Source of the DNA: an uncultured Candidatus Peribacteria bacterium
Lineage (GTDB): Bacteria > Patescibacteriota > Gracilibacteria > Peribacterales > Peribacteraceae
Assembly: GCA_964466635.1 (NCBI GenBank)
Contig: CAYXNG010000001.1
Span: 42,958 to 106,957 of the forward strand
Length of the DNA: 64,000 bases
Direction: 5' to 3'
The first letter of the stretch is position 1. Each line of letters starts with the position of its first letter. The translations under genes and the position numbers were made by a program. Shown in pieces: positions 1 to 64,000 of the stretch. The notes below the pieces were generated by a model, which ran no database searches, was not told where the DNA came from, and was given only the letters and a program-made list of their open reading frames with translations.

Positions 1-114
1 GCGCCAGCTTTGCTGCCGCTGGAGGCACTCTTTGCCGGAGAGTGGGTTCGCGGGAGAGTACATGGAAGGTGCTCTTCCGCGCTACCAACAAAAAGGCCTC
101 CCTCGGCTGAGTTT

Positions 115-146
115 ATCCTGAGCTCGTCGAAGGGCTCGGGATGACA
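115..146. repeat. REP-like palindromic element copy (CCTGAGC...GGGATGACA family)
   Basis: Sequence atcctgagctcgtcgaagggctcgggatgaca. Related copies lie at 24324, 36585, 38664, 44929-45032 and 58781-58844. Confidence 0.6.
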
Positions 147-873
147 AGTGGACCTAGAACATAAAACAAAAAGGCCACTTGCGTGGACCCTTTTGTGTTT
201 GTTTTGTCGCCCTCCGCGGCTATCGACAGTATCGAAACACTGTTGAGCCGTCGTTACTTGGAGGTGGACGTGGGCGAGGTGTGCCCGGAAACTCTGCCTT
301 ACTCTGGTCTCTTGTTTCTCCTCGGGACCGGCCGAAGTCCCCGTACCGGTTGCCTGACAAGGCCGTAATGGCGCATGAGGAACACTGGGGAGAAAAGGGG
401 ATGCGCACGGAGGTCAACCTCTCGTCTCCGTACGATCATTGTAGAGCAGAGAGGAGGATGACCACGTAAGTAACAATCACGTACCTATGCCCAGAATGTG
501 CAACAGGTGTTGGAGTTGTGTGGCCGGGAGGAACGAGTGCATACGCACATGATCATCCCTCTCTCTGTTTCTGACGTCCGGTGGAGTGAAAGAAAAGAAA
601 TTGTTTGTGTGGGTGTCTCTGTTTCCCTTGATTCCTGTGGGGCCTTTCGGCTGCACTCCAGAAATCATGTCATCGTACTCAGATAACCCCCTGTACGCAA
701 TGATCTGCACTGGTCTAACGATCAAAGTATGATATGAATATATTTTGTGTTCATGGAGTGCATGCAATTGGCAAAAGAGGCACATGTAAATGCCCCATTC
801 TACTCAATGACAAACATCAAAATAATGACAAAATGCACTATTTTGTGTCTATCCGAAGATCAAATTCGTACCT

Positions 874-2235
874 TTATTCCGGCGGAGGCGGAGGGGCCAC
901 AGTCCCCGCGGTGACCATCGGCTCGGGTTCGGGGGGAAAGAGGTTTTTTTCCAGATCGCTCAAAGACATCTGTTTAATACGGTCAATAGGAGATGGTGTC
1001 GTGCTCCATGTGGAGATGGCGGATTGGATGCGTGCCTGATCGTTTCGGATGTCGTCGAGTTCGTAGCCATGATGTTGAGGATATCTTTTCAAAGCGTGTA
1101 GCAGTGCTTCCTTGAGCGTTTTGTGGCCGCCTTCCGTGACGGGCAAGCGCTCGATTTCATTTTCATGGCCGATTTCGAATGTCATGCGTAGCAGACCGTC
1201 TTCCAGAAAGCCGTGCGTCCCCATGTCACAGACGATATAGCCGTCTCCTCTCTTCTCGGCCCAGATGCAGGTGTAGTGCGACAACGTATATCCGTGGATA
1301 TATAAACCGACCGGATTTTTACCCATACGGCTGAGCAGTGCGCAGCAGAGAGCTGTGATATCATCGCAGTCACCCAGCATACAATTGTTCTCAACGCGCA
1401 TCAGCGTTTCGGATGGTGTCTGCCAATACTCTTTTTGGCTTTTTGCAGAACCCTTTCTGAGCGGCTGCTTTTCATCGTCGGTATCAATGGTGTAGTGGAA
1501 GAAGAGCCGGAGAAAGAGCCCGAGATTATGCGGAGTCTTGAGGTGTCCTGCGAGTCGGTCCATGTACATATCGGGTGTCAGCGACGGATCATTTTTCAGC
1601 TCGTCCGGGAACAGGTGGAGTCTTTTTCCTGTTACATCCGTCATGAGCAGATCGCGGCACCGTTCTTCCAAATCAATTCTACGCGCCTCGGCGGCGGTCA
1701 GGTTGGCATCCGCAGGGAGAAAATCGCCGATCGTGCCGCCGTCCGGAAGCGGTGCGACGTCCGCGAAGCGGTCCAGAATGTCGGTCACCCTTTCATGCAG
1801 TTCCGTCCTCCCGCGGACAGTGCGGCGGTCACGGCCATCCTCTTCATAGTCGTATGCAGCCACCAGTCTGTCCCACTCTTGCAGGAAGAGCCGCACGTTG
1901 TCGGTGTATCCCTTCGCTTCAAGTGCCGCTTGCAGGCGGGTGAATTCGACATTCAGAGTGTCCTCTCTTCGATGGAGGGCTTCCCATACATCCTTCCACA
2001 CGTCTATCAGCATCCTTTCATATTTCTGCATCCGCTCGACTCGGCTGACTGTCGTCACTGCCGCTATCGGCTCCGTCTTTTCTGCGGCTGAAACAGAGGC
2101 AGCTGCTGCCGTCATGACAAGAAGCAGAGCCGAACGGAGTGCTTTCGTGGCACTCAAAAGAGCTGTCCGTACTTCCGGCTGTTCGTCGGTTTTGAGGATT
2201 TCTGCGGGCCCGATGCTAGGGGCATCGATACGCAA
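874..2235 (-). CDS. secreted transglutaminase-like cysteine peptidase domain protein
   Basis: 453 aa ORF with an N-terminal hydrophobic signal-like segment (ALLLVMTAAAASVSAAE). It has a Cys/His/Asp arrangement (GDCDDITALCCALL ... SHYTCIW ... IVCDMG) typical of the transglutaminase-like core, and a Pro-rich C-terminus. Confidence 0.5.
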   Translation of the reverse strand: MRIDAPSIGPAEILKTDEQPEVRTALLSATKALRSALLLVMTAAAASVSAAEKTEPIAAVTTVSRVERMQKYERMLIDVWKDVWEALHRREDTLNVEFTRLQAALEAKGYTDNVRLFLQEWDRLVAAYDYEEDGRDRRTVRGRTELHERVTDILDRFADVAPLPDGGTIGDFLPADANLTAAEARRIDLEERCRDLLMTDVTGKRLHLFPDELKNDPSLTPDMYMDRLAGHLKTPHNLGLFLRLFFHYTIDTDDEKQPLRKGSAKSQKEYWQTPSETLMRVENNCMLGDCDDITALCCALLSRMGKNPVGLYIHGYTLSHYTCIWAEKRGDGYIVCDMGTHGFLEDGLLRMTFEIGHENEIERLPVTEGGHKTLKEALLHALKRYPQHHGYELDDIRNDQARIQSAISTWSTTPSPIDRIKQMSLSDLEKNLFPPEPEPMVTAGTVAPPPPPE

Positions 2236-2294
2236 TGGAATGCATCGTAGAACTGGCTCTCAGACAATTCAATATCATCTGACCGGTGTAGAAT

Positions 2295-2621
2295 ATGACC
2301 ATGGCTACCGCCCAATCGACTGTCGACTTTCTGACCGATCAGATGGCCGGAGCAGGGAATATCCGTAGCCGAAAGATGTTCGGGGAATATGCGATCTACT
2401 GCGACGAAAAGGTGGTCGCACTCGTCTGTGACGATCAGTTATTCGTGAAACCTACCACGGCAGGAAAGGCGTTCATCGGCACCGTGGCCGAAGCGCCACC
2501 ATATCCCGGCTCCAAAAACTATTACTGGATCGACGAGTCACAGTGGGAAGACCGCGAGTGGCTGACGGAGCTCATCAAACAGACAGCGGACGAGCTGCCT
2601 GCTCCGAAGAAAAAGAAATAG
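2295..2621 (+). CDS. TfoX N-terminal domain protein
   Basis: 108 aa. The motif MFGEYAIYCDEKVVALVCDDQLFVKP is characteristic of the TfoX/Sxy N-domain family. Confidence 0.7.
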   Translation: MTMATAQSTVDFLTDQMAGAGNIRSRKMFGEYAIYCDEKVVALVCDDQLFVKPTTAGKAFIGTVAEAPPYPGSKNYYWIDESQWEDREWLTELIKQTADELPAPKKKK

Positions 2622-2630
2622 GCTTCTTCG

Positions 2631-3086
2631 TTAGGAAACAAACGCAAACAGGATTCCAGCCATCGCCCACATCGATACCAGCATGTAGCCGCTGTCGATC
2701 AGCAGAAGCTTCACCGGCTTGATGGTGTAGGCGTAGGTCTGTGCCATCACCATGAAGACGAAGGGGAACCAGAGAATCGTGGCGATCACCAGCGCGTATG
2801 CCCAGTGACTCATGTCGACGATCTCGAACGTCCGCCCCATTACGACCGATTGGACGAATGCCGTCGCAAGACTCGTGCCCATCGCAGGCCACATCGCCTT
2901 CTGGGCTTTTTCCTTACTGATTTTGTCCATGCCCGTCATTTTCGCCCATGGCTTGGAGAAGAGTCCGCCGTACCACATCATGCCGATGCCCATATAGGCG
3001 AGCATGCAGAGAACGAGAACGAACGGGTGCGTGACGATGAACAGGCCGAGTGCTTGAAGATGGATCATACGATGAGAAAAAAGCAT
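2631..3086 (-). CDS. DUF1761-family membrane protein
   Basis: Multi-TM ORF with the MWYGGLFSKPWAKM motif. The start is ambiguous (3140, 3086 or 3068); I chose an internal ATG that avoids the divergent neighbour. Confidence 0.55.
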   Translation of the reverse strand: MLFSHRMIHLQALGLFIVTHPFVLVLCMLAYMGIGMMWYGGLFSKPWAKMTGMDKISKEKAQKAMWPAMGTSLATAFVQSVVMGRTFEIVDMSHWAYALVIATILWFPFVFMVMAQTYAYTIKPVKLLLIDSGYMLVSMWAMAGILFAFVS

Positions 3087-3147
3087 CAGAATGGTATCAA
3101 ATGTATCGTGTATTGGTATACTCGAATGTATCTTCCCCATTTTTCCT

Positions 3148-3513
3148 ATGCGTTATGTCGATGGATTCGTGATCGTGGTTCCGACAAAAAACCTCAAGGC
3201 CTACAAGAAAATGGCTCAAGATGGTGCCAAATCGTGGATGAAGCACGGCGCACTGCAGTACATGGAATGCATCGGCGATGACATGAAATCGATTGAGGCC
3301 ATGGGCGGTTTACCCTTCCCAAAAATGACCGGTGCGAAGAAGGGGGAGACGGTAATCTTTTCATTTATCATCTACAAGAATAAGAAGCATCGCGATGCGG
3401 TGAATAAGAAAGTGATGAAGGAAATGGAGAAAGAGTACGACGAGAATTTCAAGATGCCGTTCGATCCGAAGCACGTTGCGATGGGTGGCTTCGAGGTTAT
3501 TGTCGATAGGTAA
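3148..3513 (+). CDS. DUF1428-family protein
   Basis: The segments MRYVDGFVIVVPTKNLKAYKKMA...ETVIFSFIIYKNKKHRDAVN...MGGFEVIV match the DUF1428 pattern. The start is trimmed from the ORF-track 3091 to the ATG at 3148. Confidence 0.7.
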   Translation: MRYVDGFVIVVPTKNLKAYKKMAQDGAKSWMKHGALQYMECIGDDMKSIEAMGGLPFPKMTGAKKGETVIFSFIIYKNKKHRDAVNKKVMKEMEKEYDENFKMPFDPKHVAMGGFEVIVDR

Positions 3514-4087
3514 GAGGGTCCGCTGTCGCGACGGTATCTTGATGCTTGATCAGTTCGAATAGTGCCTCTCCCGGTGGAATTCGGAGCAGATGAAGATGTT
3601 CCTGTATTTTTTCTTCGGACCAATCCCACCACCGCAGTTTCAACAATTGTGCGATCGTTTCATCCGGAAAACGCTTGCGAATCAGTCGTGCGGGATTGCC
3701 TCCGACAATCGCATAGGGTTCAACATTTTTCGTCACCAACGCCATTGCACCGATGATTGCTCCGTCTCCGATCGTCACCCCCGGAAGAATAGTGGCCCCG
3801 CATCCGATCCAGACATCGTTACCAATCACGACATTTCGTTTCGTGGGGTAGTTTACCGGTCGGTCGTGATCGATACCCAAAAACCCGGCAGTGAGCGGGT
3901 ACGTGGTAGTCGCTTCCATATTATGGTTTCCATCGACCAGAATGGTGACCTTTCGCGAAATCGAGCAGAATTTGCCGATCTTCAGTCGCCCCTTCTGCCA
4001 GGAAAGGATCTCGGGTTTGCCGTAGGTATAGGCGCCGATTTCATAGAGCGGGTCCTGTATGACGTCGCGGGTGTAGATCATGGGCAT
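3497..4087 (-). CDS. hexapeptide-repeat xenobiotic (Vat/CatB-like) O-acetyltransferase
   Basis: 196 aa with left-handed beta-helix hexapeptide repeats (IGNDVWIGCGATILPGVTIGDGAIIGAMALV) and the Vat-type C-terminus RWWDW. Confidence 0.8.
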   Translation of the reverse strand: MPMIYTRDVIQDPLYEIGAYTYGKPEILSWQKGRLKIGKFCSISRKVTILVDGNHNMEATTTYPLTAGFLGIDHDRPVNYPTKRNVVIGNDVWIGCGATILPGVTIGDGAIIGAMALVTKNVEPYAIVGGNPARLIRKRFPDETIAQLLKLRWWDWSEEKIQEHLHLLRIPPGEALFELIKHQDTVATADPLTYRQ

Positions 4088-4149
4088 GATTCACATGGTA
4101 CAGGAAAAGCAGGTTTTTTGTTTTCCACTGAACCTTAAACTCGTATCAT

Positions 4150-5022
4150 ATGCGTCATATGAACAAACTTCTCCTTCTGCCAATTTTTCTGGTTGCGGTC
4201 TCCTGCGCACCTGCTGCTCCATCTACGGACGAGCAGGCGATGCACAGTGAGGGTCACTCAGTGCACGATGGTGAATCGAGCACGGCAATGAGCCAGGACC
4301 GATTGAACAATTCCCCGCGGCATCAGGAATGGGTGGAGGTGAAGAACGGCGATAAAACTATTCACACCTGGGTGGTGTATCCAGAAGTCAGTGAGAAGAA
4401 GCCGGTGGTTATTCTGATTCACGAGAACAGGGGATTGAACGACTGGGCACGCAGCATGGCAGACCAAGTTGCCGAGGCTGGGTATATTGCCGTGGCGCCG
4501 GATCTACTTTCCGACTTCAGTGATGAGTTTAAGCGTACGAGTGACTTTGCCAGTGAGGATGCTGCGCGCGACGCTCTCGGTCAGCTTGATCTCACCCAGA
4601 CAATGTCAGACCTCCAGGCTGTTGCAAATTGGGCCAAGACGATTCCTGCATCTGATGGCACATTGGTGTCCGCTGGCTTTTGCTGGGGCGGCGCCCGCTC
4701 GTTCCAGTTTGCGACCGTCAGCGATGACCTTGATGCGACGCTGGTCTTCTACGGCACCGGTCCGGAGCAGGCAGCTGATTACGCCAAGATCGATTCTCCG
4801 GTCTTCGGCTTTTATGGTGGTGCAGACGAACGCGTCAATGCGACAATTGATGCGTCGGATCAGTATATGACCGCTGCCAACAAGCGATTCGATTACGAGA
4901 TCTACGACGGAGCCGGTCATGCATTCATGCGCAGTGGAGAAGATCCCAACGGTGAAGCTGCAAACGTTGCAGCACGCAACGCCGCCTGGGAACGGATGAA
5001 GGAGATTTTGGCGGGGCTGTAA
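4150..5022 (+). CDS. dienelactone hydrolase family lipoprotein
   Basis: Lipobox-like signal (LLLLPIFLVAVSC). The DLH pattern is present: VILIHENRGLNDW ... GFCWGG ... GAGHAF. Confidence 0.8.
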   Translation: MRHMNKLLLLPIFLVAVSCAPAAPSTDEQAMHSEGHSVHDGESSTAMSQDRLNNSPRHQEWVEVKNGDKTIHTWVVYPEVSEKKPVVILIHENRGLNDWARSMADQVAEAGYIAVAPDLLSDFSDEFKRTSDFASEDAARDALGQLDLTQTMSDLQAVANWAKTIPASDGTLVSAGFCWGGARSFQFATVSDDLDATLVFYGTGPEQAADYAKIDSPVFGFYGGADERVNATIDASDQYMTAANKRFDYEIYDGAGHAFMRSGEDPNGEAANVAARNAAWERMKEILAGL

Positions 5023-5310
5023 TTAGCGCGGCTCCGGAATGCGTGCAGGTGTGAAGTGGAGTCCTGCGTTGGTAAAATCCTGTTCCGTTGGGTTGCTGGG
5101 CAATGATGCCAGCCTCGATCGTGTTTCCGCGGAAATCGCATCCGACACGGGATCGGATACGGTTGGCAAACTGCGAAGCCATTGGACCAATGCCATGCGT
5201 TGGTTATCCGGCAGCGTTGCCAAGTGTTTGGTCCACGACACACCTTCCGGGGGTGCGGATAATCCTCGTGCCAGCGCTGCTGCTCTGTAGGCGTCCATAC
5301 ACTTATGCAT
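5023..5310 (-). CDS. hypothetical small protein
   Basis: 95 aa ORF whose start overlaps the stop of the upstream SRPBCC gene by 8 nt, suggesting coupling. I recognise no family. Confidence 0.3.
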   Translation of the reverse strand: MHKCMDAYRAAALARGLSAPPEGVSWTKHLATLPDNQRMALVQWLRSLPTVSDPVSDAISAETRSRLASLPSNPTEQDFTNAGLHFTPARIPEPR

Positions 5311-5716
5311 GTGATTCTACATGCTCCTTGAAGTTATCGAGAATCGACTGCCAACCGGCTTGCTGCATCTCGACAGAGTTCTCCGTCTCGGCATCGAAGG
5401 TCTCGGTTATATGTGTGTGACCGTCATGCTCATCGAAGGTGATGCTGACCGTTCGGCCGTCATCCATCGTGTAATCAATCTGCCGGTGATCGATCACCTT
5501 CGTGTATGTACCGCCGAAGTCGAATCCAACACTGCCGTCTTTCGCTTCCATACGTGCGGTGAATTTACCGCCTTCGCGCAGGTCGTTGGTCGAACTCGGC
5601 GTGTGCCAGTCATCCGATGCAGCATTCCACTGCATGATGCAGTCGGGCTCGGTCCAGCACTCCCAGACAGTGACGATGGGGGCGTCGATGGTCGTTTCAA
5701 CGGTGACTTTGGTCAT
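5303..5716 (-). CDS. SRPBCC/AHSA1 (Aha1-like) family protein
   Basis: 137 aa. The segments VTVETTIDAPIVTVWECWTEP...FGGTYTKV...QAGWQSILDNFKEHVE match the AHSA1/START-like pattern. Confidence 0.7.
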   Translation of the reverse strand: MTKVTVETTIDAPIVTVWECWTEPDCIMQWNAASDDWHTPSSTNDLREGGKFTARMEAKDGSVGFDFGGTYTKVIDHRQIDYTMDDGRTVSITFDEHDGHTHITETFDAETENSVEMQQAGWQSILDNFKEHVESHA

Positions 5717-5856
5717 GAGAGAAGGGGAATGAATCGATACGCTTCATCATATAGCCGTTACAGTGAGGCGTACATTAAATTGCGGTTTTTAGGGATTCTG
5801 ATCGCCTCAAACCGGTTGCGATATACCCGCAAAACCGTACAATACGGCCTACCCGA

Positions 5857-5931
5857 GCGGGTATAGTACAATGGCTAGTACGTCAGCCTTCCAAGCTGAA
5901 TATACGGGTTCGATCCCCGTTACCCGCTCCA
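5857..5931 (+). tRNA. tRNA-Gly(TCC)
   Basis: Hand-folded cloverleaf: acceptor GCGGGTA/TACCCGC, anticodon loop CTTCCAA, T-loop TTCGATC, encoded CCA. Confidence 0.9.
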
Positions 5932-7485
5932 TACTGTAGAAACAACCTCCGAACGCAGACTTTTGCCAGTCCCGACCATGCTTTTTGCTGGTTCGAACAT
6001 AGCGATTTCCTTTGCATATCTTTTTTTAACCTCCTTAAGTACAGAAGGTACAAATAGTGGATCGTAATTAAGGTTTCTCCCCTGTATTTTCCAGTTCGAA
6101 CCGATGCCGCTTACAACAGCACGCTTTTGTTCGGGAGAGCCGCACGTAAGGATGTGCTGTGCATTGAGAATGAGATCGAGACTATCACTGATATTGGCAT
6201 TGGATGTCTGGCGTTCTTTTCTGGCCGTTTCTAGGTCTTCCTGAGCCGACTTCTGTTCGACTCTCAACTGATTCAGTCTTCTCTTCATGAGAGCGCGTGT
6301 ATCGGGATCTGATTCCTCTGCAATATTTTCTTCAATGGTCGTAATTTTCTTGGAAAGAACAGATAAATGCTGCTGTAGCTGTTCCTCTTTTATCGTTTCT
6401 TTAGTAGAAGCCCCCATTTGCTCAAGCTGTCGTATACCAAAGCGAATGATCTCCTCAGGGATCATATACGATTCAGCTTCTGCCATGATTTTCGTCACAA
6501 GAGCGTCAGCTGAAAGTGGCTTTTCGTTGCAGCGGATCGCACGTTTTCGGTGGGCGCAGCGGTAGTAATCAAAATCCTTTGTGATGTTCAGTGATTTAAT
6601 GTGCTTTGTCTTCCGCTCAGCAGTTATACAAGCATCACAGCCGCCGCAACGGAAAAGCCCCTTGAGAGGAAAGTTGAGGATGCGGTCACGCGTCCCTTTG
6701 CCATCCTTGAGAAATGACTGCGCCTGTTCAAACTCGGTCTGAGTAATCATCGGCTGATGACTCCCAACATGTAGCTCTCCCCTCCAACGGAACAGGCCGC
6801 AGTAAAAAGGATTTTGAAAGAGCGCGTGAAAAGTGGAAAAGGCCAGAAGCTTTCCATTTCTGTAGATCGGGCAATGCTCCTGCATATGTCGGTACAGCTG
6901 CATGGTGGAACATTGTTCATCGAGTAGCTTTCTCCATAAAGATTGGATGATCGGAAAAAGAACAGGATCAGGAAGAATGCGCTTCTGACCTTTTAATGCC
7001 TCGACTTCATTACGATAACCCATCGGGGCTTTGCAGGGCATCCACCCTTTGTCTGTCTTGCTAGTCATGCCTCGCTTCACATCGGTACTGAGCTTGCGTA
7101 CATAGTCCGTGGAGCGTCCTGTTTCAACGGAGAGCAGGATTGAGCTGTCATCGGGGTAATACGTGCGCTCAGGTGTAATGATCGCTTGGATGATGCTCTT
7201 CTGAAGCATCCACATGAGTTCGCCGGAATCTTTAGGGTTCCGGCTCAGGCGGTCAATGTTCCAACAAAGGATTACATGCGCTTCACCCCGCTTGATACGC
7301 TCGATCATGGACATGAATCCAATACGCCCAACGTCCTTTGCAGATTTCTGATCCTCGATTATATCCACGATCTCACATCCTCGATCTCTCCCTATACGAT
7401 GCAGCGCATTTATCTGATCGGGAATTGACTGGATTTGCCGCGATTTATCCTCGGTAGATTTACGAGCGTAGAGGAAGCACCTCAT
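5920..7485 (-). CDS. large serine recombinase/integrase
   Basis: 521 aa. It has an N-terminal resolvase catalytic domain (YARKSTEDKSRQ...DRLSRN), a recombinase domain, a Cys-rich zinc-ribbon (CGGCDACI...YYRCAH) and a coiled-coil tail. Confidence 0.9.
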   Translation of the reverse strand: MRCFLYARKSTEDKSRQIQSIPDQINALHRIGRDRGCEIVDIIEDQKSAKDVGRIGFMSMIERIKRGEAHVILCWNIDRLSRNPKDSGELMWMLQKSIIQAIITPERTYYPDDSSILLSVETGRSTDYVRKLSTDVKRGMTSKTDKGWMPCKAPMGYRNEVEALKGQKRILPDPVLFPIIQSLWRKLLDEQCSTMQLYRHMQEHCPIYRNGKLLAFSTFHALFQNPFYCGLFRWRGELHVGSHQPMITQTEFEQAQSFLKDGKGTRDRILNFPLKGLFRCGGCDACITAERKTKHIKSLNITKDFDYYRCAHRKRAIRCNEKPLSADALVTKIMAEAESYMIPEEIIRFGIRQLEQMGASTKETIKEEQLQQHLSVLSKKITTIEENIAEESDPDTRALMKRRLNQLRVEQKSAQEDLETARKERQTSNANISDSLDLILNAQHILTCGSPEQKRAVVSGIGSNWKIQGRNLNYDPLFVPSVLKEVKKRYAKEIAMFEPAKSMVGTGKSLRSEVVSTVWSG

Positions 7486-8542
7486 AGGGGGATAAGGGTA
7501 GCTGAGGAACTAACATGAAAACAGCTCGATGAGTTCGAACCTGTTCCCAGTAGGGGTATGGCGTTTGATCAGCCGAATAAAGCAAAAGAACTTGGAGAGG
7601 ATCAACGCCCATGCGAAATAATGTCTCGCTGCGAGTGATGAACTGCTTTATGTGCGGTATCCTCTCATGTTTCAATTTTGCAGCTGCCAATTCTTCAGGA
7701 TGGAGCATCCGACCTGTTTTTTTGGCTATGGTGAGCCGTTCGATTTTACTGAAATCCAAACCTTTAAGCGGATGAAAATATGTCCCCTGTTCATTCATGC
7801 AGAGGGACGCGAAATACTGCTGAAGAACCTCCACTCCTAAAGAGTCACCGTTGATACGTGATTCCTCATAACGAATGACGATCTCTGGCGTAATGCCCAT
7901 TTGCTTGATGGTTTTTGTGTGCAGCTCTGCCTCAATTCTGGTTACCGTTTCTTCATCTAGGTAATGTGAAAACAGCAAAAATTTCTCTTTCTTGTACGAA
8001 TCGGCTTTCTTGTCATACACCCTGATTAAATACTTTTTGTTACCTTTTTTCATACCGAGATAGAACGATTCGATGTCGTCACCGTTGATGTACGGAATCT
8101 TCTTACGAAACTGCGTCTTATGCTTCTTCCACAGCTTCAATACAGGGACATTACAATCAAGAGCGATATCAACACGAGACAACGACAGGAACGGCAGATA
8201 CTGTGATGTGAACTGCAACAAACACTCTGACAATTCTTCGAAGTAGAAATACGAACCATCGAATAGGAACGTATACGGGACATGGTCGGCAATACCCATC
8301 CCCATGTTTTTTACCAAACAGAACACTCTGTAATGACCATGATTGAAATTCAGAATGCGCTCAGACTTCGTTTCGTTGTATGTCACAGTAAATGAATGAC
8401 CGAGGAATCCCACATTTAATTTCTGTGGTGAGTTTTCTGATAGACCTTCGAAAAGATACGCGAAAGAGTTACCACGGAAGGTTCCACTGAAGTTGTAGCG
8501 GATGCAGTCGAAGCCTAAGCGGAAAACTCGAATATCCATCAT
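7460..8542 (-). CDS. Rep_trans-type replication initiation protein
   Basis: 360 aa with Rep_trans-family (pT181 RepC-like) motifs: LSRVDIALDC, YLIRVYDKKADS and VTRIEAELHTK. Confidence 0.65.
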   Translation of the reverse strand: MMDIRVFRLGFDCIRYNFSGTFRGNSFAYLFEGLSENSPQKLNVGFLGHSFTVTYNETKSERILNFNHGHYRVFCLVKNMGMGIADHVPYTFLFDGSYFYFEELSECLLQFTSQYLPFLSLSRVDIALDCNVPVLKLWKKHKTQFRKKIPYINGDDIESFYLGMKKGNKKYLIRVYDKKADSYKKEKFLLFSHYLDEETVTRIEAELHTKTIKQMGITPEIVIRYEESRINGDSLGVEVLQQYFASLCMNEQGTYFHPLKGLDFSKIERLTIAKKTGRMLHPEELAAAKLKHERIPHIKQFITRSETLFRMGVDPLQVLLLYSADQTPYPYWEQVRTHRAVFMLVPQLPLSPYEVLPLRS

Positions 8543-8798
8543 GAAAGGTGGTCACCGTGTTACTTCACGGTGACCTTGAAAGCATCCGCAGGCGTCGGGC
8601 GCGGCACCGCAGGTGCTCGCGCCCTGCCGCACAGCGGCAAGCAGGCCGAGGAATGCCGTCAGCTTCTTTGCCGCCTCTTCTGGAGGCAGCGAAACGCCAT
8701 AGTGCTTCTCATAGAGAGCACCGAATTTCGAGATGGCCGAAGCTGGCGGCGTGGGAAGTAACACGCCGCTTTTTGTAGATCGGGCAGACTTTAGAAGC

Positions 8799-9599
8799 TC
8801 ACGATTGCTGTTTTTGGTACTGGTTCAGCACCGATTTTGTGAAAGGCTCTGGGTTATAGTGCTTCTGAAAATAGACATATCCCTCCGACTGATCGACATA
8901 TGCGTAACGATTGAGCCTATCGCCCTGTTGCAGCTTCAGGGTCTTGAGATAATCGCTCGGCTTGAATTTCTGATGTTCCGTAAGCGGTATGACATCGCGT
9001 AGCTGCTCGAAGGAAATGCATGTGCCAGCGAGTTTCCAGCACTCATCGAAGAACGCACGAACAGCACCCGTGGATTGTATTTTATGGATCTTTGTCTCTT
9101 TGCCGTTATCAATCTCAATGAGATTAATACAAAGACCGACTGGCCGAGCAATGAGGCGACGAGGAAATTTCTCCGAATCAACCGTCTGCTTTTGGAATAA
9201 TTTTTCTCCGAACGTAAGGGCAATAACCATGCCACCGAATGTACGCAATTCATCGGGTGCGACGATGTGGATTTTTCCGTTCTTCACTTCGATCAAACCT
9301 CCGATCTGCAAGTAACCGATGGCAAAATCCCGATGCTCTTTGCTCTTTTCAATCGGGTATTCGGGAATGTCTGCATATAAGTACGGATCAAGAAACTGCT
9401 CCTGCTTGTACATCGAATAGACGTACAGATTCACCAGCAAGCCCATAACTGCTTGCTGCTGCGGTTCCGTAAGCGTGGCGTATTTGGTCAGCAGAATCGT
9501 GGCGTTGTCTCTGTTGAATGAAACACCCATCTCCAAGGGCATCTCAGGCACATGCTTCAATATCTCATTCGCCAACACATGTTTGATGGAATGCTCCAT
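8799..9599 (-). CDS. hypothetical protein (element-borne)
   Basis: 266 aa ORF with coding-like composition, in the same operon orientation as rep and the recombinase. No family recognised. Confidence 0.5.
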   Translation of the reverse strand: MEHSIKHVLANEILKHVPEMPLEMGVSFNRDNATILLTKYATLTEPQQQAVMGLLVNLYVYSMYKQEQFLDPYLYADIPEYPIEKSKEHRDFAIGYLQIGGLIEVKNGKIHIVAPDELRTFGGMVIALTFGEKLFQKQTVDSEKFPRRLIARPVGLCINLIEIDNGKETKIHKIQSTGAVRAFFDECWKLAGTCISFEQLRDVIPLTEHQKFKPSDYLKTLKLQQGDRLNRYAYVDQSEGYVYFQKHYNPEPFTKSVLNQYQKQQS

Positions 9600-9637
9600 G
9601 GAATAGATGACTCTACTCCATTTCCCTGTTTAAGCAA

Positions 9638-9946
9638 TTATTCGTTATGCCACCACATGAGAAAGCGTCCGTAACCGTAGGCGATGAAGCTGATGAGAAT
9701 CATGATGCCGACGATGCTCATACCCGTGTTTGGCGTCATGATAGAACCGCCAGTATCCGAGAAGGTGAAGAACGCCAAGCAGATCGCAAGAAAGAAAATG
9801 ACGTTGGAAATGACGATGATCAATTTGTCCTTCTTTCGATGAAGCTCAATAAGCATCGGCTCTGAAGGCCTTTCAATGACCCTTTCAATAACTTTTGGCC
9901 TTGGTGCTGAACCGACATCGGACTGTGTGAATTGTTTGTTTTTCAT
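9638..9946 (-). CDS. small membrane protein (element-borne)
   Basis: Starts at MKNKQFTQ (ATG 9946) and has two predicted TM helices. The longer ORF-track start would overlap the divergent XRE gene. Confidence 0.45.
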   Translation of the reverse strand: MKNKQFTQSDVGSAPRPKVIERVIERPSEPMLIELHRKKDKLIIVISNVIFFLAICLAFFTFSDTGGSIMTPNTGMSIVGIMILISFIAYGYGRFLMWWHNE

Positions 9947-9956
9947 GCGTATATTA

Positions 9957-9980
9957 TACACCCCGAAGTATCGGGGTGTA
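9957..9980. promoter_or_regulatory. perfect 10-4-10 palindrome in the divergent promoter region (candidate XRE operator)
   Basis: The sequence tacaccccga-agta-tcggggtgta lies between the membrane-protein start (9946, -) and the XRE start (10012, +). Confidence 0.4.
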
Positions 9981-10011
9981 AAGCTGAATTGGCAAACGCG
10001 ATACTCTGTGC

Positions 10012-10227
10012 GTGCCTTTAACAGCAGCACAGAAATTGGCAAAACGAATAAAAGAACTGCGAATTGAGCGTGGATGGACGCAGGAAGAGGCTGCCAAGAA
10101 ATGTGGCATTAAATACAAGTATTACCAAGAACATGAAAGCAGCACTCCTAGAGACATGCGGTTGAGCACAATGGAAAGGGTCTCCAAAGCGTTTGGGGTA
10201 TCCATATCGGAGCTTACGGATTTTTAG
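10012..10227 (+). CDS. XRE-family helix-turn-helix transcriptional regulator
   Basis: 71 aa. The segments LAKRIKELRIERGWTQEEAAKKCGI ... VSKAFGVSISEL form a classic HTH_3 pattern. Confidence 0.8.
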   Translation: MPLTAAQKLAKRIKELRIERGWTQEEAAKKCGIKYKYYQEHESSTPRDMRLSTMERVSKAFGVSISELTDF

Positions 10228-10267
10228 ATTTTTCTCTGCAATCTAAAACGCCGACTCTTAGCTGTTC

Positions 10268-10759
10268 TCATGTCTTCGGTAATGTTTCCTCTAGCATTTT
10301 TTCCGCAAGTTTTTGCGCCCATCGTTGTACCCGTTCTTCTTGGCCATAGGGCTCATTGACGATGATGAGCGGCGGCACAAAGAGCATGCCATTATGCTCC
10401 CGTATATATCGCAATAGATGCTCCGTACAGCGTGTGCGGAAATAGTAGCGGTCATCGCCTAAGCTGATGCATGTCATAGGCTTCTTCATGAAATCCACTG
10501 TTGATGCTTTTTGGTGTACAAGATCGTGCATATACATATTCAACTGTCCTTCGATACCTCCCGTGTTCCATGTACCTGATCCGAGAATTACCACATCCCC
10601 GCGCAGCAGATCTTCTGCCGTTGCCTGTTCTGCACGTTGCCTCTCGAAAGAGAGTGTAGGCACATGTTCTTTCATGTACTGTTCCACCGTATCCACTACA
10701 TACTCTGTGTGGCCACTGGTCGAGGCATAGATGATGTGAAGGGATGATAGATTGCTCAT
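10268..10759 (-). CDS. flavodoxin-like protein
   Basis: 163 aa with FMN-binding N-terminal motif IIYASTSGHTE and flavodoxin-like alternation (VILGSGTWN). Its start overlaps the DsbB stop as ATGA. Confidence 0.7.
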   Translation of the reverse strand: MSNLSSLHIIYASTSGHTEYVVDTVEQYMKEHVPTLSFERQRAEQATAEDLLRGDVVILGSGTWNTGGIEGQLNMYMHDLVHQKASTVDFMKKPMTCISLGDDRYYFRTRCTEHLLRYIREHNGMLFVPPLIIVNEPYGQEERVQRWAQKLAEKMLEETLPKT

Positions 10760-11322
10760 TGCACCAGGTTATTCTTTGATCGGATGATGGCCAGAGATCC
10801 GAGGATGTTTAACAGAAATACCGTCCACGCCATCATGGGGATGGTAATATAGCCGAAATGGAAGAAAGGCGTTGAGCGGCAAGATGTACCCGATGTGTCA
10901 CAAGGAACATTAGGATCAATCTCTGTGGGAAAGAGTGCGGCAGATACCTGTTCGCCATAGTGCAAAGTCGCAATCAACAGCCCAATAATAGAAAGTACGA
11001 GAATATATGGGGCAATACCCTTATCTTTCTTCCATAATGCGAGTGCCAGCAGAACAACCTGCGGATACATGAAAATGCGCTGGAACCAACACAGTCTGCA
11101 TGGCGTCCATCCTGCGACTTCGGAGAAATACAAACTCCCCACGGTAGCGATGGATGCAGTGATGAGCATGAGCGTCATGCCATGCTTTGATACCCACTGG
11201 AGAAGACTGCTAGAGGACAGGACAGACCTACGCATGAGCATCACGGCAAGCACCATAGCGATTGCCTGCCCAATGACAGTGAGGGCTGATAATGCGCTGA
11301 CGATGGTTTGTGTATATTCCAT
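10756..11322 (-). CDS. disulfide bond formation protein B (DsbB/BdbC family)
   Basis: 188 aa with 4 TM helices, a CRLCWFQR motif in the first periplasmic loop and a second Cys pair (CDTSGTSC). Confidence 0.75.
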   Translation of the reverse strand: MEYTQTIVSALSALTVIGQAIAMVLAVMLMRRSVLSSSSLLQWVSKHGMTLMLITASIATVGSLYFSEVAGWTPCRLCWFQRIFMYPQVVLLALALWKKDKGIAPYILVLSIIGLLIATLHYGEQVSAALFPTEIDPNVPCDTSGTSCRSTPFFHFGYITIPMMAWTVFLLNILGSLAIIRSKNNLVQ

Positions 11323-11355
11323 AATGGCGAAAGGGTAAGTGGATGATAGTGGTTT

Positions 11356-11898
11356 TTACTTGGGCGGCTCTTGCTGGGAAAAATGCTCATAGGACACCAT
11401 TGATTCGAGCGGACGCCTATCTTGATCTCCATGCGGTCTTACAGGACCCTTGGGGTAGCCTAAGGCAAGGCTGCCAAGAATTTTATGGTGGTCGGGAATG
11501 GAGAGCATTGTTCTTGTGGCCGCATCATCCAATGTCACCCAGCAACCGCCCAACTCAAGGCTGGTTGCAGCGATCCACATGTTTTGCATGGCGCATGCTG
11601 CACTAAGAATGTGCTGCTCATGCTCCGACAGCCACGCATCCACTTTCGCCTCTTTGGTTACGGTAACGACAATCACTACGTTCGCACGAGACAGGAATTG
11701 CCCATGACGTGCGTGTTCCATTAATTTCCCAATAGTCTCTGCGTTGCGTATCACCGTAAAATGCCATGGTTGCGAATTCAAGGGGCTTGGTGAGAATCTG
11801 CCTGCTTCCAGTATCTGATTAAGAATATCCTGCGGAACCTCCTGATCGGTCCAATTGCGGACAGCTCGCCGTGTGAGAATCGTGGTAAGTACGTCCAT
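11356..11898 (-). CDS. nitroreductase family protein
   Basis: The segment ILTRRAVRNWTDQEVPQDILNQILEAGRFSPSPLNSQPWHF is a typical nitroreductase N-terminus. Confidence 0.8.
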   Translation of the reverse strand: MDVLTTILTRRAVRNWTDQEVPQDILNQILEAGRFSPSPLNSQPWHFTVIRNAETIGKLMEHARHGQFLSRANVVIVVTVTKEAKVDAWLSEHEQHILSAACAMQNMWIAATSLELGGCWVTLDDAATRTMLSIPDHHKILGSLALGYPKGPVRPHGDQDRRPLESMVSYEHFSQQEPPK

Positions 11899-11967
11899 AT
11901 GCTTGGATTATATTATTCCCTTGTAGCATTACCAGTTCCGAATAAGCTCCAGTATCCCGCTCCATAA

Positions 11968-12270
11968 TCACTTCAGCATCTGTCGTATCCGTTCCTCACT
12001 CGGTTTCACAAACGGATTACACCGCAGAATCCGCCACACACTTAACGGCACCCCAACTATCACACCCCGCTTACTGATCACGTCTTTTGCATACGCTGAG
12101 CAGGTAGGGGAATGGCGGCAGTAGCCGTAGGGATGCAGGTGCTTTAGCGGTCCGTGGTCCGGCGACAGCGTGTGTTGATAGCCGGTGATTAACCACACAA
12201 GTACATTGCGGGGCAGATGGACAATGTGGCTTGCCATGAGCGAAGCCGAATGGTGCAAGAGATTGCGCAT
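11968..12270 (-). CDS. yidD: membrane protein insertion efficiency factor YidD
   Basis: The motif YQHTLSPDHGPLKHLHPYGYCRHSPTCSAYA is the YidD signature. The start is trimmed to an internal ATG (12270; 12237 is also possible). Confidence 0.75.
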   Translation of the reverse strand: MRNLLHHSASLMASHIVHLPRNVLVWLITGYQHTLSPDHGPLKHLHPYGYCRHSPTCSAYAKDVISKRGVIVGVPLSVWRILRCNPFVKPSEERIRQMLK

Positions 12271-12325
12271 AGAAACATCCTCCGTAGACTGAGAGCAGTA
12301 TACGCTTTCTATCCACCTTGTTTCT

Positions 12326-12568
12326 ATGAGCTGGTCACCCGAAGACATCATGATGGGACTCTACATCGCCGTTGCGGTGATGCTCCTGATTGTCCTGTAT
12401 CACGTCATCTTCATTGTTGTTGATGCGCGGAAGATCGCTCGCAGAATCGAGAGCCTGACGGAGGAAGTGGAAACCGTCGTCATGAAGCCACTGTCCATGG
12501 CCGATCAACTGCTGCAGTGGATGGTTGAGTTTGTGCAGGAGAAGACGGAGAAGCGGGATAAGAAATAA
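12326..12568 (+). CDS. small membrane-anchored coiled-coil protein (DUF948-like)
   Basis: 80 aa with one N-terminal TM helix followed by a charged helix. I preferred it over the antisense ORF 12335..12610 on composition. Confidence 0.4.
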   Translation: MSWSPEDIMMGLYIAVAVMLLIVLYHVIFIVVDARKIARRIESLTEEVETVVMKPLSMADQLLQWMVEFVQEKTEKRDKK

Positions 12569-12677
12569 GGACACAAGGATGCAGTCTCCAAGGATACAAA
12601 GAAGAACCAATGCACAAAATTACAACATTGGATTTTGAATATTCTTTGGACGACTTGTTTTTTGTATCCTTGCGTCC

Positions 12678-13187
12678 TTATAAGACCGTCTGCTTATCGA
12701 CAAACACCCGAATGAACAACCGCTTCAGTACTTCCACCGAGCTGCTGAACAGCTCACCCAGCAGAGCGTTGAGATGGTGGATGCGGGTGTAGAGTTGATT
12801 GAGCTTATATGCTCCTCCCGGCTGATTAATACGCGCGATGGTCTTTGCCTGTTTGCGGAGTGTTTTGATTTCCGCCTTGATGTGTTCTTCCAGTTGCTTC
12901 TGCATCAACTTCGGAGCGGGCAGATTGGCAATCGCTTGGTCCCGGACAGACATCGATTGACCGCTTTGACTGCCGGTAGTTTGCGGGGTTGCGCCCGCCG
13001 TGCCAGTACTCCACTGTTCCCCCGGACCGCCGCCCGAGCTCTCGCTGATGCGATTGATGTCTTCCAGAAAAGAGCCCAGCTGGTTACCGAGGTGGCTGTC
13101 TACTTTGACCGGTTGAGAGACGACAGCAGAAGGGGCTTCTGCAGGCTTAAGGCCGGTCTGCCGTTCCGGGGAGGAGGGGAGGGCCAT
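12678..13187 (-). CDS. hypothetical protein
   Basis: 169 aa with a low-complexity N-half and a helical C-half. No family recognised. Confidence 0.4.
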   Translation of the reverse strand: MALPSSPERQTGLKPAEAPSAVVSQPVKVDSHLGNQLGSFLEDINRISESSGGGPGEQWSTGTAGATPQTTGSQSGQSMSVRDQAIANLPAPKLMQKQLEEHIKAEIKTLRKQAKTIARINQPGGAYKLNQLYTRIHHLNALLGELFSSSVEVLKRLFIRVFVDKQTVL

Positions 13188-13292
13188 TACTCTCCATTAT
13201 CCCTTATTTTGGCCTAAAATTCAATCCTTCGTGGTATTTTTCATCTCTGTAAAAGCTCGCTTGGGGCAGGTATATACGTCTAGAATAGCTAT

Positions 13293-13619
13293 ATGGAAAC
13301 TACTATTTTTCATCGTATTTTGAACGGCGAATTACCCGCCGATGTCGTCTACGAAGACGATGACGTTCTCGCGTTCAAGGACATCAATCCCAAAGCACCG
13401 ACGCACATTCTGTTCGTTCCCAAGCGCTTCGTCGCATCAATCATTGATGTCACAGAAGATACTGCCGATATCCCGGGCATGCTGATTCTCAAAGCGAAAG
13501 AGTTCGCTGCAAACAACGATCTTGATGGCTACAAGCTGGTCTATCACGTCGGAAAAGCAGGAGGGCAGGAAGTGTTTTACCTGCATCTGCATTTGCTGAG
13601 TCAGAAGACGCTGGTGTAG
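13293..13619 (+). CDS. HIT-family (histidine triad) protein
   Basis: The N-terminus IFHRILNGELPADVVYEDDDVLAFKDINPKAPTH and the HLHLHLL triad are both present. Confidence 0.85.
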   Translation: METTIFHRILNGELPADVVYEDDDVLAFKDINPKAPTHILFVPKRFVASIIDVTEDTADIPGMLILKAKEFAANNDLDGYKLVYHVGKAGGQEVFYLHLHLLSQKTLV

Positions 13620-13691
13620 CTGATAGCTGTTAGTTTTTAGCTTTTAGAAAACCATTGATTAGCCCTAAAAGCTATCAGCTAACAGCTATAA
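13618..13691. repeat. inverted pair of AGCT-heptamer arrays, (AGCTNNN)n
   Basis: Left arm agctgat agctgtt ag...agctttt ag; right arm ctaaaagct atcagct aacagct ataa. It sits between the convergent HIT and HAD genes and contains the HAD stop codon. Confidence 0.75.
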
Positions 13692-14336
13692 ACTCATCAA
13701 CACCTCCTCCGTCAGCAGATCATAATGCGTCACGCGCAGGTCTGCCTGTGACAGATCTTGTAATGCACTCATATCGGTTTCGATGGCGATGCACGTCATG
13801 CCTGCTGACTTTGCAGCGCGAATACCGTTGCTGGAATCTTCGAGCGCAATACACTCCGAAGGATTCACGCCAAGTTTTTCAGCTGCGAGCAGGTAGACAT
13901 CGGGGTGCGGCTTGGTGCGATCGCCGACATCGTCTGCTGAGCAGATGACGGGGAAGTGGTGGAACAGGTTTTTCTCTTTCAGAACGCCGTGAATCCAGTC
14001 GCGTCCGCCCGAGGATGCGATGCCTTTTTTGAATCCCAGTGTCTCAACGCGCTCAATCAACTCGTGCAGTCCCGGCATGGTATGCAGATCTTTGATATAA
14101 AAATCATCGACGAGGGCATTCAGTCCTCGTTCGTATTCCTCGAATGGCATGGTTAGCCCATATTCTCTCACCAGTAAATCGTAGCCCGCACGGAATCCAA
14201 GCCCCATCATTTTTGCACCATCGGCAATGGTCCAGCCGGGGACAATCGACGGATAAAAGATACGGTCGCCTTTATCGCGCCACTGCCGTTCGCTATCCAC
14301 AATCACGCCGTCGAAGTCGAAGATGAAAGCCTTCAT
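13686..14336 (-). CDS. HAD-superfamily hydrolase (beta-phosphoglucomutase-like subfamily IA)
   Basis: Motif I is FIFDFDGVIVDSE and there is a C-terminal EDSSNGIRAAKSAGM motif. Confidence 0.8.
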   Translation of the reverse strand: MKAFIFDFDGVIVDSERQWRDKGDRIFYPSIVPGWTIADGAKMMGLGFRAGYDLLVREYGLTMPFEEYERGLNALVDDFYIKDLHTMPGLHELIERVETLGFKKGIASSGGRDWIHGVLKEKNLFHHFPVICSADDVGDRTKPHPDVYLLAAEKLGVNPSECIALEDSSNGIRAAKSAGMTCIAIETDMSALQDLSQADLRVTHYDLLTEEVLMSL

Positions 14337-14408
14337 GAAAGAAATTAAAGCAATCGAGGAAATCGAGGATAGCAGATTCCATCCTCGATTTCTTTGATTA
14401 CCTTTGCC

Positions 14409-15767
14409 TTACGCAGTATATCCCGCCTCCTCAGCTTCAGCCTCGGTGGCAAAGTACACCCGCTTGTCGGCCTTGATTTTCTTGCCTGCCGCAGTATCGA
14501 TTGCGTAGAACTTCTTGCCGTCCTTGGAGGCGACGAAGTTCATGCCTTCAGGAACCTCGACTGCCTCGTCGGCATCATCGGACTCTCCGGCTTCTTTTTT
14601 CTTTGCCTCTTCCTCCTCCTGTTCCTTCTTGATGCGTTCAAGTGTCTCTTTGTCGATCGGCTGGAGGGCCTTGATCGACAGACCGATGCGACGCTCGTCG
14701 ATATCGATGTTGATCACCTGGGCCTCGATCTTCTGGCCGATGGTCAGCACTTCGGACGGATCGTTCACCTTGTGGTGTGCGATTTCGGACAGGTGGACCA
14801 GTCCGTTGATGTCTTTCTCCAGGCGGAGGAATGCGCCGTAGTCTGCAAAGCGGACGACGGTTCCGGAGACTTTCTTGCCCAGCGGATAGCGCTCGGCAAC
14901 TTCTTCCCACGGATCCTGCGTCAGCTGCTTGATGGACAGGGACAGCTTGTCGCCGTCGACGCCGATCACTTTGACGGTGACGCGGTCGCCGAGCTCGGCG
15001 TATTCCGACGGATTCTTGACGTGACCCCATGCGATTTCCGAGATGTGTACCAGTCCTTCCAAGCCGTCGAAGGTGACGAACAAACCGAACTTCACCAAGC
15101 CCGAGACGACGCCTTCCTTCACGTCGCCGATCTTCAGTCCTTCGAGTGCCTTTGCGCGTTCCTCGGCCATCGCATCGCGCTCCGATACCACGATCTTGCC
15201 CGCCTCTTCATCCATTGTGACGATCTTCACCGTGAAGGTGTGACCGACGAACTTCGACAGACGCGTGATGATCTCGGTCGACTCGGCGTTGTTGACGCGC
15301 GGATAGTTGACCGGAGCCAGCTGGCTGACCGGGAGGAAGGCGCGGATACCGTCGATGTTGGCGATGAGTCCGCCCTTATTGGCTTCCTGAGCAGTGAACT
15401 TCATTGTCTTGTCGCCCTCGACCAGCTTGTGGAAGCGATCCCAGGCCTTCTTCTGGCTGGCCATGCGGAGGCTCAGCACAACGAGACCTTCGTCATTTTC
15501 GTCTTCCAGCACCAGAGCCGATACCTCGTCGCCGGGGTTGAGCTCCTTGAAGGTGTTGAAGGAATCGCGCAGCTCGCGTCCGGAAATGATGCCGGTAGCG
15601 ACACCGCGGATATCGAGCAGAAGCTTATTTTTTCCTTTAAAGACGACGATGCCGTCAATCAATTCGCCCGGCTTGGAGCGGAAGATTTCTGGGGATTTCT
15701 TGATCAGCTCGTCCATCAAGGCATTCGAGCTCGCCTTTTTTCCTTTCTGTGCGGTTTTTGCAGACAT
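14409..15767 (-). CDS. rpsA: 30S ribosomal protein S1
   Basis: 452 aa with repeated S1 OB-fold domains (GxVxG..V....G.FV pattern about 5 times), followed by an acidic linker and a short C-terminal extension. Confidence 0.85.
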   Translation of the reverse strand: MSAKTAQKGKKASSNALMDELIKKSPEIFRSKPGELIDGIVVFKGKNKLLLDIRGVATGIISGRELRDSFNTFKELNPGDEVSALVLEDENDEGLVVLSLRMASQKKAWDRFHKLVEGDKTMKFTAQEANKGGLIANIDGIRAFLPVSQLAPVNYPRVNNAESTEIITRLSKFVGHTFTVKIVTMDEEAGKIVVSERDAMAEERAKALEGLKIGDVKEGVVSGLVKFGLFVTFDGLEGLVHISEIAWGHVKNPSEYAELGDRVTVKVIGVDGDKLSLSIKQLTQDPWEEVAERYPLGKKVSGTVVRFADYGAFLRLEKDINGLVHLSEIAHHKVNDPSEVLTIGQKIEAQVINIDIDERRIGLSIKALQPIDKETLERIKKEQEEEEAKKKEAGESDDADEAVEVPEGMNFVASKDGKKFYAIDTAAGKKIKADKRVYFATEAEAEEAGYTA

Positions 15768-15879
15768 ACAAATATGTGGTGCAAGCGGGAGAAAATAAAA
15801 GTAGGGGGCGATAGCGTCCTTGCACGAGCAACGTCTATCGGGCGGGGAGTATGGCTAAGTGAAGAGGAATTGTCAAACC

Positions 15880-15950
15880 AGCTTTCAGCTTCTAGCTGTT
15901 AGCTTTTAGGCCTAAAACCCTCTTCTGACAGCTATAAGCTATCAGCTAAT
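15880..15950. repeat. inverted pair of AGCT-heptamer arrays
   Basis: Left arm agctttc agcttct agctgtt agctttt agg; right arm agctata agctatc agctaat; central palindrome ttttaggcctaaaa. Confidence 0.75.
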
Positions 15951-15953
15951 ACC

Positions 15954-16673
15954 TCACAAAGTTGTCGTCTCCAGATCCATCTTTTCCGCCTCTTTGGGCA
16001 GTTTCTGCACCTGCGACGTTTTCGGGTTGAAGATTTTGTACAGCAGGTCAATCAGATCGCGGGTGTTTAACCGGCGGGTATGCAGCCCGATATTCGCGAG
16101 TCCGGTACTGACGAGGTCGATTCGTTCCTGGAGTTCACGCGCACCCTGTCCGAATTCACGGTACCGCTGTCCCGCTTTGGCCGACGTGTCGTCCGGATGC
16201 AGCCAGTCGAAGAACTGCTCGACGACGGTCTTCTTGCGGGCCGAATGGTCGACCGGAATGACGATGTAGAATCGCTTCTGCATGATGTCGGCGACTTCCA
16301 GCAGCTTCTGCATGAACCCGACGTATGCGAGAGTCTGGTTCTTCAGCAACGTATTGCTGTGCTTCTCTCCGATTGCGCGGATCGATTCCAGGTAGTCGTC
16401 GATGTTCGTGCGGCTGGAACGGATCACGATCTGAACGGGAAAGTTCAATGTGTTCACGAACGCGCCGTAGCCGGCGATGATGCCCTGCTGTTCGGTCTCA
16501 CTCTTGAGGTTGAAGTTCATCGCCTCCACTTCCAGCACTGCGCGCAGTCCGCCGTTTTTCAGCAGCAGCGTGTCGTTGCGGATCTCCGCAACCGGGAGAA
16601 ACCGCTGTGTGGCGGCCGCGGTGCCCTTCTTCCTGCCGCGGACGGTGTCCGGTGCTTTCTGCTTGTCTGCCAT
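15954..16673 (-). CDS. VirB4 N-terminal-domain-like protein (no ATPase domain)
   Basis: 239 aa. The segment LPVAEIRNDTLLLKNGGLRAVLEVEAMNFNLKSETEQQGIIAGY..FPVQIVIRS resembles the N-domain of CD1110-type Gram-positive VirB4 ATPases. No Walker motifs are present. It lies directly downstream of the PrgI-like gene. Confidence 0.45.
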   Translation of the reverse strand: MADKQKAPDTVRGRKKGTAAATQRFLPVAEIRNDTLLLKNGGLRAVLEVEAMNFNLKSETEQQGIIAGYGAFVNTLNFPVQIVIRSSRTNIDDYLESIRAIGEKHSNTLLKNQTLAYVGFMQKLLEVADIMQKRFYIVIPVDHSARKKTVVEQFFDWLHPDDTSAKAGQRYREFGQGARELQERIDLVSTGLANIGLHTRRLNTRDLIDLLYKIFNPKTSQVQKLPKEAEKMDLETTTL

Positions 16674-16675
16674 GG

Positions 16676-17290
16676 TTAGGAATGAGGAGAGAGATCGCGG
16701 AACAGCGAGACGGTGCCGCTTGTCTGCATCGGCGTTGCGGTCACACGTGATTTGTTGACGGGGAGCTGTACGACGGAAACGGGTTCCGCCGCCGGGAGTT
16801 CTTCATCGATGTCTTCATCCATAGGAGAGAGCGGCTCCGGTGTGTCGACGGCATGCGCGCGCGGCGCACGATCGAGGATGGAGCTCAACTCATCAATTTG
16901 CGACGGTTCTTTTGCTGGCATACCGGTCGCATGTTTGAGGTCTTTCGTCTCGGGGCTGTTGATGCGGATATTAATGACGATTCCTCTGCGCGGTGACCAT
17001 GTCCGGACCGTCGGCTTGTTCAGCTTTTCCACGGTCAGCAGCAACAGTTTGAACATGCTGATGTCGTTGATGCGGACGAACGCGAATATTGCGGCAAGTG
17101 CGGTGGGGGACCACACGAGAATGGTCAGCGGCAGCGCGAGTGCACCGTACGCCTGGGTCAGCATGCCGTAGAGCACGTAACTGAAACCGCCGCCGATTCC
17201 GACAATCAGCACCTGTTTGAGCGTCAGAGGGCCGACTATGCGGTCCTCAATGTAGACGTTCTGCGGAATTTTGATGGGTTCGATCGGCAT
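16676..17290 (-). CDS. PrgI/VirB3-like T4SS membrane protein
   Basis: The N-terminus IPQNVYIEDRIVGPLTLKQVLIVGIGGGFSYVLYG, followed by 2 TM helices, matches the PrgI-family pattern. The tail is long and acidic. Confidence 0.5.
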   Translation of the reverse strand: MPIEPIKIPQNVYIEDRIVGPLTLKQVLIVGIGGGFSYVLYGMLTQAYGALALPLTILVWSPTALAAIFAFVRINDISMFKLLLLTVEKLNKPTVRTWSPRRGIVINIRINSPETKDLKHATGMPAKEPSQIDELSSILDRAPRAHAVDTPEPLSPMDEDIDEELPAAEPVSVVQLPVNKSRVTATPMQTSGTVSLFRDLSPHS

Positions 17291-17428
17291 GTGTGTGTTT
17301 ATTCAGGAATCTCTTTAGTATAGCAGAAAGAGGCCAAAAACGCCATATGCAGGCAACCGAAGAAACGGAAGAATCCGACGATTTGAGGGTATTTCCTCGG
17401 TTTCGTCGGATTCTTCGGAATCCTCTTT

Positions 17429-20026
17429 TTACGCCACCTCCGCCTCTTCGTTTTCCTCAATTGGCACGGTTTTACCGGGTTTGCCGTGCATCAGGTCCAG
17501 CTTGTCGCCCTTTTTGATCACTTTGATGGTATCCCCTGGGTGGAAGACGCCCTTCAGAATGTGTTCGGCGATTTCATCTTCAATGCGCTCCTGAATGACG
17601 CGACGGACCGGACGAGCTCCGTACTCGGGGTCAAAGCCGACTTCGGCCAGCAGGTTGATTGCCTTCGGTTCCACCTCGATCTCGTATCCCTGCTCTCGCA
17701 GACGGACTTTCAGATGATCGAGATGATGACGGACGATCTTGCGGATGTGCTGCTGGTTGAGGGCGTTGAAGACGATGATGTGATCGATGCGGTTGAGGAA
17801 CTCCGGACGCATGTTGTCCTTCAGTTCAGCAATCACTTCCTGACGCTTCGCCTCGTATTCGCTTTCCTCTTTGGAGGCTTCGTCTTCCAACTTAAATCCG
17901 ATTTTCGCCGCCTGCTTCGTCAGCTTGTCGGCGCCGATGTTGCTGGTCATCACGATAATCGTGTTGCGGAAGTCGACGGTCTTTCCCTGTCCGTCCGTCA
18001 GCGTTCCGTCTTCCAGAATCTGCAGGAGCAGGTTGAAGAATTCGGGGTGCGCCTTCTCGACCTCGTCGAAGAGAACCACGGAGTACGGCTTGCGGCGGAC
18101 CTGTTCCGTCAGCTGGCCGCCCTCCTCGTATCCTACATATCCGGCCGTCGTACCCGTAAGACGGGAGACGTTGTGACGCTCCATGAATTCCGACATGTCG
18201 ATTTTGATCAGCGCGTCCTCGCGGTGGAACACTTCGCGTGCCAGTGTGCGGACGAGCTCCGTCTTACCCACACCGGTCGGACCCAGGAAGAGGAATGATC
18301 CGATGGGGCGCTTCACGTCGCCGATGCCGACGCGGGAGCGACGGATGGCGCGGGCGACTTTGTAAATCGCTTCGTCTTGTCCAATCACGCTTTGGCGGAG
18401 GATTGTCTCCAGCGTTGCCAGGCGTTTTGCTTCAGGCTTGAGGAGCTTGGTTACCGGCACGCCCGTCATGCGGGCGATGACGTTGGCGATGTCATCCGGC
18501 GTAATGGACACCGGCGTGCGCTTGTCTCCGTCGGCAGATTCCATCAGCTCTTCGCGGCGCTCTTTCAGCTCCTGCTGCTCCTGTTTCAACTTGAGCGCCA
18601 GGTGATACTTCTGGTCTTTGACTGCTTCCTGCTGCTTGGCCGACAACTTCTGCAGCTTGTCTTCGATCTCCTGCAGTTCCGGGCTCAGGCGTGCATGCTG
18701 CAGACTCTTGCCTGCGGCAGCTTCGTCGAGCACGTCGATCGCTTTGTCCGGCAGATATCGCTCGGTCAGATAGCGGTCGCTCATCTGGACCGATGCCTCT
18801 AGTGCATCGTCACCGATGGTGACGTGGTGGAACTGCTCGAATGACTGCTTGAGTCCGCGGAGAATCGATACTGCGTCTTCCTTGGAGGGCTCGTCGACCT
18901 GCACCGGCTGGAAACGTCGTTCAAGAGCACGGTCCTTTTCGACCGTGCGGTATTCTTCGAGCGTCGTCGCACCGACAACCTGGAGTGTTGCGCGGCTGAG
19001 GGCCGGCTTCAAGATGTTTGCGGCATCCAGTGATCCTTCCGCCGAGCCCGCGCCGACCACCGTATGGATCTCATCGATGAACAGGATGATCTGGCGGTCG
19101 CTCTGTGCTGCCTCGCGAATGATGTCCTCGAACCGCTGCTCGAATTCACCGCGGTACTTGGTTCCAGCGACGACCGATCCGAGGTTGAGCACCAGCACGC
19201 GCTTTCCTTTGAGGGCATCGGGAACCTGTCCCGTTGCAATGCGCTGGGCGAGCCCCTCGACGATCGCAGTTTTACCGACACCGGGCTCACCGATGAGCAC
19301 GGGGTTGTTCTTCGTCTTGCGATTCAGAATATGGATCATGCGCTCAATCTCGTTGTCGCGTCCGATGATCGGATCGATTTTGCCTTCCTTGGCTTTGGCG
19401 ACCAGATCGTCGGTGAAGTAGTCGAGAGCGGGAGTTTTACTGTTGCCGTCGGCGCGCTTACGCTTAAGGCCTTCCGGTTCACTGGCGTTGCCGCCCTGCT
19501 GCATGCCTGCGATGGTTCCTTGTAGACCCTGGAAGAACGCTTCCAGCGACTGCTCGACGTTGCGATTTTGCTGACGGAACTGACTGATCTGTCCGAACAT
19601 TTCCTCGATGTGCGTTTTCAGGTCTTCCGGTTCCACCTGCATGCTTTCCAGCAGCAGTGTCGCCGCATTCTTGCCGTTGCCGACCAGCGCGTACAGAAGA
19701 TGTTCCGTACCGACGTTGGTGTGGCGGAATTTATGCGCCGTGACAACGGCCTGCTCAATCACCGTGTGAAGGAAGGTCGAGAGTCCGTGCTTCACGTGCT
19801 TGCCTTCGATGTTCCCGCTCTTGCTCGCCTTCAGCAGAATGCGCACGTTTTCGAGCGTGACACCCGCGCCGGTGAAGATGGAGAACGCCAGTGATTTGGG
19901 AATGCTGAGTAGCCCGAGCAGCAGGTGCTCTGTTCCGATGTACGGGCTCTGCATTGCCTTTGCTTCCTGCTCGGCGATCTGCAGAGCAAGCTTGGCGTTG
20001 GGGGTAAAACGGTCGAACGGGTGCAT
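17429..20026 (-). CDS. clpC: ATP-dependent Clp protease ATP-binding subunit ClpC-type (class I AAA+)
   Basis: 865 aa with duplicated Clp_N repeats, two AAA+ modules (GEPGVGKT; GPTGVGKTE) and a short M-domain. The short M-domain favours ClpC over ClpB. Confidence 0.85.
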
Positions 20027-20050
20027 ACCTGAGAGGTAGAAGGGGATGAA

Positions 20051-20077
20051 TTGTCACTCAAACTGAGTGAGTGCTAA
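20051..20077. promoter_or_regulatory. CIRCE-like HrcA operator upstream of clpC
   Basis: TTGTCACTC-N9-GAGTGCTAA compared with the consensus TTAGCACTC-N9-GAGTGCTAA gives 7/9 plus 9/9 matches with exact 9-nt spacing. It lies 25-51 nt upstream of the clpC ATG, downstream of a TGaTATAGT extended -10 (minus strand, ~20098-20106). Confidence 0.6.
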
Positions 20078-20231
20078 ACCATGACTGGTTCTGGAAACTA
20101 TATCACGTATCGGGACGTCCCGGGAAGTATGCGGCAAGAAAAAACGTGGTGAAATTGGCAGGAGTACAAAAAACTGTACATCGCGTGCCGTCCAGCGATG
20201 AGAGAAAGGAGCAGAGGGATGAGACAAACGC

Positions 20232-21527
20232 TTATGACACCTTTTTGACGATGCGGAGGTCGTCCAGGAAAATCGCGATGATTGTCGTCATCGGAACGGC
20301 AAGCAACACGCCGAGAATCGGATGGACGATGCTGGGGAAGCTGAGTCCCATGAGCATTGCGCAGAGTACCGCGATGGGTGACAGGCCGACCGCGCGCTTC
20401 ATGATGAGGGGGACGAGCAAGTTGTTCTCGCAGAGCTGTATCACGTAGTAGATGCCGGCGACGATCAATGCCCAGATGAAGCCTCCGTCGGTAAAGCCGA
20501 TCAGAATGGCGGGGATCGCCGCGATGAAGGGCCCGATGTAGGGAATAAATTCGGTGAAGCCCGCCAGAATCGCCAGCGTCGCCGCGTACGGTACGCGCAG
20601 AATGGTCAGTGCAACAAAGACAAGGCTGCCGACGGCAAGGCCGAGTAGCAACTGACCGCGCGCCCACTGGCCGATTTTCAGGTGGATCGCCTCGGTCTTC
20701 ACGTCGATCAACGCGCGGTACTTGGCAGTGAAGAAACTGCGGACCCAGAGGCGAATGCCCTCCTTTTCCATTTGAATGAAGAAGGCGAACACCAGCACCA
20801 GTACGAACTTCACGAAAAACTCGCCCACCGATCCTGCGATGCGCGTCAGGGCGACAACCGATCCCTGTGCGACGGAGGACATGTTCTGGCCGACGATCTG
20901 CAGCGCGTCCGTGAACTTTGTGATCGACATGCTTTCCAGTGTCGAACGCACGAATTCGGTCAGACGCAGGTTTACGTCATCGGTTAACAACGGCAGACGG
21001 ATCCGCGGATCTTGCAGGAACGCGTTGATGCTGTCGTTGACCAGGAACACGATCTGCTGGATTTGGGCGGCAACGACGGGAATAAGGGAAATCAGAAGGA
21101 ATGCGAGAATGAACAGCGCGGCCAGATAGAGAAGGAGAATCGCGATGCCACGCGGAAAGCCCATGCGCTCCAACCAGCGGACGCCGGGGTCGGTCACCGC
21201 TGCCAGGAAGAAGCCGAGTAGCAGCAGGATGATCGTATCGCGCAGAATGACCGTGACAGCTGCCGCTGCGCAGACCAACATCACGATGACCGTCGCATGG
21301 GCAATATTCATCAGCGAGAAGCGCACGTTCAGTTCCGGCTCAGCTGTTGCCGGTGCGGTTTCGGTCAGCTGTGCCGAGCTCTGCTGCTTGCGCAGTTCAG
21401 CCGCTTTCTGCAGCAGATTCTGCGCTTTCTTGCCGATGATGCGCAGCGAGGTGAAGTTATCGGCCGGCTTTTTCTTCTTGGGAGTGGGCATGGGGTTACG
21501 GAGTGATAACGGAAACAGCGAGATCAA
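20232..21527 (-). CDS. AI-2E family transporter (PerM/UPF0118)
   Basis: 431 aa polytopic protein with the conserved FIPYIGPFIAAIPAILIGF segment. Confidence 0.8.
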   Translation of the reverse strand: MISLFPLSLRNPMPTPKKKKPADNFTSLRIIGKKAQNLLQKAAELRKQQSSAQLTETAPATAEPELNVRFSLMNIAHATVIVMLVCAAAAVTVILRDTIILLLLGFFLAAVTDPGVRWLERMGFPRGIAILLLYLAALFILAFLLISLIPVVAAQIQQIVFLVNDSINAFLQDPRIRLPLLTDDVNLRLTEFVRSTLESMSITKFTDALQIVGQNMSSVAQGSVVALTRIAGSVGEFFVKFVLVLVFAFFIQMEKEGIRLWVRSFFTAKYRALIDVKTEAIHLKIGQWARGQLLLGLAVGSLVFVALTILRVPYAATLAILAGFTEFIPYIGPFIAAIPAILIGFTDGGFIWALIVAGIYYVIQLCENNLLVPLIMKRAVGLSPIAVLCAMLMGLSFPSIVHPILGVLLAVPMTTIIAIFLDDLRIVKKVS

Positions 21528-21849
21528 GAATCAAGTAGGAACAGACGGCTACCACCAGACCGATGATCGACCAGGTCAGGCGGTCTTTGCCTTCGGACTT
21601 TTCACCCGTCCATGATCCCATGGCGATCTGATACCCGGCATAGATCACGTTCAGAAGAAAGAAGGCACTGATCAGGCTGAAAACGAGGGTAATCAAATGA
21701 CCGACAAATATCGGGACGCAGGCGGCCGTGAGTTTTCCCGTAACGAAATCGCAGCCCGGCAGATTGGTAATAACCGCAGGGTTCTGCGCGGCTGCCGATC
21801 CGGGGGCGAACAGAGACAATGCCAAGAATGAGTACCGGAGAACCATCAT
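21496..21849 (-). CDS. T4SS pilin-like protein (TrbC/VirB2 family)
   Basis: Signal peptide (LALSLFAPGSAAAQ) plus two TM helices joined by YAGYQIAMGSWTGEKSEGKDRLTW. This loop is paralogous to the three pilin-like genes at 32560-33973. The start is trimmed to the ATG at 21849. Confidence 0.55.
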   Translation of the reverse strand: MMVLRYSFLALSLFAPGSAAAQNPAVITNLPGCDFVTGKLTAACVPIFVGHLITLVFSLISAFFLLNVIYAGYQIAMGSWTGEKSEGKDRLTWSIIGLVVAVCSYLILDLAVSVITP

Positions 21850-21947
21850 CCGTATTCTGGCAGGAGATGTATGGTTTTGCGCTCGCGTAAGCGTATAATT
21901 GTTATATTGTTCCATTGTTCCACTGCGAAGCAGTTGCAGTTTGGTAA

Positions 21948-21970
21948 ACAATTTAGCAATTTAGCAATTT
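21948..21970. repeat. AT-rich 8-nt tandem repeat (aatttagc)x3
   Basis: Sequence acaatttagcaatttagcaattt, immediately upstream of the dus start. Confidence 0.7.
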
Positions 21971-21974
21971 CGGT

Positions 21975-23003
21975 ATGGCTTTTTCTTGGACCACAACGCC
22001 GCGCCCCATCATCGCGCTCGCCCCCATGGCGGGCGTAACCGATGCGTCTTATCGCCAGCTGATCAAGCGTGTGGAGCCGCGGACTATCGTCTACACCGAA
22101 TTTTTGAGTACCGATGCCCTCGCATTCAAAGGAAAGAAGACAATGCAGATGATGGCGTTTGACGCGAGTGTCGAGCGACCGTTCATCGTGCAGGTGTTCG
22201 GACATGATCCGGAACATTTTCTGGAGGCTGCCAAAATCATCGAACAGTGCGGAGTCGACGGGATCGATATCAACATGGGCTGTCCCGCTGCAAAGGTGGT
22301 TTCCAGCTGTCATGGGGCTGCACTCATTCGCAAACCGGAGCTTGCCGCGGAGCTTGTTTACGCGACAAAAAAAGCAGTGCAGATTCCCGTCAGCGTGAAG
22401 ACGCGTCTTGGCTGGGAAACATCGGATACGCTGATTCCTTTTTGTCAGGCACTGGAAGCTGCGGGGGCAGAAGCATTCGCGATCCATGGCCGAACCTATC
22501 ACGAGAAATTCACCGGCAAAGCGAACTGGGAACCGATCTACGAATTGAAGAAACATGTGAAGGTCCCGGTGATTGGCAATGGTGATATCGGCTGTGCGCA
22601 GGACGCGCTCGATAAAATCGGGAATCTGGACGGGGTGATGGTCGGTCGCGGCACCTTTGGTAACCCGTGGGTGATGAAAGATGTGGCGGACGCATTGGCC
22701 GCTAGCCACCAGCCGCTAGCCACTAGCCATGAAACAAATCTAGAAGCCAGAAGCCAGAAGCCAGAGGCTCCTTCGATCTATGTTCCGACTGTGCACAAAC
22801 TGACCTTTGAGGAAAAAATCCCTTTCATCCTCGAGCATTGCGAATTGGCCGTTCGTACTAAAGGAGAGAAGAGGGGAATGCTGGAAATGCGACGGCACTT
22901 AGCAAGCTACGTCAAAGGGTTTGATGGCGCATCGGAGTTGCGGCAGAAGCTTGTGAGAGTGGAGACGATTACTGAGGTTGCGGAGATTCTGCAGGCTGCT
23001 TAA
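21975..23003 (+). CDS. dus: tRNA-dihydrouridine synthase
   Basis: The motifs LAPMAGVTDASYR ... INMGCPA ... GRGTFGNPW are present. The gene contains the in-frame repeat cassette at 22701-22769. Confidence 0.85.
   Translation: MAFSWTTTPRPIIALAPMAGVTDASYRQLIKRVEPRTIVYTEFLSTDALAFKGKKTMQMMAFDASVERPFIVQVFGHDPEHFLEAAKIIEQCGVDGIDINMGCPAAKVVSSCHGAALIRKPELAAELVYATKKAVQIPVSVKTRLGWETSDTLIPFCQALEAAGAEAFAIHGRTYHEKFTGKANWEPIYELKKHVKVPVIGNGDIGCAQDALDKIGNLDGVMVGRGTFGNPWVMKDVADALAASHQPLATSHETNLEARSQKPEAPSIYVPTVHKLTFEEKIPFILEHCELAVRTKGEKRGMLEMRRHLASYVKGFDGASELRQKLVRVETITEVAEILQAA
22701..22769 (+). repeat. in-frame bipartite heptamer-repeat cassette inside dus
   Basis: Array gctagcc accagcc gctagcc actagcc, a spacer, then agaagcc agaagcc agaagcc agaggct. 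It encodes SHQPLATSHETNLEARSQKPEA. Confidence 0.8.
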
Positions 23004-23286
23004 ACGCGTCCGATTTTTCAAGGACCCGTCTGTATACTGTGCGGAAATACGATTGTAATGCACCTCGGAGAAACGGCATGCGAAAGCACTCGGGATAATT
23101 TTCCGGCATGGGAACTCTTGCGAGGGGATTATGCTCAGCTATGGAATCATGGAGCGTGTGCACATCTCTGTCAGTCAATCCATCCATCGACGTATATCGA
23201 TCAACCATCGCTTCAAATTGCGGAGAAGTGTTCATAGCATCATTCACACTACCCTTCCTTTGTGATCTGTCAATTATACTAGGCAT
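22969..23286 (-). CDS. hypothetical protein
   Basis: 105 aa ORF in an AT-richer patch. Its 3' end overlaps the dus 3' end convergently by 35 nt. Confidence 0.35.
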   Translation of the reverse strand: MPSIIDRSQRKGSVNDAMNTSPQFEAMVDRYTSMDGLTDRDVHTLHDSIAEHNPLARVPMPENYPECFRMPFLRGALQSYFRTVYRRVLEKSDAFKQPAESPQPQ

Positions 23287-23305
23287 TTCGCGCTGAAACG
23301 CCTAT

Positions 23306-23506
23306 TTAGTTCAAATGAAGCACTCCTCTGATAGGAATATCGAATGTCTTCGCGAGTCCGACCAATGCCTTGCATCGGGCATTTGTATTACACGCAACAG
23401 CGCTGATAATTGCATCGTGGATCGGCAAAAAATCGGGATGGCGCACTATTTCGTCCTCTAGTTCATCAAGATCCGGCCAGGTGGATGCTGGAATGTTTTG
23501 TACCAT
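23306..23506 (-). CDS. hypothetical small protein
   Basis: 66 aa ORF, 20 nt upstream of the 105-aa ORF on the same strand. Confidence 0.3.
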   Translation of the reverse strand: MVQNIPASTWPDLDELEDEIVRHPDFLPIHDAIISAVACNTNARCKALVGLAKTFDIPIRGVLHLN

Positions 23507-23588
23507 AGTCGATCACGCTACTCTTGCATGCCGAGACGTCAACAAAAAACGGGCCCGAAGGCCCGTTCGTATAGTGATATCTGTAGGA

Positions 23589-24296
23589 TTATCGAACGAC
23601 TTTCACGCCCGGTCCCATGGTCGGGGCGACGAAGATCGAGTTGATGTAAATGCCTTTGATGCCCGTCGGCTTGGCCTCGTCGATGCCCGCAAGCAGAGCG
23701 TTGAGGTTCTCCTCCAGCTTCTTGCCGCCGAAGGAGATCTTTCCGAACGGAACGTGGATGATGCCGAACTTGTCCATTTTACATTCGACACGGCCCTTCA
23801 TCAGTTCGCCGATGGTCTTCGCGACGTTTTCCGTCACGGTACCAGCCTTGGGGTTTGGCATCAGTCCTTTCTGTCCGAGCGTCTTTGCGATTTTACCGAG
23901 GTTCTTCATCATGGCGGGAACGGCAACTGCAATGTCGAAATCGATGTTGCCTTCTTCAATCGACTTCACGAGGTCGTCGTTACCGGCAATCACGGCGCCT
24001 GCCTTCTTCGCATCAGCGACCATGTCGTCTGGGACGAAGGCTGCGATGCGGACGGTCTTACCCGTGCCGTGCGGCAAGTTTACGGTTGTACGGACCAGCT
24101 GGTCTGCCTGCGTCGTGTCGGCATTGATGCGGATGTGCGCCTCGGCCGTTGCGTCGAACGTTGACGTGCTCAGCTGAGGAAGAAGCTCGCATGCTTCGCT
24201 TGCTGAATACTCGCTCTTCTGAACGAGGGCCATTTTCTGGCGGTACTTTTTACCGCGGTTTGCGGGTCCTGCTGTCTTCTTGCTTGCGCGAGACAT
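23589..24296 (-). CDS. rplA: 50S ribosomal protein L1
   Basis: The segment VRTTVNLPHGTGKTVRIAAF...KAGTVT is the classical L1 pattern. The start is trimmed to the ATG at 24296, because the upstream in-frame stretch is a translated REP element. Confidence 0.9.
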   Translation of the reverse strand: MSRASKKTAGPANRGKKYRQKMALVQKSEYSASEACELLPQLSTSTFDATAEAHIRINADTTQADQLVRTTVNLPHGTGKTVRIAAFVPDDMVADAKKAGAVIAGNDDLVKSIEEGNIDFDIAVAVPAMMKNLGKIAKTLGQKGLMPNPKAGTVTENVAKTIGELMKGRVECKMDKFGIIHVPFGKISFGGKKLEENLNALLAGIDEAKPTGIKGIYINSIFVAPTMGPGVKVVR

Positions 24297-24323
24297 GATA
24301 GGTGGGGGTATGTGGTTCAAGCG

Positions 24324-24353
24324 CCCTGACCCTTCGGCTACGCTCAGGGTGAC
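24324..24353. repeat. REP-like palindromic element copy
   Basis: Sequence ccctgacccttcggctacgctcagggtgac, in the rplA 5' leader. Confidence 0.55.
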
Positions 24354-24428
24354 AATAAGGGCTCCCACAAGTAAAGTACGGGGATTTTGCCTTACGTAAA
24401 CCGCTTCTGCAAGCGTAAAAAACTGCTT

Positions 24429-25061
24429 TTAGCCCTTCTTTCCGATAGCTTTGGCCTTTGTTGGCTTCTTTGCGACCATTACCGGTCGTGGGGCTGGAAC
24501 AGGACGAACAGGGGTGGCCGGCGGGTCGCGGTGCAGTGTGAAGATGCAGAGAACCAGACCGTACAGCAGCATCGTCAGGTGCATCACACGCCATTCATGG
24601 GCATTCTGCATATCCATCATGTAGCGCAGTGCCAACGACAGACCGGTGAAGAGGATGATCAACAAACCTGTCAGTTTCCAGATGTGGAAGAAAATCGCGT
24701 CGGCAACGGCGCGAGTCGCACGGTCGATGGCACGCAGGGATGTGTCGTGAATCAGGTAGGTGAGTCCGCCGATACAGAAGACCAGCAACAATCCGAGGTA
24801 CGTCATCTGATCGAGCGGCTGCGGAGCAAATACCGCGTAGATAGCGGGGAGCGCGCCGGCGGTCATCAATAAAATGCCGAGTGTTTGTGCGAGGTGGCAG
24901 TAAATGACGCGGACCTGCAGATGCGGTCGGGCATTATCGCGTGCCGTGGCGATGAAGAGCAGGGCGATACCGACAAGAACAAGAACGGGCATTGTCCAAC
25001 CGTAGACAAGACCGACTGTCTGGAACATGGAGCTGAGAGACACGGGTGAGTTCATGGGCAA
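24429..25061 (-). CDS. hypothetical polytopic membrane protein
   Basis: 210 aa with about 6 TM helices and a basic C-terminal tail. It is inserted between rplK and rplA. Confidence 0.5.
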   Translation of the reverse strand: MPMNSPVSLSSMFQTVGLVYGWTMPVLVLVGIALLFIATARDNARPHLQVRVIYCHLAQTLGILLMTAGALPAIYAVFAPQPLDQMTYLGLLLVFCIGGLTYLIHDTSLRAIDRATRAVADAIFFHIWKLTGLLIILFTGLSLALRYMMDMQNAHEWRVMHLTMLLYGLVLCIFTLHRDPPATPVRPVPAPRPVMVAKKPTKAKAIGKKG

Positions 25062-25154
25062 TGTGAAAAAGGTAGGACAAGCCTACGGAAAACTTGATTC
25101 GTTTGCACGATAAAGGGATTGCTCGCACTCGCTCTTCATTCTCCATTCTTAGTT

Positions 25155-25577
25155 TTACTCAACCGTCACACCCATGCTGCGTGCCGTGCCAGCGAGCGAG
25201 TTCATCGCTGCTTCGATGCTTGCGGCGTTGAGGTCGGGCATCTTGATCTCGGCGATCTCCTTGAGCTGAGCCTTGGTGATCTTGCCGACCTTCTTCTTGT
25301 TCGGCTCACCGGAACCACCCTGAATTTTAGCGGCGGTCTTGATGAGTTCAGATGCTGGCGGCTGCTTGGTCACGAAGTCGAAGCTGCGATCCTCGTACAC
25401 GGTAATCTGGACCGGGATCAGCTGCCCCATCTTGTCCTTCGTTGCCGCATTGAACTGCGTGCAGAACCCCTGGATATCAACTCCAGCTTGTCCGAGCGCA
25501 GGTCCGAGCGGTGGTGCAGGGTTTGCCTGCCCGCCCCGTGCAACGACTTTGATGACTTTCTTGACCTTTTTCGCCAT
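25155..25577 (-). CDS. rplK: 50S ribosomal protein L11
   Basis: The segment [29 protein letters not shown] is the L11 signature. Confidence 0.9.
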
Positions 25578-25637
25578 AGTGCCGCGTAGGGTAGGGACGA
25601 AGCGTGTGGATGTAAAGAGAAAACGGGCGAACGATTG

Positions 25638-25678
25638 TTAAATTGCTAAATTGCTAACAATATAACAATATAACAATT
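25638..25678. repeat. AT-rich 8-nt tandem repeats, (aaattgct)x2 + (aacaatat)x3
   Basis: Sequence ttaaattgctaaattgctaacaatataacaatataacaatt, upstream of rplK. Confidence 0.7.
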
Positions 25679-26240
25679 ATTTTGTGGTCAGCTCATTAAT
25701 CAGCGTGTTCATGATTTCTTCGGATCCTGATGCGATATGAAATTCTAATAGTCGCTCGCGGACACGGACAAAGACCAGGTGCTCTTCGCTGAGGGCAGGA
25801 TCTTTAAAGCTCAGCATGTTGCGCACGGGCTTTCCCGGCTCCTGTTCCGTGATATCTTTCAGATCGGTCAGATCTGCGGAGAACGAGCCCAGAAGACCGT
25901 CTTTGAGGCTGAGGAAGTGGGTTTTTACATCCGGTGAGTCGATCCACGCGATCGCTCCTGCGCGGTCGCCATCCTTGAGAACGGCAATTGCTTCGGTGTC
26001 ATCGGCAATCTGGCTCAAAAAGGTCGCCTCGTTGGTATTCGTTGCTTCCAACTCCATAGCGTTGACCATTTGGCGAATATCCGCCGCCTGTGCCTTAGCG
26101 ACACCGGTTACGTCGGTGTTGCCGCCGATCGAACCCAAAAAACTCCCCTCTGTGGCCAGATAATCGGCTGTTGCGAGGCCGCCGAGGACAAGAACCAGGG
26201 CTGCTGCCGTCAGGCCTTTCGTGCGGGAGGAAAGCGTCAT
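25677..26240 (-). CDS. hypothetical membrane-anchored/secreted protein
   Basis: 187 aa with an N-terminal TM/signal segment (AAALVLVLGGLA). No family recognised. Confidence 0.45.
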   Translation of the reverse strand: MTLSSRTKGLTAAALVLVLGGLATADYLATEGSFLGSIGGNTDVTGVAKAQAADIRQMVNAMELEATNTNEATFLSQIADDTEAIAVLKDGDRAGAIAWIDSPDVKTHFLSLKDGLLGSFSADLTDLKDITEQEPGKPVRNMLSFKDPALSEEHLVFVRVRERLLEFHIASGSEEIMNTLINELTTK

Positions 26241-26359
26241 AGCGGGGTATATGGTAGACGTAAGAGGCGATAAGGCAAATGGATGTATATTAAATACTAT
26301 AATACTAAATTAGTCAATATATCCTCGCCCTCAGAAAGGGGTCTGCTACACTCCTATCC

Positions 26360-27409
26360 ATGGCGATTGAGCGGACACTGCGTACACCTCCGGTTACCAG
26401 CCCAGAAGTGCTTCCGGCGGAGGCGGAAGCACTGGAAGTGACGCTGCGTCCGCGGGTACTTGCGGAGTATATCGGTCAGCGGAAAATCAAAGAGCATCTG
26501 CTGGTGCACATCGGTGCTGCACGCAAGCGCACCGAGCCGCTTGGACATACGCTGCTCTACGGTCCTCCGGGCCTCGGAAAGACGACACTCGCACATATCA
26601 TTGCACACGAGATGGGATCGCAGATGCGCGTGACCAGCGGACCGGCGATCGAAAAGCCTGGTGACCTCGCATCGCTTCTCACAAATTTGGGAGAAGGGGA
26701 TGTCCTCTTTATTGATGAGATCCACCGCCTGCGTCCGGCGATTGAAGAAGTGCTCTACGGTGCGATGGAAGATTTCCTGCTCGATATTATGATCGGCAAA
26801 GGGCCGACTGCACGCTCGGTTCGTCTCAACTTGAAGCCGTTCACGCTGGTTGCCGCAACCACAAAAGCAGGATCGGTCAGCGCTCCGCTGCGTGACCGCT
26901 TCATGCATCAGTTCAAGTTGTCTTTCTATGAACCGCAGGAGATGTGCGACATCGTGCATCGTTCCGGCGACATCCTCGGTGTCCCGCTCGATGAAGATGC
27001 AGCATCGCTGATTGCCGGAGCCAGCCGCGCCACGCCGCGCATCGGCAATCGCTTGGTCCGCGCGGTCCGTGATTTTGCACAGATGCGCAACGAAGAGAGG
27101 GTTGATCACGCCTGTGTGAAGCGCACGCTGGACTCACTTGATATCGATCATGAAGGGCTCGATACAACTGATCGTTCATTGCTTCAAACCGTCGTCGATA
27201 CCTTCGGCGGCGGACCGGTGGGGCTCTCGACCCTCGCAGCTATTTTGGCCGAAGAGGAAGAGACGATCGAAGATTTGTACGAGCCGTTCCTGCTCCAGCA
27301 GGGCTACCTCCAGCGCACGCCGAAAGGCCGCATGGCGACCAAGAAGACGTACGAGAAGTTGGGGCGAGTGCTACCGCAAGAACTGCAGAATCAGCTGCCA
27401 CTCCTTTGA
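26360..27409 (+). CDS. ruvB: Holliday junction branch migration DNA helicase RuvB
   Basis: The motifs LRPRVLAEYIGQ, LLYGPPGLGKTTLA, DEIHRL and ATTKAG..SAPLRDRF are all present. Confidence 0.95.
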   Translation: MAIERTLRTPPVTSPEVLPAEAEALEVTLRPRVLAEYIGQRKIKEHLLVHIGAARKRTEPLGHTLLYGPPGLGKTTLAHIIAHEMGSQMRVTSGPAIEKPGDLASLLTNLGEGDVLFIDEIHRLRPAIEEVLYGAMEDFLLDIMIGKGPTARSVRLNLKPFTLVAATTKAGSVSAPLRDRFMHQFKLSFYEPQEMCDIVHRSGDILGVPLDEDAASLIAGASRATPRIGNRLVRAVRDFAQMRNEERVDHACVKRTLDSLDIDHEGLDTTDRSLLQTVVDTFGGGPVGLSTLAAILAEEEETIEDLYEPFLLQQGYLQRTPKGRMATKKTYEKLGRVLPQELQNQLPLL

Positions 27410-27558
27410 AGCTTGTTAGCTAGTTAGGCGATTAGCTGGTTAGCTTTTATGCGGAATATTTTTTTAAATGTACTACATGATTTTTAGCAGTTTGAGCTCT
27501 ACCACATACAAAAAAATCCTTGTAGAAGCTAACGAGCCAACTAGCTAACCAGCTACTT
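27410..27558. repeat. inverted pair of AGCT 8-mer arrays flanking an AT-rich spacer
   Basis: Left arm agcttgtt agctagtt aggcgatt agctggtt agctttt (27410-27448). Right arm agctaacg agccaact agctaacc agctactt (27527-27558). Confidence 0.7.
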
Positions 27559-27559
27559 C

Positions 27560-27814
27560 CTACAAAATCTCCCTCGCTAGCGGCACCGCATAGCGAACAG
27601 GTGAGCGCTTTTGAACGACTGTTTGGCGCAGTAAGCGGCGGGATACACGATGAACGTACACCAGTCGACCTTTGGCAAAGGCAGCCGGAGCCCCGACGGA
27701 GCTAATAGATGTCTTGCGCAGAAAACTATCGCTTGGACCCGATGCCGATGCTGCCACCGGTGCGGCCAGGGAGAGGATCGTAACCAGGCCGGCAAGGGTG
27801 CGTCTGATGTGCAT
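27560..27814 (-). CDS. hypothetical small secreted protein
   Basis: 84 aa ORF with a signal-peptide-like N-terminus (LAGLVTILSLAAPVAASA). Confidence 0.3.
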   Translation of the reverse strand: MHIRRTLAGLVTILSLAAPVAASASGPSDSFLRKTSISSVGAPAAFAKGRLVYVHRVSRRLLRQTVVQKRSPVRYAVPLAREIL

Positions 27815-27913
27815 GTCTTCTTCTCAACACAAAGAGTACACGAAGCAATTTTGTGTACAAGACACCTAGACCCCGTTCATTCGTTCTGTCTAGCTCAAAA
27901 ACAGCCTTCCGCA

Positions 27914-29053
27914 TCACGAAGCCATCAACTGGTCTATTTTTGTATGCAATTGTTGTTCGAACTCGGATCGACGGAACTTTGATGCCTGCTTTTGGCAGTT
28001 CTGTTCTGAGTATTTTTTGTGATCAAAATCCTGCAGAGTTTTCATCAATGAATCGACGGTTTGATCATCGAAGAAGGTTCCGGTCTCGTTATCAATGATG
28101 GTCTCAAGTGCGCCGCCACCGCGGTACGCGATGACCGGTGTGCCACACGCCATCGACTCAACAGGGACGAGGCCGAAGTCTTCCAGTCCAGGGAAGATGG
28201 TTGCCTGAGCGCCTGCATAGAGTGCGCGCAGTTCGTCCGTCGATCGGTATCCGAGAAACTCAATTGTTGGTCCGGCCATCCGTTGCAGTCGTCCGCGATC
28301 AGATCCGTCACCGACAATCTTCAGAGGAAGAGTGAGTTTGTTGCACGCCTCGATCACAAGATCGATCTGTTTGTAGCGGGCGAGAGTGGAGACGATCAGA
28401 AAGTACGGAGCCTCTAGTCTCTGGCCTCTAGCCTCTGGCTGTATGTTGTTACTCGTGGCTCGTGGCTCGTGGCTCGTGGCTACAAAAAACGAATTATCAA
28501 TTGGTGGATAGACGACATCACTCCTACGTTCCCAGTACAGTTCGATGCGGCGTTGGACTTCCTTCGATGCAGCCAGAATCATGTCTGCGCGTTGTGCGGC
28601 TTCGGTGTCCCAGACGCGGAGTGTGTGAAATGTCTGACTGAGATACCACCGTGCGAGTGGATTCGCTCTCTTTTGCACCGCATGTGTCTGGTCCCACAGG
28701 TAGCGAGCAGGGGAGTGAACGTAGCTGAGGTGTTTCGGCTTGCTGTTGGTGATAATGCCGTGGGCAAATGCCGAGCTGGAGCTGATCACCAGATCAAACT
28801 CGCTGAAATCCCACGACTCGACCGCTCGCGGAAACTTGTTCAGGTACAGATGATGGTTATGACCGAGGAAGGAGGAGCTAGGACCTAGCGTTGCTGTTCG
28901 TACGCGTTCGCTGGGAAACCAATCGCCCAACTTCTTTTTGTCGTAGAGCAGCGTGTAAATCGGCGCATCCGGGAACATATCGGCCAGAATGCGCAGGACG
29001 TTTTCGGCTCCGCCTTTCATCGTCAAAAGCTCATGAACTAACGCTACCTTCAT
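27914..29053 (-). CDS. glycosyltransferase family 4 (GT-B)
   Basis: The C-terminal domain carries EDFGLVPVESMACGTPVIAY. The gene contains the in-frame repeat cassette at 28409-28480. Confidence 0.85.
   Translation of the reverse strand: MKVALVHELLTMKGGAENVLRILADMFPDAPIYTLLYDKKKLGDWFPSERVRTATLGPSSSFLGHNHHLYLNKFPRAVESWDFSEFDLVISSSSAFAHGIITNSKPKHLSYVHSPARYLWDQTHAVQKRANPLARWYLSQTFHTLRVWDTEAAQRADMILAASKEVQRRIELYWERRSDVVYPPIDNSFFVATSHEPRATSNNIQPEARGQRLEAPYFLIVSTLARYKQIDLVIEACNKLTLPLKIVGDGSDRGRLQRMAGPTIEFLGYRSTDELRALYAGAQATIFPGLEDFGLVPVESMACGTPVIAYRGGGALETIIDNETGTFFDDQTVDSLMKTLQDFDHKKYSEQNCQKQASKFRRSEFEQQLHTKIDQLMAS
28409..28480 (-). repeat. in-frame bipartite heptamer-repeat cassette inside the GT4 gene
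   Basis: Sense strand: (agccacg)x4, spacer agtaacaacatac, then agccaga ggctaga ggccaga gactaga. It encodes ATSHEPRATSNNIQPEARGQRLEA. Confidence 0.8.
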
Positions 29054-29323
29054 GGCTATAGTGTGCCTTGTTTCTTTGGTCTACGGGAGGGATACTTCCA
29101 GCGGTCCTACTCCCAATGAGGAGTGTGGATGGGGGGATTAGATACCCTCCCACTCGATGCTGCATGGGGCTGAGCGTTTGACGCTCAAAAAGCCTCCAAG
29201 ACTGTGCTATGGATGCATGCGTCTTGTGTCCTGGCTACGCGCCAGGAACATCGAGAAAATCGGCTGTAGGGATTCCCCGATTATCAGCCGATAGCTCCAG
29301 AAGGCAGGCAGCAGCCTCTGGAG

Positions 29324-29572
29324 TTATTTTTTGATGAGTGATTCTTTTTTCTCTTTTTCCCACGTCTTCACCTCTGCCTCTCTTTTGCGCGCATCCGAAA
29401 GCGTCTCGAATTCCTCGGTATAGATAATCGACACCGGTCGTTTGCTGCGGGTGTATTTAGCGCCGGTACCATCGTTATGTTTGGCTTCGCGCTCCGCTAC
29501 GTTGATGCAGGTTCCTGCATAGAGCGAACCGTCGCTACACCGTGCTAAATAGAAGAAATGCGCCATCAACAA
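29324..29572 (-). CDS. GIY-YIG nuclease family protein (UPF0213/YhbQ-like)
   Basis: 82 aa. The segment FFYLARCSDGSLYAGTCINVAEREAKHNDGTGAKYTRSKRPVSIIYTEEF..ARKREAEVKTW matches the GIY-YIG pattern. Confidence 0.8.
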   Translation of the reverse strand: MLMAHFFYLARCSDGSLYAGTCINVAEREAKHNDGTGAKYTRSKRPVSIIYTEEFETLSDARKREAEVKTWEKEKKESLIKK

Positions 29573-29640
29573 TCAGTATAGCAGTGCGTGTCATAGTCTG
29601 GCTTTTCGTTCGTCGTATATTGTACCTTCTCCTCTTTGGT

Positions 29641-30477
29641 ATGTACCCATTTAGCACCCGCATTGTCGGCACTGTGATTGCACTCTCGACCTTTTCGGTT
29701 ACCGGGCTTATATATGCCCAGAGCAATGTTTCCTCGCCGTATACCGAGTGTGTCGCACCTCATGTTCGTCAGTATGAACAGTCGCTGCTCGACGTGAATC
29801 GCTCGTATGCCGATCAGCAGTTATCGTTCATGGAGCAGCGGGGGCAGGGGAGAATCAATGCGTGGACCATTCCGGAGCGATCACAGCGCAGTCGTGCCAT
29901 CCGCGATGTAGAGAGGGCTTATCGTGATGCGATGCGTAACTTAAACCGCTGGCTGCGCGATCAGGAACGAGCCATTCGCAACACGTTCCGCGATGCCGAG
30001 GACGCGTGTGATGATCAGTTCGATAACGATGTTGATGAAGGTGAAAGCTTCAGCAGCCAGTCCTTCTCCTCGTTCCGCTTCTCGTCCGCATCGTCATTCC
30101 AGTTCTCTTCGTTCGGATTTTCATCGTCCCGATCGAGTTCCTGGAGTACAGGCGCAATGTGCGGCAATGGACGGTGTGAACCCGGTGAAGGGTACGTGTG
30201 TCCACCGTGCGGGACGTATGGATGTGTGAATTCCTGTTACATCGGCAGTTGTCCGCAGGATTGCGGCATCACCAATCCGTACAGCAGCTCGTTGCGCTCA
30301 TCATCGCGCATAAGCTCCAGCAGAACATCGAGTTCGCGCAGCAGCAGCAGTTCATCGTGGGTGTTCTACCCCCATGAAGCATCCGGTCAGCAGACTAATA
30401 CGAATAGCTGCGCATGCGACATCGTCTGTGATCCGTCCGGCAGTCCGTGCATGGCGGTCTGTCCGAATGAGTGTTAG
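29641..30477 (+). CDS. secreted Ser-rich / Cys-rich hypothetical protein
   Basis: Signal-like N-terminus (start trimmed to the ATG at 29641), Ser-rich low-complexity tracts, and a C-terminal Cys-rich module (CGNGRCEPGEGYVCPPCGTYGCVNSC). Confidence 0.5.
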   Translation: MYPFSTRIVGTVIALSTFSVTGLIYAQSNVSSPYTECVAPHVRQYEQSLLDVNRSYADQQLSFMEQRGQGRINAWTIPERSQRSRAIRDVERAYRDAMRNLNRWLRDQERAIRNTFRDAEDACDDQFDNDVDEGESFSSQSFSSFRFSSASSFQFSSFGFSSSRSSSWSTGAMCGNGRCEPGEGYVCPPCGTYGCVNSCYIGSCPQDCGITNPYSSSLRSSSRISSSRTSSSRSSSSSSWVFYPHEASGQQTNTNSCACDIVCDPSGSPCMAVCPNEC

Positions 30478-30553
30478 TGGTGGGTCGGGCGGGACTTGAA
30501 CCCGCGACCAAAGGCTTAAAAGGCCTCTGCTCTACCGACTGAGCTACCGACCC
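30478..30553 (-). tRNA. tRNA-Lys(TTT)
   Basis: Hand-folded: acceptor GGGTCGG/CCGACCC, anticodon loop CTTTTAA, T-loop TTCAAGT, encoded CCA. Confidence 0.9.
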
Positions 30554-30609
30554 AAAATGTGAACCGAGTGAATGCTCAACTCACTCGACGAGCTTAATTG
30601 TTTTCTTTT

Positions 30610-30651
30610 CGGTTCCGCAAGCGGAACCGGGGCGACTGAGCTACCGACCCA
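30610..30651 (-). pseudogene. tRNA-Lys 5' fragment (through D-loop G18) fused to a CUUG-capped hairpin
   Basis: 19 nt at 30633-30651 are identical to 30536-30554 of the intact gene. On the tRNA strand they are followed by ccc and the hairpin cggttccgCTTGcggaaccg (30610-30629). Confidence 0.65.
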
Positions 30652-30675
30652 CAGGTTTGGCCCGCAGACTATAAA

Positions 30676-30876
30676 TCAATCCAATCCAATCACCAACTCG
30701 TCTTTGGTGATCACCAGGCGCCCCTCTTCGGTTAATGTGCGAAAATATCCCCGTTTGTAGCGGCTGACCGACCGGATCAGAGTATCCTGAACACGGACGA
30801 CTGATACCCAGCCTGGCCGCTGTGACTCCGCTGCAATGACTTCGTCGAGTGTGGCCGGCATCTTGAGGGTAAGCAT
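30676..30876 (-). CDS. hypothetical small protein
   Basis: ORF trimmed to an internal ATG to avoid the tatD start. The C-terminus is encoded by a caatc pentamer repeat. Weak call. Confidence 0.25.
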   Translation of the reverse strand: MLTLKMPATLDEVIAAESQRPGWVSVVRVQDTLIRSVSRYKRGYFRTLTEEGRLVITKDELVIGLD

Positions 30877-30948
30877 CACGTCAGTGTAGCACGCTTTGGT
30901 TTCTTTGTCATAGGAAAGGGCTGGTCGATGCGTGTACTCTGTGGAGCG

Positions 30949-31716
30949 ATGATTGATTCGCATTGCCACTTAGCCGACAAACAATTTGCAGAGGATTTTG
31001 ATGAGGTAATAGAGCGTGCGAAAGATGCGGGAATCGAGAAGATGATCACGATTGCCGATAGCATTCCCGAAGCACTCGCCTGTATCGAAATTGCTGAAAA
31101 GCATCCGCATATTTTCTGCACGGTTGGCGTGCATCCTCACAATGCAAAAGAGTGGAGCAGGGGAGACGGCGAGGTCTTGAAAGAGATGGTGAGCGGATCA
31201 AAGAAGGTTCGGGCGATTGGAGAGATCGGATTGGATTATCACTACGATCACTCGCCCCGCGCCGACCAGCGTGCAGTGTTTTTGGAGCAGCTGACTCTCT
31301 CACGCGAAGTAGGGCTTCCAGCAGTCGTGCACTGTCGTGAGGCGATCGCTGACATCAAGACAATCGTACGCGAAGTCGAACCGCTGCAGTTAGTACTGCA
31401 CTGCTGTACTGAAACATGGGACGATGTGCAGTGGCTCGTCGAACTCGGTCACTTCCTCTCGTTCACCGGTATCGCAACCTATCCGAATTCTGCGGCAATT
31501 CGCGAGACCATCAAGAACTGTCCACTTCATCAGCTGATGATTGAAACCGATGCGCCGTATCTGGCCCCTGTGCCACATCGCGGCAAGCGCAACGAGCCTG
31601 CATATGTCGTGGAAGTTGCCAAAGAAGTCGCGAAGCTTAAGGGTCTCAGTCTTGAGGAGGTTGATGCTGCGACGACCAAAAACGCGATAGAGTTTTTCGG
31701 CCTCCGTTCCGCTTAG
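30949..31716 (+). CDS. tatD: TatD-family metal-dependent hydrolase
   Basis: The motifs MIDSHCHL, GVHPH, GEIGLDYHY, HCREA and ETDAPYL are present. The start is trimmed to 30949. Confidence 0.85.
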   Translation: MIDSHCHLADKQFAEDFDEVIERAKDAGIEKMITIADSIPEALACIEIAEKHPHIFCTVGVHPHNAKEWSRGDGEVLKEMVSGSKKVRAIGEIGLDYHYDHSPRADQRAVFLEQLTLSREVGLPAVVHCREAIADIKTIVREVEPLQLVLHCCTETWDDVQWLVELGHFLSFTGIATYPNSAAIRETIKNCPLHQLMIETDAPYLAPVPHRGKRNEPAYVVEVAKEVAKLKGLSLEEVDAATTKNAIEFFGLRSA

Positions 31717-31766
31717 CTGGAACTACGGCCGACAGGTCGGCTGCTTGTGTTACACTGCGGTATCTT

Positions 31767-31843
<77 letters not shown>

Positions 31844-32074
31844 TTCCTGCCTGTCCGGCGTAGCTTGGAGAGCGTAGACGGGTCGGGGACACCATTGTAT
31901 ACGTGCCTGAATTGCTGATATGCACAAAAAGATGGCGGATTTCTAGTCAAAATACGAAAAGACAGGCACAGTCAGTGTTGTAAGCTTAGTTCTAGGTCAA
32001 AGAAGCACCCAACTTCTCACACATAGAGTTACGATTATATTCTATTCTATTCTATTCTTATCCGTTTTTTTCTT

Positions 32075-32272
32075 ATGGAAACAGGTTCTATCAAGAAGCT
32101 TCTCAATGGCTTCGGTTTTATTTCCCGCGAAGGCAAGGAAGATCTCTTCTTTCATGTTGCGGATCTTGGCGATCTGTCGTTCGACTCTCTGAAGGTGGGC
32201 GATGTATTGCAGTTTGAAGTAGGTTCCGGCCCTAAGGGTCCTAAGGCAAGCAACGTTACGATGGCCGCTTAA
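32075..32272 (+). CDS. cold-shock domain protein (CspA family)
   Basis: 65 aa with RNP1-like GFGFI and RNP2-like FFHV motifs. Confidence 0.85.
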   Translation: METGSIKKLLNGFGFISREGKEDLFFHVADLGDLSFDSLKVGDVLQFEVGSGPKGPKASNVTMAA

Positions 32273-32286
32273 TTCAGGGGCACCAT

Positions 32287-32325
32287 AAAGCACGCGGTGT
32301 AACAGCTGCGTGCTTTTTGTTTTTG
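32287..32325 (+). terminator. Rho-independent terminator after the csp gene
   Basis: Stem aaagcacgc / gcgtgcttt followed by a T-run. Confidence 0.6.
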
Positions 32326-32395
32326 GGCTTGTTTATGGCAAACCATAAACCCATTGCATCCAGATCCCGCGATCCGTAGGATACGTGAGCTCTTT

Positions 32396-32472
32396 GCGGA
32401 TGTAGCTCAATTGGCTAGAGCGACGCCTTGCCATGGCGTAGGTTGCGAGTTCGAGTCTCGTCATCCGCTCCA
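32396..32472 (+). tRNA. tRNA-Gly(GCC)
   Basis: Hand-folded: acceptor GCGGATG/CATCCGC, anticodon loop TTGCCAT, T-loop TTCGAGT, CCA. Confidence 0.9.
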
Positions 32473-32559
32473 AATATCAAATTTAGACGATTTTACGGGC
32501 TTTTTGACGGATTCTGGGACTCGCAAAAACAGCCGTTTTCTGCTATACTGGAGAGATTT

Positions 32560-33033
32560 ATGCCCGTGTTCCGTTTTGCTCCCATTGGCAGCTTCAAACG
32601 CCTAGCAGCAGGGCTCCTCTTGCTTGGTGTCTTACTGCCGATCATCGCATTCGCACAGGGAAATCCTCCGCAGAATCCTCAAAACCCGCCACAGAACAAC
32701 CAGCCGTTAGTCATCCCGCCGGCAAATCTCCCTTTGCTGCAGCCCCTCGATGACGATACGGGGTTTCTGACAATGACCAACGGCAATGACGCCCTGGAAG
32801 CGTTCATGGATTACTTCAACCTTAGCTGGCCGTGGATCATCGGAACGGCGGCAGGTGTCGCGGTACTGCAGGCGCTGATCGGCGGTATCCAGATCATGTT
32901 GTCCGGCTCAAACTCCGGCGCGCGCGAAGAAGGAAAAAGCAGATTGATGTGGGCTCTTGCGGGACTGCTGATGATCGGACTCTCGGGCATGTTCCTCGAA
33001 ATTCTGAACCCTCTCTACTTCCGCCAGGCATGA
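32560..33033 (+). CDS. T4SS pilin-like protein (TrbC/VirB2 family) with Pro/Gln-rich N-region
   Basis: Start ATG at 32560, after tatact and ggagag; the ORF-track start overlaps the tRNA. It has a signal peptide, PPQNPQNPPQNNQP repeats, then two TM helices joined by QIMLSGSNSGAREEGKSRLMW. Confidence 0.6.
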   Translation: MPVFRFAPIGSFKRLAAGLLLLGVLLPIIAFAQGNPPQNPQNPPQNNQPLVIPPANLPLLQPLDDDTGFLTMTNGNDALEAFMDYFNLSWPWIIGTAAGVAVLQALIGGIQIMLSGSNSGAREEGKSRLMWALAGLLMIGLSGMFLEILNPLYFRQA

Positions 33034-33587
33034 GTACGTCTTTTCTGGCACAGGCGGCGGTGCCCGATACACCTTGTACCGGACTGATCGGTTGCGGTGC
33101 GGCGGGTTCCAATGTGATTCTCAACAACATGCCGTCACTTGCGACGCTGATGCTGATTATCGCGGGTTCGACCGCGGTCTTCTTCATCGTCCTCGCGGGC
33201 TTCCGCATGGTTGCCGCGCTCGGCGATGAGGGGCAGATTGCGGATCAGAAGAAAGCGGTCCTTAACGTCCTGCTCGGTTTGGTGGCGGTCATCCTCTCGC
33301 AGGCGATTGTCGGATTCATCGGCACGCAGAACTACGGTCAGGGTAGCAACCCGCTCGACCTCTTCCTCAACTTGGTCGGGTTCGGTATTTCGATCCTGTT
33401 GACGGTCTTCAATGCGGCGGCCGTGATAGCCATCATCTATGCCGGCATCCGCATGGTCTATGCACAGGGCAAATCCGACGAATTCGCAAAGGGTAAAACG
33501 ATCATCACCTGGACCATCGGCGGCGCTGTGATCGCCAATCTTGCGAACGCACTTGTTCAGGCTCTTGCTGCCATCTTCGGTGTATGA
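33030..33587 (+). CDS. T4SS pilin-like protein, tandem two-module form
   Basis: ATGA overlap with the upstream gene. It carries two copies of the helix-loop-helix pilin module (FRMVAALGDEGQIADQKKAVL and YAGIRMVYAQGKSDEFAKGKTIITW). Confidence 0.6.
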   Translation: MSTSFLAQAAVPDTPCTGLIGCGAAGSNVILNNMPSLATLMLIIAGSTAVFFIVLAGFRMVAALGDEGQIADQKKAVLNVLLGLVAVILSQAIVGFIGTQNYGQGSNPLDLFLNLVGFGISILLTVFNAAAVIAIIYAGIRMVYAQGKSDEFAKGKTIITWTIGGAVIANLANALVQALAAIFGV

Positions 33588-33973
33588 AGCGCGTACTCCT
33601 TGCTCTCATCGGCTTCCTTGCCCCCGGCGTTTGTGCCGCGGATCTCTCCGACTGGGGCCAGAATAACCAGGGTGTTTCTCAGATGTGGCAGATTATCGAC
33701 AGCTCCCTCTACACGCAGGTTGCCGGCGGCGACGTCGTTGCGGCATTGACGTTCAGCGCGGTAAATTTCATTTTCCCGCTGATCTCTGCATCCGGTGTGA
33801 TTCTGATCATGTATGCAGGAATCAGAATGATCGCGTCACAAGGAAAAGATGATGATTTCACCCAAGGGAAGACGATCATTTTTTATGCTGCCGTTGGTAT
33901 TATTCTCTCGCTGATTGCGCGTAGTGCCATTCAGTTCTTCGTGCAGGGATTCCTGCCAGAGTTCTTGCGGTAA
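33584..33973 (+). CDS. T4SS pilin-like protein (TrbC/VirB2 family)
   Basis: ATGA overlap with the upstream gene, a signal peptide, and the loop YAGIRMIASQGKDDDFTQGKTIIFY between two TM helices. Confidence 0.6.
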   Translation: MKRVLLALIGFLAPGVCAADLSDWGQNNQGVSQMWQIIDSSLYTQVAGGDVVAALTFSAVNFIFPLISASGVILIMYAGIRMIASQGKDDDFTQGKTIIFYAAVGIILSLIARSAIQFFVQGFLPEFLR

Positions 33974-34017
33974 ACGATCTAAGGCCGATGAATCAGCGCG
34001 TCGTATGTTTTTGGTGT

Positions 34018-34039
34018 GGGGCATAGCGCGCTATGCCCC
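34018..34039. repeat. 22-bp perfect palindrome ggggcatagcgcgctatgcccc (copy 1 of 2)
   Basis: A 26-nt block, ggggcatagcgcgctatgcccctaca, is identical at 37536-37561. This copy lies just upstream of metG. Confidence 0.85.
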
Positions 34040-34059
34040 TACAAGATAGGATGTATGCC

Positions 34060-35589
34060 ATGCCAAGACGGTATATAACGACGGCTATCGATTATCCCAA
34101 TGCCGCGCCCCACATGGGGCATGTGCTGGAGAAGGTGCTTGCCGATGTGATCGCGCGCTGGTTTCGTTTGTCCGGTCACGATGTTCGCTTTCAGATAGGC
34201 ACCGACGAACACGGCATCAAAATTCAGCAGACCGCGGCAAAGCAGGATATGATTCCATCAGCGTTAGTGGAGAAGAATGTCCCACTCTTCAAAGACCTGT
34301 ACGCACAGCTGAACATCTCCGCCGATCACTTCATTCGCACGACCGACCAACAACTGCACTGGCCGACAGTCACTGCACTCTGGAAGAAACTGCAGGATGC
34401 CGGCGCACTCAAAAAGCGTACATACACCGGACTCTATTGCACCGGGTGCGAGCGGTTTATTACTGCCAAAGATCTGGTCGACGGCAAGTGTCCCGATCAC
34501 GGAATCGCGCCCCAGGAGGTGAAGGAGGAGAACTGGTTTTTCACACTCTCGCACGAGACCGAGTGGCTGAAGAAGTTACTCACATCAGAGTATCGTATTA
34601 TCCCTGAATATCGATCAGAGGAGACGTTCGCATTGCTCGATCGCGGCCTTGAAGATGTGTCGTTCTCGCGTCCGAAGTCCAGTCTCTCGTGGGGCATTCC
34701 CGTCCCCGGCGATGAGGACCAGACGATGTACGTCTGGTGTGATGCGTTGACGAACTATATCTCCGGTATCGGCCTTCTGACCGATCATGCACAGTCAGAA
34801 TACTGGGATGATGCACAGGTGACCCATGTGATCGGTAAAGACATCGCTCGCTTCCACGCGCTGATTTGGCCGGCGATGTTGAAGAACGCCGGACTGCGCA
34901 CCCCCGACCAATTGCTGATTCACGGCTTTGTCACCAACGAGGGGCAGAAAATGAGCAAGAGCCTTGGCAACGTCGTCGATCCGGTTGATATCCTGAAGCG
35001 CTTTAGCGACAATCCCGATCCGATTCGTTTTTTCCTGTGCCACGAGATTCCCGTTGGCCGCGATGGTGATTTTAGCTGGAAGAGATTGGAGGAGATGTAT
35101 CAGTCGAAGCTCGGTAATCAGCTCGGTAACATGCTGAACCGCACGCTGGTGCTGTTGAAAAAAGATGAGGACGTCGTTCGCTTCCCGACCGGCACCGAAG
35201 ATCTTCAGCAGACCGCGACACTGTGGAGCGACTACGGCGCACATATGGATGCCTACGAGATCCACGACGCGATCCAGCGTGTGACTGAGTCGGTGTCGAC
35301 GATGAATGGCGCGTTTAACACTGCCGCTCCCTGGACCATCAAAGATGATGCAGATAAGCGCATCGAAACACTTGGAACGTTTGCGGAATGCCTCCGTCAT
35401 ACAGCGTTGATGCTCCTGCCGTTCATGCCCAATACCGCGTATCGCATCTCCAAGCAGCTGAATGTGCCCTATGCAGAGGAGATGCTGAAGAAAGAGTTTG
35501 TGATCACTGATCAGCTGAAAGCTTGGGGAGGATGTCCGGAGTGGACGCAGGTAGGGGAGCCGGCGATTCTGTTTGCGCCATTAGCCTAG
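34060..35589 (+). CDS. metG: methionine--tRNA ligase
   Basis: The motifs YITTAIDYPNAAPHMGH (HIGH-type) and KMSKSLGN are present. The start is trimmed to 34060. Confidence 0.9.
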   Translation: MPRRYITTAIDYPNAAPHMGHVLEKVLADVIARWFRLSGHDVRFQIGTDEHGIKIQQTAAKQDMIPSALVEKNVPLFKDLYAQLNISADHFIRTTDQQLHWPTVTALWKKLQDAGALKKRTYTGLYCTGCERFITAKDLVDGKCPDHGIAPQEVKEENWFFTLSHETEWLKKLLTSEYRIIPEYRSEETFALLDRGLEDVSFSRPKSSLSWGIPVPGDEDQTMYVWCDALTNYISGIGLLTDHAQSEYWDDAQVTHVIGKDIARFHALIWPAMLKNAGLRTPDQLLIHGFVTNEGQKMSKSLGNVVDPVDILKRFSDNPDPIRFFLCHEIPVGRDGDFSWKRLEEMYQSKLGNQLGNMLNRTLVLLKKDEDVVRFPTGTEDLQQTATLWSDYGAHMDAYEIHDAIQRVTESVSTMNGAFNTAAPWTIKDDADKRIETLGTFAECLRHTALMLLPFMPNTAYRISKQLNVPYAEEMLKKEFVITDQLKAWGGCPEWTQVGEPAILFAPLA

Positions 35590-35893
35590 AGGATTCTATA
35601 GTGTGAGTATGAAGCCTGGACTGCCGTCCAGACTTTGATCACAGGGTGGACGGCAGTCCAAGGGGACCGGGCCCTGATGATCTCCCCTCTAACGCTGACC
35701 AGAGCGTTAGAGGGTTGATTATAGAAAGCCAGATATTACACTCCCATCTGTCGGGCTCCTGTCCGGCATTGGTCTCAGAGAGGGACAGTGAGCCCAGGCG
35801 TGCGGCGCGCTCTGAGATCTCGCCCCTTCCTGTCTACACAGGAAGGGGTTGATTTCATCTTTAACAGCATTTCAGTTTCTTTCGGTGTTGAAT

Positions 35894-35922
35894 TTGACAA
35901 ATATATTAATATGTATTAAATT
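35894..35922 (+). promoter_or_regulatory. sigma70-like promoter (TTGACA-17-TAAATT)
   Basis: Exact TTGACA at 35894-35899, a 17-nt AT-rich spacer, and TAAATT at 35917-35922. Confidence 0.45.
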
Positions 35923-35929
35923 ATTCTAG

Positions 35930-36112
35930 TTCCCGATAATTAGAAAGGAGAACGGCCGATGTTACGAATAATACTGTAGAGGCCGTTGTTCGGAGCCCCA
36001 TAGCCACGGCCGGGGCACGGTTCTAACAAGAAAGGAGGAGAGCAATGCTCTCGGGAATACCGCCGCCGTAAAGCGGCACACGAGGGAGGCAACGCGCCTC
36101 CCTCTTATTTTT
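35930..36112 (+). other. short promoter-to-terminator transcription unit with two SD-preceded micro-ORFs (MLRIIL, MLSGIPPP)
   Basis: aaggag-N8-ATG at 35959 (stop at 35979) and aaaggagg-N6-ATG at 36045 (stop at 36071). Local hairpins enclose the first ORF and the second stop codon. The unit ends in the terminator at 36082-36112. Confidence 0.35.
36082..36112 (+). terminator. Rho-independent terminator
   Basis: Stem gagggaggc, loop aacgc, stem gcctccctc, followed by ttattttt. Confidence 0.65.
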
Positions 36113-36120
36113 GTGTGCAG

Positions 36121-36149
36121 TTGAGATCGGCAATCGTTGGCTCTACACT
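36121..36149 (+). promoter_or_regulatory. candidate promoter (TTGAGA-17-TACACT) for the Pur-alpha-like gene
   Basis: Hexamers with 17-nt spacing lie about 95 nt upstream of the ATG at 36245. Confidence 0.35.
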
Positions 36150-36244
36150 CATCGTACTCCCGGAGCTTGCGAGTGTGGAATCCAGAAGATGACGCAGTGG
36201 CAAGAAACCCTGAGGAGTTCTCTACCTCTTTTTCTTTTTATCCT

Positions 36245-36550
36245 ATGTTCGATCCAATGTCAGAACTCACCGGCGGCATGCCGCAAGATGATCAGCCAAT
36301 GCAGCAGGCTCCAGCACCTCGTCCTCATCACAGCGGCGGAGGACAGCGCGGTTTTGCCGATGATGTTCACTCGATTACGATCCACGCCAAGCAGCGCACG
36401 TTCTACATCGACCTCAAGAAGTCCGGCAACGGTATGTTCTTCAAGGTTTCGGAAAAGTCCCGCGGTGGACAGAAGACAACCATCATGTTTGATGCCGAAG
36501 ATCTGCAGCAGTTCATTGCTGCGTTCAACGAAATGGCGACGAAGCTCTGA
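36245..36550 (+). CDS. bacterial Pur-alpha-like (DUF3276) ssDNA/RNA-binding protein
   Basis: The segment VHSITIHAKQRTFYIDLKKSGNGMFFKVSEKSRGGQKTTIMFDAEDLQQFIAAF matches the PUR repeat pattern. The start is trimmed to 36245. Confidence 0.65.
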   Translation: MFDPMSELTGGMPQDDQPMQQAPAPRPHHSGGGQRGFADDVHSITIHAKQRTFYIDLKKSGNGMFFKVSEKSRGGQKTTIMFDAEDLQQFIAAFNEMATKL

Positions 36551-36579
36551 GCTTCTAGCTGATAGCTTGTAGCTTCTAG
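36550..36579. repeat. AGCT-heptamer array (single arm)
   Basis: Sequence agcttct agctgat agcttgt agcttct ag, directly after the stop of the Pur-alpha-like gene. Confidence 0.75.
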
Positions 36580-36584
36580 AAAGC

Positions 36585-36617
36585 GTGTCTATCCTTCGAC
36601 CGGGCTCAGGATGACAC
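36585..36617. repeat. REP-like palindromic element copy
   Basis: Sequence gtgtctatccttcgaccgggctcaggatgacac. Confidence 0.6.
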
Positions 36618-36623
36618 GTTTTT

Positions 36624-37505
36624 TTAATGAATTCCACGGCGCCAATCGTCGGCCTTCATCGGCTTTCGTCCCGGTGGTTGTAACTGCGTAATGAAGAGTG
36701 TGGTTTCTTCTGCGCATCCAAGAGGGATGCCATGTGGGACAGGCTCGAGGGATGTTTCGAGGAGCTTCACTGTGTGACCTTCGATATCACAGGTGACGCC
36801 GGGCCAGGGGTTGAGTGCTCGCACACGACGGTCTATGTCAGTCGCGGTCATTTTTGTCTGATCAATTTCCCCATCTTCTTTCACCAGCTTGCGGCAGAAC
36901 GTCACGCCTTCTGATGGTTGCGTTTCGGGCTTGAGCGGCTTTTTCAATGTTTCGACCAGCAGTGCAGCGCCGATATCCGCCAGCGTCTGGCGAACTGACG
37001 TCGCCGTATCCGCCGGAGTGAGGGGCAGTGTTGCCGTGCTGAGCATCGGTCCTGCATCGAGTTCATGAACCATGACTTGTACTGTGACTCCTGTTTCGCT
37101 GTCACCATTGAGAATTGCATGCTCCACCGGTGAAGCGCCTCGCCAGCGGGGGAGAATTGATCCGTGTACGTTTACCGGTGCGATGCGCGGAATATCGAGT
37201 ACCTGTTGTGAAAGGATTTTCCCGTATGCGACAACAATGAGATAGTCCGGAACAAGATCGGGATGTTCCGTCAGGTATGCCGGCAATTCTTCATTCACTG
37301 TTTCCGGTTGAAGCACGGGAATACCCAAGCTCTCCGCGAGGACTTTGACCGGCGGCGGTGTCACGGTCTTTTTGCGACCGACAGGTTTATCCGGTTGTGT
37401 CACGACCAGTTTCACATCGTACGACGCATCGGTGACTAATGCGCGCAGTGATGCGACAGCGAAGTCGGGTGTGCCGCAGAAGATGACGGAGAATTTTTTA
37501 GACAT
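36624..37505 (-). CDS. fmt: methionyl-tRNA formyltransferase
   Basis: The motifs FCGTPDFAV and NVHGSILPRWRGASPV are present. The start is trimmed to 37505. Confidence 0.9.
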   Translation of the reverse strand: MSKKFSVIFCGTPDFAVASLRALVTDASYDVKLVVTQPDKPVGRKKTVTPPPVKVLAESLGIPVLQPETVNEELPAYLTEHPDLVPDYLIVVAYGKILSQQVLDIPRIAPVNVHGSILPRWRGASPVEHAILNGDSETGVTVQVMVHELDAGPMLSTATLPLTPADTATSVRQTLADIGAALLVETLKKPLKPETQPSEGVTFCRKLVKEDGEIDQTKMTATDIDRRVRALNPWPGVTCDIEGHTVKLLETSLEPVPHGIPLGCAEETTLFITQLQPPGRKPMKADDWRRGIH

Positions 37506-37535
37506 GTGATGATTGTACATCATGCCATCGACGTA

Positions 37536-37557
37536 GGGGCATAGCGCGCTATGCCCC
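37536..37557. repeat. 22-bp perfect palindrome ggggcatagcgcgctatgcccc (copy 2 of 2)
   Basis: Identical to 34018-34039. It lies between the divergent fmt and DHH phosphoesterase genes. Confidence 0.85.
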
Positions 37558-37670
37558 TACAGCAATCAGGTATATTTTCCGGAACAAACATCTACATCAT
37601 CAACAATGCTCATCATTGCAATCTCAGTTCATTGTTCCACATCATCAATCGCCGTATCATTCTCTCCTTT

Positions 37671-38675
37671 ATGCCCGTGTCACTCAGCGATGCCCAGGCG
37701 CTCTTCGATACTGCATCCAAAGCGAAGCGTGTCGTCTGCGTCTGCCACCGCGGGCCGGATGGAGATGCGATCGGATCGTTGATCGGCATTGGCCTGCTGA
37801 TTGAGCAAGCGCTACCGGGGAAAAAAGTGATGCTCTGGTGTGTCGATGAAGTGCCGGAGACATTCAATTATTTGCCAGGTGCCAAACGCGTGACCGCACC
37901 CGGATCCCTTGAGGAGGGAGATGCAGTGATTACCGTCGATTGTGCGGAGGCGAAGATGACCGAAATGCAGCAGACGCATCCGACGATGTTTGATGGGAAA
38001 ATGCCGCTCGTGATGATCGATCACCATCCCGGAAATCCGTTGTTCGGAACCATCAATATTCTTGTTTCAGAGGCCGCTTCGACCTGTGAAATCATTGTGC
38101 AGATTGCCGATCTCTTAAAGTGGAATTTGACGCAGGATTGTGCGACGGCGTTGCTCACCGGTGTCTACACCGATACCGGAGGATTGCTTCACAGTAATAC
38201 CTCCGCTCAAGTATATCGCACAGTTGCCCGCTTGTTGCGTGCCGGTGCTCGTCAGCAATTAATCGTTTCCGCCGTCTTCCGCACGGCCAAACTCAGTACG
38301 CTGAAGCTGTGGGGACGCGTGCTGGAGAAGATCAATATCAGCGAAGAAGGCGGGGCTATTTCTGCCGTTACCGAAGGGGACTTCCGCGCAACCGGTGCCG
38401 ATTACTCGGAGTTAGCCGGGGCAATCGACTACGTGAACGCCGTACCTGGCATGCGCTTCTCCATGGTGCTGTCCGAACGCGATGGCAAAGTGAAGGGCAG
38501 CCTGCGTACGCTGCGTGATGACGTCGACGTTGCAGCGATGGCCGGAAAGTTCCAGGGTGGGGGACACAAGAAAGCAGCGGGCTTCGCGCTACAGGGAAAG
38601 CTGAAACCGGAAGTCCGGTGGAAGGTGGTGGAGGAGACGAAGAAAGAGGACGATAAAAAAGATGTGTCATCCTGA
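37671..38675 (+). CDS. DHH-family phosphoesterase (NrnA-like)
   Basis: The motifs HRGPDGDAIGS, DHHPGN, and DHHA1 GGGHKKAAG are present. The start is trimmed to 37671. Confidence 0.8.
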   Translation: MPVSLSDAQALFDTASKAKRVVCVCHRGPDGDAIGSLIGIGLLIEQALPGKKVMLWCVDEVPETFNYLPGAKRVTAPGSLEEGDAVITVDCAEAKMTEMQQTHPTMFDGKMPLVMIDHHPGNPLFGTINILVSEAASTCEIIVQIADLLKWNLTQDCATALLTGVYTDTGGLLHSNTSAQVYRTVARLLRAGARQQLIVSAVFRTAKLSTLKLWGRVLEKINISEEGGAISAVTEGDFRATGADYSELAGAIDYVNAVPGMRFSMVLSERDGKVKGSLRTLRDDVDVAAMAGKFQGGGHKKAAGFALQGKLKPEVRWKVVEETKKEDDKKDVSS

Positions 38676-38694
38676 GCCCGATGAACCATGACAC
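38664..38694. repeat. REP-like palindromic element copy
   Basis: Sequence gtgtcatcctgagcccgatgaaccatgacac. It supplies the stop codon of the DHH gene and sits between convergent genes. Confidence 0.6.
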
Positions 38695-38696
38695 GC

Positions 38697-40595
38697 TTAG
38701 GCCTTCTCTGCCTCGTTCTTCATCACCTCACTCGGCTTCGTCGTAATCAGCTTCGCTTCGTCCGGGCTGGCGATCACTTCCACCGCGACGTGCTTGTAGC
38801 CGGCAAAGAGAATGCCTTGTCCGACTGCGCTGTTGAGCAGCACATACTTCTCACCATCGGTCAGATAGAAGAGCTTCTGCAGGTTGTCGACGGTTGTCGG
38901 CGACTGCTTCAACAGCACCTGCAACGATGAGTTGGTGATAATCGGTTTGCCGAAGGGGGATTCAACAAAGTCCTCCACGTCTTGTGTAATGGTTGTGACG
39001 CCCAGGTAATACTTGCGGGCGCGCTTCACAATGCCGTACAGGAAGCGTGCGGAGTCCTCGTGCTGCATCAGGTTCCAGGCTTCGTCGATGACGAGGATGC
39101 GCTTCTTCAGCTCTGCGCGGATGCGGTTCCACAGGAAGTTCAGCACGATGTAGATTGCAATCGGGCGAAGCTGCTCCTCCAAGTCGCGAATCTGGAAGAC
39201 GACCATCTGGTTGTCCAGGTCCACGTTCGTCTTCTGATCGAATAGTCCGGCAAAGCTTCCCTGCGTGTATTTCTGAAGAATTTTCGCCATGTTCTCACCT
39301 CCTTCGGTGGTCATTAGCACGTCGACCAGCTGTCCGAGAGTCGGTACTTCACCGGCGCTCAGATCGGTCGCCTGTAGCGTAATGCCGTTCAGTGCGTACG
39401 TATCCAAAATCGCTTTATCGAGAATGCCGTCCTCAGACGGTGTGATCGGTCCGAGCATGAGACGGAGCAGGCCGTGCAGGTTGATGACCGCAGCGCGCAG
39501 CACTTCTCCCGGAGCGGCATCATCGCCGCGGATAGCCTTGGGTAGATCAAACGGGTTGATGCGGAAGGGGCTCTGGATGGAGAGGGGAATGAACGATCCG
39601 CCAACTGCTTCACAGAGGTTGGTGTATTCGTTTTCCGGGTCAATCACCATCACCTCTGTTCCGAGCATCAGGTGACGCAGGAGCTCAAGCTTGGCCGTGA
39701 ACGATTTACCCGCACCGGAGGTTGCGAAGATGTTACTGTTCGCGTTCGGCAGATCGAAGCGATCGAAGATGATCAGTGAATCGTTGTGACGGTTGATGCC
39801 GTACAGGATGCCGTGGTCATCCGTCAGGTCGCTGGAGCTGAAGGGGAAGCTTGCAGCCAACGGGCTGGTGTTCATGTTACGGTTGATCTCGATCTCATCG
39901 AGACAGATCGGCAACGTCGACGTCCATGCATGCTCCATCTGGAACATCGCCGGTTTGGTCAGCACCAGCTTTCCGCCGAGCACCGATTCGATATCGGTCT
40001 GCACTTTCTTCAAGCGGTCTTCGTCCTCGGCATACACTGTAATGTACATGCCGAACTGGAAGAGTTTTTCCTGACCGCGAGCAAGAAGATCACGCAACTC
40101 TTCGGCATCTTGCAACGCAGCTTCAAGCGACGGATCGCGGACGATGCCGCGCTGCTCTAGCATACGGATGGATGAACGCAGCTCCGCGACTTTCTTGCGC
40201 AGCATTTTCATGATCGCCCTGTTCGAGCTCGGGTAGATGAACTGCGCAATGTCCATGGTCGCATCCTGGTTGACGGTCTGGGCCAGCCAGTTCGGGAAAA
40301 TGAAGTTCGGCCAGTTATACGCGTACAGCGTTCGAGCGTATTGGTCGTTGATGATCATCTGCGAGTTCTGCACCTGGATGCCTGCGGGCGCAATCAGATC
40401 GAGCATTTTCTGCAGTCCCTGTTCGTAGCGCTTCACCGATTCCAGTTCTTCCGGCGTCAGCGCTTCGTCGCCCGAATGTTGCTCAAGCATCTCTTCTGTT
40501 TTCTTGGTCAGACCGAGCAATTCGTCCATTGCCTCCAGCAGAGGGTGCTGAAGGGGGAGTCCGGGGGCCGTTTCTGGGGGTTTTTGTTCGGACAT
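38697..40595 (-). CDS. VirB4/TraC-type T4SS ATPase
   Basis: 632 aa with Walker A ATSGAGKSF, Walker B LVIDEAW, and an N-domain of the VirB4 type. Confidence 0.8.
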   Translation of the reverse strand: MSEQKPPETAPGLPLQHPLLEAMDELLGLTKKTEEMLEQHSGDEALTPEELESVKRYEQGLQKMLDLIAPAGIQVQNSQMIINDQYARTLYAYNWPNFIFPNWLAQTVNQDATMDIAQFIYPSSNRAIMKMLRKKVAELRSSIRMLEQRGIVRDPSLEAALQDAEELRDLLARGQEKLFQFGMYITVYAEDEDRLKKVQTDIESVLGGKLVLTKPAMFQMEHAWTSTLPICLDEIEINRNMNTSPLAASFPFSSSDLTDDHGILYGINRHNDSLIIFDRFDLPNANSNIFATSGAGKSFTAKLELLRHLMLGTEVMVIDPENEYTNLCEAVGGSFIPLSIQSPFRINPFDLPKAIRGDDAAPGEVLRAAVINLHGLLRLMLGPITPSEDGILDKAILDTYALNGITLQATDLSAGEVPTLGQLVDVLMTTEGGENMAKILQKYTQGSFAGLFDQKTNVDLDNQMVVFQIRDLEEQLRPIAIYIVLNFLWNRIRAELKKRILVIDEAWNLMQHEDSARFLYGIVKRARKYYLGVTTITQDVEDFVESPFGKPIITNSSLQVLLKQSPTTVDNLQKLFYLTDGEKYVLLNSAVGQGILFAGYKHVAVEVIASPDEAKLITTKPSEVMKNEAEKA

Positions 40596-40696
40596 GTTTG
40601 TATCTGATTATTATAGCAGAAATAGACCTCTCTAACAATCGTTTGGAAGGGTTAGGAATGATGTTTCAGGCTATAATTTAAGCCTAAATCGACAAT

Positions 40697-41515
40697 TTAC
40701 GGTTCAACAGGATCGAATATTGAGCGCCCGGAACGGCGGCGGCTTTGTTCGATGAGGCCGTAATCTTCCACGCCAGGAACGTCTACCACGCTGATACCTG
40801 CAAGCAGTGCTTCACGGTTGGAGGTCATCACCGTCACCCGCTCCTCGGCAATATCAAGTAGGTCGACGAAGAGGTTGCGGATGCTGCGCAGCTCATCAAT
40901 CCGCGCATCGATTTCGGCCAAGTTACTGCGGCCTTCAATCAGGTTCTTCTGCTGTTCGCTTGCTGTCGCGTAATCCTGTTCCCGCAACGCGATATTCAGC
41001 TGTGACTGCGATCGCGCCACCTCACCGCGCACAACACGGCGCTCATCCATCATCACATCCATCTGCTGCTCCAAGCCGTTTTTGTGTGCCGTTGCGCGCT
41101 CTCCGACAGCCTGCAAATTTGAGAGATACGTATCGAAGGCTTCCACACGGTCTGGACTTCGATTCAGCATATCCGGAACATCGACCTGCAGAATGGCCCC
41201 GAGCGTTTCCAGAAGAGCGAAGGATTCTTCCTGCTCCTCTCCTGCATCGTTGAGCAGATCCATCTGGACGTTGATTCCCGCCAACGCCGAACGGAACATC
41301 ACCTGGCGCATCAGAAAATCGGCCAGGTAGACACCCAAAAGTGCGCTTGAGCGAATGGAAGCGAATGCGTCCGATCCTTTCATCAGCTCCACAGTCCAGC
41401 GGACTGCCAGCGGCGCGATGGTCGGAGAATATGACACTGTTTCCTGGCGCCCGCAGGAGGCGAGCACGCAGACAGTTGTTGCGCCGAGGAGAAGATGTCG
41501 GAGTGACCGCTTCAT
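40697..41515 (-). CDS. coiled-coil lipoprotein upstream of VirB4
   Basis: Starts at MKRSLRHLLLGATTVCVLASCG (lipobox), followed by a long helical/coiled-coil region. It is in the same operon orientation as virB4. Confidence 0.5.
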   Translation of the reverse strand: MKRSLRHLLLGATTVCVLASCGRQETVSYSPTIAPLAVRWTVELMKGSDAFASIRSSALLGVYLADFLMRQVMFRSALAGINVQMDLLNDAGEEQEESFALLETLGAILQVDVPDMLNRSPDRVEAFDTYLSNLQAVGERATAHKNGLEQQMDVMMDERRVVRGEVARSQSQLNIALREQDYATASEQQKNLIEGRSNLAEIDARIDELRSIRNLFVDLLDIAEERVTVMTSNREALLAGISVVDVPGVEDYGLIEQSRRRSGRSIFDPVEP

Positions 41516-41713
41516 CTCATTATTATACCATTTTTGCCAATTTCTCACAATGACCCTCCAGCGCTCTGGAGACGACGTGGAGACAGTCAAAACATGTGTT
41601 CGCCACACGAGTATTTTCTGTATGCAAGAGCAACTTTTTATTTCATCTGGAAGCATGCATTTGCTCTGCTATAGTTCGCTTAATTTCCCGAACAGAACGT
41701 TTGTTCAACCCAC

Positions 41714-43408
41714 ATGTTCGACCTGCTTACTTCAGAGGCACACAAGACACTCAAAAAGCTGTACGGCTTGGGTGTCGTCGACCTCCAGTGGGAGTCTCCG
41801 AAGGAGGCCGAACACGGTGATGTGTCAACTGCGGTCGCGTTGCGATTGGCTAAACAGCTCGGTCGCAAGTCGATTGAGATTGCGGAGGAGATTGCAGAGG
41901 GGTTGAAGTCATCGTCATCAATTGCAAAAGCGGAGGTTGCCGGTCCGGGGTACGTGAACATCTGGTTGAAACCGGAGGTGTTGCTGCATGCATTGTCATC
42001 TTCACGCGAAGCATGTGATCCTGCGACACAGAAAAAAGACGCGCCGATTGTCGTCGATTACTCCAGTCCCAACATTGCCAAGCCGCTCGGCATTCATCAC
42101 ATTCTGTCGACCATTATCGGACAGTCGGTGGTGAATCTGTACGCACATGCCGGGACGAAGATGGTCCGCTGGAACTACCTTGGAGATTGGGGGACACAGT
42201 TCGGAAAGTTGGCAGTTGCATATCAGCGATGGGGCAGCGGGAGGCCGGTCATGGAGCACTCACTCGATGATCTTCTTGCTCTCTACGTGAAGTTCCATGA
42301 CGAAGCGGAAAAGGACGAGACACTCGAAGCCGAGGCGCGTGCGACATTCCAGAAACTCGAAGAAGGCGATGCGACCATCAAGGCGTTCTGGTCCGATGTG
42401 GTGACCGTGACCAAGCAGTCGCTGTCCGGTATCTACAGACGACTCAATGTGTCGTTCGATGTTGAGGATGGAGAGAGTCACTATCAGAACAAGATGCAGA
42501 CGATTATCGATGAAGGAAAAAAGAAGGGCATCTTCATGACGGGGGAGAAGGGTGCATTGATCGCTCAGTTTGCAGAAGACACCGGCATGCCGCCGGCGGT
42601 CATTGTGAAGGCTGACGGGTCTACGCTGTATCACACGCGCGACCTTGCGCTCCTTCATGACCGCATCGAACGGTTCCATCCGCAGGCGGTCTACTACGTC
42701 GTCGACATGGCACAGTCGCTGCACTTCAAACAGCTCTTCGATATCGAGCGCCAACTTGGCTGGGATACGCCGCGCCAAGAGCATATCGCCTTCGGCCGCA
42801 TGCGGTTTGCAGACGGCTCCATGAGCACGCGCAAGGGAAATATTCTTAAGCTCGAACATGTGATCGACGAGGCGGTGAAGCGCGCGGCGGAGATTATCAA
42901 AGACCGTGGTGATGCCATCCAGACCGATAACCCGGAGGAGCTCGCTGAGATGATGGGTGTCGGCGCGTTGGTCTACGGCATCCTTAGTCAGAATCGCAAG
43001 ATGGACATGGTGTTCGACTGGGACAAGATGCTGAGCTTTGAAGGTAACAGTGCACCGTATCTCCAGTACACGCACGCACGCGCCCGGTCAGTTCTGCGCA
43101 AGGCGGAGTCCGAAGGTGCATCCGCTCCGACGATCGAGACGTTCACCCCGCATGAGCGTGGACTGATTCTGACACTCCTGAAGTATCCGTCCGTGCTCGA
43201 TGCAGCACGCACCGAACACCTGCCACATAAACTCGCAAATTATCTCTACGACCTCTGTCAGACCTTCAACGCGTTTTACAACGTTGAGCCGATCATCCAG
43301 GCCGACGAGCCTTCGCGTTCCCTTCGCCTGTTCCTCTGCCGCTCCGTCGCCGACGTGCTGCGAAGCGGTGCCTCACTCCTTACGATCCGTGTTCCGGATC
43401 GGATGTAA
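41714..43408 (+). CDS. argS: arginine--tRNA ligase
   Basis: 564 aa with SSPNIAKPLGIHHILS (HIGH region), the class I fold pattern, and a C-terminal anticodon-binding DALR-type region. Confidence 0.9.
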   Translation: MFDLLTSEAHKTLKKLYGLGVVDLQWESPKEAEHGDVSTAVALRLAKQLGRKSIEIAEEIAEGLKSSSSIAKAEVAGPGYVNIWLKPEVLLHALSSSREACDPATQKKDAPIVVDYSSPNIAKPLGIHHILSTIIGQSVVNLYAHAGTKMVRWNYLGDWGTQFGKLAVAYQRWGSGRPVMEHSLDDLLALYVKFHDEAEKDETLEAEARATFQKLEEGDATIKAFWSDVVTVTKQSLSGIYRRLNVSFDVEDGESHYQNKMQTIIDEGKKKGIFMTGEKGALIAQFAEDTGMPPAVIVKADGSTLYHTRDLALLHDRIERFHPQAVYYVVDMAQSLHFKQLFDIERQLGWDTPRQEHIAFGRMRFADGSMSTRKGNILKLEHVIDEAVKRAAEIIKDRGDAIQTDNPEELAEMMGVGALVYGILSQNRKMDMVFDWDKMLSFEGNSAPYLQYTHARARSVLRKAESEGASAPTIETFTPHERGLILTLLKYPSVLDAARTEHLPHKLANYLYDLCQTFNAFYNVEPIIQADEPSRSLRLFLCRSVADVLRSGASLLTIRVPDRM

Positions 43409-43430
43409 TTCCTCATTCCTTTTTCTTATC

Positions 43431-44867
43431 ATGGCAAACCGGTATCGCACCTCTGCACGCCGTCAGTCCCGCTCGTTCCATCCGCTTGTTCCGTTTCTGA
43501 TTGTCGCATCATTCGGCATTCTCTTTGTCGGCTGTAGCGGCCCCGAAGATGTCGAAGAGACGATGGTTTTCACCGACAATGATGAGGCGCTCTACCGCGA
43601 GCTTGCGGACAGCGCTTCCGGAAGCACGACTCTGTCGGGATCTGGAGAAGATATGCCGTTCATAGAGCCGCTTGATACGGGATCCGGCAGTTCATCCGAT
43701 GACTCGGTGGTGCTCGATCTGTCGATGGTCGATTCCTATGCCGCTATGCGCAGGGGTACCGCAGGAAACGGTTCATACCAGGTGACGAATACCTTCCTGA
43801 ACGTTCGCGATCAGGCATCGACGGGGGGCGCCAACATCGCACAGTTCCAGTTCGGACAGTCGGTGAACGTCCTCGAATTCATCGATTCACAGTGGGCAAA
43901 AATCAAGCTGTCGGATGGACGCGAGGGGTACGTCGCGCACCGGTATCTGGCGAAGGCGACCAGCGAGGAGCGGCTTGCAGATGAGAAAAAGCAGTTTGAG
44001 GGTATGTACTACGTAAGCTTCGGTTTCGTAAACGTACGTAAGTCTGCGGACCAGAGCAGCGACAAGATCGGTGAAATTCCAGGAGGGAAAATCATCCGTC
44101 CCTCACAGATTCAGGGTGGTTGGGCCAAGGTCAGCTACAATGGTTTGGAGGGCTACGTCTCGGAGTCCTACCTTGCGCCGTTCCTGCCGAACTTCATCGT
44201 CCGTCAGGAGACATATGACCTGCCGGTTCTCCATTACCGTCTGACCAGCGACCGCACCGATGAACTGCTTACGGCTTTGGGTCAGCAGGTTACCGAGCTG
44301 CGCGCACAGGGCTACACCTTCATGACGTTCGCAAACTTGCGTGATCTTCTTGTCCGTCAGCAGGAACGGGATGTGCGCCTTGATCCTAAAAAGGTTATTG
44401 TGGCCGTCTCCGGAATCACGCCGAACAATATCAAAGACGTGTCGTCCGCCCTCAATACCGCGGGCATCAATGCGACGCTCTTCATCCAGACGCAGCACGT
44501 CGGACTTTCCGGAATCACGGAAAAGACATTACTGACGATGATGGCCAATGGCTTCGACATCCAGTCCGCCACGCACACCGGAGATGATCTGCGCGCTCTG
44601 ACCAACGCTCAGTCCGAACTGGAACTGCAACAGAGCCGCAAGCTGCTGGAGGAGTACACGAAGAAGCCGGTCTTCGCCGTCGCGTATCCGCAGGGCGGCG
44701 TGAACGATCGCATTGCACAGATTGCCGCTGACGCAGGCTACCTCTTCGGCATCGGCGATGATGCGGACCGAAGCTTCGGCCGCAGCCAGCTGCTGCGCAT
44801 TCCCGCTATGGTTGTCTTCCCAAGCGCATCGACAGAGGAAATCGTGAAGTTCGTAACAGGAAAATAA
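43431..44867 (+). CDS. lipoprotein with two SH3b domains and a polysaccharide deacetylase (NodB) domain
   Basis: Lipobox (ILFVGCSG). Two SH3b-like repeats are present (FLNVRDQAS...WAKIKLSDGREGYVAHRYL and FVNVRKSADQ...WAKVSYNGLEGYVSESYL). The C-terminal part shows the deacetylase pattern (SATHTGDDL, AYPQGG). Confidence 0.65.
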   Translation: MANRYRTSARRQSRSFHPLVPFLIVASFGILFVGCSGPEDVEETMVFTDNDEALYRELADSASGSTTLSGSGEDMPFIEPLDTGSGSSSDDSVVLDLSMVDSYAAMRRGTAGNGSYQVTNTFLNVRDQASTGGANIAQFQFGQSVNVLEFIDSQWAKIKLSDGREGYVAHRYLAKATSEERLADEKKQFEGMYYVSFGFVNVRKSADQSSDKIGEIPGGKIIRPSQIQGGWAKVSYNGLEGYVSESYLAPFLPNFIVRQETYDLPVLHYRLTSDRTDELLTALGQQVTELRAQGYTFMTFANLRDLLVRQQERDVRLDPKKVIVAVSGITPNNIKDVSSALNTAGINATLFIQTQHVGLSGITEKTLLTMMANGFDIQSATHTGDDLRALTNAQSELELQQSRKLLEEYTKKPVFAVAYPQGGVNDRIAQIAADAGYLFGIGDDADRSFGRSQLLRIPAMVVFPSASTEEIVKFVTGK

Positions 44868-44892
44868 TCTCACGTATATCCACACACATATG

Positions 44893-44916
44893 GGAGGGCT
44901 ACGGCCCTCCTTTTTT
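44893..44916 (+). terminator. Rho-independent terminator
   Basis: Hairpin ggagggc-tacg-gccctcc followed by tttttt. Confidence 0.65.
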
Positions 44917-44928
44917 AAATACAAAGCA

Positions 44929-45032
44929 GTATCATCCCGAGCACCTCACTCCGTTCGGCATAAACTCCGACAAGGGATCAGTGGTTCGTCGGAGCCTGTC
45001 CTGAGCTTGTCGAAGGGCTCACCATGACACGC
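44929..45032. repeat. composite of two REP-like elements
   Basis: Sequence gtatcatcccgagcacctcactccgttcggc ... tgtcctgagcttgtcgaagggctcaccatgacacgc. The second half closely matches 115-146. Confidence 0.6.
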
Positions 45033-45350
45033 TTACTGCTGCCCGTTCAAATACTGCTGCAATTGCTCCACCAAGCTCTGAGTGTCCTGCGATTCCGCTC
45101 CGCCGCCCATCGACCCTTGGATCATCTGGTTGGTCATCTGCTCAATCATCTGTGGCATGTGTGCAACAAAGTACCACGTGCTCCAGATGATGAAGAGCGT
45201 GAACGCGAGCCAGACCATACCGTGAATGTAGGAGCCGATCATGCGGGCACGATCCCGGCGCTCCAAGCGGTGAAGATAGCCGATGATCTCATCGAGCTTG
45301 TCTTCCATAGATTGCTTCGGTTCTTCGATACTCTCTGTGGCTTTGCGCAT
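45033..45350 (-). CDS. small membrane protein
   Basis: 105 aa with one central TM pair (MVWLAFTLFIIWSTWYFVA). I preferred it to the antisense ORF 45024..45389 on composition. Confidence 0.4.
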   Translation of the reverse strand: MRKATESIEEPKQSMEDKLDEIIGYLHRLERRDRARMIGSYIHGMVWLAFTLFIIWSTWYFVAHMPQMIEQMTNQMIQGSMGGGAESQDTQSLVEQLQQYLNGQQ

Positions 45351-45385
45351 GAGCTTACTATAACCCTTGATGCAGTCGTCTCAAG

Positions 45386-46483
45386 TTAAAACCCGCGTTT
45401 CCATTTGCGGATAAACTCAAATGCCCGCGTGAAGCGATACGATGACGTCAGCGGCAGGTCGATACAATGGACGAGTGGCAACGGCTTTCCGCCGAAGCCG
45501 GTCTTGAACGTGGTGACGCCGGCGAACGGATGGCTCTTGTCGATAATCACCTCCTCACCGGTTTCCAGCATCTTGCGCGGGGCGATCCCCCAGAAGTTGT
45601 AGATGCTGTCACCGCGCTTGAGCGCATCGGAAATTGCCGTCCACTGCAGCAGATAACTGGCGGGGATCTTTGCGTACTTGTGGGTGCTGGCTCCATGGTG
45701 ATAGCTGGTCACACCGCCGTAGGTCATGTGGACTGATGCTGCGACCGGTTCATTCTGATAGCGTGCGATGTAGACGATCGCCTGACCTTTGGGTGCGAAA
45801 TGTTTCACTTGTGCGCGAATGTAGCTCTCGCGGTAGGGGACAAAGTGATGACGCTTGTACGTCTCTTCCTGCAGCTTGAAGTAGATGTCGAGGTCCGCGT
45901 CCGGGTTGTTCGAGGCTTCGACCGTCACTCCTTCGCGCTCGGCACGGCCGATTAAATTGCGAGTCGTCTTACGCATGTCTGCTTTAATCGATTCCTCCGT
46001 GCGTGCCTCTAACTGCGCATCAAACCGATCGTCGATCCATCGATCGACGCTGCGAAGCGCGATGTACCACGTGTACTCCGAGAGCAGGTGCAGCGGGGAC
46101 GGCATTGATTCTGCTGGCGGCCATCCGATCTGTGAAGCCATCGATTCCGGCAAGAACGGGCTGACGCGGATGAAGCCGCAATTGTGATCCCGCGCTACAT
46201 CTTTTACTGCTGCCAGTAAGGAGCTAGTGGCGAGAGGCTGGTGGCCAGAGGCCGTGATCGGTCCATATTGCACCATGAGATGACGGCCGCGTCGTGCCGG
46301 CACGACAATCGCCTGACAGATGCCGGTGATGATTCCATCTTCTCGCATCTCTAAGCGCACCGGTTCCTGTCCGATGTCGCGGTAGACTTCTCCCATCGTC
46401 CAGCTTTGGAGGAACGGGCTGAAGCGTTGCAACTGCAGGAACTGTTCCCAGGAGGCCTGATCGGTAGCGGGCTGGATGTTCAT
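45386..46483 (-). CDS. FemAB-family peptidoglycan interpeptide-bridge aminoacyltransferase
   Basis: 365 aa. The segment YHHGASTHKYAKIPASYLLQWTAISDALKRGDSIYNFWG fits the FemABX pattern. It contains the in-frame repeat at 46219-46252 (SGHQPLATSS). Confidence 0.75.
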   Translation of the reverse strand: MNIQPATDQASWEQFLQLQRFSPFLQSWTMGEVYRDIGQEPVRLEMREDGIITGICQAIVVPARRGRHLMVQYGPITASGHQPLATSSLLAAVKDVARDHNCGFIRVSPFLPESMASQIGWPPAESMPSPLHLLSEYTWYIALRSVDRWIDDRFDAQLEARTEESIKADMRKTTRNLIGRAEREGVTVEASNNPDADLDIYFKLQEETYKRHHFVPYRESYIRAQVKHFAPKGQAIVYIARYQNEPVAASVHMTYGGVTSYHHGASTHKYAKIPASYLLQWTAISDALKRGDSIYNFWGIAPRKMLETGEEVIIDKSHPFAGVTTFKTGFGGKPLPLVHCIDLPLTSSYRFTRAFEFIRKWKRGF

Positions 46484-46510
46484 TGCAAGAAGAATAGCAG
46501 ATGGCAGATA

Positions 46511-47848
46511 TCAGATATCAGTACGATGTGTATTGCTGACATCTGACTTCTGAGATCGTAATAATGGATCAAGGAGTTCAACCAGCTTCTGTGCCTGCTC
46601 CATCGACGTGTCCGGGTTTGTCGGCAGACAGAGAATCTGCTGTCCTGCCATCTCAGCCTTCGGATCATCGCCGTCTTTGTAGCCGCATGCCGCATCATCG
46701 GCATTGGCAGGGCAGATCACACAGCCGGTCCAGCCATCATGGAGATGAATGTTGTGTGTGCGCAACTTCTGACGAATGTTTTCTGCACCCGGCGTGAAGA
46801 GCGGGAATTTCTGCAGCGGGAAGTTGGGAATGACGCCCAGAAGGAGCGGCCAGTTCCGGCGCACTGCTTCGTTGAAGTAATAGTCCGTCAGTGTGCGGCG
46901 ATGTGCGTTGATCTGCTCCAGTCGCTTCCACTGCTGCAGAGCCAGCGCCGCACAGGCGTTGGGCATGCGATGGAGAGTCGTGCCCATCTTTCCTGCCTTC
47001 TCATTTTTCGTGACAATGGGAGCAAGCAGATGGAGCTTGCCGAAGACAGCGAGCAGGATTTTCCCAATGCCTATGCCATACAACGGCTTCGCGATGGCAT
47101 AGAGGATGGGGTACTGCAGCCAGCGTTTGATGTGCCAGAGACCGAATGGTGTTGCATCGTTTTCTAGCTTCTGTAGGTCATGATAGATGTCCGATCGTTT
47201 ACAGATGACCGCGCCACCGGTGACACCGGAGATCGCCTTGTCCCGTCCGAAGCTGAAGAAGAGCAGATCTCCATATTGGCCAATCTCCTCCGGCCCCTGC
47301 TTGTCAGGAATAATGTGCGCGCAATCTTCAATCAGAATGAGTGAGTGGCGGTCGCACAGCGTGCGCAATTCTTTGGTGAACGCAGGAATACCAAATGTGT
47401 GCTGGCAGATAATTGCACGGGTGTTTGGGGTAATCAGCTTTTCCACTTCGAGTACATCGAGGTTGAGGGTGTCTTGTTCGATGTCCGCGAAGATCGGTGT
47501 CATGCCCGCGGCAATAATCGCATTCGGCACGACGATGCAGGTGTAGCCCTGGACAATCACTTCTTCGTCCTTGCGGGACTTCAATGACTTGAGAATTGCA
47601 AGCAGTGCTTCACGGCCCGATCCGAACAGATGAGCCTGACCGCCAAAGTGCTCTGCCAGTGCCTGCTTCAGTAGATCTTTCTCCGGTCCTTCACGCCAGA
47701 CCCACGGCATGAACGCGAGTTTCAGTGCTTTGCGGATCTGCTTTCTGTCCGCCAGCGGCGCGAAGGTGTGGTGGGTTGGACGAAGCACAGGAGCTAGGAG
47801 CTGGGAAGTAGACGATGGATTGTCGAGAGGGGCATACGACCGACGCAC
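46511..47848 (-). CDS. DegT/DnrJ/EryC1/StrS-family PLP-dependent aminotransferase
   Basis: The motifs GSGREALLAILKSL and FFSFGRDKAISG (PLP lysine) are present. The start is uncertain (47848 or 47710); the N-terminus overlaps the upstream gene and a heptamer repeat. Confidence 0.75.
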   Translation of the reverse strand: MRRSYAPLDNPSSTSQLLAPVLRPTHHTFAPLADRKQIRKALKLAFMPWVWREGPEKDLLKQALAEHFGGQAHLFGSGREALLAILKSLKSRKDEEVIVQGYTCIVVPNAIIAAGMTPIFADIEQDTLNLDVLEVEKLITPNTRAIICQHTFGIPAFTKELRTLCDRHSLILIEDCAHIIPDKQGPEEIGQYGDLLFFSFGRDKAISGVTGGAVICKRSDIYHDLQKLENDATPFGLWHIKRWLQYPILYAIAKPLYGIGIGKILLAVFGKLHLLAPIVTKNEKAGKMGTTLHRMPNACAALALQQWKRLEQINAHRRTLTDYYFNEAVRRNWPLLLGVIPNFPLQKFPLFTPGAENIRQKLRTHNIHLHDGWTGCVICPANADDAACGYKDGDDPKAEMAGQQILCLPTNPDTSMEQAQKLVELLDPLLRSQKSDVSNTHRTDI

Positions 47849-49290
47849 AGCAGGACGGATCGTGCGGCGACACGCTGTGTGTGGGCGGTGAGAATTTCGA
47901 CCGGTTTCCCGAATGTCTGAGCGAAGATGTCTGACCCGTGTGGATCAGTGAAGATCACGCGGTCGACGGTGCTCGATGCCTTTGCGCCAAGTTCCCGGAG
48001 GAATCTTTCTTCATCGGGACCGGTTTCCTGTAGACCGCTGGTCAGCAGCACACGGGGGCTTTCGGTTCGAGTCGATGCCCAATCGAGAGCGGCATGGAAA
48101 CTCAGCGGACTGATGTTGTAGGTGTCATCAAGCATCGTCACGCCGCGTTCGGTTTTGACCGTGAACGTATGTGCCTGAGGTTGGAAGCTCTTTAATAACT
48201 CTTTGATGCGATCCACTTTGATGCCCAGATGACGTGCGACAGCAACGGCGAGTGCAACGTTGTAGTCGTTGTGGCGGCCTTCGAGAGAGTGTGAGAGGTT
48301 AGTTGTATCTGAGGCGATGGTGACAGGGCACGATGCACGTTTAGCGAGTTCGGCACATCCGTCGTTATCGCCATAGAAGAATGCATGTCCGTCTTTTGGC
48401 AGCGCTTCTATCAACTCACCATTTGCATCAATAATGTTCTGTTCCGACCCAAACAATGCCAAGTGGTCGGAGCCGAGAGCGGTCATCACGCCGATGGTCG
48501 GCTGCGCAATACGGCAGAGGAGAGCGATCTCACCCTTTCTATAGGCACCCATTTCAATGACGAAAAGCTTCGAGCTGCGAGCTTCGGGCTGCGTGCTTTC
48601 TTGGCGCTTCTTGTCCTCGTAGCTCGAAGCTGGCTGCGATAGCAGCCATTGCGCCACTCCCATCTCGGTATTCACATGCGCCGGAGTGACGAGCGGTTTC
48701 AGATCCTGCGTCAGATGCGCGATCAATTCTTTCACGGTTGTCTTACCAACGCTGCCGGCAATGCCGATTACCGTGATGTCTTTTAGGGTTGATCGCAGCT
48801 GTGCAGCGCGGTCCATCACACGCTTCTTCAGGATGAGGTCGATCGGTCGCCAGAGCAGCCATGATGCAAGAACAATCAGGGGTTGGACAATGGCGATCAG
48901 CGGATACCCGATTGGCAGTGTCCGCAGAGAGAGGATGACGATGACGTTGATGACGATCGCTGTCCCGCCCAATGCCATCGCTTTGCTGGTCCATTGGGGC
49001 ACGCGTTGCTTGTGCAGCACAATCTGCGCTACAGAGAGCCCTGCCAGCAGCATCATTGCACCAATGACCGAACTAGCCGTAGGCAGCAGGCCGATTGCGA
49101 CGAGTCCGATGAGAACGAGTACCGGGCGTAGACGGCCGACTAACTGGCTCATCCAGCCATCACGTCGCAGATGCTCCTGGAGACGGTCTAAACGCCATTC
49201 CTTCTGCTGAAAGAGGGCGGCAAACGTCAAAAGAGGGGAGATGGCCGCAATGAGGCTCAGGCCGATAACAAGGGCAAAAACAGCTGCCAT
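47794..49290 (-). CDS. Mur ligase (MurF-like) fused to an N-terminal polytopic membrane domain
   Basis: About 170 aa with about 5 TM helices, followed by VIGIAGSVGKTTVKELIAHL (the Mur ligase P-loop) and the central and C-terminal Mur ligase domains. It contains a repeat-derived insert at 48564-48647. Confidence 0.7.
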   Translation of the reverse strand: MAAVFALVIGLSLIAAISPLLTFAALFQQKEWRLDRLQEHLRRDGWMSQLVGRLRPVLVLIGLVAIGLLPTASSVIGAMMLLAGLSVAQIVLHKQRVPQWTSKAMALGGTAIVINVIVILSLRTLPIGYPLIAIVQPLIVLASWLLWRPIDLILKKRVMDRAAQLRSTLKDITVIGIAGSVGKTTVKELIAHLTQDLKPLVTPAHVNTEMGVAQWLLSQPASSYEDKKRQESTQPEARSSKLFVIEMGAYRKGEIALLCRIAQPTIGVMTALGSDHLALFGSEQNIIDANGELIEALPKDGHAFFYGDNDGCAELAKRASCPVTIASDTTNLSHSLEGRHNDYNVALAVAVARHLGIKVDRIKELLKSFQPQAHTFTVKTERGVTMLDDTYNISPLSFHAALDWASTRTESPRVLLTSGLQETGPDEERFLRELGAKASSTVDRVIFTDPHGSDIFAQTFGKPVEILTAHTQRVAARSVLLCVGRMPLSTIHRLLPSS

Positions 49291-49483
49291 GAAGACGTGG
49301 GAACAGAATTGTACCTGATCTGATCATTGCATAAAAATAGATATTGTGATATAATAATATCAATTCCTTTCACACACATATATCTATGAACAAGGAAACA
49401 TCCGCACAGCTTCAGCACGTCGCCGCTGGCTTCGTTCTGGCCTCCATGTACTTCGTGTACATGTTCGTTTTGCTCCCAAACAT

Positions 49484-50218
49484 TTAAAGGGACGAACGGA
49501 TAACGGCTGCGATCTCCGTCGCTTTATCACGATGGACGCGATGACGCACACCCTGATACAGGTGTAGCCGACTGTCGGCTATGCCTTTGTGCATGACATA
49601 TGCATCGCTGACCGGCGTCATGCCGTCCTCGGTTCCCCAGAAAATATCGGTCGGCGTTTTGATGAACGGGAGAATCGGGCGCAGGTCCTCGTGGACAACC
49701 CGGCTCATCGTATCGCGCATGATGGGCGATGCTTTTTCGTAATCGTGCACGCGGACAAGTTTGTACAGGAGCTTCTTGGCAACCGGCTGCAGCTGTTTGA
49801 GGCCGGGAATCGCGAGTAAGAACTTGCCGGTCTTCGCGAGCATCAATCCAAACATCCGTTTGAAGTGTCGTGGATGACGAATACCCGCCGCAGCACAGAG
49901 ATAGAGATGTTTGATAGGGAGTGATCCGCGTGCTGCAAGCTTGAGCCCGATGCGACCGCCATGAGAATGACCTAAGAGATGTAAAGCTTCTGGCCTCTGG
50001 CCTCTGGCCTCTAGATAGTGCTCAACCCAGTCAGCGTAGTCATCTACTGTCCATGGCGTCTTCGGTTCCGGCTCATCGCCAAAGCCCGGGAGATCCGGTG
50101 TCAGAATCTCGATATCGGTGCCTTTGAGTGCTTCTCGGAGCTCGGTAAACGATTCCTTGGAACCGCCCCAACCGTGCAAACAGAGCAGTATGGGCTTCAT
50201 AGGGCTAGTGTACAGCAA
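49484..50218 (-). CDS. alpha/beta-fold hydrolase
   Basis: The motifs LCLHGWGGSKESF and the nucleophile elbow GHSHGG are present. It contains the in-frame heptamer insert at 49985-50014 (LEARGQRPEAL). Confidence 0.8.
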   Translation of the reverse strand: MLYTSPMKPILLCLHGWGGSKESFTELREALKGTDIEILTPDLPGFGDEPEPKTPWTVDDYADWVEHYLEARGQRPEALHLLGHSHGGRIGLKLAARGSLPIKHLYLCAAAGIRHPRHFKRMFGLMLAKTGKFLLAIPGLKQLQPVAKKLLYKLVRVHDYEKASPIMRDTMSRVVHEDLRPILPFIKTPTDIFWGTEDGMTPVSDAYVMHKGIADSRLHLYQGVRHRVHRDKATEIAAVIRSSL

Positions 50219-50277
50219 AACTGGCTAGAAGCGTCTTGTTCTATACGGGTCTTTTGGATACCCTTTGCAGGCTTTAA

Positions 50278-50320
50278 ATATGTCACGGTAGCTCAGTAGG
50301 CCTAGCCTCGCTTGCGAGGC
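50278..50320 (+). pseudogene. tRNA-Met 5' fragment (through D-loop G19) fused to a CUUG-capped hairpin
   Basis: 23 nt at 50278-50300 are identical to 50371-50393. They are followed by cctag and the hairpin gcctcgCTTGcgaggc (50305-50320). Confidence 0.65.
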
Positions 50321-50374
50321 GTTAGGAAACAACTAACCGCGACATTAGAATCTTTTACAGCTTCAAGGCCATAT

Positions 50375-50451
50375 GTCACGGTAGCTCAGTAGGTTAGAGC
50401 GCGGGACTCATAAGCCCGAGGTCGCCGGTTCAATTCCGGCCCGTGACACCA
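50375..50451 (+). tRNA. tRNA-Met(CAT), elongator-type (Ile2/lysidine not excluded)
   Basis: Hand-folded: acceptor GTCACGG/CCGTGAC with a G1-C72 pair, anticodon loop CTCATAA, T-loop TTCAATT, CCA. Confidence 0.85.
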
Positions 50452-50467
50452 CATAAGGTTTTCAGAA

Positions 50468-51058
50468 TCAATGCCACCACCACGGTACATCCTGAGGTGG
50501 TGTTTTATCGTACCCCTTGAGTAATTCCGTATGTTGCTTCAGATATTCTTTTGCCCAATCTTGTATCAATACATCTCGCCGAGTCAGATAACCAACTGGC
50601 GGAGGGGGATCAAGAATTTGTTTCTTGTACAAGGATTGGTAGATACCACCCATCACATCCACATTCTGAGATGTGACATCTTGGAAAATATATGGTGCAA
50701 GGAATTCCTTCTCGCCATGAGTTAATTCATGTAATGCCTTTTCTCGTCCTGCTTTTTGCAGAATTGGAGTACTTCGCACTTCAGGTGGTCTGTGTTGCCT
50801 AGTCTGAACACTTGTTTCAACTTCTTTTTTAGAAACCGTTTCAGGCTTAATCGTTATTTCTGTCTTAGGAGAAACAAAAAGTAGAGTTATAGAAAGAATA
50901 ATGGCTGCACCAAGAACAGTATAGTAAGACCCTATTCCTTGTGATCCAATAAAGGGAACTGAAAAAACAGCAACAAGCATTAGTACCCCAAGGCAAACAA
51001 AAGCTCTAGCTAACGGAGGTAAAGTCAGTACATATTTAACTGCAAATTCAGGAACCAT
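50468..51058 (-). CDS. hypothetical membrane protein in an AT-rich patch
   Basis: 196 aa with two N-terminal TM helices. No family recognised. It lies immediately 3' of tRNA-Met. Confidence 0.45.
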   Translation of the reverse strand: MVPEFAVKYVLTLPPLARAFVCLGVLMLVAVFSVPFIGSQGIGSYYTVLGAAIILSITLLFVSPKTEITIKPETVSKKEVETSVQTRQHRPPEVRSTPILQKAGREKALHELTHGEKEFLAPYIFQDVTSQNVDVMGGIYQSLYKKQILDPPPPVGYLTRRDVLIQDWAKEYLKQHTELLKGYDKTPPQDVPWWWH

Positions 51059-51097
51059 TGACTTAGAGACTATCAGGATTTAATCCTCCAATTCAAT

Positions 51098-51448
51098 TCA
51101 AATCAACGCAAACAGACTCAATGCCATGAACAGCAGGCCAATATCGCGGACGGCAATGTCGTTCCAGCCGGTTTGCGTCAAAATTGCGAGTAAGTGCAGC
51201 GCAATCAGCACTGTGCCTGTTTGGCGAATAATCCGGACAGGAATGAGGATGAGCAGAGCGAGCAGTATTTCTGCGATGCCGATGAGAATCAGCCAGCCAT
51301 TGCGGCTAAATGTTAGGAGTCCTTCCATCCACAGCGGAATCCAGCCGATCCAGTAGTCCGGATGCACGAGTTTGTCGATACCGAAGTAGCCGAACACGAA
51401 TGCCAGGCCGATTGTCAGAAGCAGATTTGGCAGTCCTTTTCGTTGCAT
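51098..51448 (-). CDS. DoxX-like small membrane protein
   Basis: 116 aa with 4 TM helices and a DoxX-like N-terminus (FGYFGIDKLVHP). Confidence 0.5.
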   Translation of the reverse strand: MQRKGLPNLLLTIGLAFVFGYFGIDKLVHPDYWIGWIPLWMEGLLTFSRNGWLILIGIAEILLALLILIPVRIIRQTGTVLIALHLLAILTQTGWNDIAVRDIGLLFMALSLFALI

Positions 51449-51495
51449 AGGTCTTTAGCCTAGCCTAGGCTCCTTCTATTCGCATTTCTTTTCCG

Positions 51496-52008
51496 TTGTT
51501 TCTTCCTATGAAACCTCGCTCCGCATCTATTCTCGCACTCTCCGCATTACTGCTCGCTGCGTGCAATGCGCAGGCGCCAACCGGCACTTCCAGTGAGAGT
51601 TCATCGTCGTTCAGCAGTGAAGAGGCAACCATCATGATGCCGTACCTCGATGACGGTTCATCGTCATCCGACTCCGTCGAACTGAACATCAACTCGTCCG
51701 CAGCCGCAGCCAGTCAGCAGACGAACAATGGTCAGACGCGCGTCATCACTATCAATGTGACAGACTGGGAATTTAGCCCGTCCATGATTGCGGTTGCAAA
51801 GGGAGAGAAGGTTCAGCTCAAGCTTGTCGGTGGAACAGGTATTCACAGCTTTGCCGTGCCGGGGTTGGGCATGAACGTCCGTATAGAGCCTGGTCAGACA
51901 GTCACAGTCGATTTGCCGACAGATGCTACTGGAACGTTCGATGCATCATGCCGCATTCCGTGTGGCCCGGGTCATAAAGATATGAAGGCGACGATCATTA
52001 TTTCGTAG
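51496..52008 (+). CDS. cupredoxin-domain lipoprotein with CuA-type ligand spacing
   Basis: Lipobox (LSALLLAAC), a Ser-rich linker, then a cupredoxin fold with H...C-x3-C-x3-H-x2-M (GIHSF...CRIPCGPGHKDM), the same spacing as in COX2 CuA. Confidence 0.65.
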   Translation: MFLPMKPRSASILALSALLLAACNAQAPTGTSSESSSSFSSEEATIMMPYLDDGSSSSDSVELNINSSAAAASQQTNNGQTRVITINVTDWEFSPSMIAVAKGEKVQLKLVGGTGIHSFAVPGLGMNVRIEPGQTVTVDLPTDATGTFDASCRIPCGPGHKDMKATIIIS

Positions 52009-52028
52009 GGATTCTATTTAGTAGAACG

Positions 52029-52095
52029 AACAATTTAGCAATGTAACAATGTGGCCATTGATCTACTGTTCTATTGCTACATTGTTAAATTGTTC
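52029..52095. repeat. inverted AT-rich 8-mer arrays (caatttag / acaatgta modules)
   Basis: Left arm aacaatttagcaatgtaacaatgtgg; right arm ctattgctacattgttaaattgttc. Confidence 0.7.
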
Positions 52096-52119
52096 CTGAT
52101 ATAAAGGTATACTTCTCTT

Positions 52120-52779
52120 ATGAAGCGTTTTCTTCCAGTCATCATCGCTGCTGTCGCTATCGGCGGATCCATCGTGTACGGCATGACGCGTGAGTACCAG
52201 AATCCCGATCCTAATCACACGCACGCAGACTTTGCGGTGTGGGTGAACGGACAACTGCTCGATTTCACCGATCCGCGCTACATGAGCGAGGCCTATGACC
52301 CGGACAACGGTCAGGAGATCCGCGTCGATCCGATGCGGAAGTATCTCCATTTGCATGATGACATCGGAACGGTCGTTCATCGTCACAAGCCTGGTCTGAC
52401 ACTCGGTGAATTCATGGCCTCTATTGGCAATCCGATGGATGGACGGTGCATTACGCTCGATGAAGCGCAGTACGCATCACTGGATGCAGGATGGAAGGAG
52501 GATTTCGCCATCCAGCCACAGCTCTGCGACAACGGAAAATTCCATTGGACAATGGTGGTGAATGAACAGGTGGTTCCGTTTAACTCAGATTTTGTCTTTA
52601 ACGACGAAGATCAGATTCTCCTCAGCTACAGTGCGAGCGATACGGCATGGCAGGATCAGTGGGATGACATGACGAACGATGCCTGTCTCTTCAGCAAAAC
52701 CTGTCCATGGCGCGGTGATCCTCCTGCGGAAAACTGTATTGCGGACCCCGCTGTGCCCTGTGTTGCACCTGAGAATTAA
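52120..52779 (+). CDS. hypothetical membrane-anchored exported protein (His- and Cys-containing)
   Basis: 219 aa with an N-terminal TM helix, HTHADF and HLHDD..VVHRH motifs, and several Cys in the C-terminal part. No family named. Confidence 0.5.
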   Translation: MKRFLPVIIAAVAIGGSIVYGMTREYQNPDPNHTHADFAVWVNGQLLDFTDPRYMSEAYDPDNGQEIRVDPMRKYLHLHDDIGTVVHRHKPGLTLGEFMASIGNPMDGRCITLDEAQYASLDAGWKEDFAIQPQLCDNGKFHWTMVVNEQVVPFNSDFVFNDEDQILLSYSASDTAWQDQWDDMTNDACLFSKTCPWRGDPPAENCIADPAVPCVAPEN

Positions 52780-52855
52780 AAATTGAAAATGAAAAATGGA
52801 AAATGAGACGATTTTTCCTTCAAAAATTTTCAATTATCAATTATCAATTTTCCAT
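52778..52855. repeat. inverted AT-rich heptamer arrays (ATTGNNN / CAATNNN)
   Basis: Left arm aaaattgaaaatgaaaaatggaaaatgag; right arm aaaattttcaattatcaattatcaattttccatt. The same module occurs in frame inside murD (55113-55144). Confidence 0.7.
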
Positions 52856-52869
52856 TACCATAGCCATAT

Positions 52870-53361
52870 ATGTCAGATGATCAGAAGAAAACAACGGGTG
52901 ACGATTCCGTACAGCAAATAGAGTTGCTGCAGGCGGAACTCGAAAAGATGAAAGACTTGGCCGCTCGTGCCCAGGCCGATCTGCAGAACGCCAAAGCGCG
53001 CGTCGAACGTGATGCGGCAGACATGCGCAAATTCGCCTCAGAAGGAATGCTGGTGCGATTGCTCCCGACGCTCGATAACTTCCAGCGTGCGTTCCAGCAT
53101 GTTCCGGACGATCTCAAAAATCATGAGTGGGTGAAAGGTGTTGCGGCTATTGAGGCGGATCTGATGAAGCAGGTGAGCGATGCGGGGCTAAAGCGCATGA
53201 AATCGCTGGGAGAAACAGTCGATTCCGATCGCCACGAAGTGCTCAGTCTTGGTGCAGGGGAAAATGGAAAGGTTGTTGAGGTGTTTGAGGAGGGATACGA
53301 GCTGCACGGCAAAGTACTGCGTCCCGCCAAGGTAAAGGCCGGGGATGGATCGGCGACCTAG
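52870..53361 (+). CDS. grpE: nucleotide exchange factor GrpE
   Basis: A coiled-coil N-half (LQAELEKMKDLAARAQADLQNAKAR) and a C-terminal beta domain (GYELHGKVLRPAKV). Confidence 0.9.
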   Translation: MSDDQKKTTGDDSVQQIELLQAELEKMKDLAARAQADLQNAKARVERDAADMRKFASEGMLVRLLPTLDNFQRAFQHVPDDLKNHEWVKGVAAIEADLMKQVSDAGLKRMKSLGETVDSDRHEVLSLGAGENGKVVEVFEEGYELHGKVLRPAKVKAGDGSAT

Positions 53362-53939
53362 GAGCTCAGTGCCTGAGATGCAATCAGCATCGTGAAGATG
53401 CCGATGGTGTTAAAGCCGAAACAGATAGCGGCGAATGTGCGTGGCCGCAGTTCGGTGTATCCACTCAGCAATGTGACACCAAGCTCATCGGGCAGGGGGG
53501 AGGCAATCAGGATGCCGGCGATGGACCAGGCGGTGTACTGGCGGATTCGCTCGGGGACAGTCTCATGATGGAACCGGTCACGGATCCAGCGGATCACGGC
53601 CGCGCGCTTGAGCCTGCGGAATTCATCCATGAAGGAGAACCGGACGAATTCGAAGATCGTCATATCAGACACCATCGCACCGAGACCTGCAACCACTGCG
53701 CCAAGTACCGGATGAACGGTGTCGGCCATCCCGAGGAAAATTGCGATGGCGAACGGGGTCGTGAATCCGAAGCTGAAGAGCAGTCCGCCGAAGAACATTG
53801 AAATATATCCGTATCCGTTCAGCAATTCCGGCAGAAGGTCGAAAAACCCCTGTGCGTAGAGGATATATGCCAGCAAAAACGAGCAGGCGAGGAGGCTTAA
53901 TTTGGGGTATTGAAGGCGAGTTTTTATCTGGTATTTCAC
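53358..53939 (-). CDS. hypothetical polytopic membrane protein
   Basis: 193 aa with about 5 TM helices. There is a 4-nt overlap with the convergent grpE stop. Confidence 0.45.
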   Translation of the reverse strand: MKYQIKTRLQYPKLSLLACSFLLAYILYAQGFFDLLPELLNGYGYISMFFGGLLFSFGFTTPFAIAIFLGMADTVHPVLGAVVAGLGAMVSDMTIFEFVRFSFMDEFRRLKRAAVIRWIRDRFHHETVPERIRQYTAWSIAGILIASPLPDELGVTLLSGYTELRPRTFAAICFGFNTIGIFTMLIASQALSS

Positions 53940-53962
53940 CCTATTATTTTAACACAAAATGC

Positions 53963-55267
53963 CTATTTAAGCAATTCTATGCAGCGGCGGAATTCGTCGC
54001 CTTTTTCCTCGAAATTCTTGAACATGCCATAGCTGGGGGAGGCGGTGGAAAGAAGAACAATCGGAGTGAAGCCACTGGCCTCTAGCTTCTGGCCACTAGT
54101 TTTCTCGACAGCTTTATCCATTGAATCTACGTCGATTAGCTCTGCAGTAGCACCTGCAGCTATCAATGCTTCGCGGATGCGTGGGCCCGAACCGGGAAAG
54201 AGGAGAATCAGTTCGATCGAAGATTCTTTGATGCGATTGGCAAGTGAGGTGAAGTTGTAGCCGCGGTCTTGTCCGCCAAGAATCATGACCCGAACCCGAT
54301 CACCGAGTGCGTCGAGTGCGGCGATGGCGGATTCCGGCGTGGTCGAGATCGCGTCATCAATCCACTCAATGCCGTGGTGCACGCCAAGCGATTGCAGGCG
54401 ATGCGGGAGCGGAGTGAATCGTCGCACTGCGTCGAGAGCTGTTTTTCCGTCTACACCGAGACTTGCTGCAACCATGCACGCTGCGGCGATGTTGCTGCGG
54501 TTGTGATCGCCGATGAATCGCGTCTCGGACAGATCAATCGGACAGTCGTCGGCGGAGAAGGGGATTTTGCGTCCATCACCCTCTTTCGCGATCTCTATCG
54601 ATCCCTTCATCGTATCGTTAAAGAAGACGAGATCGTCGGCCTGTTGATAGCGGGTGATGTGTTTCTTGGCTTCCAAATACGCTTCTTCCGAACCATGGTA
54701 ATCGAGATGTTCGGGGAAGAAGCTGGTGATAACGGCGATGTGCGGACTGTTCGTCAGATTCATCAGTTGATAGCTGCTCATTTCCATGACGATGATTGTT
54801 CCCGTTTTGACATCATCGAGATGTGCAATGGACGGTTCGCCGATGTTCCCTGTCAAAATTGCATCCTTGTTTGCCGTCCGCAGAATCGTGTAGATCAAGC
54901 TCGAAGTTGTGCTTTTGCCCTTGGATCCGGTGACACCAATTGTCACTGCACCGCGATCGGCAATCGTATCGAGGAAGATTTGCGTCGATGACGTTAATTG
55001 AAAATTGAGAATTGAAAATTGAGAAAGAGCATGAGGGGTGATGCCGGGAGATTTTATGACAACATCAAATTTATTAAGATCCTTGAGCCAATCAGATCCT
55101 AATTGGGTTCGTAATTTTCCATTATCAATTATCAATTTTTCATTCTGGTCGGCAATCGTAATCTCACACTGCGGCGCATGTTTCTCTAATGCTTCAACCA
55201 TCGCTTTGCCCTCGCGCCCGTAGCCGAGCACGCAGACGGTTTTGCCGTTGAGGTCGGAGATCTTCAT
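53963..55267 (-). CDS. murD: UDP-N-acetylmuramoylalanine--glutamate ligase (MurD family)
   Basis: The motifs VLGYGREGKA and GVTGSKGKSTTSSLI and the Mur ligase C-domain are present. It carries three repeat-derived in-frame segments (54071-54099, 54996-55024, 55113-55144). Confidence 0.85.
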   Translation of the reverse strand: MKISDLNGKTVCVLGYGREGKAMVEALEKHAPQCEITIADQNEKLIIDNGKLRTQLGSDWLKDLNKFDVVIKSPGITPHALSQFSILNFQLTSSTQIFLDTIADRGAVTIGVTGSKGKSTTSSLIYTILRTANKDAILTGNIGEPSIAHLDDVKTGTIIVMEMSSYQLMNLTNSPHIAVITSFFPEHLDYHGSEEAYLEAKKHITRYQQADDLVFFNDTMKGSIEIAKEGDGRKIPFSADDCPIDLSETRFIGDHNRSNIAAACMVAASLGVDGKTALDAVRRFTPLPHRLQSLGVHHGIEWIDDAISTTPESAIAALDALGDRVRVMILGGQDRGYNFTSLANRIKESSIELILLFPGSGPRIREALIAAGATAELIDVDSMDKAVEKTSGQKLEASGFTPIVLLSTASPSYGMFKNFEEKGDEFRRCIELLK

Positions 55268-56676
55268 TGTGGAAGAAAAGCGCGGAATTGTTCGGGAACG
55301 CAGTGATCGCTAGATGGGTTAAGTAGATTATGAATGACTGCCTCGGGTTCGTAGGGCAGCGTCATTTCCGCTTCGTGGAACATATCCATTATGGGTGTGT
55401 CATCCCAGTCACCGGATTCATCGGCCAGGCTAAGCGCGGCGTATGTTTCTTCCGGTGTTCCGACACATTCAAACGGCTTGATACCTTCGATGCCAAGCAA
55501 CTCGCGATACAACGGCAGGAGTGATGCATCGGCAAACAGATTGGTCTCAAAGATATTGATCACTGTTTCCTTTGGTAAAAATGCGGCGCACAACGCAAAG
55601 GCAAATGTGCATTTGGGGCATTGGCCGCACCATCTTCCTGTATGGATATTCGAGGGTGCATGCGTATTACTCAATATCTTCCAGTTCGCATTACAACTCG
55701 TAAAGTGCTCAAAGTACTGCGGATACCGGGTGAACTGTTGAACAATGTGCAATTCCGATAGCGGTCGCAGCAGGCTGAAGTATTCAACGGCATCGATACC
55801 CTCATTCTGCAGATACGCGCGGAGTGCTTTCTCGAATTCCAGACTCTTGCTCCATTGATGGTTGATGGTCATGCCGTACATCTCGGTGTTGCCCTCATCG
55901 GCACTGCGTTCGTCGCTGAATGCGACATCGGTAAATCCATAGAGTTCGCTCAGAACAATACTGAGAATCGACAGATAGGCCGTGATCGGTACGTGACCGT
56001 TCAGTGCGCCGTCGGCATTGAGTTTGAAGAGCTGCGGATCGAGCCGGCGATCAACCGTCAGAAGCGATACATTCGCGACGCTCGCGATTTCATGGATGAA
56101 GGGATGAGAGCCAACCCGCAAAAGCGTCATCGGCAGTTTCGATTTCTTCAGCAGTTCAATGGTGACGATCGAATCTTTTCCGCCGCCGATGGGAACTAAA
56201 AGCTTCTGGCCTCTAGCCTCTGGCTTCGAGCTCGTGGCTGGTGGCTGGTGGCTGGAGGCTGGAAAGTTAATCAGTCCCCTAAAATCAATCTCATTCCGAT
56301 AGAAGAATTCTCCAAGTCCCTGTTCATACACCGTCTTCCAGAATTCCGCCTGATCTTTGCCCAGTGACCCGGAGCGGATCTGGATGTTCTTCGGCAGGCA
56401 GGTTTTGTAGTAACTGATGCCGCCGATCAGATGCAGCATGAACAGGGCGCGGTCGAGTCCATCGCGATTCACGATTTCCAATGGCCGGTCTTCGGGCAGT
56501 TGCAGCGTCTCCGTAAAGCGGATCTCGTCATCCAAGGCATAACGGAGCTCAATCCGCTTGGCGGATTCGTCAAAGCTGTAGGAATCGAAAATGAAGGACT
56601 GGTACTGGTTCATTGCGATTGCAGTATACCGTTTCCTATCCCAAAAATACTTGAAGAATAAGGAGAATAACGGCAA
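55264..56676 (-). CDS. PP-loop (N-type ATP pyrophosphatase)-like protein coupled to murD; possible MurL-type epimerase
   Basis: 470 aa with PIGGGKDS (an SGGKDS-like PP-loop) and WCGQCPKC. Its stop overlaps the murD start by 4 nt. It contains the in-frame cassette at 56201-56262. The ORF is secure; the function is an inference. Confidence 0.5.
   Translation of the reverse strand: MPLFSLFFKYFWDRKRYTAIAMNQYQSFIFDSYSFDESAKRIELRYALDDEIRFTETLQLPEDRPLEIVNRDGLDRALFMLHLIGGISYYKTCLPKNIQIRSGSLGKDQAEFWKTVYEQGLGEFFYRNEIDFRGLINFPASSHQPPATSSKPEARGQKLLVPIGGGKDSIVTIELLKKSKLPMTLLRVGSHPFIHEIASVANVSLLTVDRRLDPQLFKLNADGALNGHVPITAYLSILSIVLSELYGFTDVAFSDERSADEGNTEMYGMTINHQWSKSLEFEKALRAYLQNEGIDAVEYFSLLRPLSELHIVQQFTRYPQYFEHFTSCNANWKILSNTHAPSNIHTGRWCGQCPKCTFAFALCAAFLPKETVINIFETNLFADASLLPLYRELLGIEGIKPFECVGTPEETYAALSLADESGDWDDTPIMDMFHEAEMTLPYEPEAVIHNLLNPSSDHCVPEQFRAFLPQ
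56201..56262 (-). repeat. in-frame bipartite heptamer-repeat cassette inside the PP-loop gene
   Basis: Sense strand: agcctcc agccacc agccacc agccacg agc, tcga, agccaga ggctaga ggccaga agc. It encodes ASSHQPPATSSKPEARGQKL. Confidence 0.8.
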
Positions 56677-56836
56677 TTAGGCCGATGCAGCCAGCAAGGA
56701 TGCAGATAGCGAAGAACCATCGATTTTTCGGAGGATTCTTTCCCGGTGAATCGGGGAGAACGCTTGCACACAGCTGAATGATCGCATCGAGGAGCTCGCT
56801 CATGCCTTCATCATACACCCTGTAATCAATTGACAT
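56636..56836 (-). CDS. hypothetical small membrane protein
   Basis: 66 aa with a C-terminal TM helix (FFAICILAGCIGLIAVILLIL). It overlaps the start of the downstream gene by 41 nt. Confidence 0.3.
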   Translation of the reverse strand: MSIDYRVYDEGMSELLDAIIQLCASVLPDSPGKNPPKNRWFFAICILAGCIGLIAVILLILQVFLG

Positions 56837-56864
56837 GTATATAGGAGGGGTATGATCGAAATAT

Positions 56865-57188
56865 ATGACTACCCCGAACTTCCCAACACCACAGGCTGAA
56901 GCATTGAATATGGTTCCTCGACAAATGGCGTCTCTTTACGGTTTTATCCCCGTAAGTTTAGAGGAAGGAGTTTTAACACTTGCTGCTGCAACAGATGCGA
57001 ATGTTGCATTATTGGATGAAGGAAAAGATGATTTAGAATCCTTCCTGGGACTGCGTGTGCAATATGTGAGAAGTTTTACATCTGCTCAAATTAACGCGGC
57101 CCTTACGCAAAATTACGGTCCTGATGAGGAGGCGATGGATGAAGCTCTGGATGTTATAAGCGACTTTGGATTCCTAGATGAGGAATAA
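56865..57188 (+). CDS. stand-alone GspE/MshE N-terminal (T2SSE_N) domain protein
   Basis: 107 aa. The segment VPRQMASLYGFIPVSLEEGVLTLAAATDANVALLDE...LGLRVQYVRSFTSAQINAAL fits the T2SSE_N fold pattern. Confidence 0.55.
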   Translation: MTTPNFPTPQAEALNMVPRQMASLYGFIPVSLEEGVLTLAAATDANVALLDEGKDDLESFLGLRVQYVRSFTSAQINAALTQNYGPDEEAMDEALDVISDFGFLDEE

Positions 57189-57237
57189 GGCTTAGGACTT
57201 TCCCAGTATCCCAAGGCACGCTAGCATCTTCCGGCCA

Positions 57238-57323
57238 GCCATGGTGGCGGAATGGTATACGCGCACGACTCAAAATCGTGTTCCCTTACGGGATTGAGGG
57301 TTCAAGTCCCTCCCATGGCACCA
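57238..57323 (+). tRNA. tRNA-Leu(CAA)
   Basis: Hand-folded class II tRNA: acceptor GCCATGG/CCATGGC, anticodon loop CTCAAAA, long variable arm ttcccttacgggatt, T-loop TTCAAGT, CCA. Confidence 0.9.
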
Positions 57324-57512
57324 TCAATTTAACTTCGACAATTCCGATGCCATCTTACTCCGCTGAGTACGAAGATCGGCAATTTGCTTATCAAGCATAT
57401 CAATTTGCGATCTATATAGATTTTTCTGATCATGAATCATCTTATCCGTTTCGCGTTTTTGATGATCGGCCATCTTTTTCTGATCGGCCAATTCGTTTGC
57501 TGTCGGAGACAT
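57324..57512 (-). CDS. hypothetical small coiled-coil protein
   Basis: 62 aa charged helical ORF in an AT-rich patch abutting the tRNA-Leu 3' end. Weak call. Confidence 0.3.
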   Translation of the reverse strand: MSPTANELADQKKMADHQKRETDKMIHDQKNLYRSQIDMLDKQIADLRTQRSKMASELSKLN

Positions 57513-57582
57513 AAGGAGAAAGGGGGAAATCTTCTGTGAGACGTTTTGAACGGCTTACTCTTTCAGCTATCCTGCGGTCTCT

Positions 57583-58503
57583 ATGTACGACGTTCTCATT
57601 ATCGGTCTGGGCTGTGCCGGATATACAGCCGCTATCTATAGCGCACGCTACAAACTGAAGACCTATTTGGTCGGATCGGTACAAGGCGGACTTGGTCTGA
57701 CTGCTGCCGAGGTCGGTAACTGGCCCGGGGATATCGAAATAACCGGTCCCGATTTGATGGAAAACTTCCACAAACACGCTGCGAGTTTTGAAGAGGTAAC
57801 CATTAAGCTGGCACGTATCGACAAGATTGAGAAAATTGAAGGTGGATTCAGACTGCACCAAGATGACGGATGCACTGTCGAAGGGAAGACAATCATCTTC
57901 GCGATGGGTAGCAACAAGCGCCATCTGGATATTCCCGGTGAAGATCGTTTGTCTGGAAAGGGTGTGACGTACTGCGCCACGTGCGATGCGTTCTTTTATC
58001 GTGGCAAGGATGTCGTGGTGATTGGAGGAGGAGACAGCGCTGTGGAAGGTGCCGCGATTGCCGCACAGGTGGCTCGTCGCGTGTACCTCATTCACCGCCG
58101 CAGCGACTTCCGTGCGGAGCCCTACTGGGTCGATCGGGTCAAGGCACGCGAAAACATCACGATGGTCCTGGATACCAATGTCTTGGAAATTCTGGGTGAT
58201 CAGCGGGTGAGCGGTGTAAAGCTCGATAAGCCGTTTGAGGGATCGGATACCATTGCAACCGATGGTGTCTTTATTGAAATCGGTGCTAATCCGGCAACCG
58301 ATCTTGCTCAGTCCCTGGGATGCGCAATTGATGCCAAAGGCTACTTGCAGGTGGATAATGCGATGAAAACGACGGTTCAGGGTATCTATGGAGCCGGTGA
58401 TATTACCAGCGGATCGAACTACTTTGCCCAATTCGTGACAGCGGCGGGGGAAGGGGCGGTAGCGGCCAATAGTGCCTTTAATTATCTGCAGTCCGGCCAT
58501 TAA
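57583..58503 (+). CDS. trxB: thioredoxin-disulfide reductase
   Basis: The motifs DVLIIGLGCAGYTAAIY, redox-active CATCDA, GGGDSAVEGA and GAGD are present. Confidence 0.9.
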   Translation: MYDVLIIGLGCAGYTAAIYSARYKLKTYLVGSVQGGLGLTAAEVGNWPGDIEITGPDLMENFHKHAASFEEVTIKLARIDKIEKIEGGFRLHQDDGCTVEGKTIIFAMGSNKRHLDIPGEDRLSGKGVTYCATCDAFFYRGKDVVVIGGGDSAVEGAAIAAQVARRVYLIHRRSDFRAEPYWVDRVKARENITMVLDTNVLEILGDQRVSGVKLDKPFEGSDTIATDGVFIEIGANPATDLAQSLGCAIDAKGYLQVDNAMKTTVQGIYGAGDITSGSNYFAQFVTAAGEGAVAANSAFNYLQSGH

Positions 58504-58576
58504 GTGCAGGAATAGAGGGTAATTCACTGTTTTTGGACCTTGCATTGGACAAAAACCCCTGTAACATGCCCGCACT

Positions 58577-58771
58577 ATGCCAAGAGGAAAGCGCACCGTG
58601 TTCGCTATGTACTGCGCCGAGACCAATATGCGTCTCGGAACCATCCGCCTGCACAAACAGGACAAGTTGGGCAAATCGTGGAAGGAGCATGTCGCCGGCA
58701 TGAAGAAGTACTGCCCGACGCTGCGCCGCCGGGTGGAGGTGAAGTTTAAGGAAGAAAAACATTCGAGCTGA
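58577..58771 (+). CDS. rpmG: 50S ribosomal protein L33 (extended form, Cys motif degenerate)
   Basis: The N-terminus MPRGKR and the segment KKYCPTLRRRVEVKFKEEK match the L33 ends. At 64 aa it is longer than typical. Confidence 0.6.
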   Translation: MPRGKRTVFAMYCAETNMRLGTIRLHKQDKLGKSWKEHVAGMKKYCPTLRRRVEVKFKEEKHSS

Positions 58772-58780
58772 TTAGGAGGC

Positions 58781-58844
58781 GTGTCATGGTGAGCGAAGAC
58801 GAACCATACACGCTATATCCCTCGTCTTCGCTCGGGATGACACC
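58781..58844. repeat. pair of REP-like elements in inverted orientation
   Basis: Sequence gtgtcatggtgagcgaagacgaaccatacacgc ... ccctcgtcttcgctcgggatgacacc. Confidence 0.6.
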
Positions 58845-58862
58845 TTTTTAGTCGTGTCTAGA

Positions 58863-58890
58863 AGCTAACAGCTAAAAGCTATAAGCTGTA
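58863..58890. repeat. AGCT-heptamer array (single arm)
   Basis: Sequence agctaac agctaaa agctata agctgta, immediately upstream of the NUDIX gene's GTG start. Confidence 0.75.
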
Positions 58891-58893
58891 TCC

Positions 58894-59361
58894 GTGCCTG
58901 CCGACTGCTACCGCAACGCCGCTTCGATTCTCCTTCTCCGACCCAGTGATAGGGGAGATTGGGATATTTTGCTGGTGCACAAACCGCGCAAGCGTGATGC
59001 CTGGCAGCTGCCGCAGGGCGGAATGGAAGAAGGGGAGACGCCACAGCAGTGTGCCATTCGGGAAGTGGAGGAAGAAGCCGGCGTGACCGGGGTGACCGTG
59101 TTGGGGCAGAGCAGCATCATCTATCAGTATGATTTCCCAGTATCGTACCGCCGCTTCCGTCCCGATCATATCTGCGGACAGAAGATTCACTTTGTCTACG
59201 GAACGGTCGGACGCGACGCAGTGGTGACTGTCGACAATAAGGAGATCAATGGATTCCAGTGGGTGACGGTGAAAGAGCTTTCAAAGTATCTGAAGCGCAA
59301 GGAGTATCTGGAACTGGCGAAGAATGTGTATGAGGAGGCGATCGTGGCAGCTGCACAGTAA
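58894..59361 (+). CDS. NUDIX hydrolase
   Basis: Nudix box GGMEEGETPQQCAIREVEEEAGV. The start codon is GTG. Confidence 0.8.
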   Translation: MPADCYRNAASILLLRPSDRGDWDILLVHKPRKRDAWQLPQGGMEEGETPQQCAIREVEEEAGVTGVTVLGQSSIIYQYDFPVSYRRFRPDHICGQKIHFVYGTVGRDAVVTVDNKEINGFQWVTVKELSKYLKRKEYLELAKNVYEEAIVAAAQ

Positions 59362-59386
59362 GACGATTCCTGTATGCTGATCGTCC

Positions 59387-60484
59387 GTGCGCATCCGCAG
59401 TCTTGAGCTCCGGCAGTTCCGTAATTACACCGAGCAGGTTGTCCGGTTTTCAGATGATGATATCCAGCTTTTCACCGGACGGAATGGCAGCGGGAAGACC
59501 AACCTGATCGAAGCAGTATCGGTTCTCTCTATTACGCGGTCGTGTCGCGGGCGCGATGAGGACGAAATGGTGCAGTGGAGCCATCCGTTTTATCGGCTCC
59601 GGGCAGATGTTGAAAATGATGCCGGTGAAACGTTCAGACTGGAGGCTGTCAGCGAAATTCAGCCGCGCCGTCGCAAGGCGTTTTTCATCAACGATGTGCG
59701 AACGAATATCGGCGGTATTGTCGGGTTTCTCCCGACGGTCACCTTCCTTCCGCAGGATCTGGAACTGTTCACCGGCCCTCCTGCGGAACGTCGGCGATTT
59801 CTCGATCAATTGCTCAGTCAGTTGTCATCCGATTATCTGCAGGCACTCGCCGAATATCAGAAGCTGGTGCAGCAGCGGAATGCGCTCCTGAAGCGAATCG
59901 CCTCAGGCGCCGAAAGTCCGTCATCGCTGGATCTGTGGGATAGGGAATGCGCCCAACGCAGCGCGGTCATTACTGTTGCGCGTCTGGAGCTGATGGAAAC
60001 ATTAAACCTCTCGTTCGCGCAGGAGATGGAGGCGCTTGGTGAAAACTGGCCGGATGTGCGTTTGCAGTACGACCGCAAAGGAACAGCGAAAGAACGGTCG
60101 GAGATGGAAGCGGAATATCAGGAATTGCTTCGGGCCAATCGTGATCGCGATGTTTTGCTCCAATCGACAGGTGTGGGGCCGCATCGGGAAGATTGGCAGG
60201 TGTACCGTGAACATAGACCCTTGCCGTCATTCGCTTCACGCGGGCAGGAACGCACAGCGGTGCTGGCGATGCTGCAGCTGCAGGTGTCGTATCTGGAACT
60301 GCGCAAAGGACAGAAGCCGGTGATCCTGCTCGACGATGTGTTCTCCGAACTCGATGACGAACATCAGGCATCGGTTCTGCGCGGCTTCAAAGGACGACAG
60401 GTTCTGATGACCTCGACCCGCGTTCCGCCGGGAGCGGAGGGGGCGAAGATTTTCATGGTCGAAAAAGGGATCGTTGATGGATGA
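59387..60484 (+). CDS. recF: DNA replication and repair protein RecF
   Basis: The segment LELRQFRNYTEQ...FTGRNGSGKTNLIEAV and the C-terminal LLDDVFSELD are present. The start codon is GTG. Confidence 0.9.
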   Translation: MRIRSLELRQFRNYTEQVVRFSDDDIQLFTGRNGSGKTNLIEAVSVLSITRSCRGRDEDEMVQWSHPFYRLRADVENDAGETFRLEAVSEIQPRRRKAFFINDVRTNIGGIVGFLPTVTFLPQDLELFTGPPAERRRFLDQLLSQLSSDYLQALAEYQKLVQQRNALLKRIASGAESPSSLDLWDRECAQRSAVITVARLELMETLNLSFAQEMEALGENWPDVRLQYDRKGTAKERSEMEAEYQELLRANRDRDVLLQSTGVGPHREDWQVYREHRPLPSFASRGQERTAVLAMLQLQVSYLELRKGQKPVILLDDVFSELDDEHQASVLRGFKGRQVLMTSTRVPPGAEGAKIFMVEKGIVDG

Positions 60485-60503
60485 TCGCGGCGGATGTATG
60501 AGC

Positions 60504-60531
60504 GTAGGAACGCCATGCATGGCGTTCCTAC
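60504..60531. terminator. bidirectional hairpin between convergent recF and ruvC
   Basis: Perfect palindrome gtaggaacgccatgcatggcgttcctac. It overlaps the ruvC stop codon. Confidence 0.55.
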
Positions 60532-61025
60532 AACATGACATGCGATGTGATTACAGGTTTTTGCAACGCCCCATATATCGCCAACGCCAGCGCATCCGCC
60601 GCATCATCGGGCTTTGGAATTTCGCTGAGCTTAAGCAAATGCATCAACATCGTCTGAACCTGGAGTTTGTCTGCTTGTCCGTCACCGGTAATCGCGAGTT
60701 TCATCTGGAGCGGTGTCGCTTCAATAATCGGAATGCCAGCCTCGGCGACGGTTGCGACAATCACGCCTCGGGCCTGGGCGACGTCGATGGCAGTTAAGGC
60801 GTTGGTTGCAAAAAACAGCTTTTCGATGACCGCCAGTTCCGGCTTTGTCTCAGCCAAGAAATCGACCAGATCCTTCCGGATTTCCAACAGCCGGTCGGGG
60901 AGAGGGAGTCCGGCGGGGGTGGTAATCGTGAGCCAGTCAGGACAGCGCACATCGGTGCCGGAATCGCTTTCGACAAGGCCGATGCCGATGGTTGCCAGGC
61001 CGGGGTCAATTCCGAGGATTTTCAC
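60528..61025 (-). CDS. ruvC: crossover junction endodeoxyribonuclease RuvC
   Basis: The segments MKILGIDPGLATIGIGLVE and DAADALALAIY are present. Confidence 0.9.
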   Translation of the reverse strand: MKILGIDPGLATIGIGLVESDSGTDVRCPDWLTITTPAGLPLPDRLLEIRKDLVDFLAETKPELAVIEKLFFATNALTAIDVAQARGVIVATVAEAGIPIIEATPLQMKLAITGDGQADKLQVQTMLMHLLKLSEIPKPDDAADALALAIYGALQKPVITSHVML

Positions 61026-61031
61026 GTACGG

Positions 61032-61061
61032 AGCTTATAGCTGTTAGCTGTTAGCTTCTAG
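61032..61061. repeat. AGCT-heptamer array (single arm)
   Basis: Sequence agcttat agctgtt agctgtt agcttct ag, in the divergent region upstream of ruvC. Confidence 0.75.
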
Positions 61062-61144
61062 TTTTTGGGATATTGACTCCTATGAAATATGCATTGTTGT
61101 ACCATACGAAAAATGCGGTTTTTCTGCTATAATAAGGGGAAAAC

Positions 61145-62578
61145 ATGGATTTCCAGACAGACACCAAAACGGCCTCAAAACGGCGTCATCGCCTGTACGT
61201 CGCAGTGCCACTATTTGTCCTGTTTGCGTGGTTCGGCGTCCCGCACAGCGGTGCGCTGATGTCTACAGATCTCTCGGTTGTTCGTTCCGATGAATCGGGT
61301 CTGATCGCCGGTAAAAGTCTGGTTACGACGATGGTGGAGGATGTGACATTCATCGGATGGAACGGTGCGTTTCATATCGATGCGTCGACAGCTGATCGAA
61401 TGACTGTCGCAGCCCTGACAACCCCGGTTCTGGCTGTCCGCGGCGATGCCCGCTGGTTGGTCCCGGTCGGCATGCAGCTGACCATCGATGCAAATGCATC
61501 CGATGCTCTTGATGCATCGTGGCTGCAGAGCCACCGTCCGCTCAAACTTCCTGCACATTACCTTCGAGATATGCTCCCGCAGACTGACGCATTGATGGAG
61601 CAATCGCAGGTCAGTGCGCTTCCGGCTGTGAATGCAACGATTCCGCCATTACTGGGAAGCGGGCTTCGTTTTGCCGCTGCCGAGAGCCGTGCACAGGAAC
61701 GGAACACTGCCCTACGCTTATCTGCTCTCACCAAAGCGATGAAAGAAGGTGATGAAGAAACAGTCGACGCATTATTGCTCGAACAGTCGACGCACAATGC
61801 GTTGCAGCATGCATCCGTATCGTCATTATGGACAGTGCTTTCACTCGCGCTTTCATCGGGGCGCGATGCATTGATTCTTCCATTCCTTCTGGGGGAATCC
61901 GATGCGTCGCTGATAGCGCGGTATCATCCGCAACTGAGCGACCGCGCATGGGTCTATCCTGCGTCTGCTGCGGACCGATCTATGCTTCTAGCGCACATCC
62001 TTCTACCGCGTTCCGATCGCGATCAAGACCCACGGCCGGAACCAGTGATTCGCGCATGGCACGATGGGTGGCAGAGTTTATTGCAGGACGAAGCACAGGC
62101 CGCGTTTATCCGCGAGACAGTCTTGCCGGTGATTCGCGAGGATATCGAAGCGCTGGATCGTGACGGCTATCCCGCCCGCGCCCGCGCCTACAGCGACGCC
62201 TTGGCTGCCGTGTTCGGATCCGATCAGGGAGTGATTCAGGATAGTCAGATCGATCTGACAGAGCCGCCCTCTGAGGAGGTGGAAGAGGCCGAGGTAAAAC
62301 TTGATCAGCCCATAGAGATTATTCCCGAAGATCAGGTCCGGTCCGATTTGCTCCGCTTTGGTGTGATGTTTACCTCCAAAAGCAGCCTTACTCTTCACGA
62401 GGATGGTTCGTATGCAGTGCGTGATATTGTGCTTGGTACCGCATCGGGCGATCGCGTTCTGTCGTTTGACTATCAGCCTTCCCGAGACATAGTTTCCGGC
62501 ATCGAGCATGACGGTAAAATCTTGCCGTATAGCTTGTCTCTGGAGCAGTATCTGGCGTGGGTGAAGGGGGAAAAATAA
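61145..62578 (+). CDS. hypothetical membrane-anchored protein
   Basis: 477 aa with one N-terminal TM helix (LYVAVPLFVLFAWFGV). No family recognised. Confidence 0.5.
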   Translation: MDFQTDTKTASKRRHRLYVAVPLFVLFAWFGVPHSGALMSTDLSVVRSDESGLIAGKSLVTTMVEDVTFIGWNGAFHIDASTADRMTVAALTTPVLAVRGDARWLVPVGMQLTIDANASDALDASWLQSHRPLKLPAHYLRDMLPQTDALMEQSQVSALPAVNATIPPLLGSGLRFAAAESRAQERNTALRLSALTKAMKEGDEETVDALLLEQSTHNALQHASVSSLWTVLSLALSSGRDALILPFLLGESDASLIARYHPQLSDRAWVYPASAADRSMLLAHILLPRSDRDQDPRPEPVIRAWHDGWQSLLQDEAQAAFIRETVLPVIREDIEALDRDGYPARARAYSDALAAVFGSDQGVIQDSQIDLTEPPSEEVEEAEVKLDQPIEIIPEDQVRSDLLRFGVMFTSKSSLTLHEDGSYAVRDIVLGTASGDRVLSFDYQPSRDIVSGIEHDGKILPYSLSLEQYLAWVKGEK

Positions 62579-62658
62579 GAGATTGGCCGTTTTGGTCCCA
62601 TTGCTTGACCCTGAGGCTGTTTCTGCCTACTCTTGCCGCACCCTAAAAGCGGGTTTTT

Positions 62659-62735
62659 GGGCGACTAGCTCAGCTGGTTAGAGCGCGACACTGATAATGT
62701 CGAGGTCGGCAGTTCAAGTCTGCCGTCGCCCACCA
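62659..62735 (+). tRNA. tRNA-Ile(GAT)
   Basis: Hand-folded: acceptor GGGCGAC/GTCGCCC, anticodon loop CTGATAA, T-loop TTCAAGT, CCA. Confidence 0.9.
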
Positions 62736-62753
62736 TTCACTCCCACTCAATAA

Positions 62754-62864
62754 CGACTAGCTCAGCTGGCCCTGTTTCGCTTGCGAAACAGTATCAATAA
62801 GCGCGACAACTGCGTAGCACTGATACTGTCGAGGTCGGCAGTTCAAGTCTGCCGTCGCCCACCA
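62754..62864 (+). pseudogene. tRNA-Ile-like second copy interrupted in the D-loop by a CUUG-capped hairpin insert
   Basis: It shares cgactagctcagctgg and the last 38 nt with the intact copy. It lacks the first three acceptor nucleotides. A 30-nt insert follows the GG (ccctgtttcgCTTGcgaaacagtatcaata) and about 11 extra nt lie before the anticodon loop. Confidence 0.6.
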
Positions 62865-62876
62865 TCATCCGATTAC

Positions 62877-62905
62877 AAAAAGAGCACTCACGTGAGTGCT
62901 CTTTT
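62877..62905. terminator. bidirectional Rho-independent terminator
   Basis: Sequence aaaaagagcactcacgtgagtgctctttt, between the tRNA cluster and the convergent Ser-rich protein gene. Confidence 0.7.
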
Positions 62906-62925
62906 CATGACTAGTAGAAATGTTC

Positions 62926-63453
62926 TTACATCTCGCTCGATGCACTGGATGTCATCGACGAGGACTGTGCAGACGACGAGGACATTGTGGATGAAGACTG
63001 CTTCGACGAGCGGCTGCTGCGGTATTGCTTGTGCTCTTCCATGCGCTTCATCTTGGTCTCGATCTTCAGCACGCGGCGGCTGGCCTTCTCCAAGCGGCGA
63101 TCCATGCGGTTTTCGATTTTCTGTTGAGCGCGGACTTTTGCCTGGGAGCGGAGACAGTGAGCCATATCCGGGCCGGTTTTACCGCGGCACTCAATTTTCA
63201 TGCCTTTCAGCATGCCAGCGGCGGATGACATCCGTGTCTGGAAGCGCTTGGCAGCTTCTGCTTTGGCACAGGCTGCACGCTCAAGACCGGTTTTGCCTTC
63301 GCAGGGCTGCATCTTTTTTGATGACATCGACGAGGTGGACATCACGGATGATGACATCATCGACGAACTTGAAGAGTCGCTGCTCTGGGCGAATGCCGGT
63401 GCAGCTGACAGACACAGGCTAAGACCTGCAATCAGGGATGCGGTTTTTTTCAT
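62926..63453 (-). CDS. secreted Ser-rich hypothetical protein
   Basis: Signal peptide (MKKTASLIAGLSLCLSAAPAFA), Ser-rich low-complexity ends, and a basic helical core with paired Cys. Confidence 0.45.
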   Translation of the reverse strand: MKKTASLIAGLSLCLSAAPAFAQSSDSSSSSMMSSSVMSTSSMSSKKMQPCEGKTGLERAACAKAEAAKRFQTRMSSAAGMLKGMKIECRGKTGPDMAHCLRSQAKVRAQQKIENRMDRRLEKASRRVLKIETKMKRMEEHKQYRSSRSSKQSSSTMSSSSAQSSSMTSSASSEM

Positions 63454-63523
63454 ACGTACAGAAACGGAAAAAGACAAAACGGAAGCATTCTACCACATTA
63501 CAAGTGTTTGGTAGGTATAAGTG

Positions 63524-64000
63524 TTATTTCTTTTTGTACATGTCTGTCACGCTCTCTTTGCGTTCAATGTGGCGGATCACCTCAGCCAGTAGCGGCGCGG
63601 TCGGCAGTACGGTCAGTCCGGGGAAATCCGCTGTCTGCGGAATGCTGTCGCTGACAACCACTTCTTTGAAAGCAGCCTCCTTTAAGCGATCTACCGCAGG
63701 ACCCGAAAAGAGCGCATGTGTGGCCGCGACATAGACGTCTTTGTGTGCGCCACGCTCAATCAATGCATTTTTAGCCGCAACAAGCGTTCCTGCCGTATCG
63801 ATCATGTCATCAAAGAGGATGCAGGTCCGACCGTCGATATCCCCGACGACCTGCAGCACTTCCGCATGGTGATGCCCGCTGCGGGACTTGTGGAGAATCG
63901 CAAGGTCGGCGCCCATGTTATCGGCAAATTTCTTCGCCTGTTTTGCTCCGCCGATATCCGGTGATACGACAACGGGGTTCTTCAGCTTTTTCTCAAAATA
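63524..64000 (-). CDS. prs: ribose-phosphate pyrophosphokinase (partial; N-terminus beyond the window)
   Basis: PRPP-binding loop ILFDDMIDTAGT. The reading frame stays open to the window edge (…PDIGGAKQAKKFADNMGADL…). Confidence 0.85.
   Translation of the reverse strand, partial: YFEKKLKNPVVVSPDIGGAKQAKKFADNMGADLAILHKSRSGHHHAEVLQVVGDIDGRTCILFDDMIDTAGTLVAAKNALIERGAHKDVYVAATHALFSGPAVDRLKEAAFKEVVVSDSIPQTADFPGLTVLPTAPLLAEVIRHIERKESVTDMYKKK

Follow-up and report, generated by a model that had tools for sequence, protein, structure and literature searches.

Hairpin-headed elements between duplicated tRNA 5′ segments at tRNA genes of Peregrinibacteria

Three tRNA genes in the window

The window, that is, the whole stretch of 64,000 nucleotides analysed here, contains three tRNA genes (Lys, Met and Ile) at which a common motif is found: a tRNA 5′ segment running to G18/G19, followed by CC and a hairpin capped by cgCTTGcg (Table 1). 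Each segment is present twice as an exact direct repeat: the Lys repeats are 19 nt long and spaced by 97 nt, those of Met 23 nt with a spacing of 93 nt, and those of Ile 16 nt with a spacing of 92 nt. The distance from GCTCAG to the hairpin loop is 12 nt in all three copies. The first-pass annotation had reported a GG|CC junction at all three genes, which is correct for Met and Ile; at Lys the junction reads G18|CCCC, position 19 being a C. In a scan of the 64 kb with a covariance model (R1), an approach that annotation had proposed, all three copies were recovered at 41-45 bits (E-value ~1e-12), and nothing else scored above 10 bits, the value of the next best match. The remaining three CGCTTGCG octamers in the window form no hairpins. 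Elsewhere in the window, a large serine recombinase lies at an unrelated tRNA-Gly.

The tRNA segment in front of the hairpin will be named hereafter F1 (F′ at the Ile locus), the hairpin H and the region following it X (Xa and Xb), H and X together making up the element E.

Table 1. Features of the three window loci
Feature	Position	Strand	Remarks
Intact tRNA-Lys(TTT)	30478..30553	-	ARAGORN; Rfam
Element E at tRNA-Lys, 78 nt: CCC-CGGTTCCG-CTTG-CGGAACCG + A-rich AAAAGAAAA + X	30555..30632	-	Covariance model 41.6 bits
F1 at tRNA-Lys, exact 19-nt copy (1 nt + tRNA positions 1-18)	30633..30651	-	Repeat family D4
F1 at tRNA-Met, exact 23-nt copy (4 nt leader + tRNA positions 1-19)	50278..50300	+	Repeat family D2
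Element E at tRNA-Met: CC-ta-GCCTCG-CTTG-CGAGGC-g + X	50301..50370	+	Covariance model 43.2 bits
Intact tRNA-Met(CAT)	50375..50451	+	ARAGORN; Rfam
Intact tRNA-Ile(GAT), copy 1	62659..62735	+	ARAGORN; Rfam tRNA model 69 bits
Ile spacer ttcactcccactcaataa, 18 nt, Xb-like	62736..62753	+	First 7 nt (TTCACTC) are those directly after the Lys aligned block
Ile F′, exact copy of tRNA-Ile positions 4-19, G18G19 at end	62754..62769	+	Direct-repeat family D5
Ile CC + hairpin H: CTGTTTCG / CTTG / CGAAACAG	62770..62791	+	Covariance model 45.1 bits
Ile Xa, tail tatcaataagcgcgacaactgcgtagca	62792..62819	+	Homologous to post-hairpin regions of Lys and Met elements; takes in the '11 extra nt'
3′ part of Ile pseudo-copy 2, tRNA-Ile positions 32-76, single change A38C	62820..62864	+	Repeat family D1; sub-threshold Rfam tRNA match 16.4 bits

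Organization of the element family

In the usual layout, F1 (tRNA positions 1-19) is followed by the hairpin, ~50 nt of X and the intact tRNA, with a unit period of 88-106 nt, and in some loci (L002, L003, L007 and L040) whole units are repeated in tandem arrays. The element is not a 30-nt hairpin alone but the hairpin plus the variable ~50 nt, 70-85 nt in total: CC and a stable hairpin, mostly with a CUUG cap, an A-rich stretch, a GCTCG-like motif and ~35 variable nt. It is located after G18/G19 of the D-loop and upstream of the intact tRNA, between two copies of the first 19 nt of that tRNA, and has the orientation of the tRNA in every copy found. At most loci, the duplicated block, represented by exact repeats of 13-23 nt outside the window, has 0-1 nt in front of the mature tRNA 5′ end, as against 4 nt in Met and Asp; in L007, whose host we take to be tRNA-His on the basis of G-1 and the discriminator C, it begins at G-1. 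The block ends where the D-arm identity between tRNAs stops, every host tRNA having a canonical TAGCTCA(G/A)NNGG D-arm, and X always adjoins +1, the RNase P site.

The stem of the hairpin is kept by compensatory changes. Among 12 copies, six of the eight stem pairs show changes on both sides, and the covariation score reaches 0.549, whereas shuffles give 0.16 and slid partners do not exceed 0.20. Together with the copies found in relatives, this bears out the initial proposal of a recurrent structured element with a shared D-loop breakpoint and a covarying stem. Outside the hairpin, RNAalifold revealed no conserved pairing. An alignment of 15 elements, judged by eye, revealed no terminal inverted repeats, the conserved 5′ CC-hairpin having no complementary 3′ end.

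The post-hairpin regions at different tRNAs are akin in sequence as well, with similarity scores (16 for Arg-TCT versus Lys, 15 for Lys versus Arg-CCG, 14 for Met versus Trp and 14 for L007 versus Arg-CCG) above the 99.9th percentile of the null (13), and hairpin plus X therefore constitute one element family. In L002, L040 and, weakly, Met, the post-hairpin region duplicates what lies upstream of F1, so that part of X may be locally duplicated leader rather than imported DNA. Three other accounts of X were tried and rejected. Plain duplication of the native upstream region accounts for X clearly in the arrays of L002 and L040 and marginally in Met (p ~0.03), and such similarity is absent elsewhere, including at the Lys gene of the window. 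As the decayed rest of the cognate tRNA, it gave local alignments no better than those of shuffles; only two of the 14 post-hairpin regions resemble the variable loop/T-arm of a tRNA, in both cases a non-cognate one, which could be a weak lead on the ultimate origin of the element. As a retained 3′ acceptor strand pairing with F1, it was suggestive for Met and Arg-TCG, with p ~0.1 over all loci and only the hairpin recovered by RNAalifold.

Distribution among genomes

Searched against 185,579 species genomes, the pattern TAGCTCAGNNGSCCN6CGCTTGCG gave 12 exact matches. Ten of these are from Candidatus Peregrinibacteria/Peribacteria, very small uncultured bacteria, all ten with the F-H-X-F-tRNA layout, and the family is restricted to the Peregrinibacteria lineage. 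Metagenomes yielded four further matches, only one of them a new locus, while a metagenome scan allowing TGGCTCAG added ~16 matches attributable to chance. No match was obtained in viral contigs or in phage records. Most loci were collected by means of a pattern demanding TAGCTCAG and the CTTG apex; variants with other loops do occur, at tRNA-Lys in L040 and tRNA-Arg(CCG) in L043, with an R1 score of 21 bits. The element adjoins at least ten tRNA types and, by our own count, ~6 of the 26 tRNAs in protein-anchored loci. Away from tRNA fragments, ~250 kb contained no copy of the hairpin or of X: the three in the 64 kb are all at tRNA fragments, and five other loci contain no dispersed ones. The first-pass annotation had offered three coincidental decayed duplications as the explanation to fall back on if copies were lacking elsewhere and the pattern was lost in relatives. 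Many Peregrinibacteria carry it, however, at the at least ten tRNA types just mentioned. All that speaks for coincidence, with hairpins arisen by chance, is that the window has few copies, whereas the same junction, spacing and hairpin recur in at least 10 independent genomes and at ten tRNA types; this recurrence and the R1 E-values refute coincidence, to which we assign a practically negligible probability.

One and the same tRNA carries the element in some genomes but not in others. The empty tRNA-Lys sites of L041/L042 and L043 consist of TATAGT, 11-13 nt and the tRNA, and the filled site in the window of TATAGT, 17 nt and F1-H-X-tRNA. F1 of tRNA-Lys lies 17 nt past the native TATAGT -10 box, at the position where the tRNA starts in element-free relatives. 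Such 'empty' tRNA-Lys and tRNA-Ile sites in relatives mean that E is inserted material. F1 evolves in concert with its own tRNA, which it tracks across species (CAGTCG versus CAGCTG for Lys; L002 versus L025 for Arg-TCG); in L011 the acceptor part of F1 has decayed. The first 46 nt of the Met element are 98% identical to the JAYUSS (L004) copy, with no change in the 21-nt hairpin and one in the next 25 nt, between flanks that are ~50% diverged. One locus examined is without tRNA-Lys, and the protein of the window's own neighbour gene has no exact match on record.

The tRNA-Ile locus

Copy 2 of tRNA-Ile (62754-62864) lacks the first GGG, repeats cgactagctcagctgg exactly (62662-62677 = 62754-62769), contains 50 nt in place of positions 20-31 and ends with the 3′ part of the tRNA. 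This 3′ part falls inside a direct repeat of 48 nt (62818-62865 versus 62689-62736; 98% identity), longer than the final 38 nt originally said to be shared with copy 1, and the locus is alone among the copies in repeating tRNA positions 29-76. The ~11 extra nt before the anticodon loop, initially viewed as an insertion of their own, align colinearly, together with the post-hairpin tail, to the post-hairpin region of Lys (p=0.007). For the 18-nt spacer between the two copies, the match to the Lys element alone has p=0.075, and it is the colinear position that carries the weight. The 22-nt hairpin has an 8-bp stem, with the CUUG tetraloop on the tRNA strand, and the insert is positioned in the D-loop, not in the anticodon loop.

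An intron or a processing signal that would let copy 2 mature into a functional tRNA had been among the first suggestions. The insert does interrupt an otherwise recognisable tRNA copy, the 3′ 45 nt of which are nearly the same as in copy 1. However, the three missing acceptor bases mean that joining of the exons gives no complete, foldable tRNA, the 'anticodon loop' would measure 18 nt, and with positions 20-31 replaced there is no ARAGORN tRNA call for copy 2 and an Rfam tRNA score of 16.4 bits against a threshold of 29. Moreover, an intact copy is found 18 nt upstream, while the close relative L033 has no copy 2 and one ordinary tRNA-Ile gene (tRNA-Ile is also single in L036, L037 and L038). 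No Rfam intron family matched copy 2 at the gathering threshold or at E-value ≤10, and no group I core was present. Both by exon joining and by core and position, the insert does not qualify as a tRNA intron, whether group I or archaeal bulge-helix-bulge, and a functional product from copy 2 is highly improbable.

Copy 2 is a dead pseudo-copy with a permuted element between 48-nt repeats, and the Ile locus is an atypical member of the family, not its type specimen. In this rearranged member, an 81-nt block, Xb-F′-H-Xa, is flanked by the two 48-nt copies of the tRNA 3′ part, its order being a circular permutation of the usual H-Xa-Xb-F; the upstream gene is intact and the downstream copy dead.

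Comparison with known systems

In agreement with the first-pass annotation, which knew of no system of this kind, Rfam gave only tRNA matches at the gathering threshold and none on the element at E-value ≤10, and the literature search found no description of such an element. One close parallel is the partial tRNA duplications at the attL/attR sites of phages, integrative and conjugative elements and genomic islands, where, as with E, a tRNA segment occurs twice around an insert, one repeat forming part of an intact, regenerated tRNA, and where successive events can stack fragments. The D-arm has a dyad symmetry of the kind that integrases use at the anticodon and T arms. Our loci could be scars of D-arm-targeting integrase elements that carried the tRNA 5′ part and promoter in attP and later lost their interior, leaving a fused attL/attR arm (H...X) between two F core repeats. 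A tRNA segment directly repeated around foreign DNA, together with a restored intact gene, is what marks integrating elements (PMC9897764, PMC4383910), and both are seen here; the D-arm symmetry would suit such integrases, and related elements would leave homologous arms at different tRNAs. Yet the distance between the repeats is 70-85 nt in all copies (>16), a constancy that is not expected from random internal deletions, and none contains genes or an integrase, let alone kilobase-scale cargo; the insert is instead non-coding and headed by a conserved hairpin. Furthermore, it is the 5′ end (positions 1-19) that is duplicated at E; the sublocations known so far are in the anticodon loop, in the T-loop or at the 3′ end, and known tRNA integrases restore the 3′ part, of which the usual layout has no repeat. 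Given also the lack of matches in viral contigs and phage records, we consider integration scars distinctly improbable.

MITEs, REP/BIME, Correia and Rickettsia palindromic elements and the GC-cluster/hairpin elements of mitochondria (PMC4478555, PMC2800124) are, like E, short, non-coding, hairpin-forming and lineage-specific, and can occupy or adjoin genes, RNA genes included. In contrast to these, E has neither terminal inverted repeats nor a short duplication of fixed size (19-23 nt or more, as opposed to the 2-10 bp of MITEs), and the 19-23-nt duplication rebuilds the target. Neither is it dispersed in many intergenic copies, as REP/BIME or IS200/IS605-derived elements are, but always follows a tRNA D-loop fragment. 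In E. coli tyrT, 178-bp repeat units each contain the last 19 nt of tRNA-Tyr. These resemble the E arrays in being tandem units next to a tRNA gene with a short terminal piece of it, produced and kept uniform by unequal recombination, but involve the 3′ end, lie downstream, are known from one locus in one species and lack a hairpin common to many tRNA genes. Read on the opposite strand, the unit presents a hairpin and then a 19-nt stretch complementary to the start of a tRNA, and its arrays alternate a constant hairpin with other sequence, both reminiscent of CRISPR/guide-RNA layouts. The 'spacers', however, are identical throughout an array, the period is 88-106 nt and the stable tetraloop is on the tRNA-sense strand; no cas domains or other effector genes were found near the element in the window.

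A proposed insertion element specific to tRNA genes

The reading that we prefer, tentatively and with less than even confidence, is that the window loci represent a family, confined to Peregrinibacteria, of small non-coding insertion elements resident in tRNA genes, and that these are selfish or near-neutral DNA. E would then be an insertion element of a new type, specific to tRNA genes and rebuilding its target by duplicating the tRNA start. A trans-acting activity could cut at the D-loop and insert E, with duplication of ~19-23 nt of the target. The second F after E runs on into the complete tRNA, so that the gene would be regenerated downstream and the old F1 left beside the native promoter, from which transcription would presumably read through E. 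The element may be tolerated because RNase P strips anything 5′ of the tRNA. Later unequal crossing-over between F copies could generate the tandem arrays, delete elements precisely and keep F1 identical to the tRNA. The 64-kb window encodes no reverse transcriptase, transposase (HUH included) or tyrosine integrase. Against this insertion reading stand this lack of an enzyme, the lack of terminal inverted repeats, a target duplication of 19-23 nt that is unusual for bacterial transposons, the possibly local origin of part of X, the ascertainment of most loci by the one pattern described above, and the permuted Ile layout, which one simple insertion cannot produce. Copies within a genome are quite diverged and orthologous copies strongly conserved; this, like the compensatory stems, is more in keeping with a function for the host or with insertion long ago than with a recent selfish expansion.

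A host-level function could mean that F1 and the hairpin (with ~25 nt beyond) are kept by selection for work at the RNA level, whatever their origin. The module could be a 5′ leader whose structure tunes how the downstream tRNA is transcribed, folded or processed by RNase P or, at the Arg loci with a U-run after the hairpin, a separate small RNA in which a single-stranded 19-nt tRNA 5′ head precedes a terminator hairpin, perhaps acting as decoy or regulator towards whatever recognises the 5′/D-arm sequence of tRNAs. On the tRNA-sense strand, and only there, the CUUG tetraloop with its closing G-C forms an exceptionally stable RNA motif; this stability, the uniform orientation of all copies, the covariation at six of the eight stem pairs and the near-invariance of the Met module in two genomes whose intergenic flanks are saturated with change all speak for such a role. 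So does the UUUU(A)U, resembling an intrinsic terminator, after the Arg-TCG, Arg-TCT and L025 hairpins, while arrays would increase the dosage of such an RNA. Nevertheless, a hairpin with a direct U-run was seen only at Arg loci L002, L003 and L025; the window hairpins are followed by AAAAG, UUAGG and UAUCA, and promoter and terminator scans at the three window loci gave nothing useful and no terminator. The module is also patchy, being carried by only ~1/4 of the sampled tRNAs and missing from the equivalent tRNA in sister genomes. There is no conserved pairing past the hairpin (F1:X acceptor-like pairing is not significant, p ~0.1), F1 in L011 has lost its acceptor part to decay, and recombination alone, without selection, accounts for F1 tracking F2. 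Selection for an RNA module is therefore unlikely, if still a serious contender.

The edges of the duplicated block could also point to an origin by reverse transcription with template switching. A cDNA reaching the tRNA 5′ end would jump to the 3′ end of a released H-X leader RNA and be fixed by recombination, for which the conserved D-arm (TAGCTCAGNNGG) would serve at one end and the body of the tRNA at the other. If the template copied was circular or concatenated, both the arrays and the permuted Ile copy would be accounted for. This would explain why the block begins at the mature tRNA 5′ end (at G-1 in L007), why it ends where D-arm identity between tRNAs, canonical in every host, ends, why X always abuts the RNase P site at +1, why the Ile element is circularly permuted, and how a common E gains the cognate F at each locus. 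On the other hand, no reverse transcriptase is encoded in the window, the young arrays of L002 and L040 share at least 50 upstream nt, and the sharp +1 edge may equally mark where selection on the real tRNA stops, the older flanks having diverged. Several steps would be needed, none of which has been observed, and we regard this RNA-mediated route as quite doubtful. A broader proposal, slightly less doubtful but improbable too, is that the modules stem from, and may also work in, a process new to science for which the tRNA serves as template or guide: a hairpin-led non-coding RNA or DNA would copy itself into tRNA genes at G19, running off the 5′ end of the tRNA by reverse transcription or by recombination of single strands, and the units would express tRNA 5′ 19-mer-CUUG hairpin RNAs acting on tRNA metabolism, tRNA-targeting nucleases or phages.

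tRNA genes are among the most constrained sequences of any genome. Peregrinibacteria have about 46 of them (PMC4736985), each probably present in essentially a single copy, and the real tRNA gene is left intact by the element. Should the insertion reading hold, an element that repeatedly enters tRNA genes at one nucleotide and rebuilds them through a second copy of their first 19 bases would solve in a new way the problem of inserting into an essential target, mirroring the 3′-end strategy of integrating phages at a miniature, non-coding scale. If functional instead, the RNA would be a tRNA-linked leader or small RNA of a new class, from a major lineage of uncultured bacteria. E also offers a simple marker of the lineage and a natural setting in which to study the concerted evolution of very short repeats. 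At a practical level, the tRNA fragments can mislead tRNA annotation and break assemblies; in L007, a scaffold gap lies within the array.

Hairpin modules at three tRNA genes

The gene content of the window (ArgRS, MetRS, ClpB, TatD, RecF, RuvB, RuvC, Dus, Mur ligases and type IV secretion parts) shows that it is bacterial chromosome. ARAGORN and Rfam located seven tRNA genes, and close to three of them lies a partial copy of the same gene. Exact repeats of 19 nt (Lys), 23 nt (Met) and 16 nt (Ile), spaced by 97, 93 and 92 nt, respectively, were returned by the repeat search, together with a 48-nt repeat, 98% identical, shared by the two Ile copies. At tRNA-Lys, the extra copy of the tRNA start (F1) is followed by CCC, the hairpin CGGTTCCG-CTTG-CGGAACCG, AAAAGAAAA and ~45 more nt, and at tRNA-Met by CC-ta-GCCTCG-CTTG-CGAGGC. 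The order is reversed at tRNA-Ile, where the intact gene is followed by 18 nt, cgactagctcagctgg (tRNA positions 4-19), CC and the hairpin CTGTTTCG-CTTG-CGAAACAG, then 28 nt and tRNA positions 32-76. The distance from GCTCAG to CGCTTGCG is exactly 12 nt at all three loci.

Coordinates of features in the window and in loci from other genomes and metagenomes (L-numbers)
Feature	Position	Strand	Remarks
tRNA-Gly(TCC)	5857-5931
Large serine recombinase gene	5920-7485	minus	Resolvase, Recombinase and Zn-ribbon domains
tRNA-Gly(TCC), recombinase gene and low-G+C stretch	5857-12000
Dus gene	21975-23003
GCCGCTAGCCACCA x2	22698-22725		14-nt units
CTCGTGGCTCGTGG x2	28452-28479		14-nt units
tRNA-Lys, intact	30553-30478	minus	ARAGORN, Rfam
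Lys F1	30651-30633	minus	Exact, first 18 nt + 1 leader base; 97 nt upstream of tRNA-Lys
Met F1	50278-50300		Exact 23-nt copy; 93 nt upstream of tRNA-Met
tRNA-Met, intact	50375-50451		ARAGORN, Rfam
SieB-domain gene stretch	50468-52000		G+C 0.485
AATTGAAAATTGAG x2	54996-55023		14-nt units
tRNA-Ile, intact (copy 1)	62659-62735		ARAGORN, Rfam
Scaffold gap (run of N)	L007:6240-6330	minus	Within tandem module array
Second insert type	L012:4796-4850
Second insert type	L025:597-655
5′-like tRNA fragment gctccgTAGCTCAACGGtg	L012:5075-5100		16 nt downstream of tRNA-Asp
tRNA-Ile partial duplication	L035:11518-11576

The junction and hairpin that the first-pass annotation had described as shared by the three loci proved real: a 33-position covariance model covering both (R1) scored the three copies at 41-45 bits, and nothing else in the 64 kb exceeded 10 bits on either strand with filters off. 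The remaining three CGCTTGCG octamers in the window lie within coding sequence and have no hairpins.

Module anatomy and stem covariation

F1 duplicates 13-23 nt exactly, from 0-4 nt before +1 to G18/G19, and is followed by CC, 0-2 nt and a hairpin occupying eight pairing positions. The stem consists either of 6-8 Watson-Crick pairs or of 3 bp, tandem G·A/A·G and 3 bp (e.g. L006, L008 and L011). On its 3′ side come, in order, a conserved G, an A-rich stretch (U-then-A-rich at the Arg loci), a GCTCG-like motif at -34 to -42 relative to the tRNA start, ~35 variable nt and the intact tRNA, with a module period of 88-106 nt. Tandem arrays of at least two whole units occur at L002, L003, L007 and L040; a scaffold gap falls inside the L007 array, and thus module repeats break short-read assemblies.

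Among 12 copies, six of the eight stem pairs have changed on both sides, paired stem cells amount to 82% (59% in shuffles), and the covariation score reaches 0.549, whereas shuffles score 0.16 and slid partners no more than 0.20. This establishes the covarying stems claimed at first pass. RNAalifold found no conserved helix beyond the hairpin.

Distribution

A scan of related genomes had been proposed at first pass. Scanning one genome per species (185,579 species) with an exact pattern gave 12 matches, against ~2 expected by chance by our own estimate, and 10 of them belong to Candidatus Peregrinibacteria/Peribacteria. The other two (Acidobacteriota, Clostridia) had no tRNA context. Every Peregrinibacteria match showed the same module layout upstream of an intact tRNA, namely Arg-TCG, Arg-TCT, Met, Trp (twice), Val, Lys, Asp and an L007 gene with a scaffold gap, which we take to be tRNA-His from its G-1 and discriminator C. 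Given these further copies, their layout and the R1 scores, the alternative named at first pass, chance decayed duplications, is rejected. In metagenomes, a single new locus (L025, Arg-TCG) came up, the other matches being loci found before; neither viral contigs nor phage records contained a match.

Loci fetched via neighbouring proteins revealed variants invisible to the search pattern, such as CTGGC-GAA-GCCGG at tRNA-Lys of L040 and GCTCCGC-GCA-GCGGAGC at tRNA-Arg(CCG) of L043 (21 bits with R1). Presence is patchy: by our count, ~6 of the 26 tRNAs at these protein-anchored loci have the element, and one and the same tRNA is occupied in some genomes but empty in others. No copy of the hairpin or of the region following it (X) was found away from tRNA fragments in the window and the other loci scanned.

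An inserted element family

At tRNA-Lys of L041/L042 and L043, the -10 box TATAGT lies 11-13 nt before the tRNA, whereas in the window 17 nt separate this box from F1, the real tRNA lying 97 nt beyond. By this spacing, F1 holds the place of the ancestral tRNA, and the comparison shows the hairpin, X and the second tRNA start to be extra, inserted material. tRNA-Ile is single and ordinary in L033, where a neighbour protein is 77% identical to that in the window, and also single in L036-L038. Post-hairpin regions are significantly alike across tRNA types and genomes (scores 14-16; null 99.9th percentile 13), as in AAAAAAGTTCGCTCGTTCGTATCACTC (Arg-TCT) versus AAAGAAGCTCGGTCGTTCG-ATCATTC (Lys), or GTCGATCATTCT--TTCATCAATAT (Arg-CCG) versus GTTGTTCATTCTGATTCATCGATAT (L007). 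By this similarity, hairpin and X are shown to form one element family and not locus-specific sequence. We conclude that these modules represent a family of small non-coding elements, specific to the lineage and lying after G18/G19 of tRNA genes, and that the tRNA gene survives because the element is flanked by a duplicated tRNA start.

The tRNA-Ile locus

The 28 nt past the Ile hairpin are colinear with the Lys element (CAA-TAAGCGCGACAACTGCGT--AGCA versus CAATTAAGCTCGTCGAGTGAGTTGAGCA; p=0.007). Hence the '11 extra nt' noted at first pass are present but not separate, being part of this aligned stretch. The 18-nt spacer between the Ile copies starts with TTCACTC, identical to the 7 nt that come next in the Lys element. 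Since tail and spacer match consecutive element parts (Xa and Xb), the 81 nt between the 48-nt repeats read as Xb-F′-H-Xa, F′ being the copy of positions 4-19 and H the hairpin, a circular permutation of the usual H-Xa-Xb-F. An RNA-mediated origin of the modules would account for this permuted copy, for a boundary that coincides with the mature 5′ end and for a repeat ending where D-arm identity between tRNAs stops, but no enzyme for it turned up in the window, and we consider it improbable.

Judged from its sequence, the downstream copy 2 is a pseudogene: G1-G3 are missing, a loop of 18 nt replaces the anticodon loop, and the copy yields no tRNA call. The proposal that it is an intron-bearing or processed functional tRNA is therefore rejected. 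The arrangement is young or easily lost, since copy 2 is absent from L033. In L035, another relative, tRNA-Ile is preceded by a partial duplication of a different kind: gggcgg, ct, the hairpin ATCCCGC-GCCT-GCGGGAT, ggttagagcgc (tRNA positions 18-28), 22 nt and the intact gene, with the hairpin placed 5′ of G18G19 rather than 3′. This second duplication indicates that the locus has been hit more than once.

Conservation and proposed mechanism

The Met module was compared with that of genome JAYUSS (L004), whose TatD is 87% and a fast-evolving neighbour protein 39% identical to those of the window. There were two changes in the 19 nt of F1, none in the 21 nt of the hairpin and one in the first 25 nt past it, whereas about half of the remaining X and upstream flank had changed. 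The search pattern demanded TAGCTCAG, so that ascertainment accounts for some of the conservation of that stretch of F1; F1 positions 1-7, outside the pattern, are the same in 10 of the 12 loci. The main rival reading, that F1 and the hairpin are retained because they work as RNA, draws on this strong conservation of sequence and structure in old copies, on the CUUG tetraloop on the sense strand and on the terminator-like U-runs at Arg loci. The patchy distribution and the window copies without U-runs speak against it, and we regard it as rather unlikely. A mobile origin followed by domestication could accommodate both readings, which are not exclusive.

F1 also tracks its own gene between species: Lys F1 and gene both have CAGTCG in the window and CAGCTG in L040, and the Arg-TCG loci L002 and L025 differ at four positions while F1 equals the gene within each, their hairpins differing by one compensated C-G to G-C pair. 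Such matching shows concerted evolution, the expected outcome when the two F copies recombine; arrays arise by this process too, and it can remove the element precisely.

The following scheme, in which insertion chemistry, read-through and neutrality of the element are inferred, is as a whole the most likely reading, held tentatively at somewhat under an even chance. A trans-acting activity recognising the D-arm would insert the element, duplicating ~19-23 nt of target; transcription from the native promoter would run through it; RNase P would strip everything 5′ of the tRNA, which would make insertion cheap; and unequal crossing-over of F copies would produce arrays, precise loss and uniform repeats.

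Relation to known systems

No Rfam family matches the element, the Peribacteria genome paper (PMC4736985) does not mention such a feature, and full-text literature searches returned nothing comparable, in agreement with the first-pass remark of knowing no such system. For fragments of prokaryotic tRNA genes, a review (PMC9897764) gives just two sources: integrating elements on the kilobase scale, and CRISPR spacers. Integration scars would share the logic of target regeneration, but size, 5′ location and the lack of a full-length element make them very improbable here. The closest analogues each differ in at least one defining feature; they are the att duplications left by integrating elements, miniature hairpin repeats (REP, MITE, mitochondrial GC clusters and hairpin elements) and the E. 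coli tyrT repeats. We thus file the element under known kinds, small non-coding insertion and tRNA-gene insertion with target regeneration, but in no named family.

Other repeats and islands near tRNA genes

A second G+C-rich insert type of ~34 nt, in some cases with a UUCG-type loop, lies within older distal 5′ fragments of the same tRNAs (L012, L025 and, ~240-190 nt upstream of tRNA-Arg-TCT, L003), between C13 and A14 (TAGCTC|C...GG(A)CAGGC|AGYTGG); at least two hairpin insert types therefore accumulate there. Downstream of tRNA-Arg-TCT in L003, tRNA-Arg-CCG in L040 and tRNA-Lys in L041, a common sequence, CCA-TTCGACT(C/T)...(20-35 nt)...CGCT(C/T)ATGGTAAACCA, may represent another tRNA-flanking repeat family, with an apparent inverted partner ~100 nt further on in L003. 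A 5′-like tRNA fragment also follows tRNA-Asp in L012.

In the window, the serine recombinase gene overlaps the 3′ end of tRNA-Gly(TCC) and adjoins ~6 kb with a G+C of 0.47-0.48 (0.53-0.55 elsewhere), probably an integrated element unrelated to the hairpin modules. The SieB (superinfection exclusion) domain gene directly downstream of tRNA-Met, where G+C is likewise lower, may mark the edge of another island at this tRNA. Dihydrouridine synthase (Dus) modifies U20/U20a, adjoining the insertion point in the D-loop; its gene is a housekeeping one, whose presence alone does not tie it to the element. Three short tandem duplications were also recorded.
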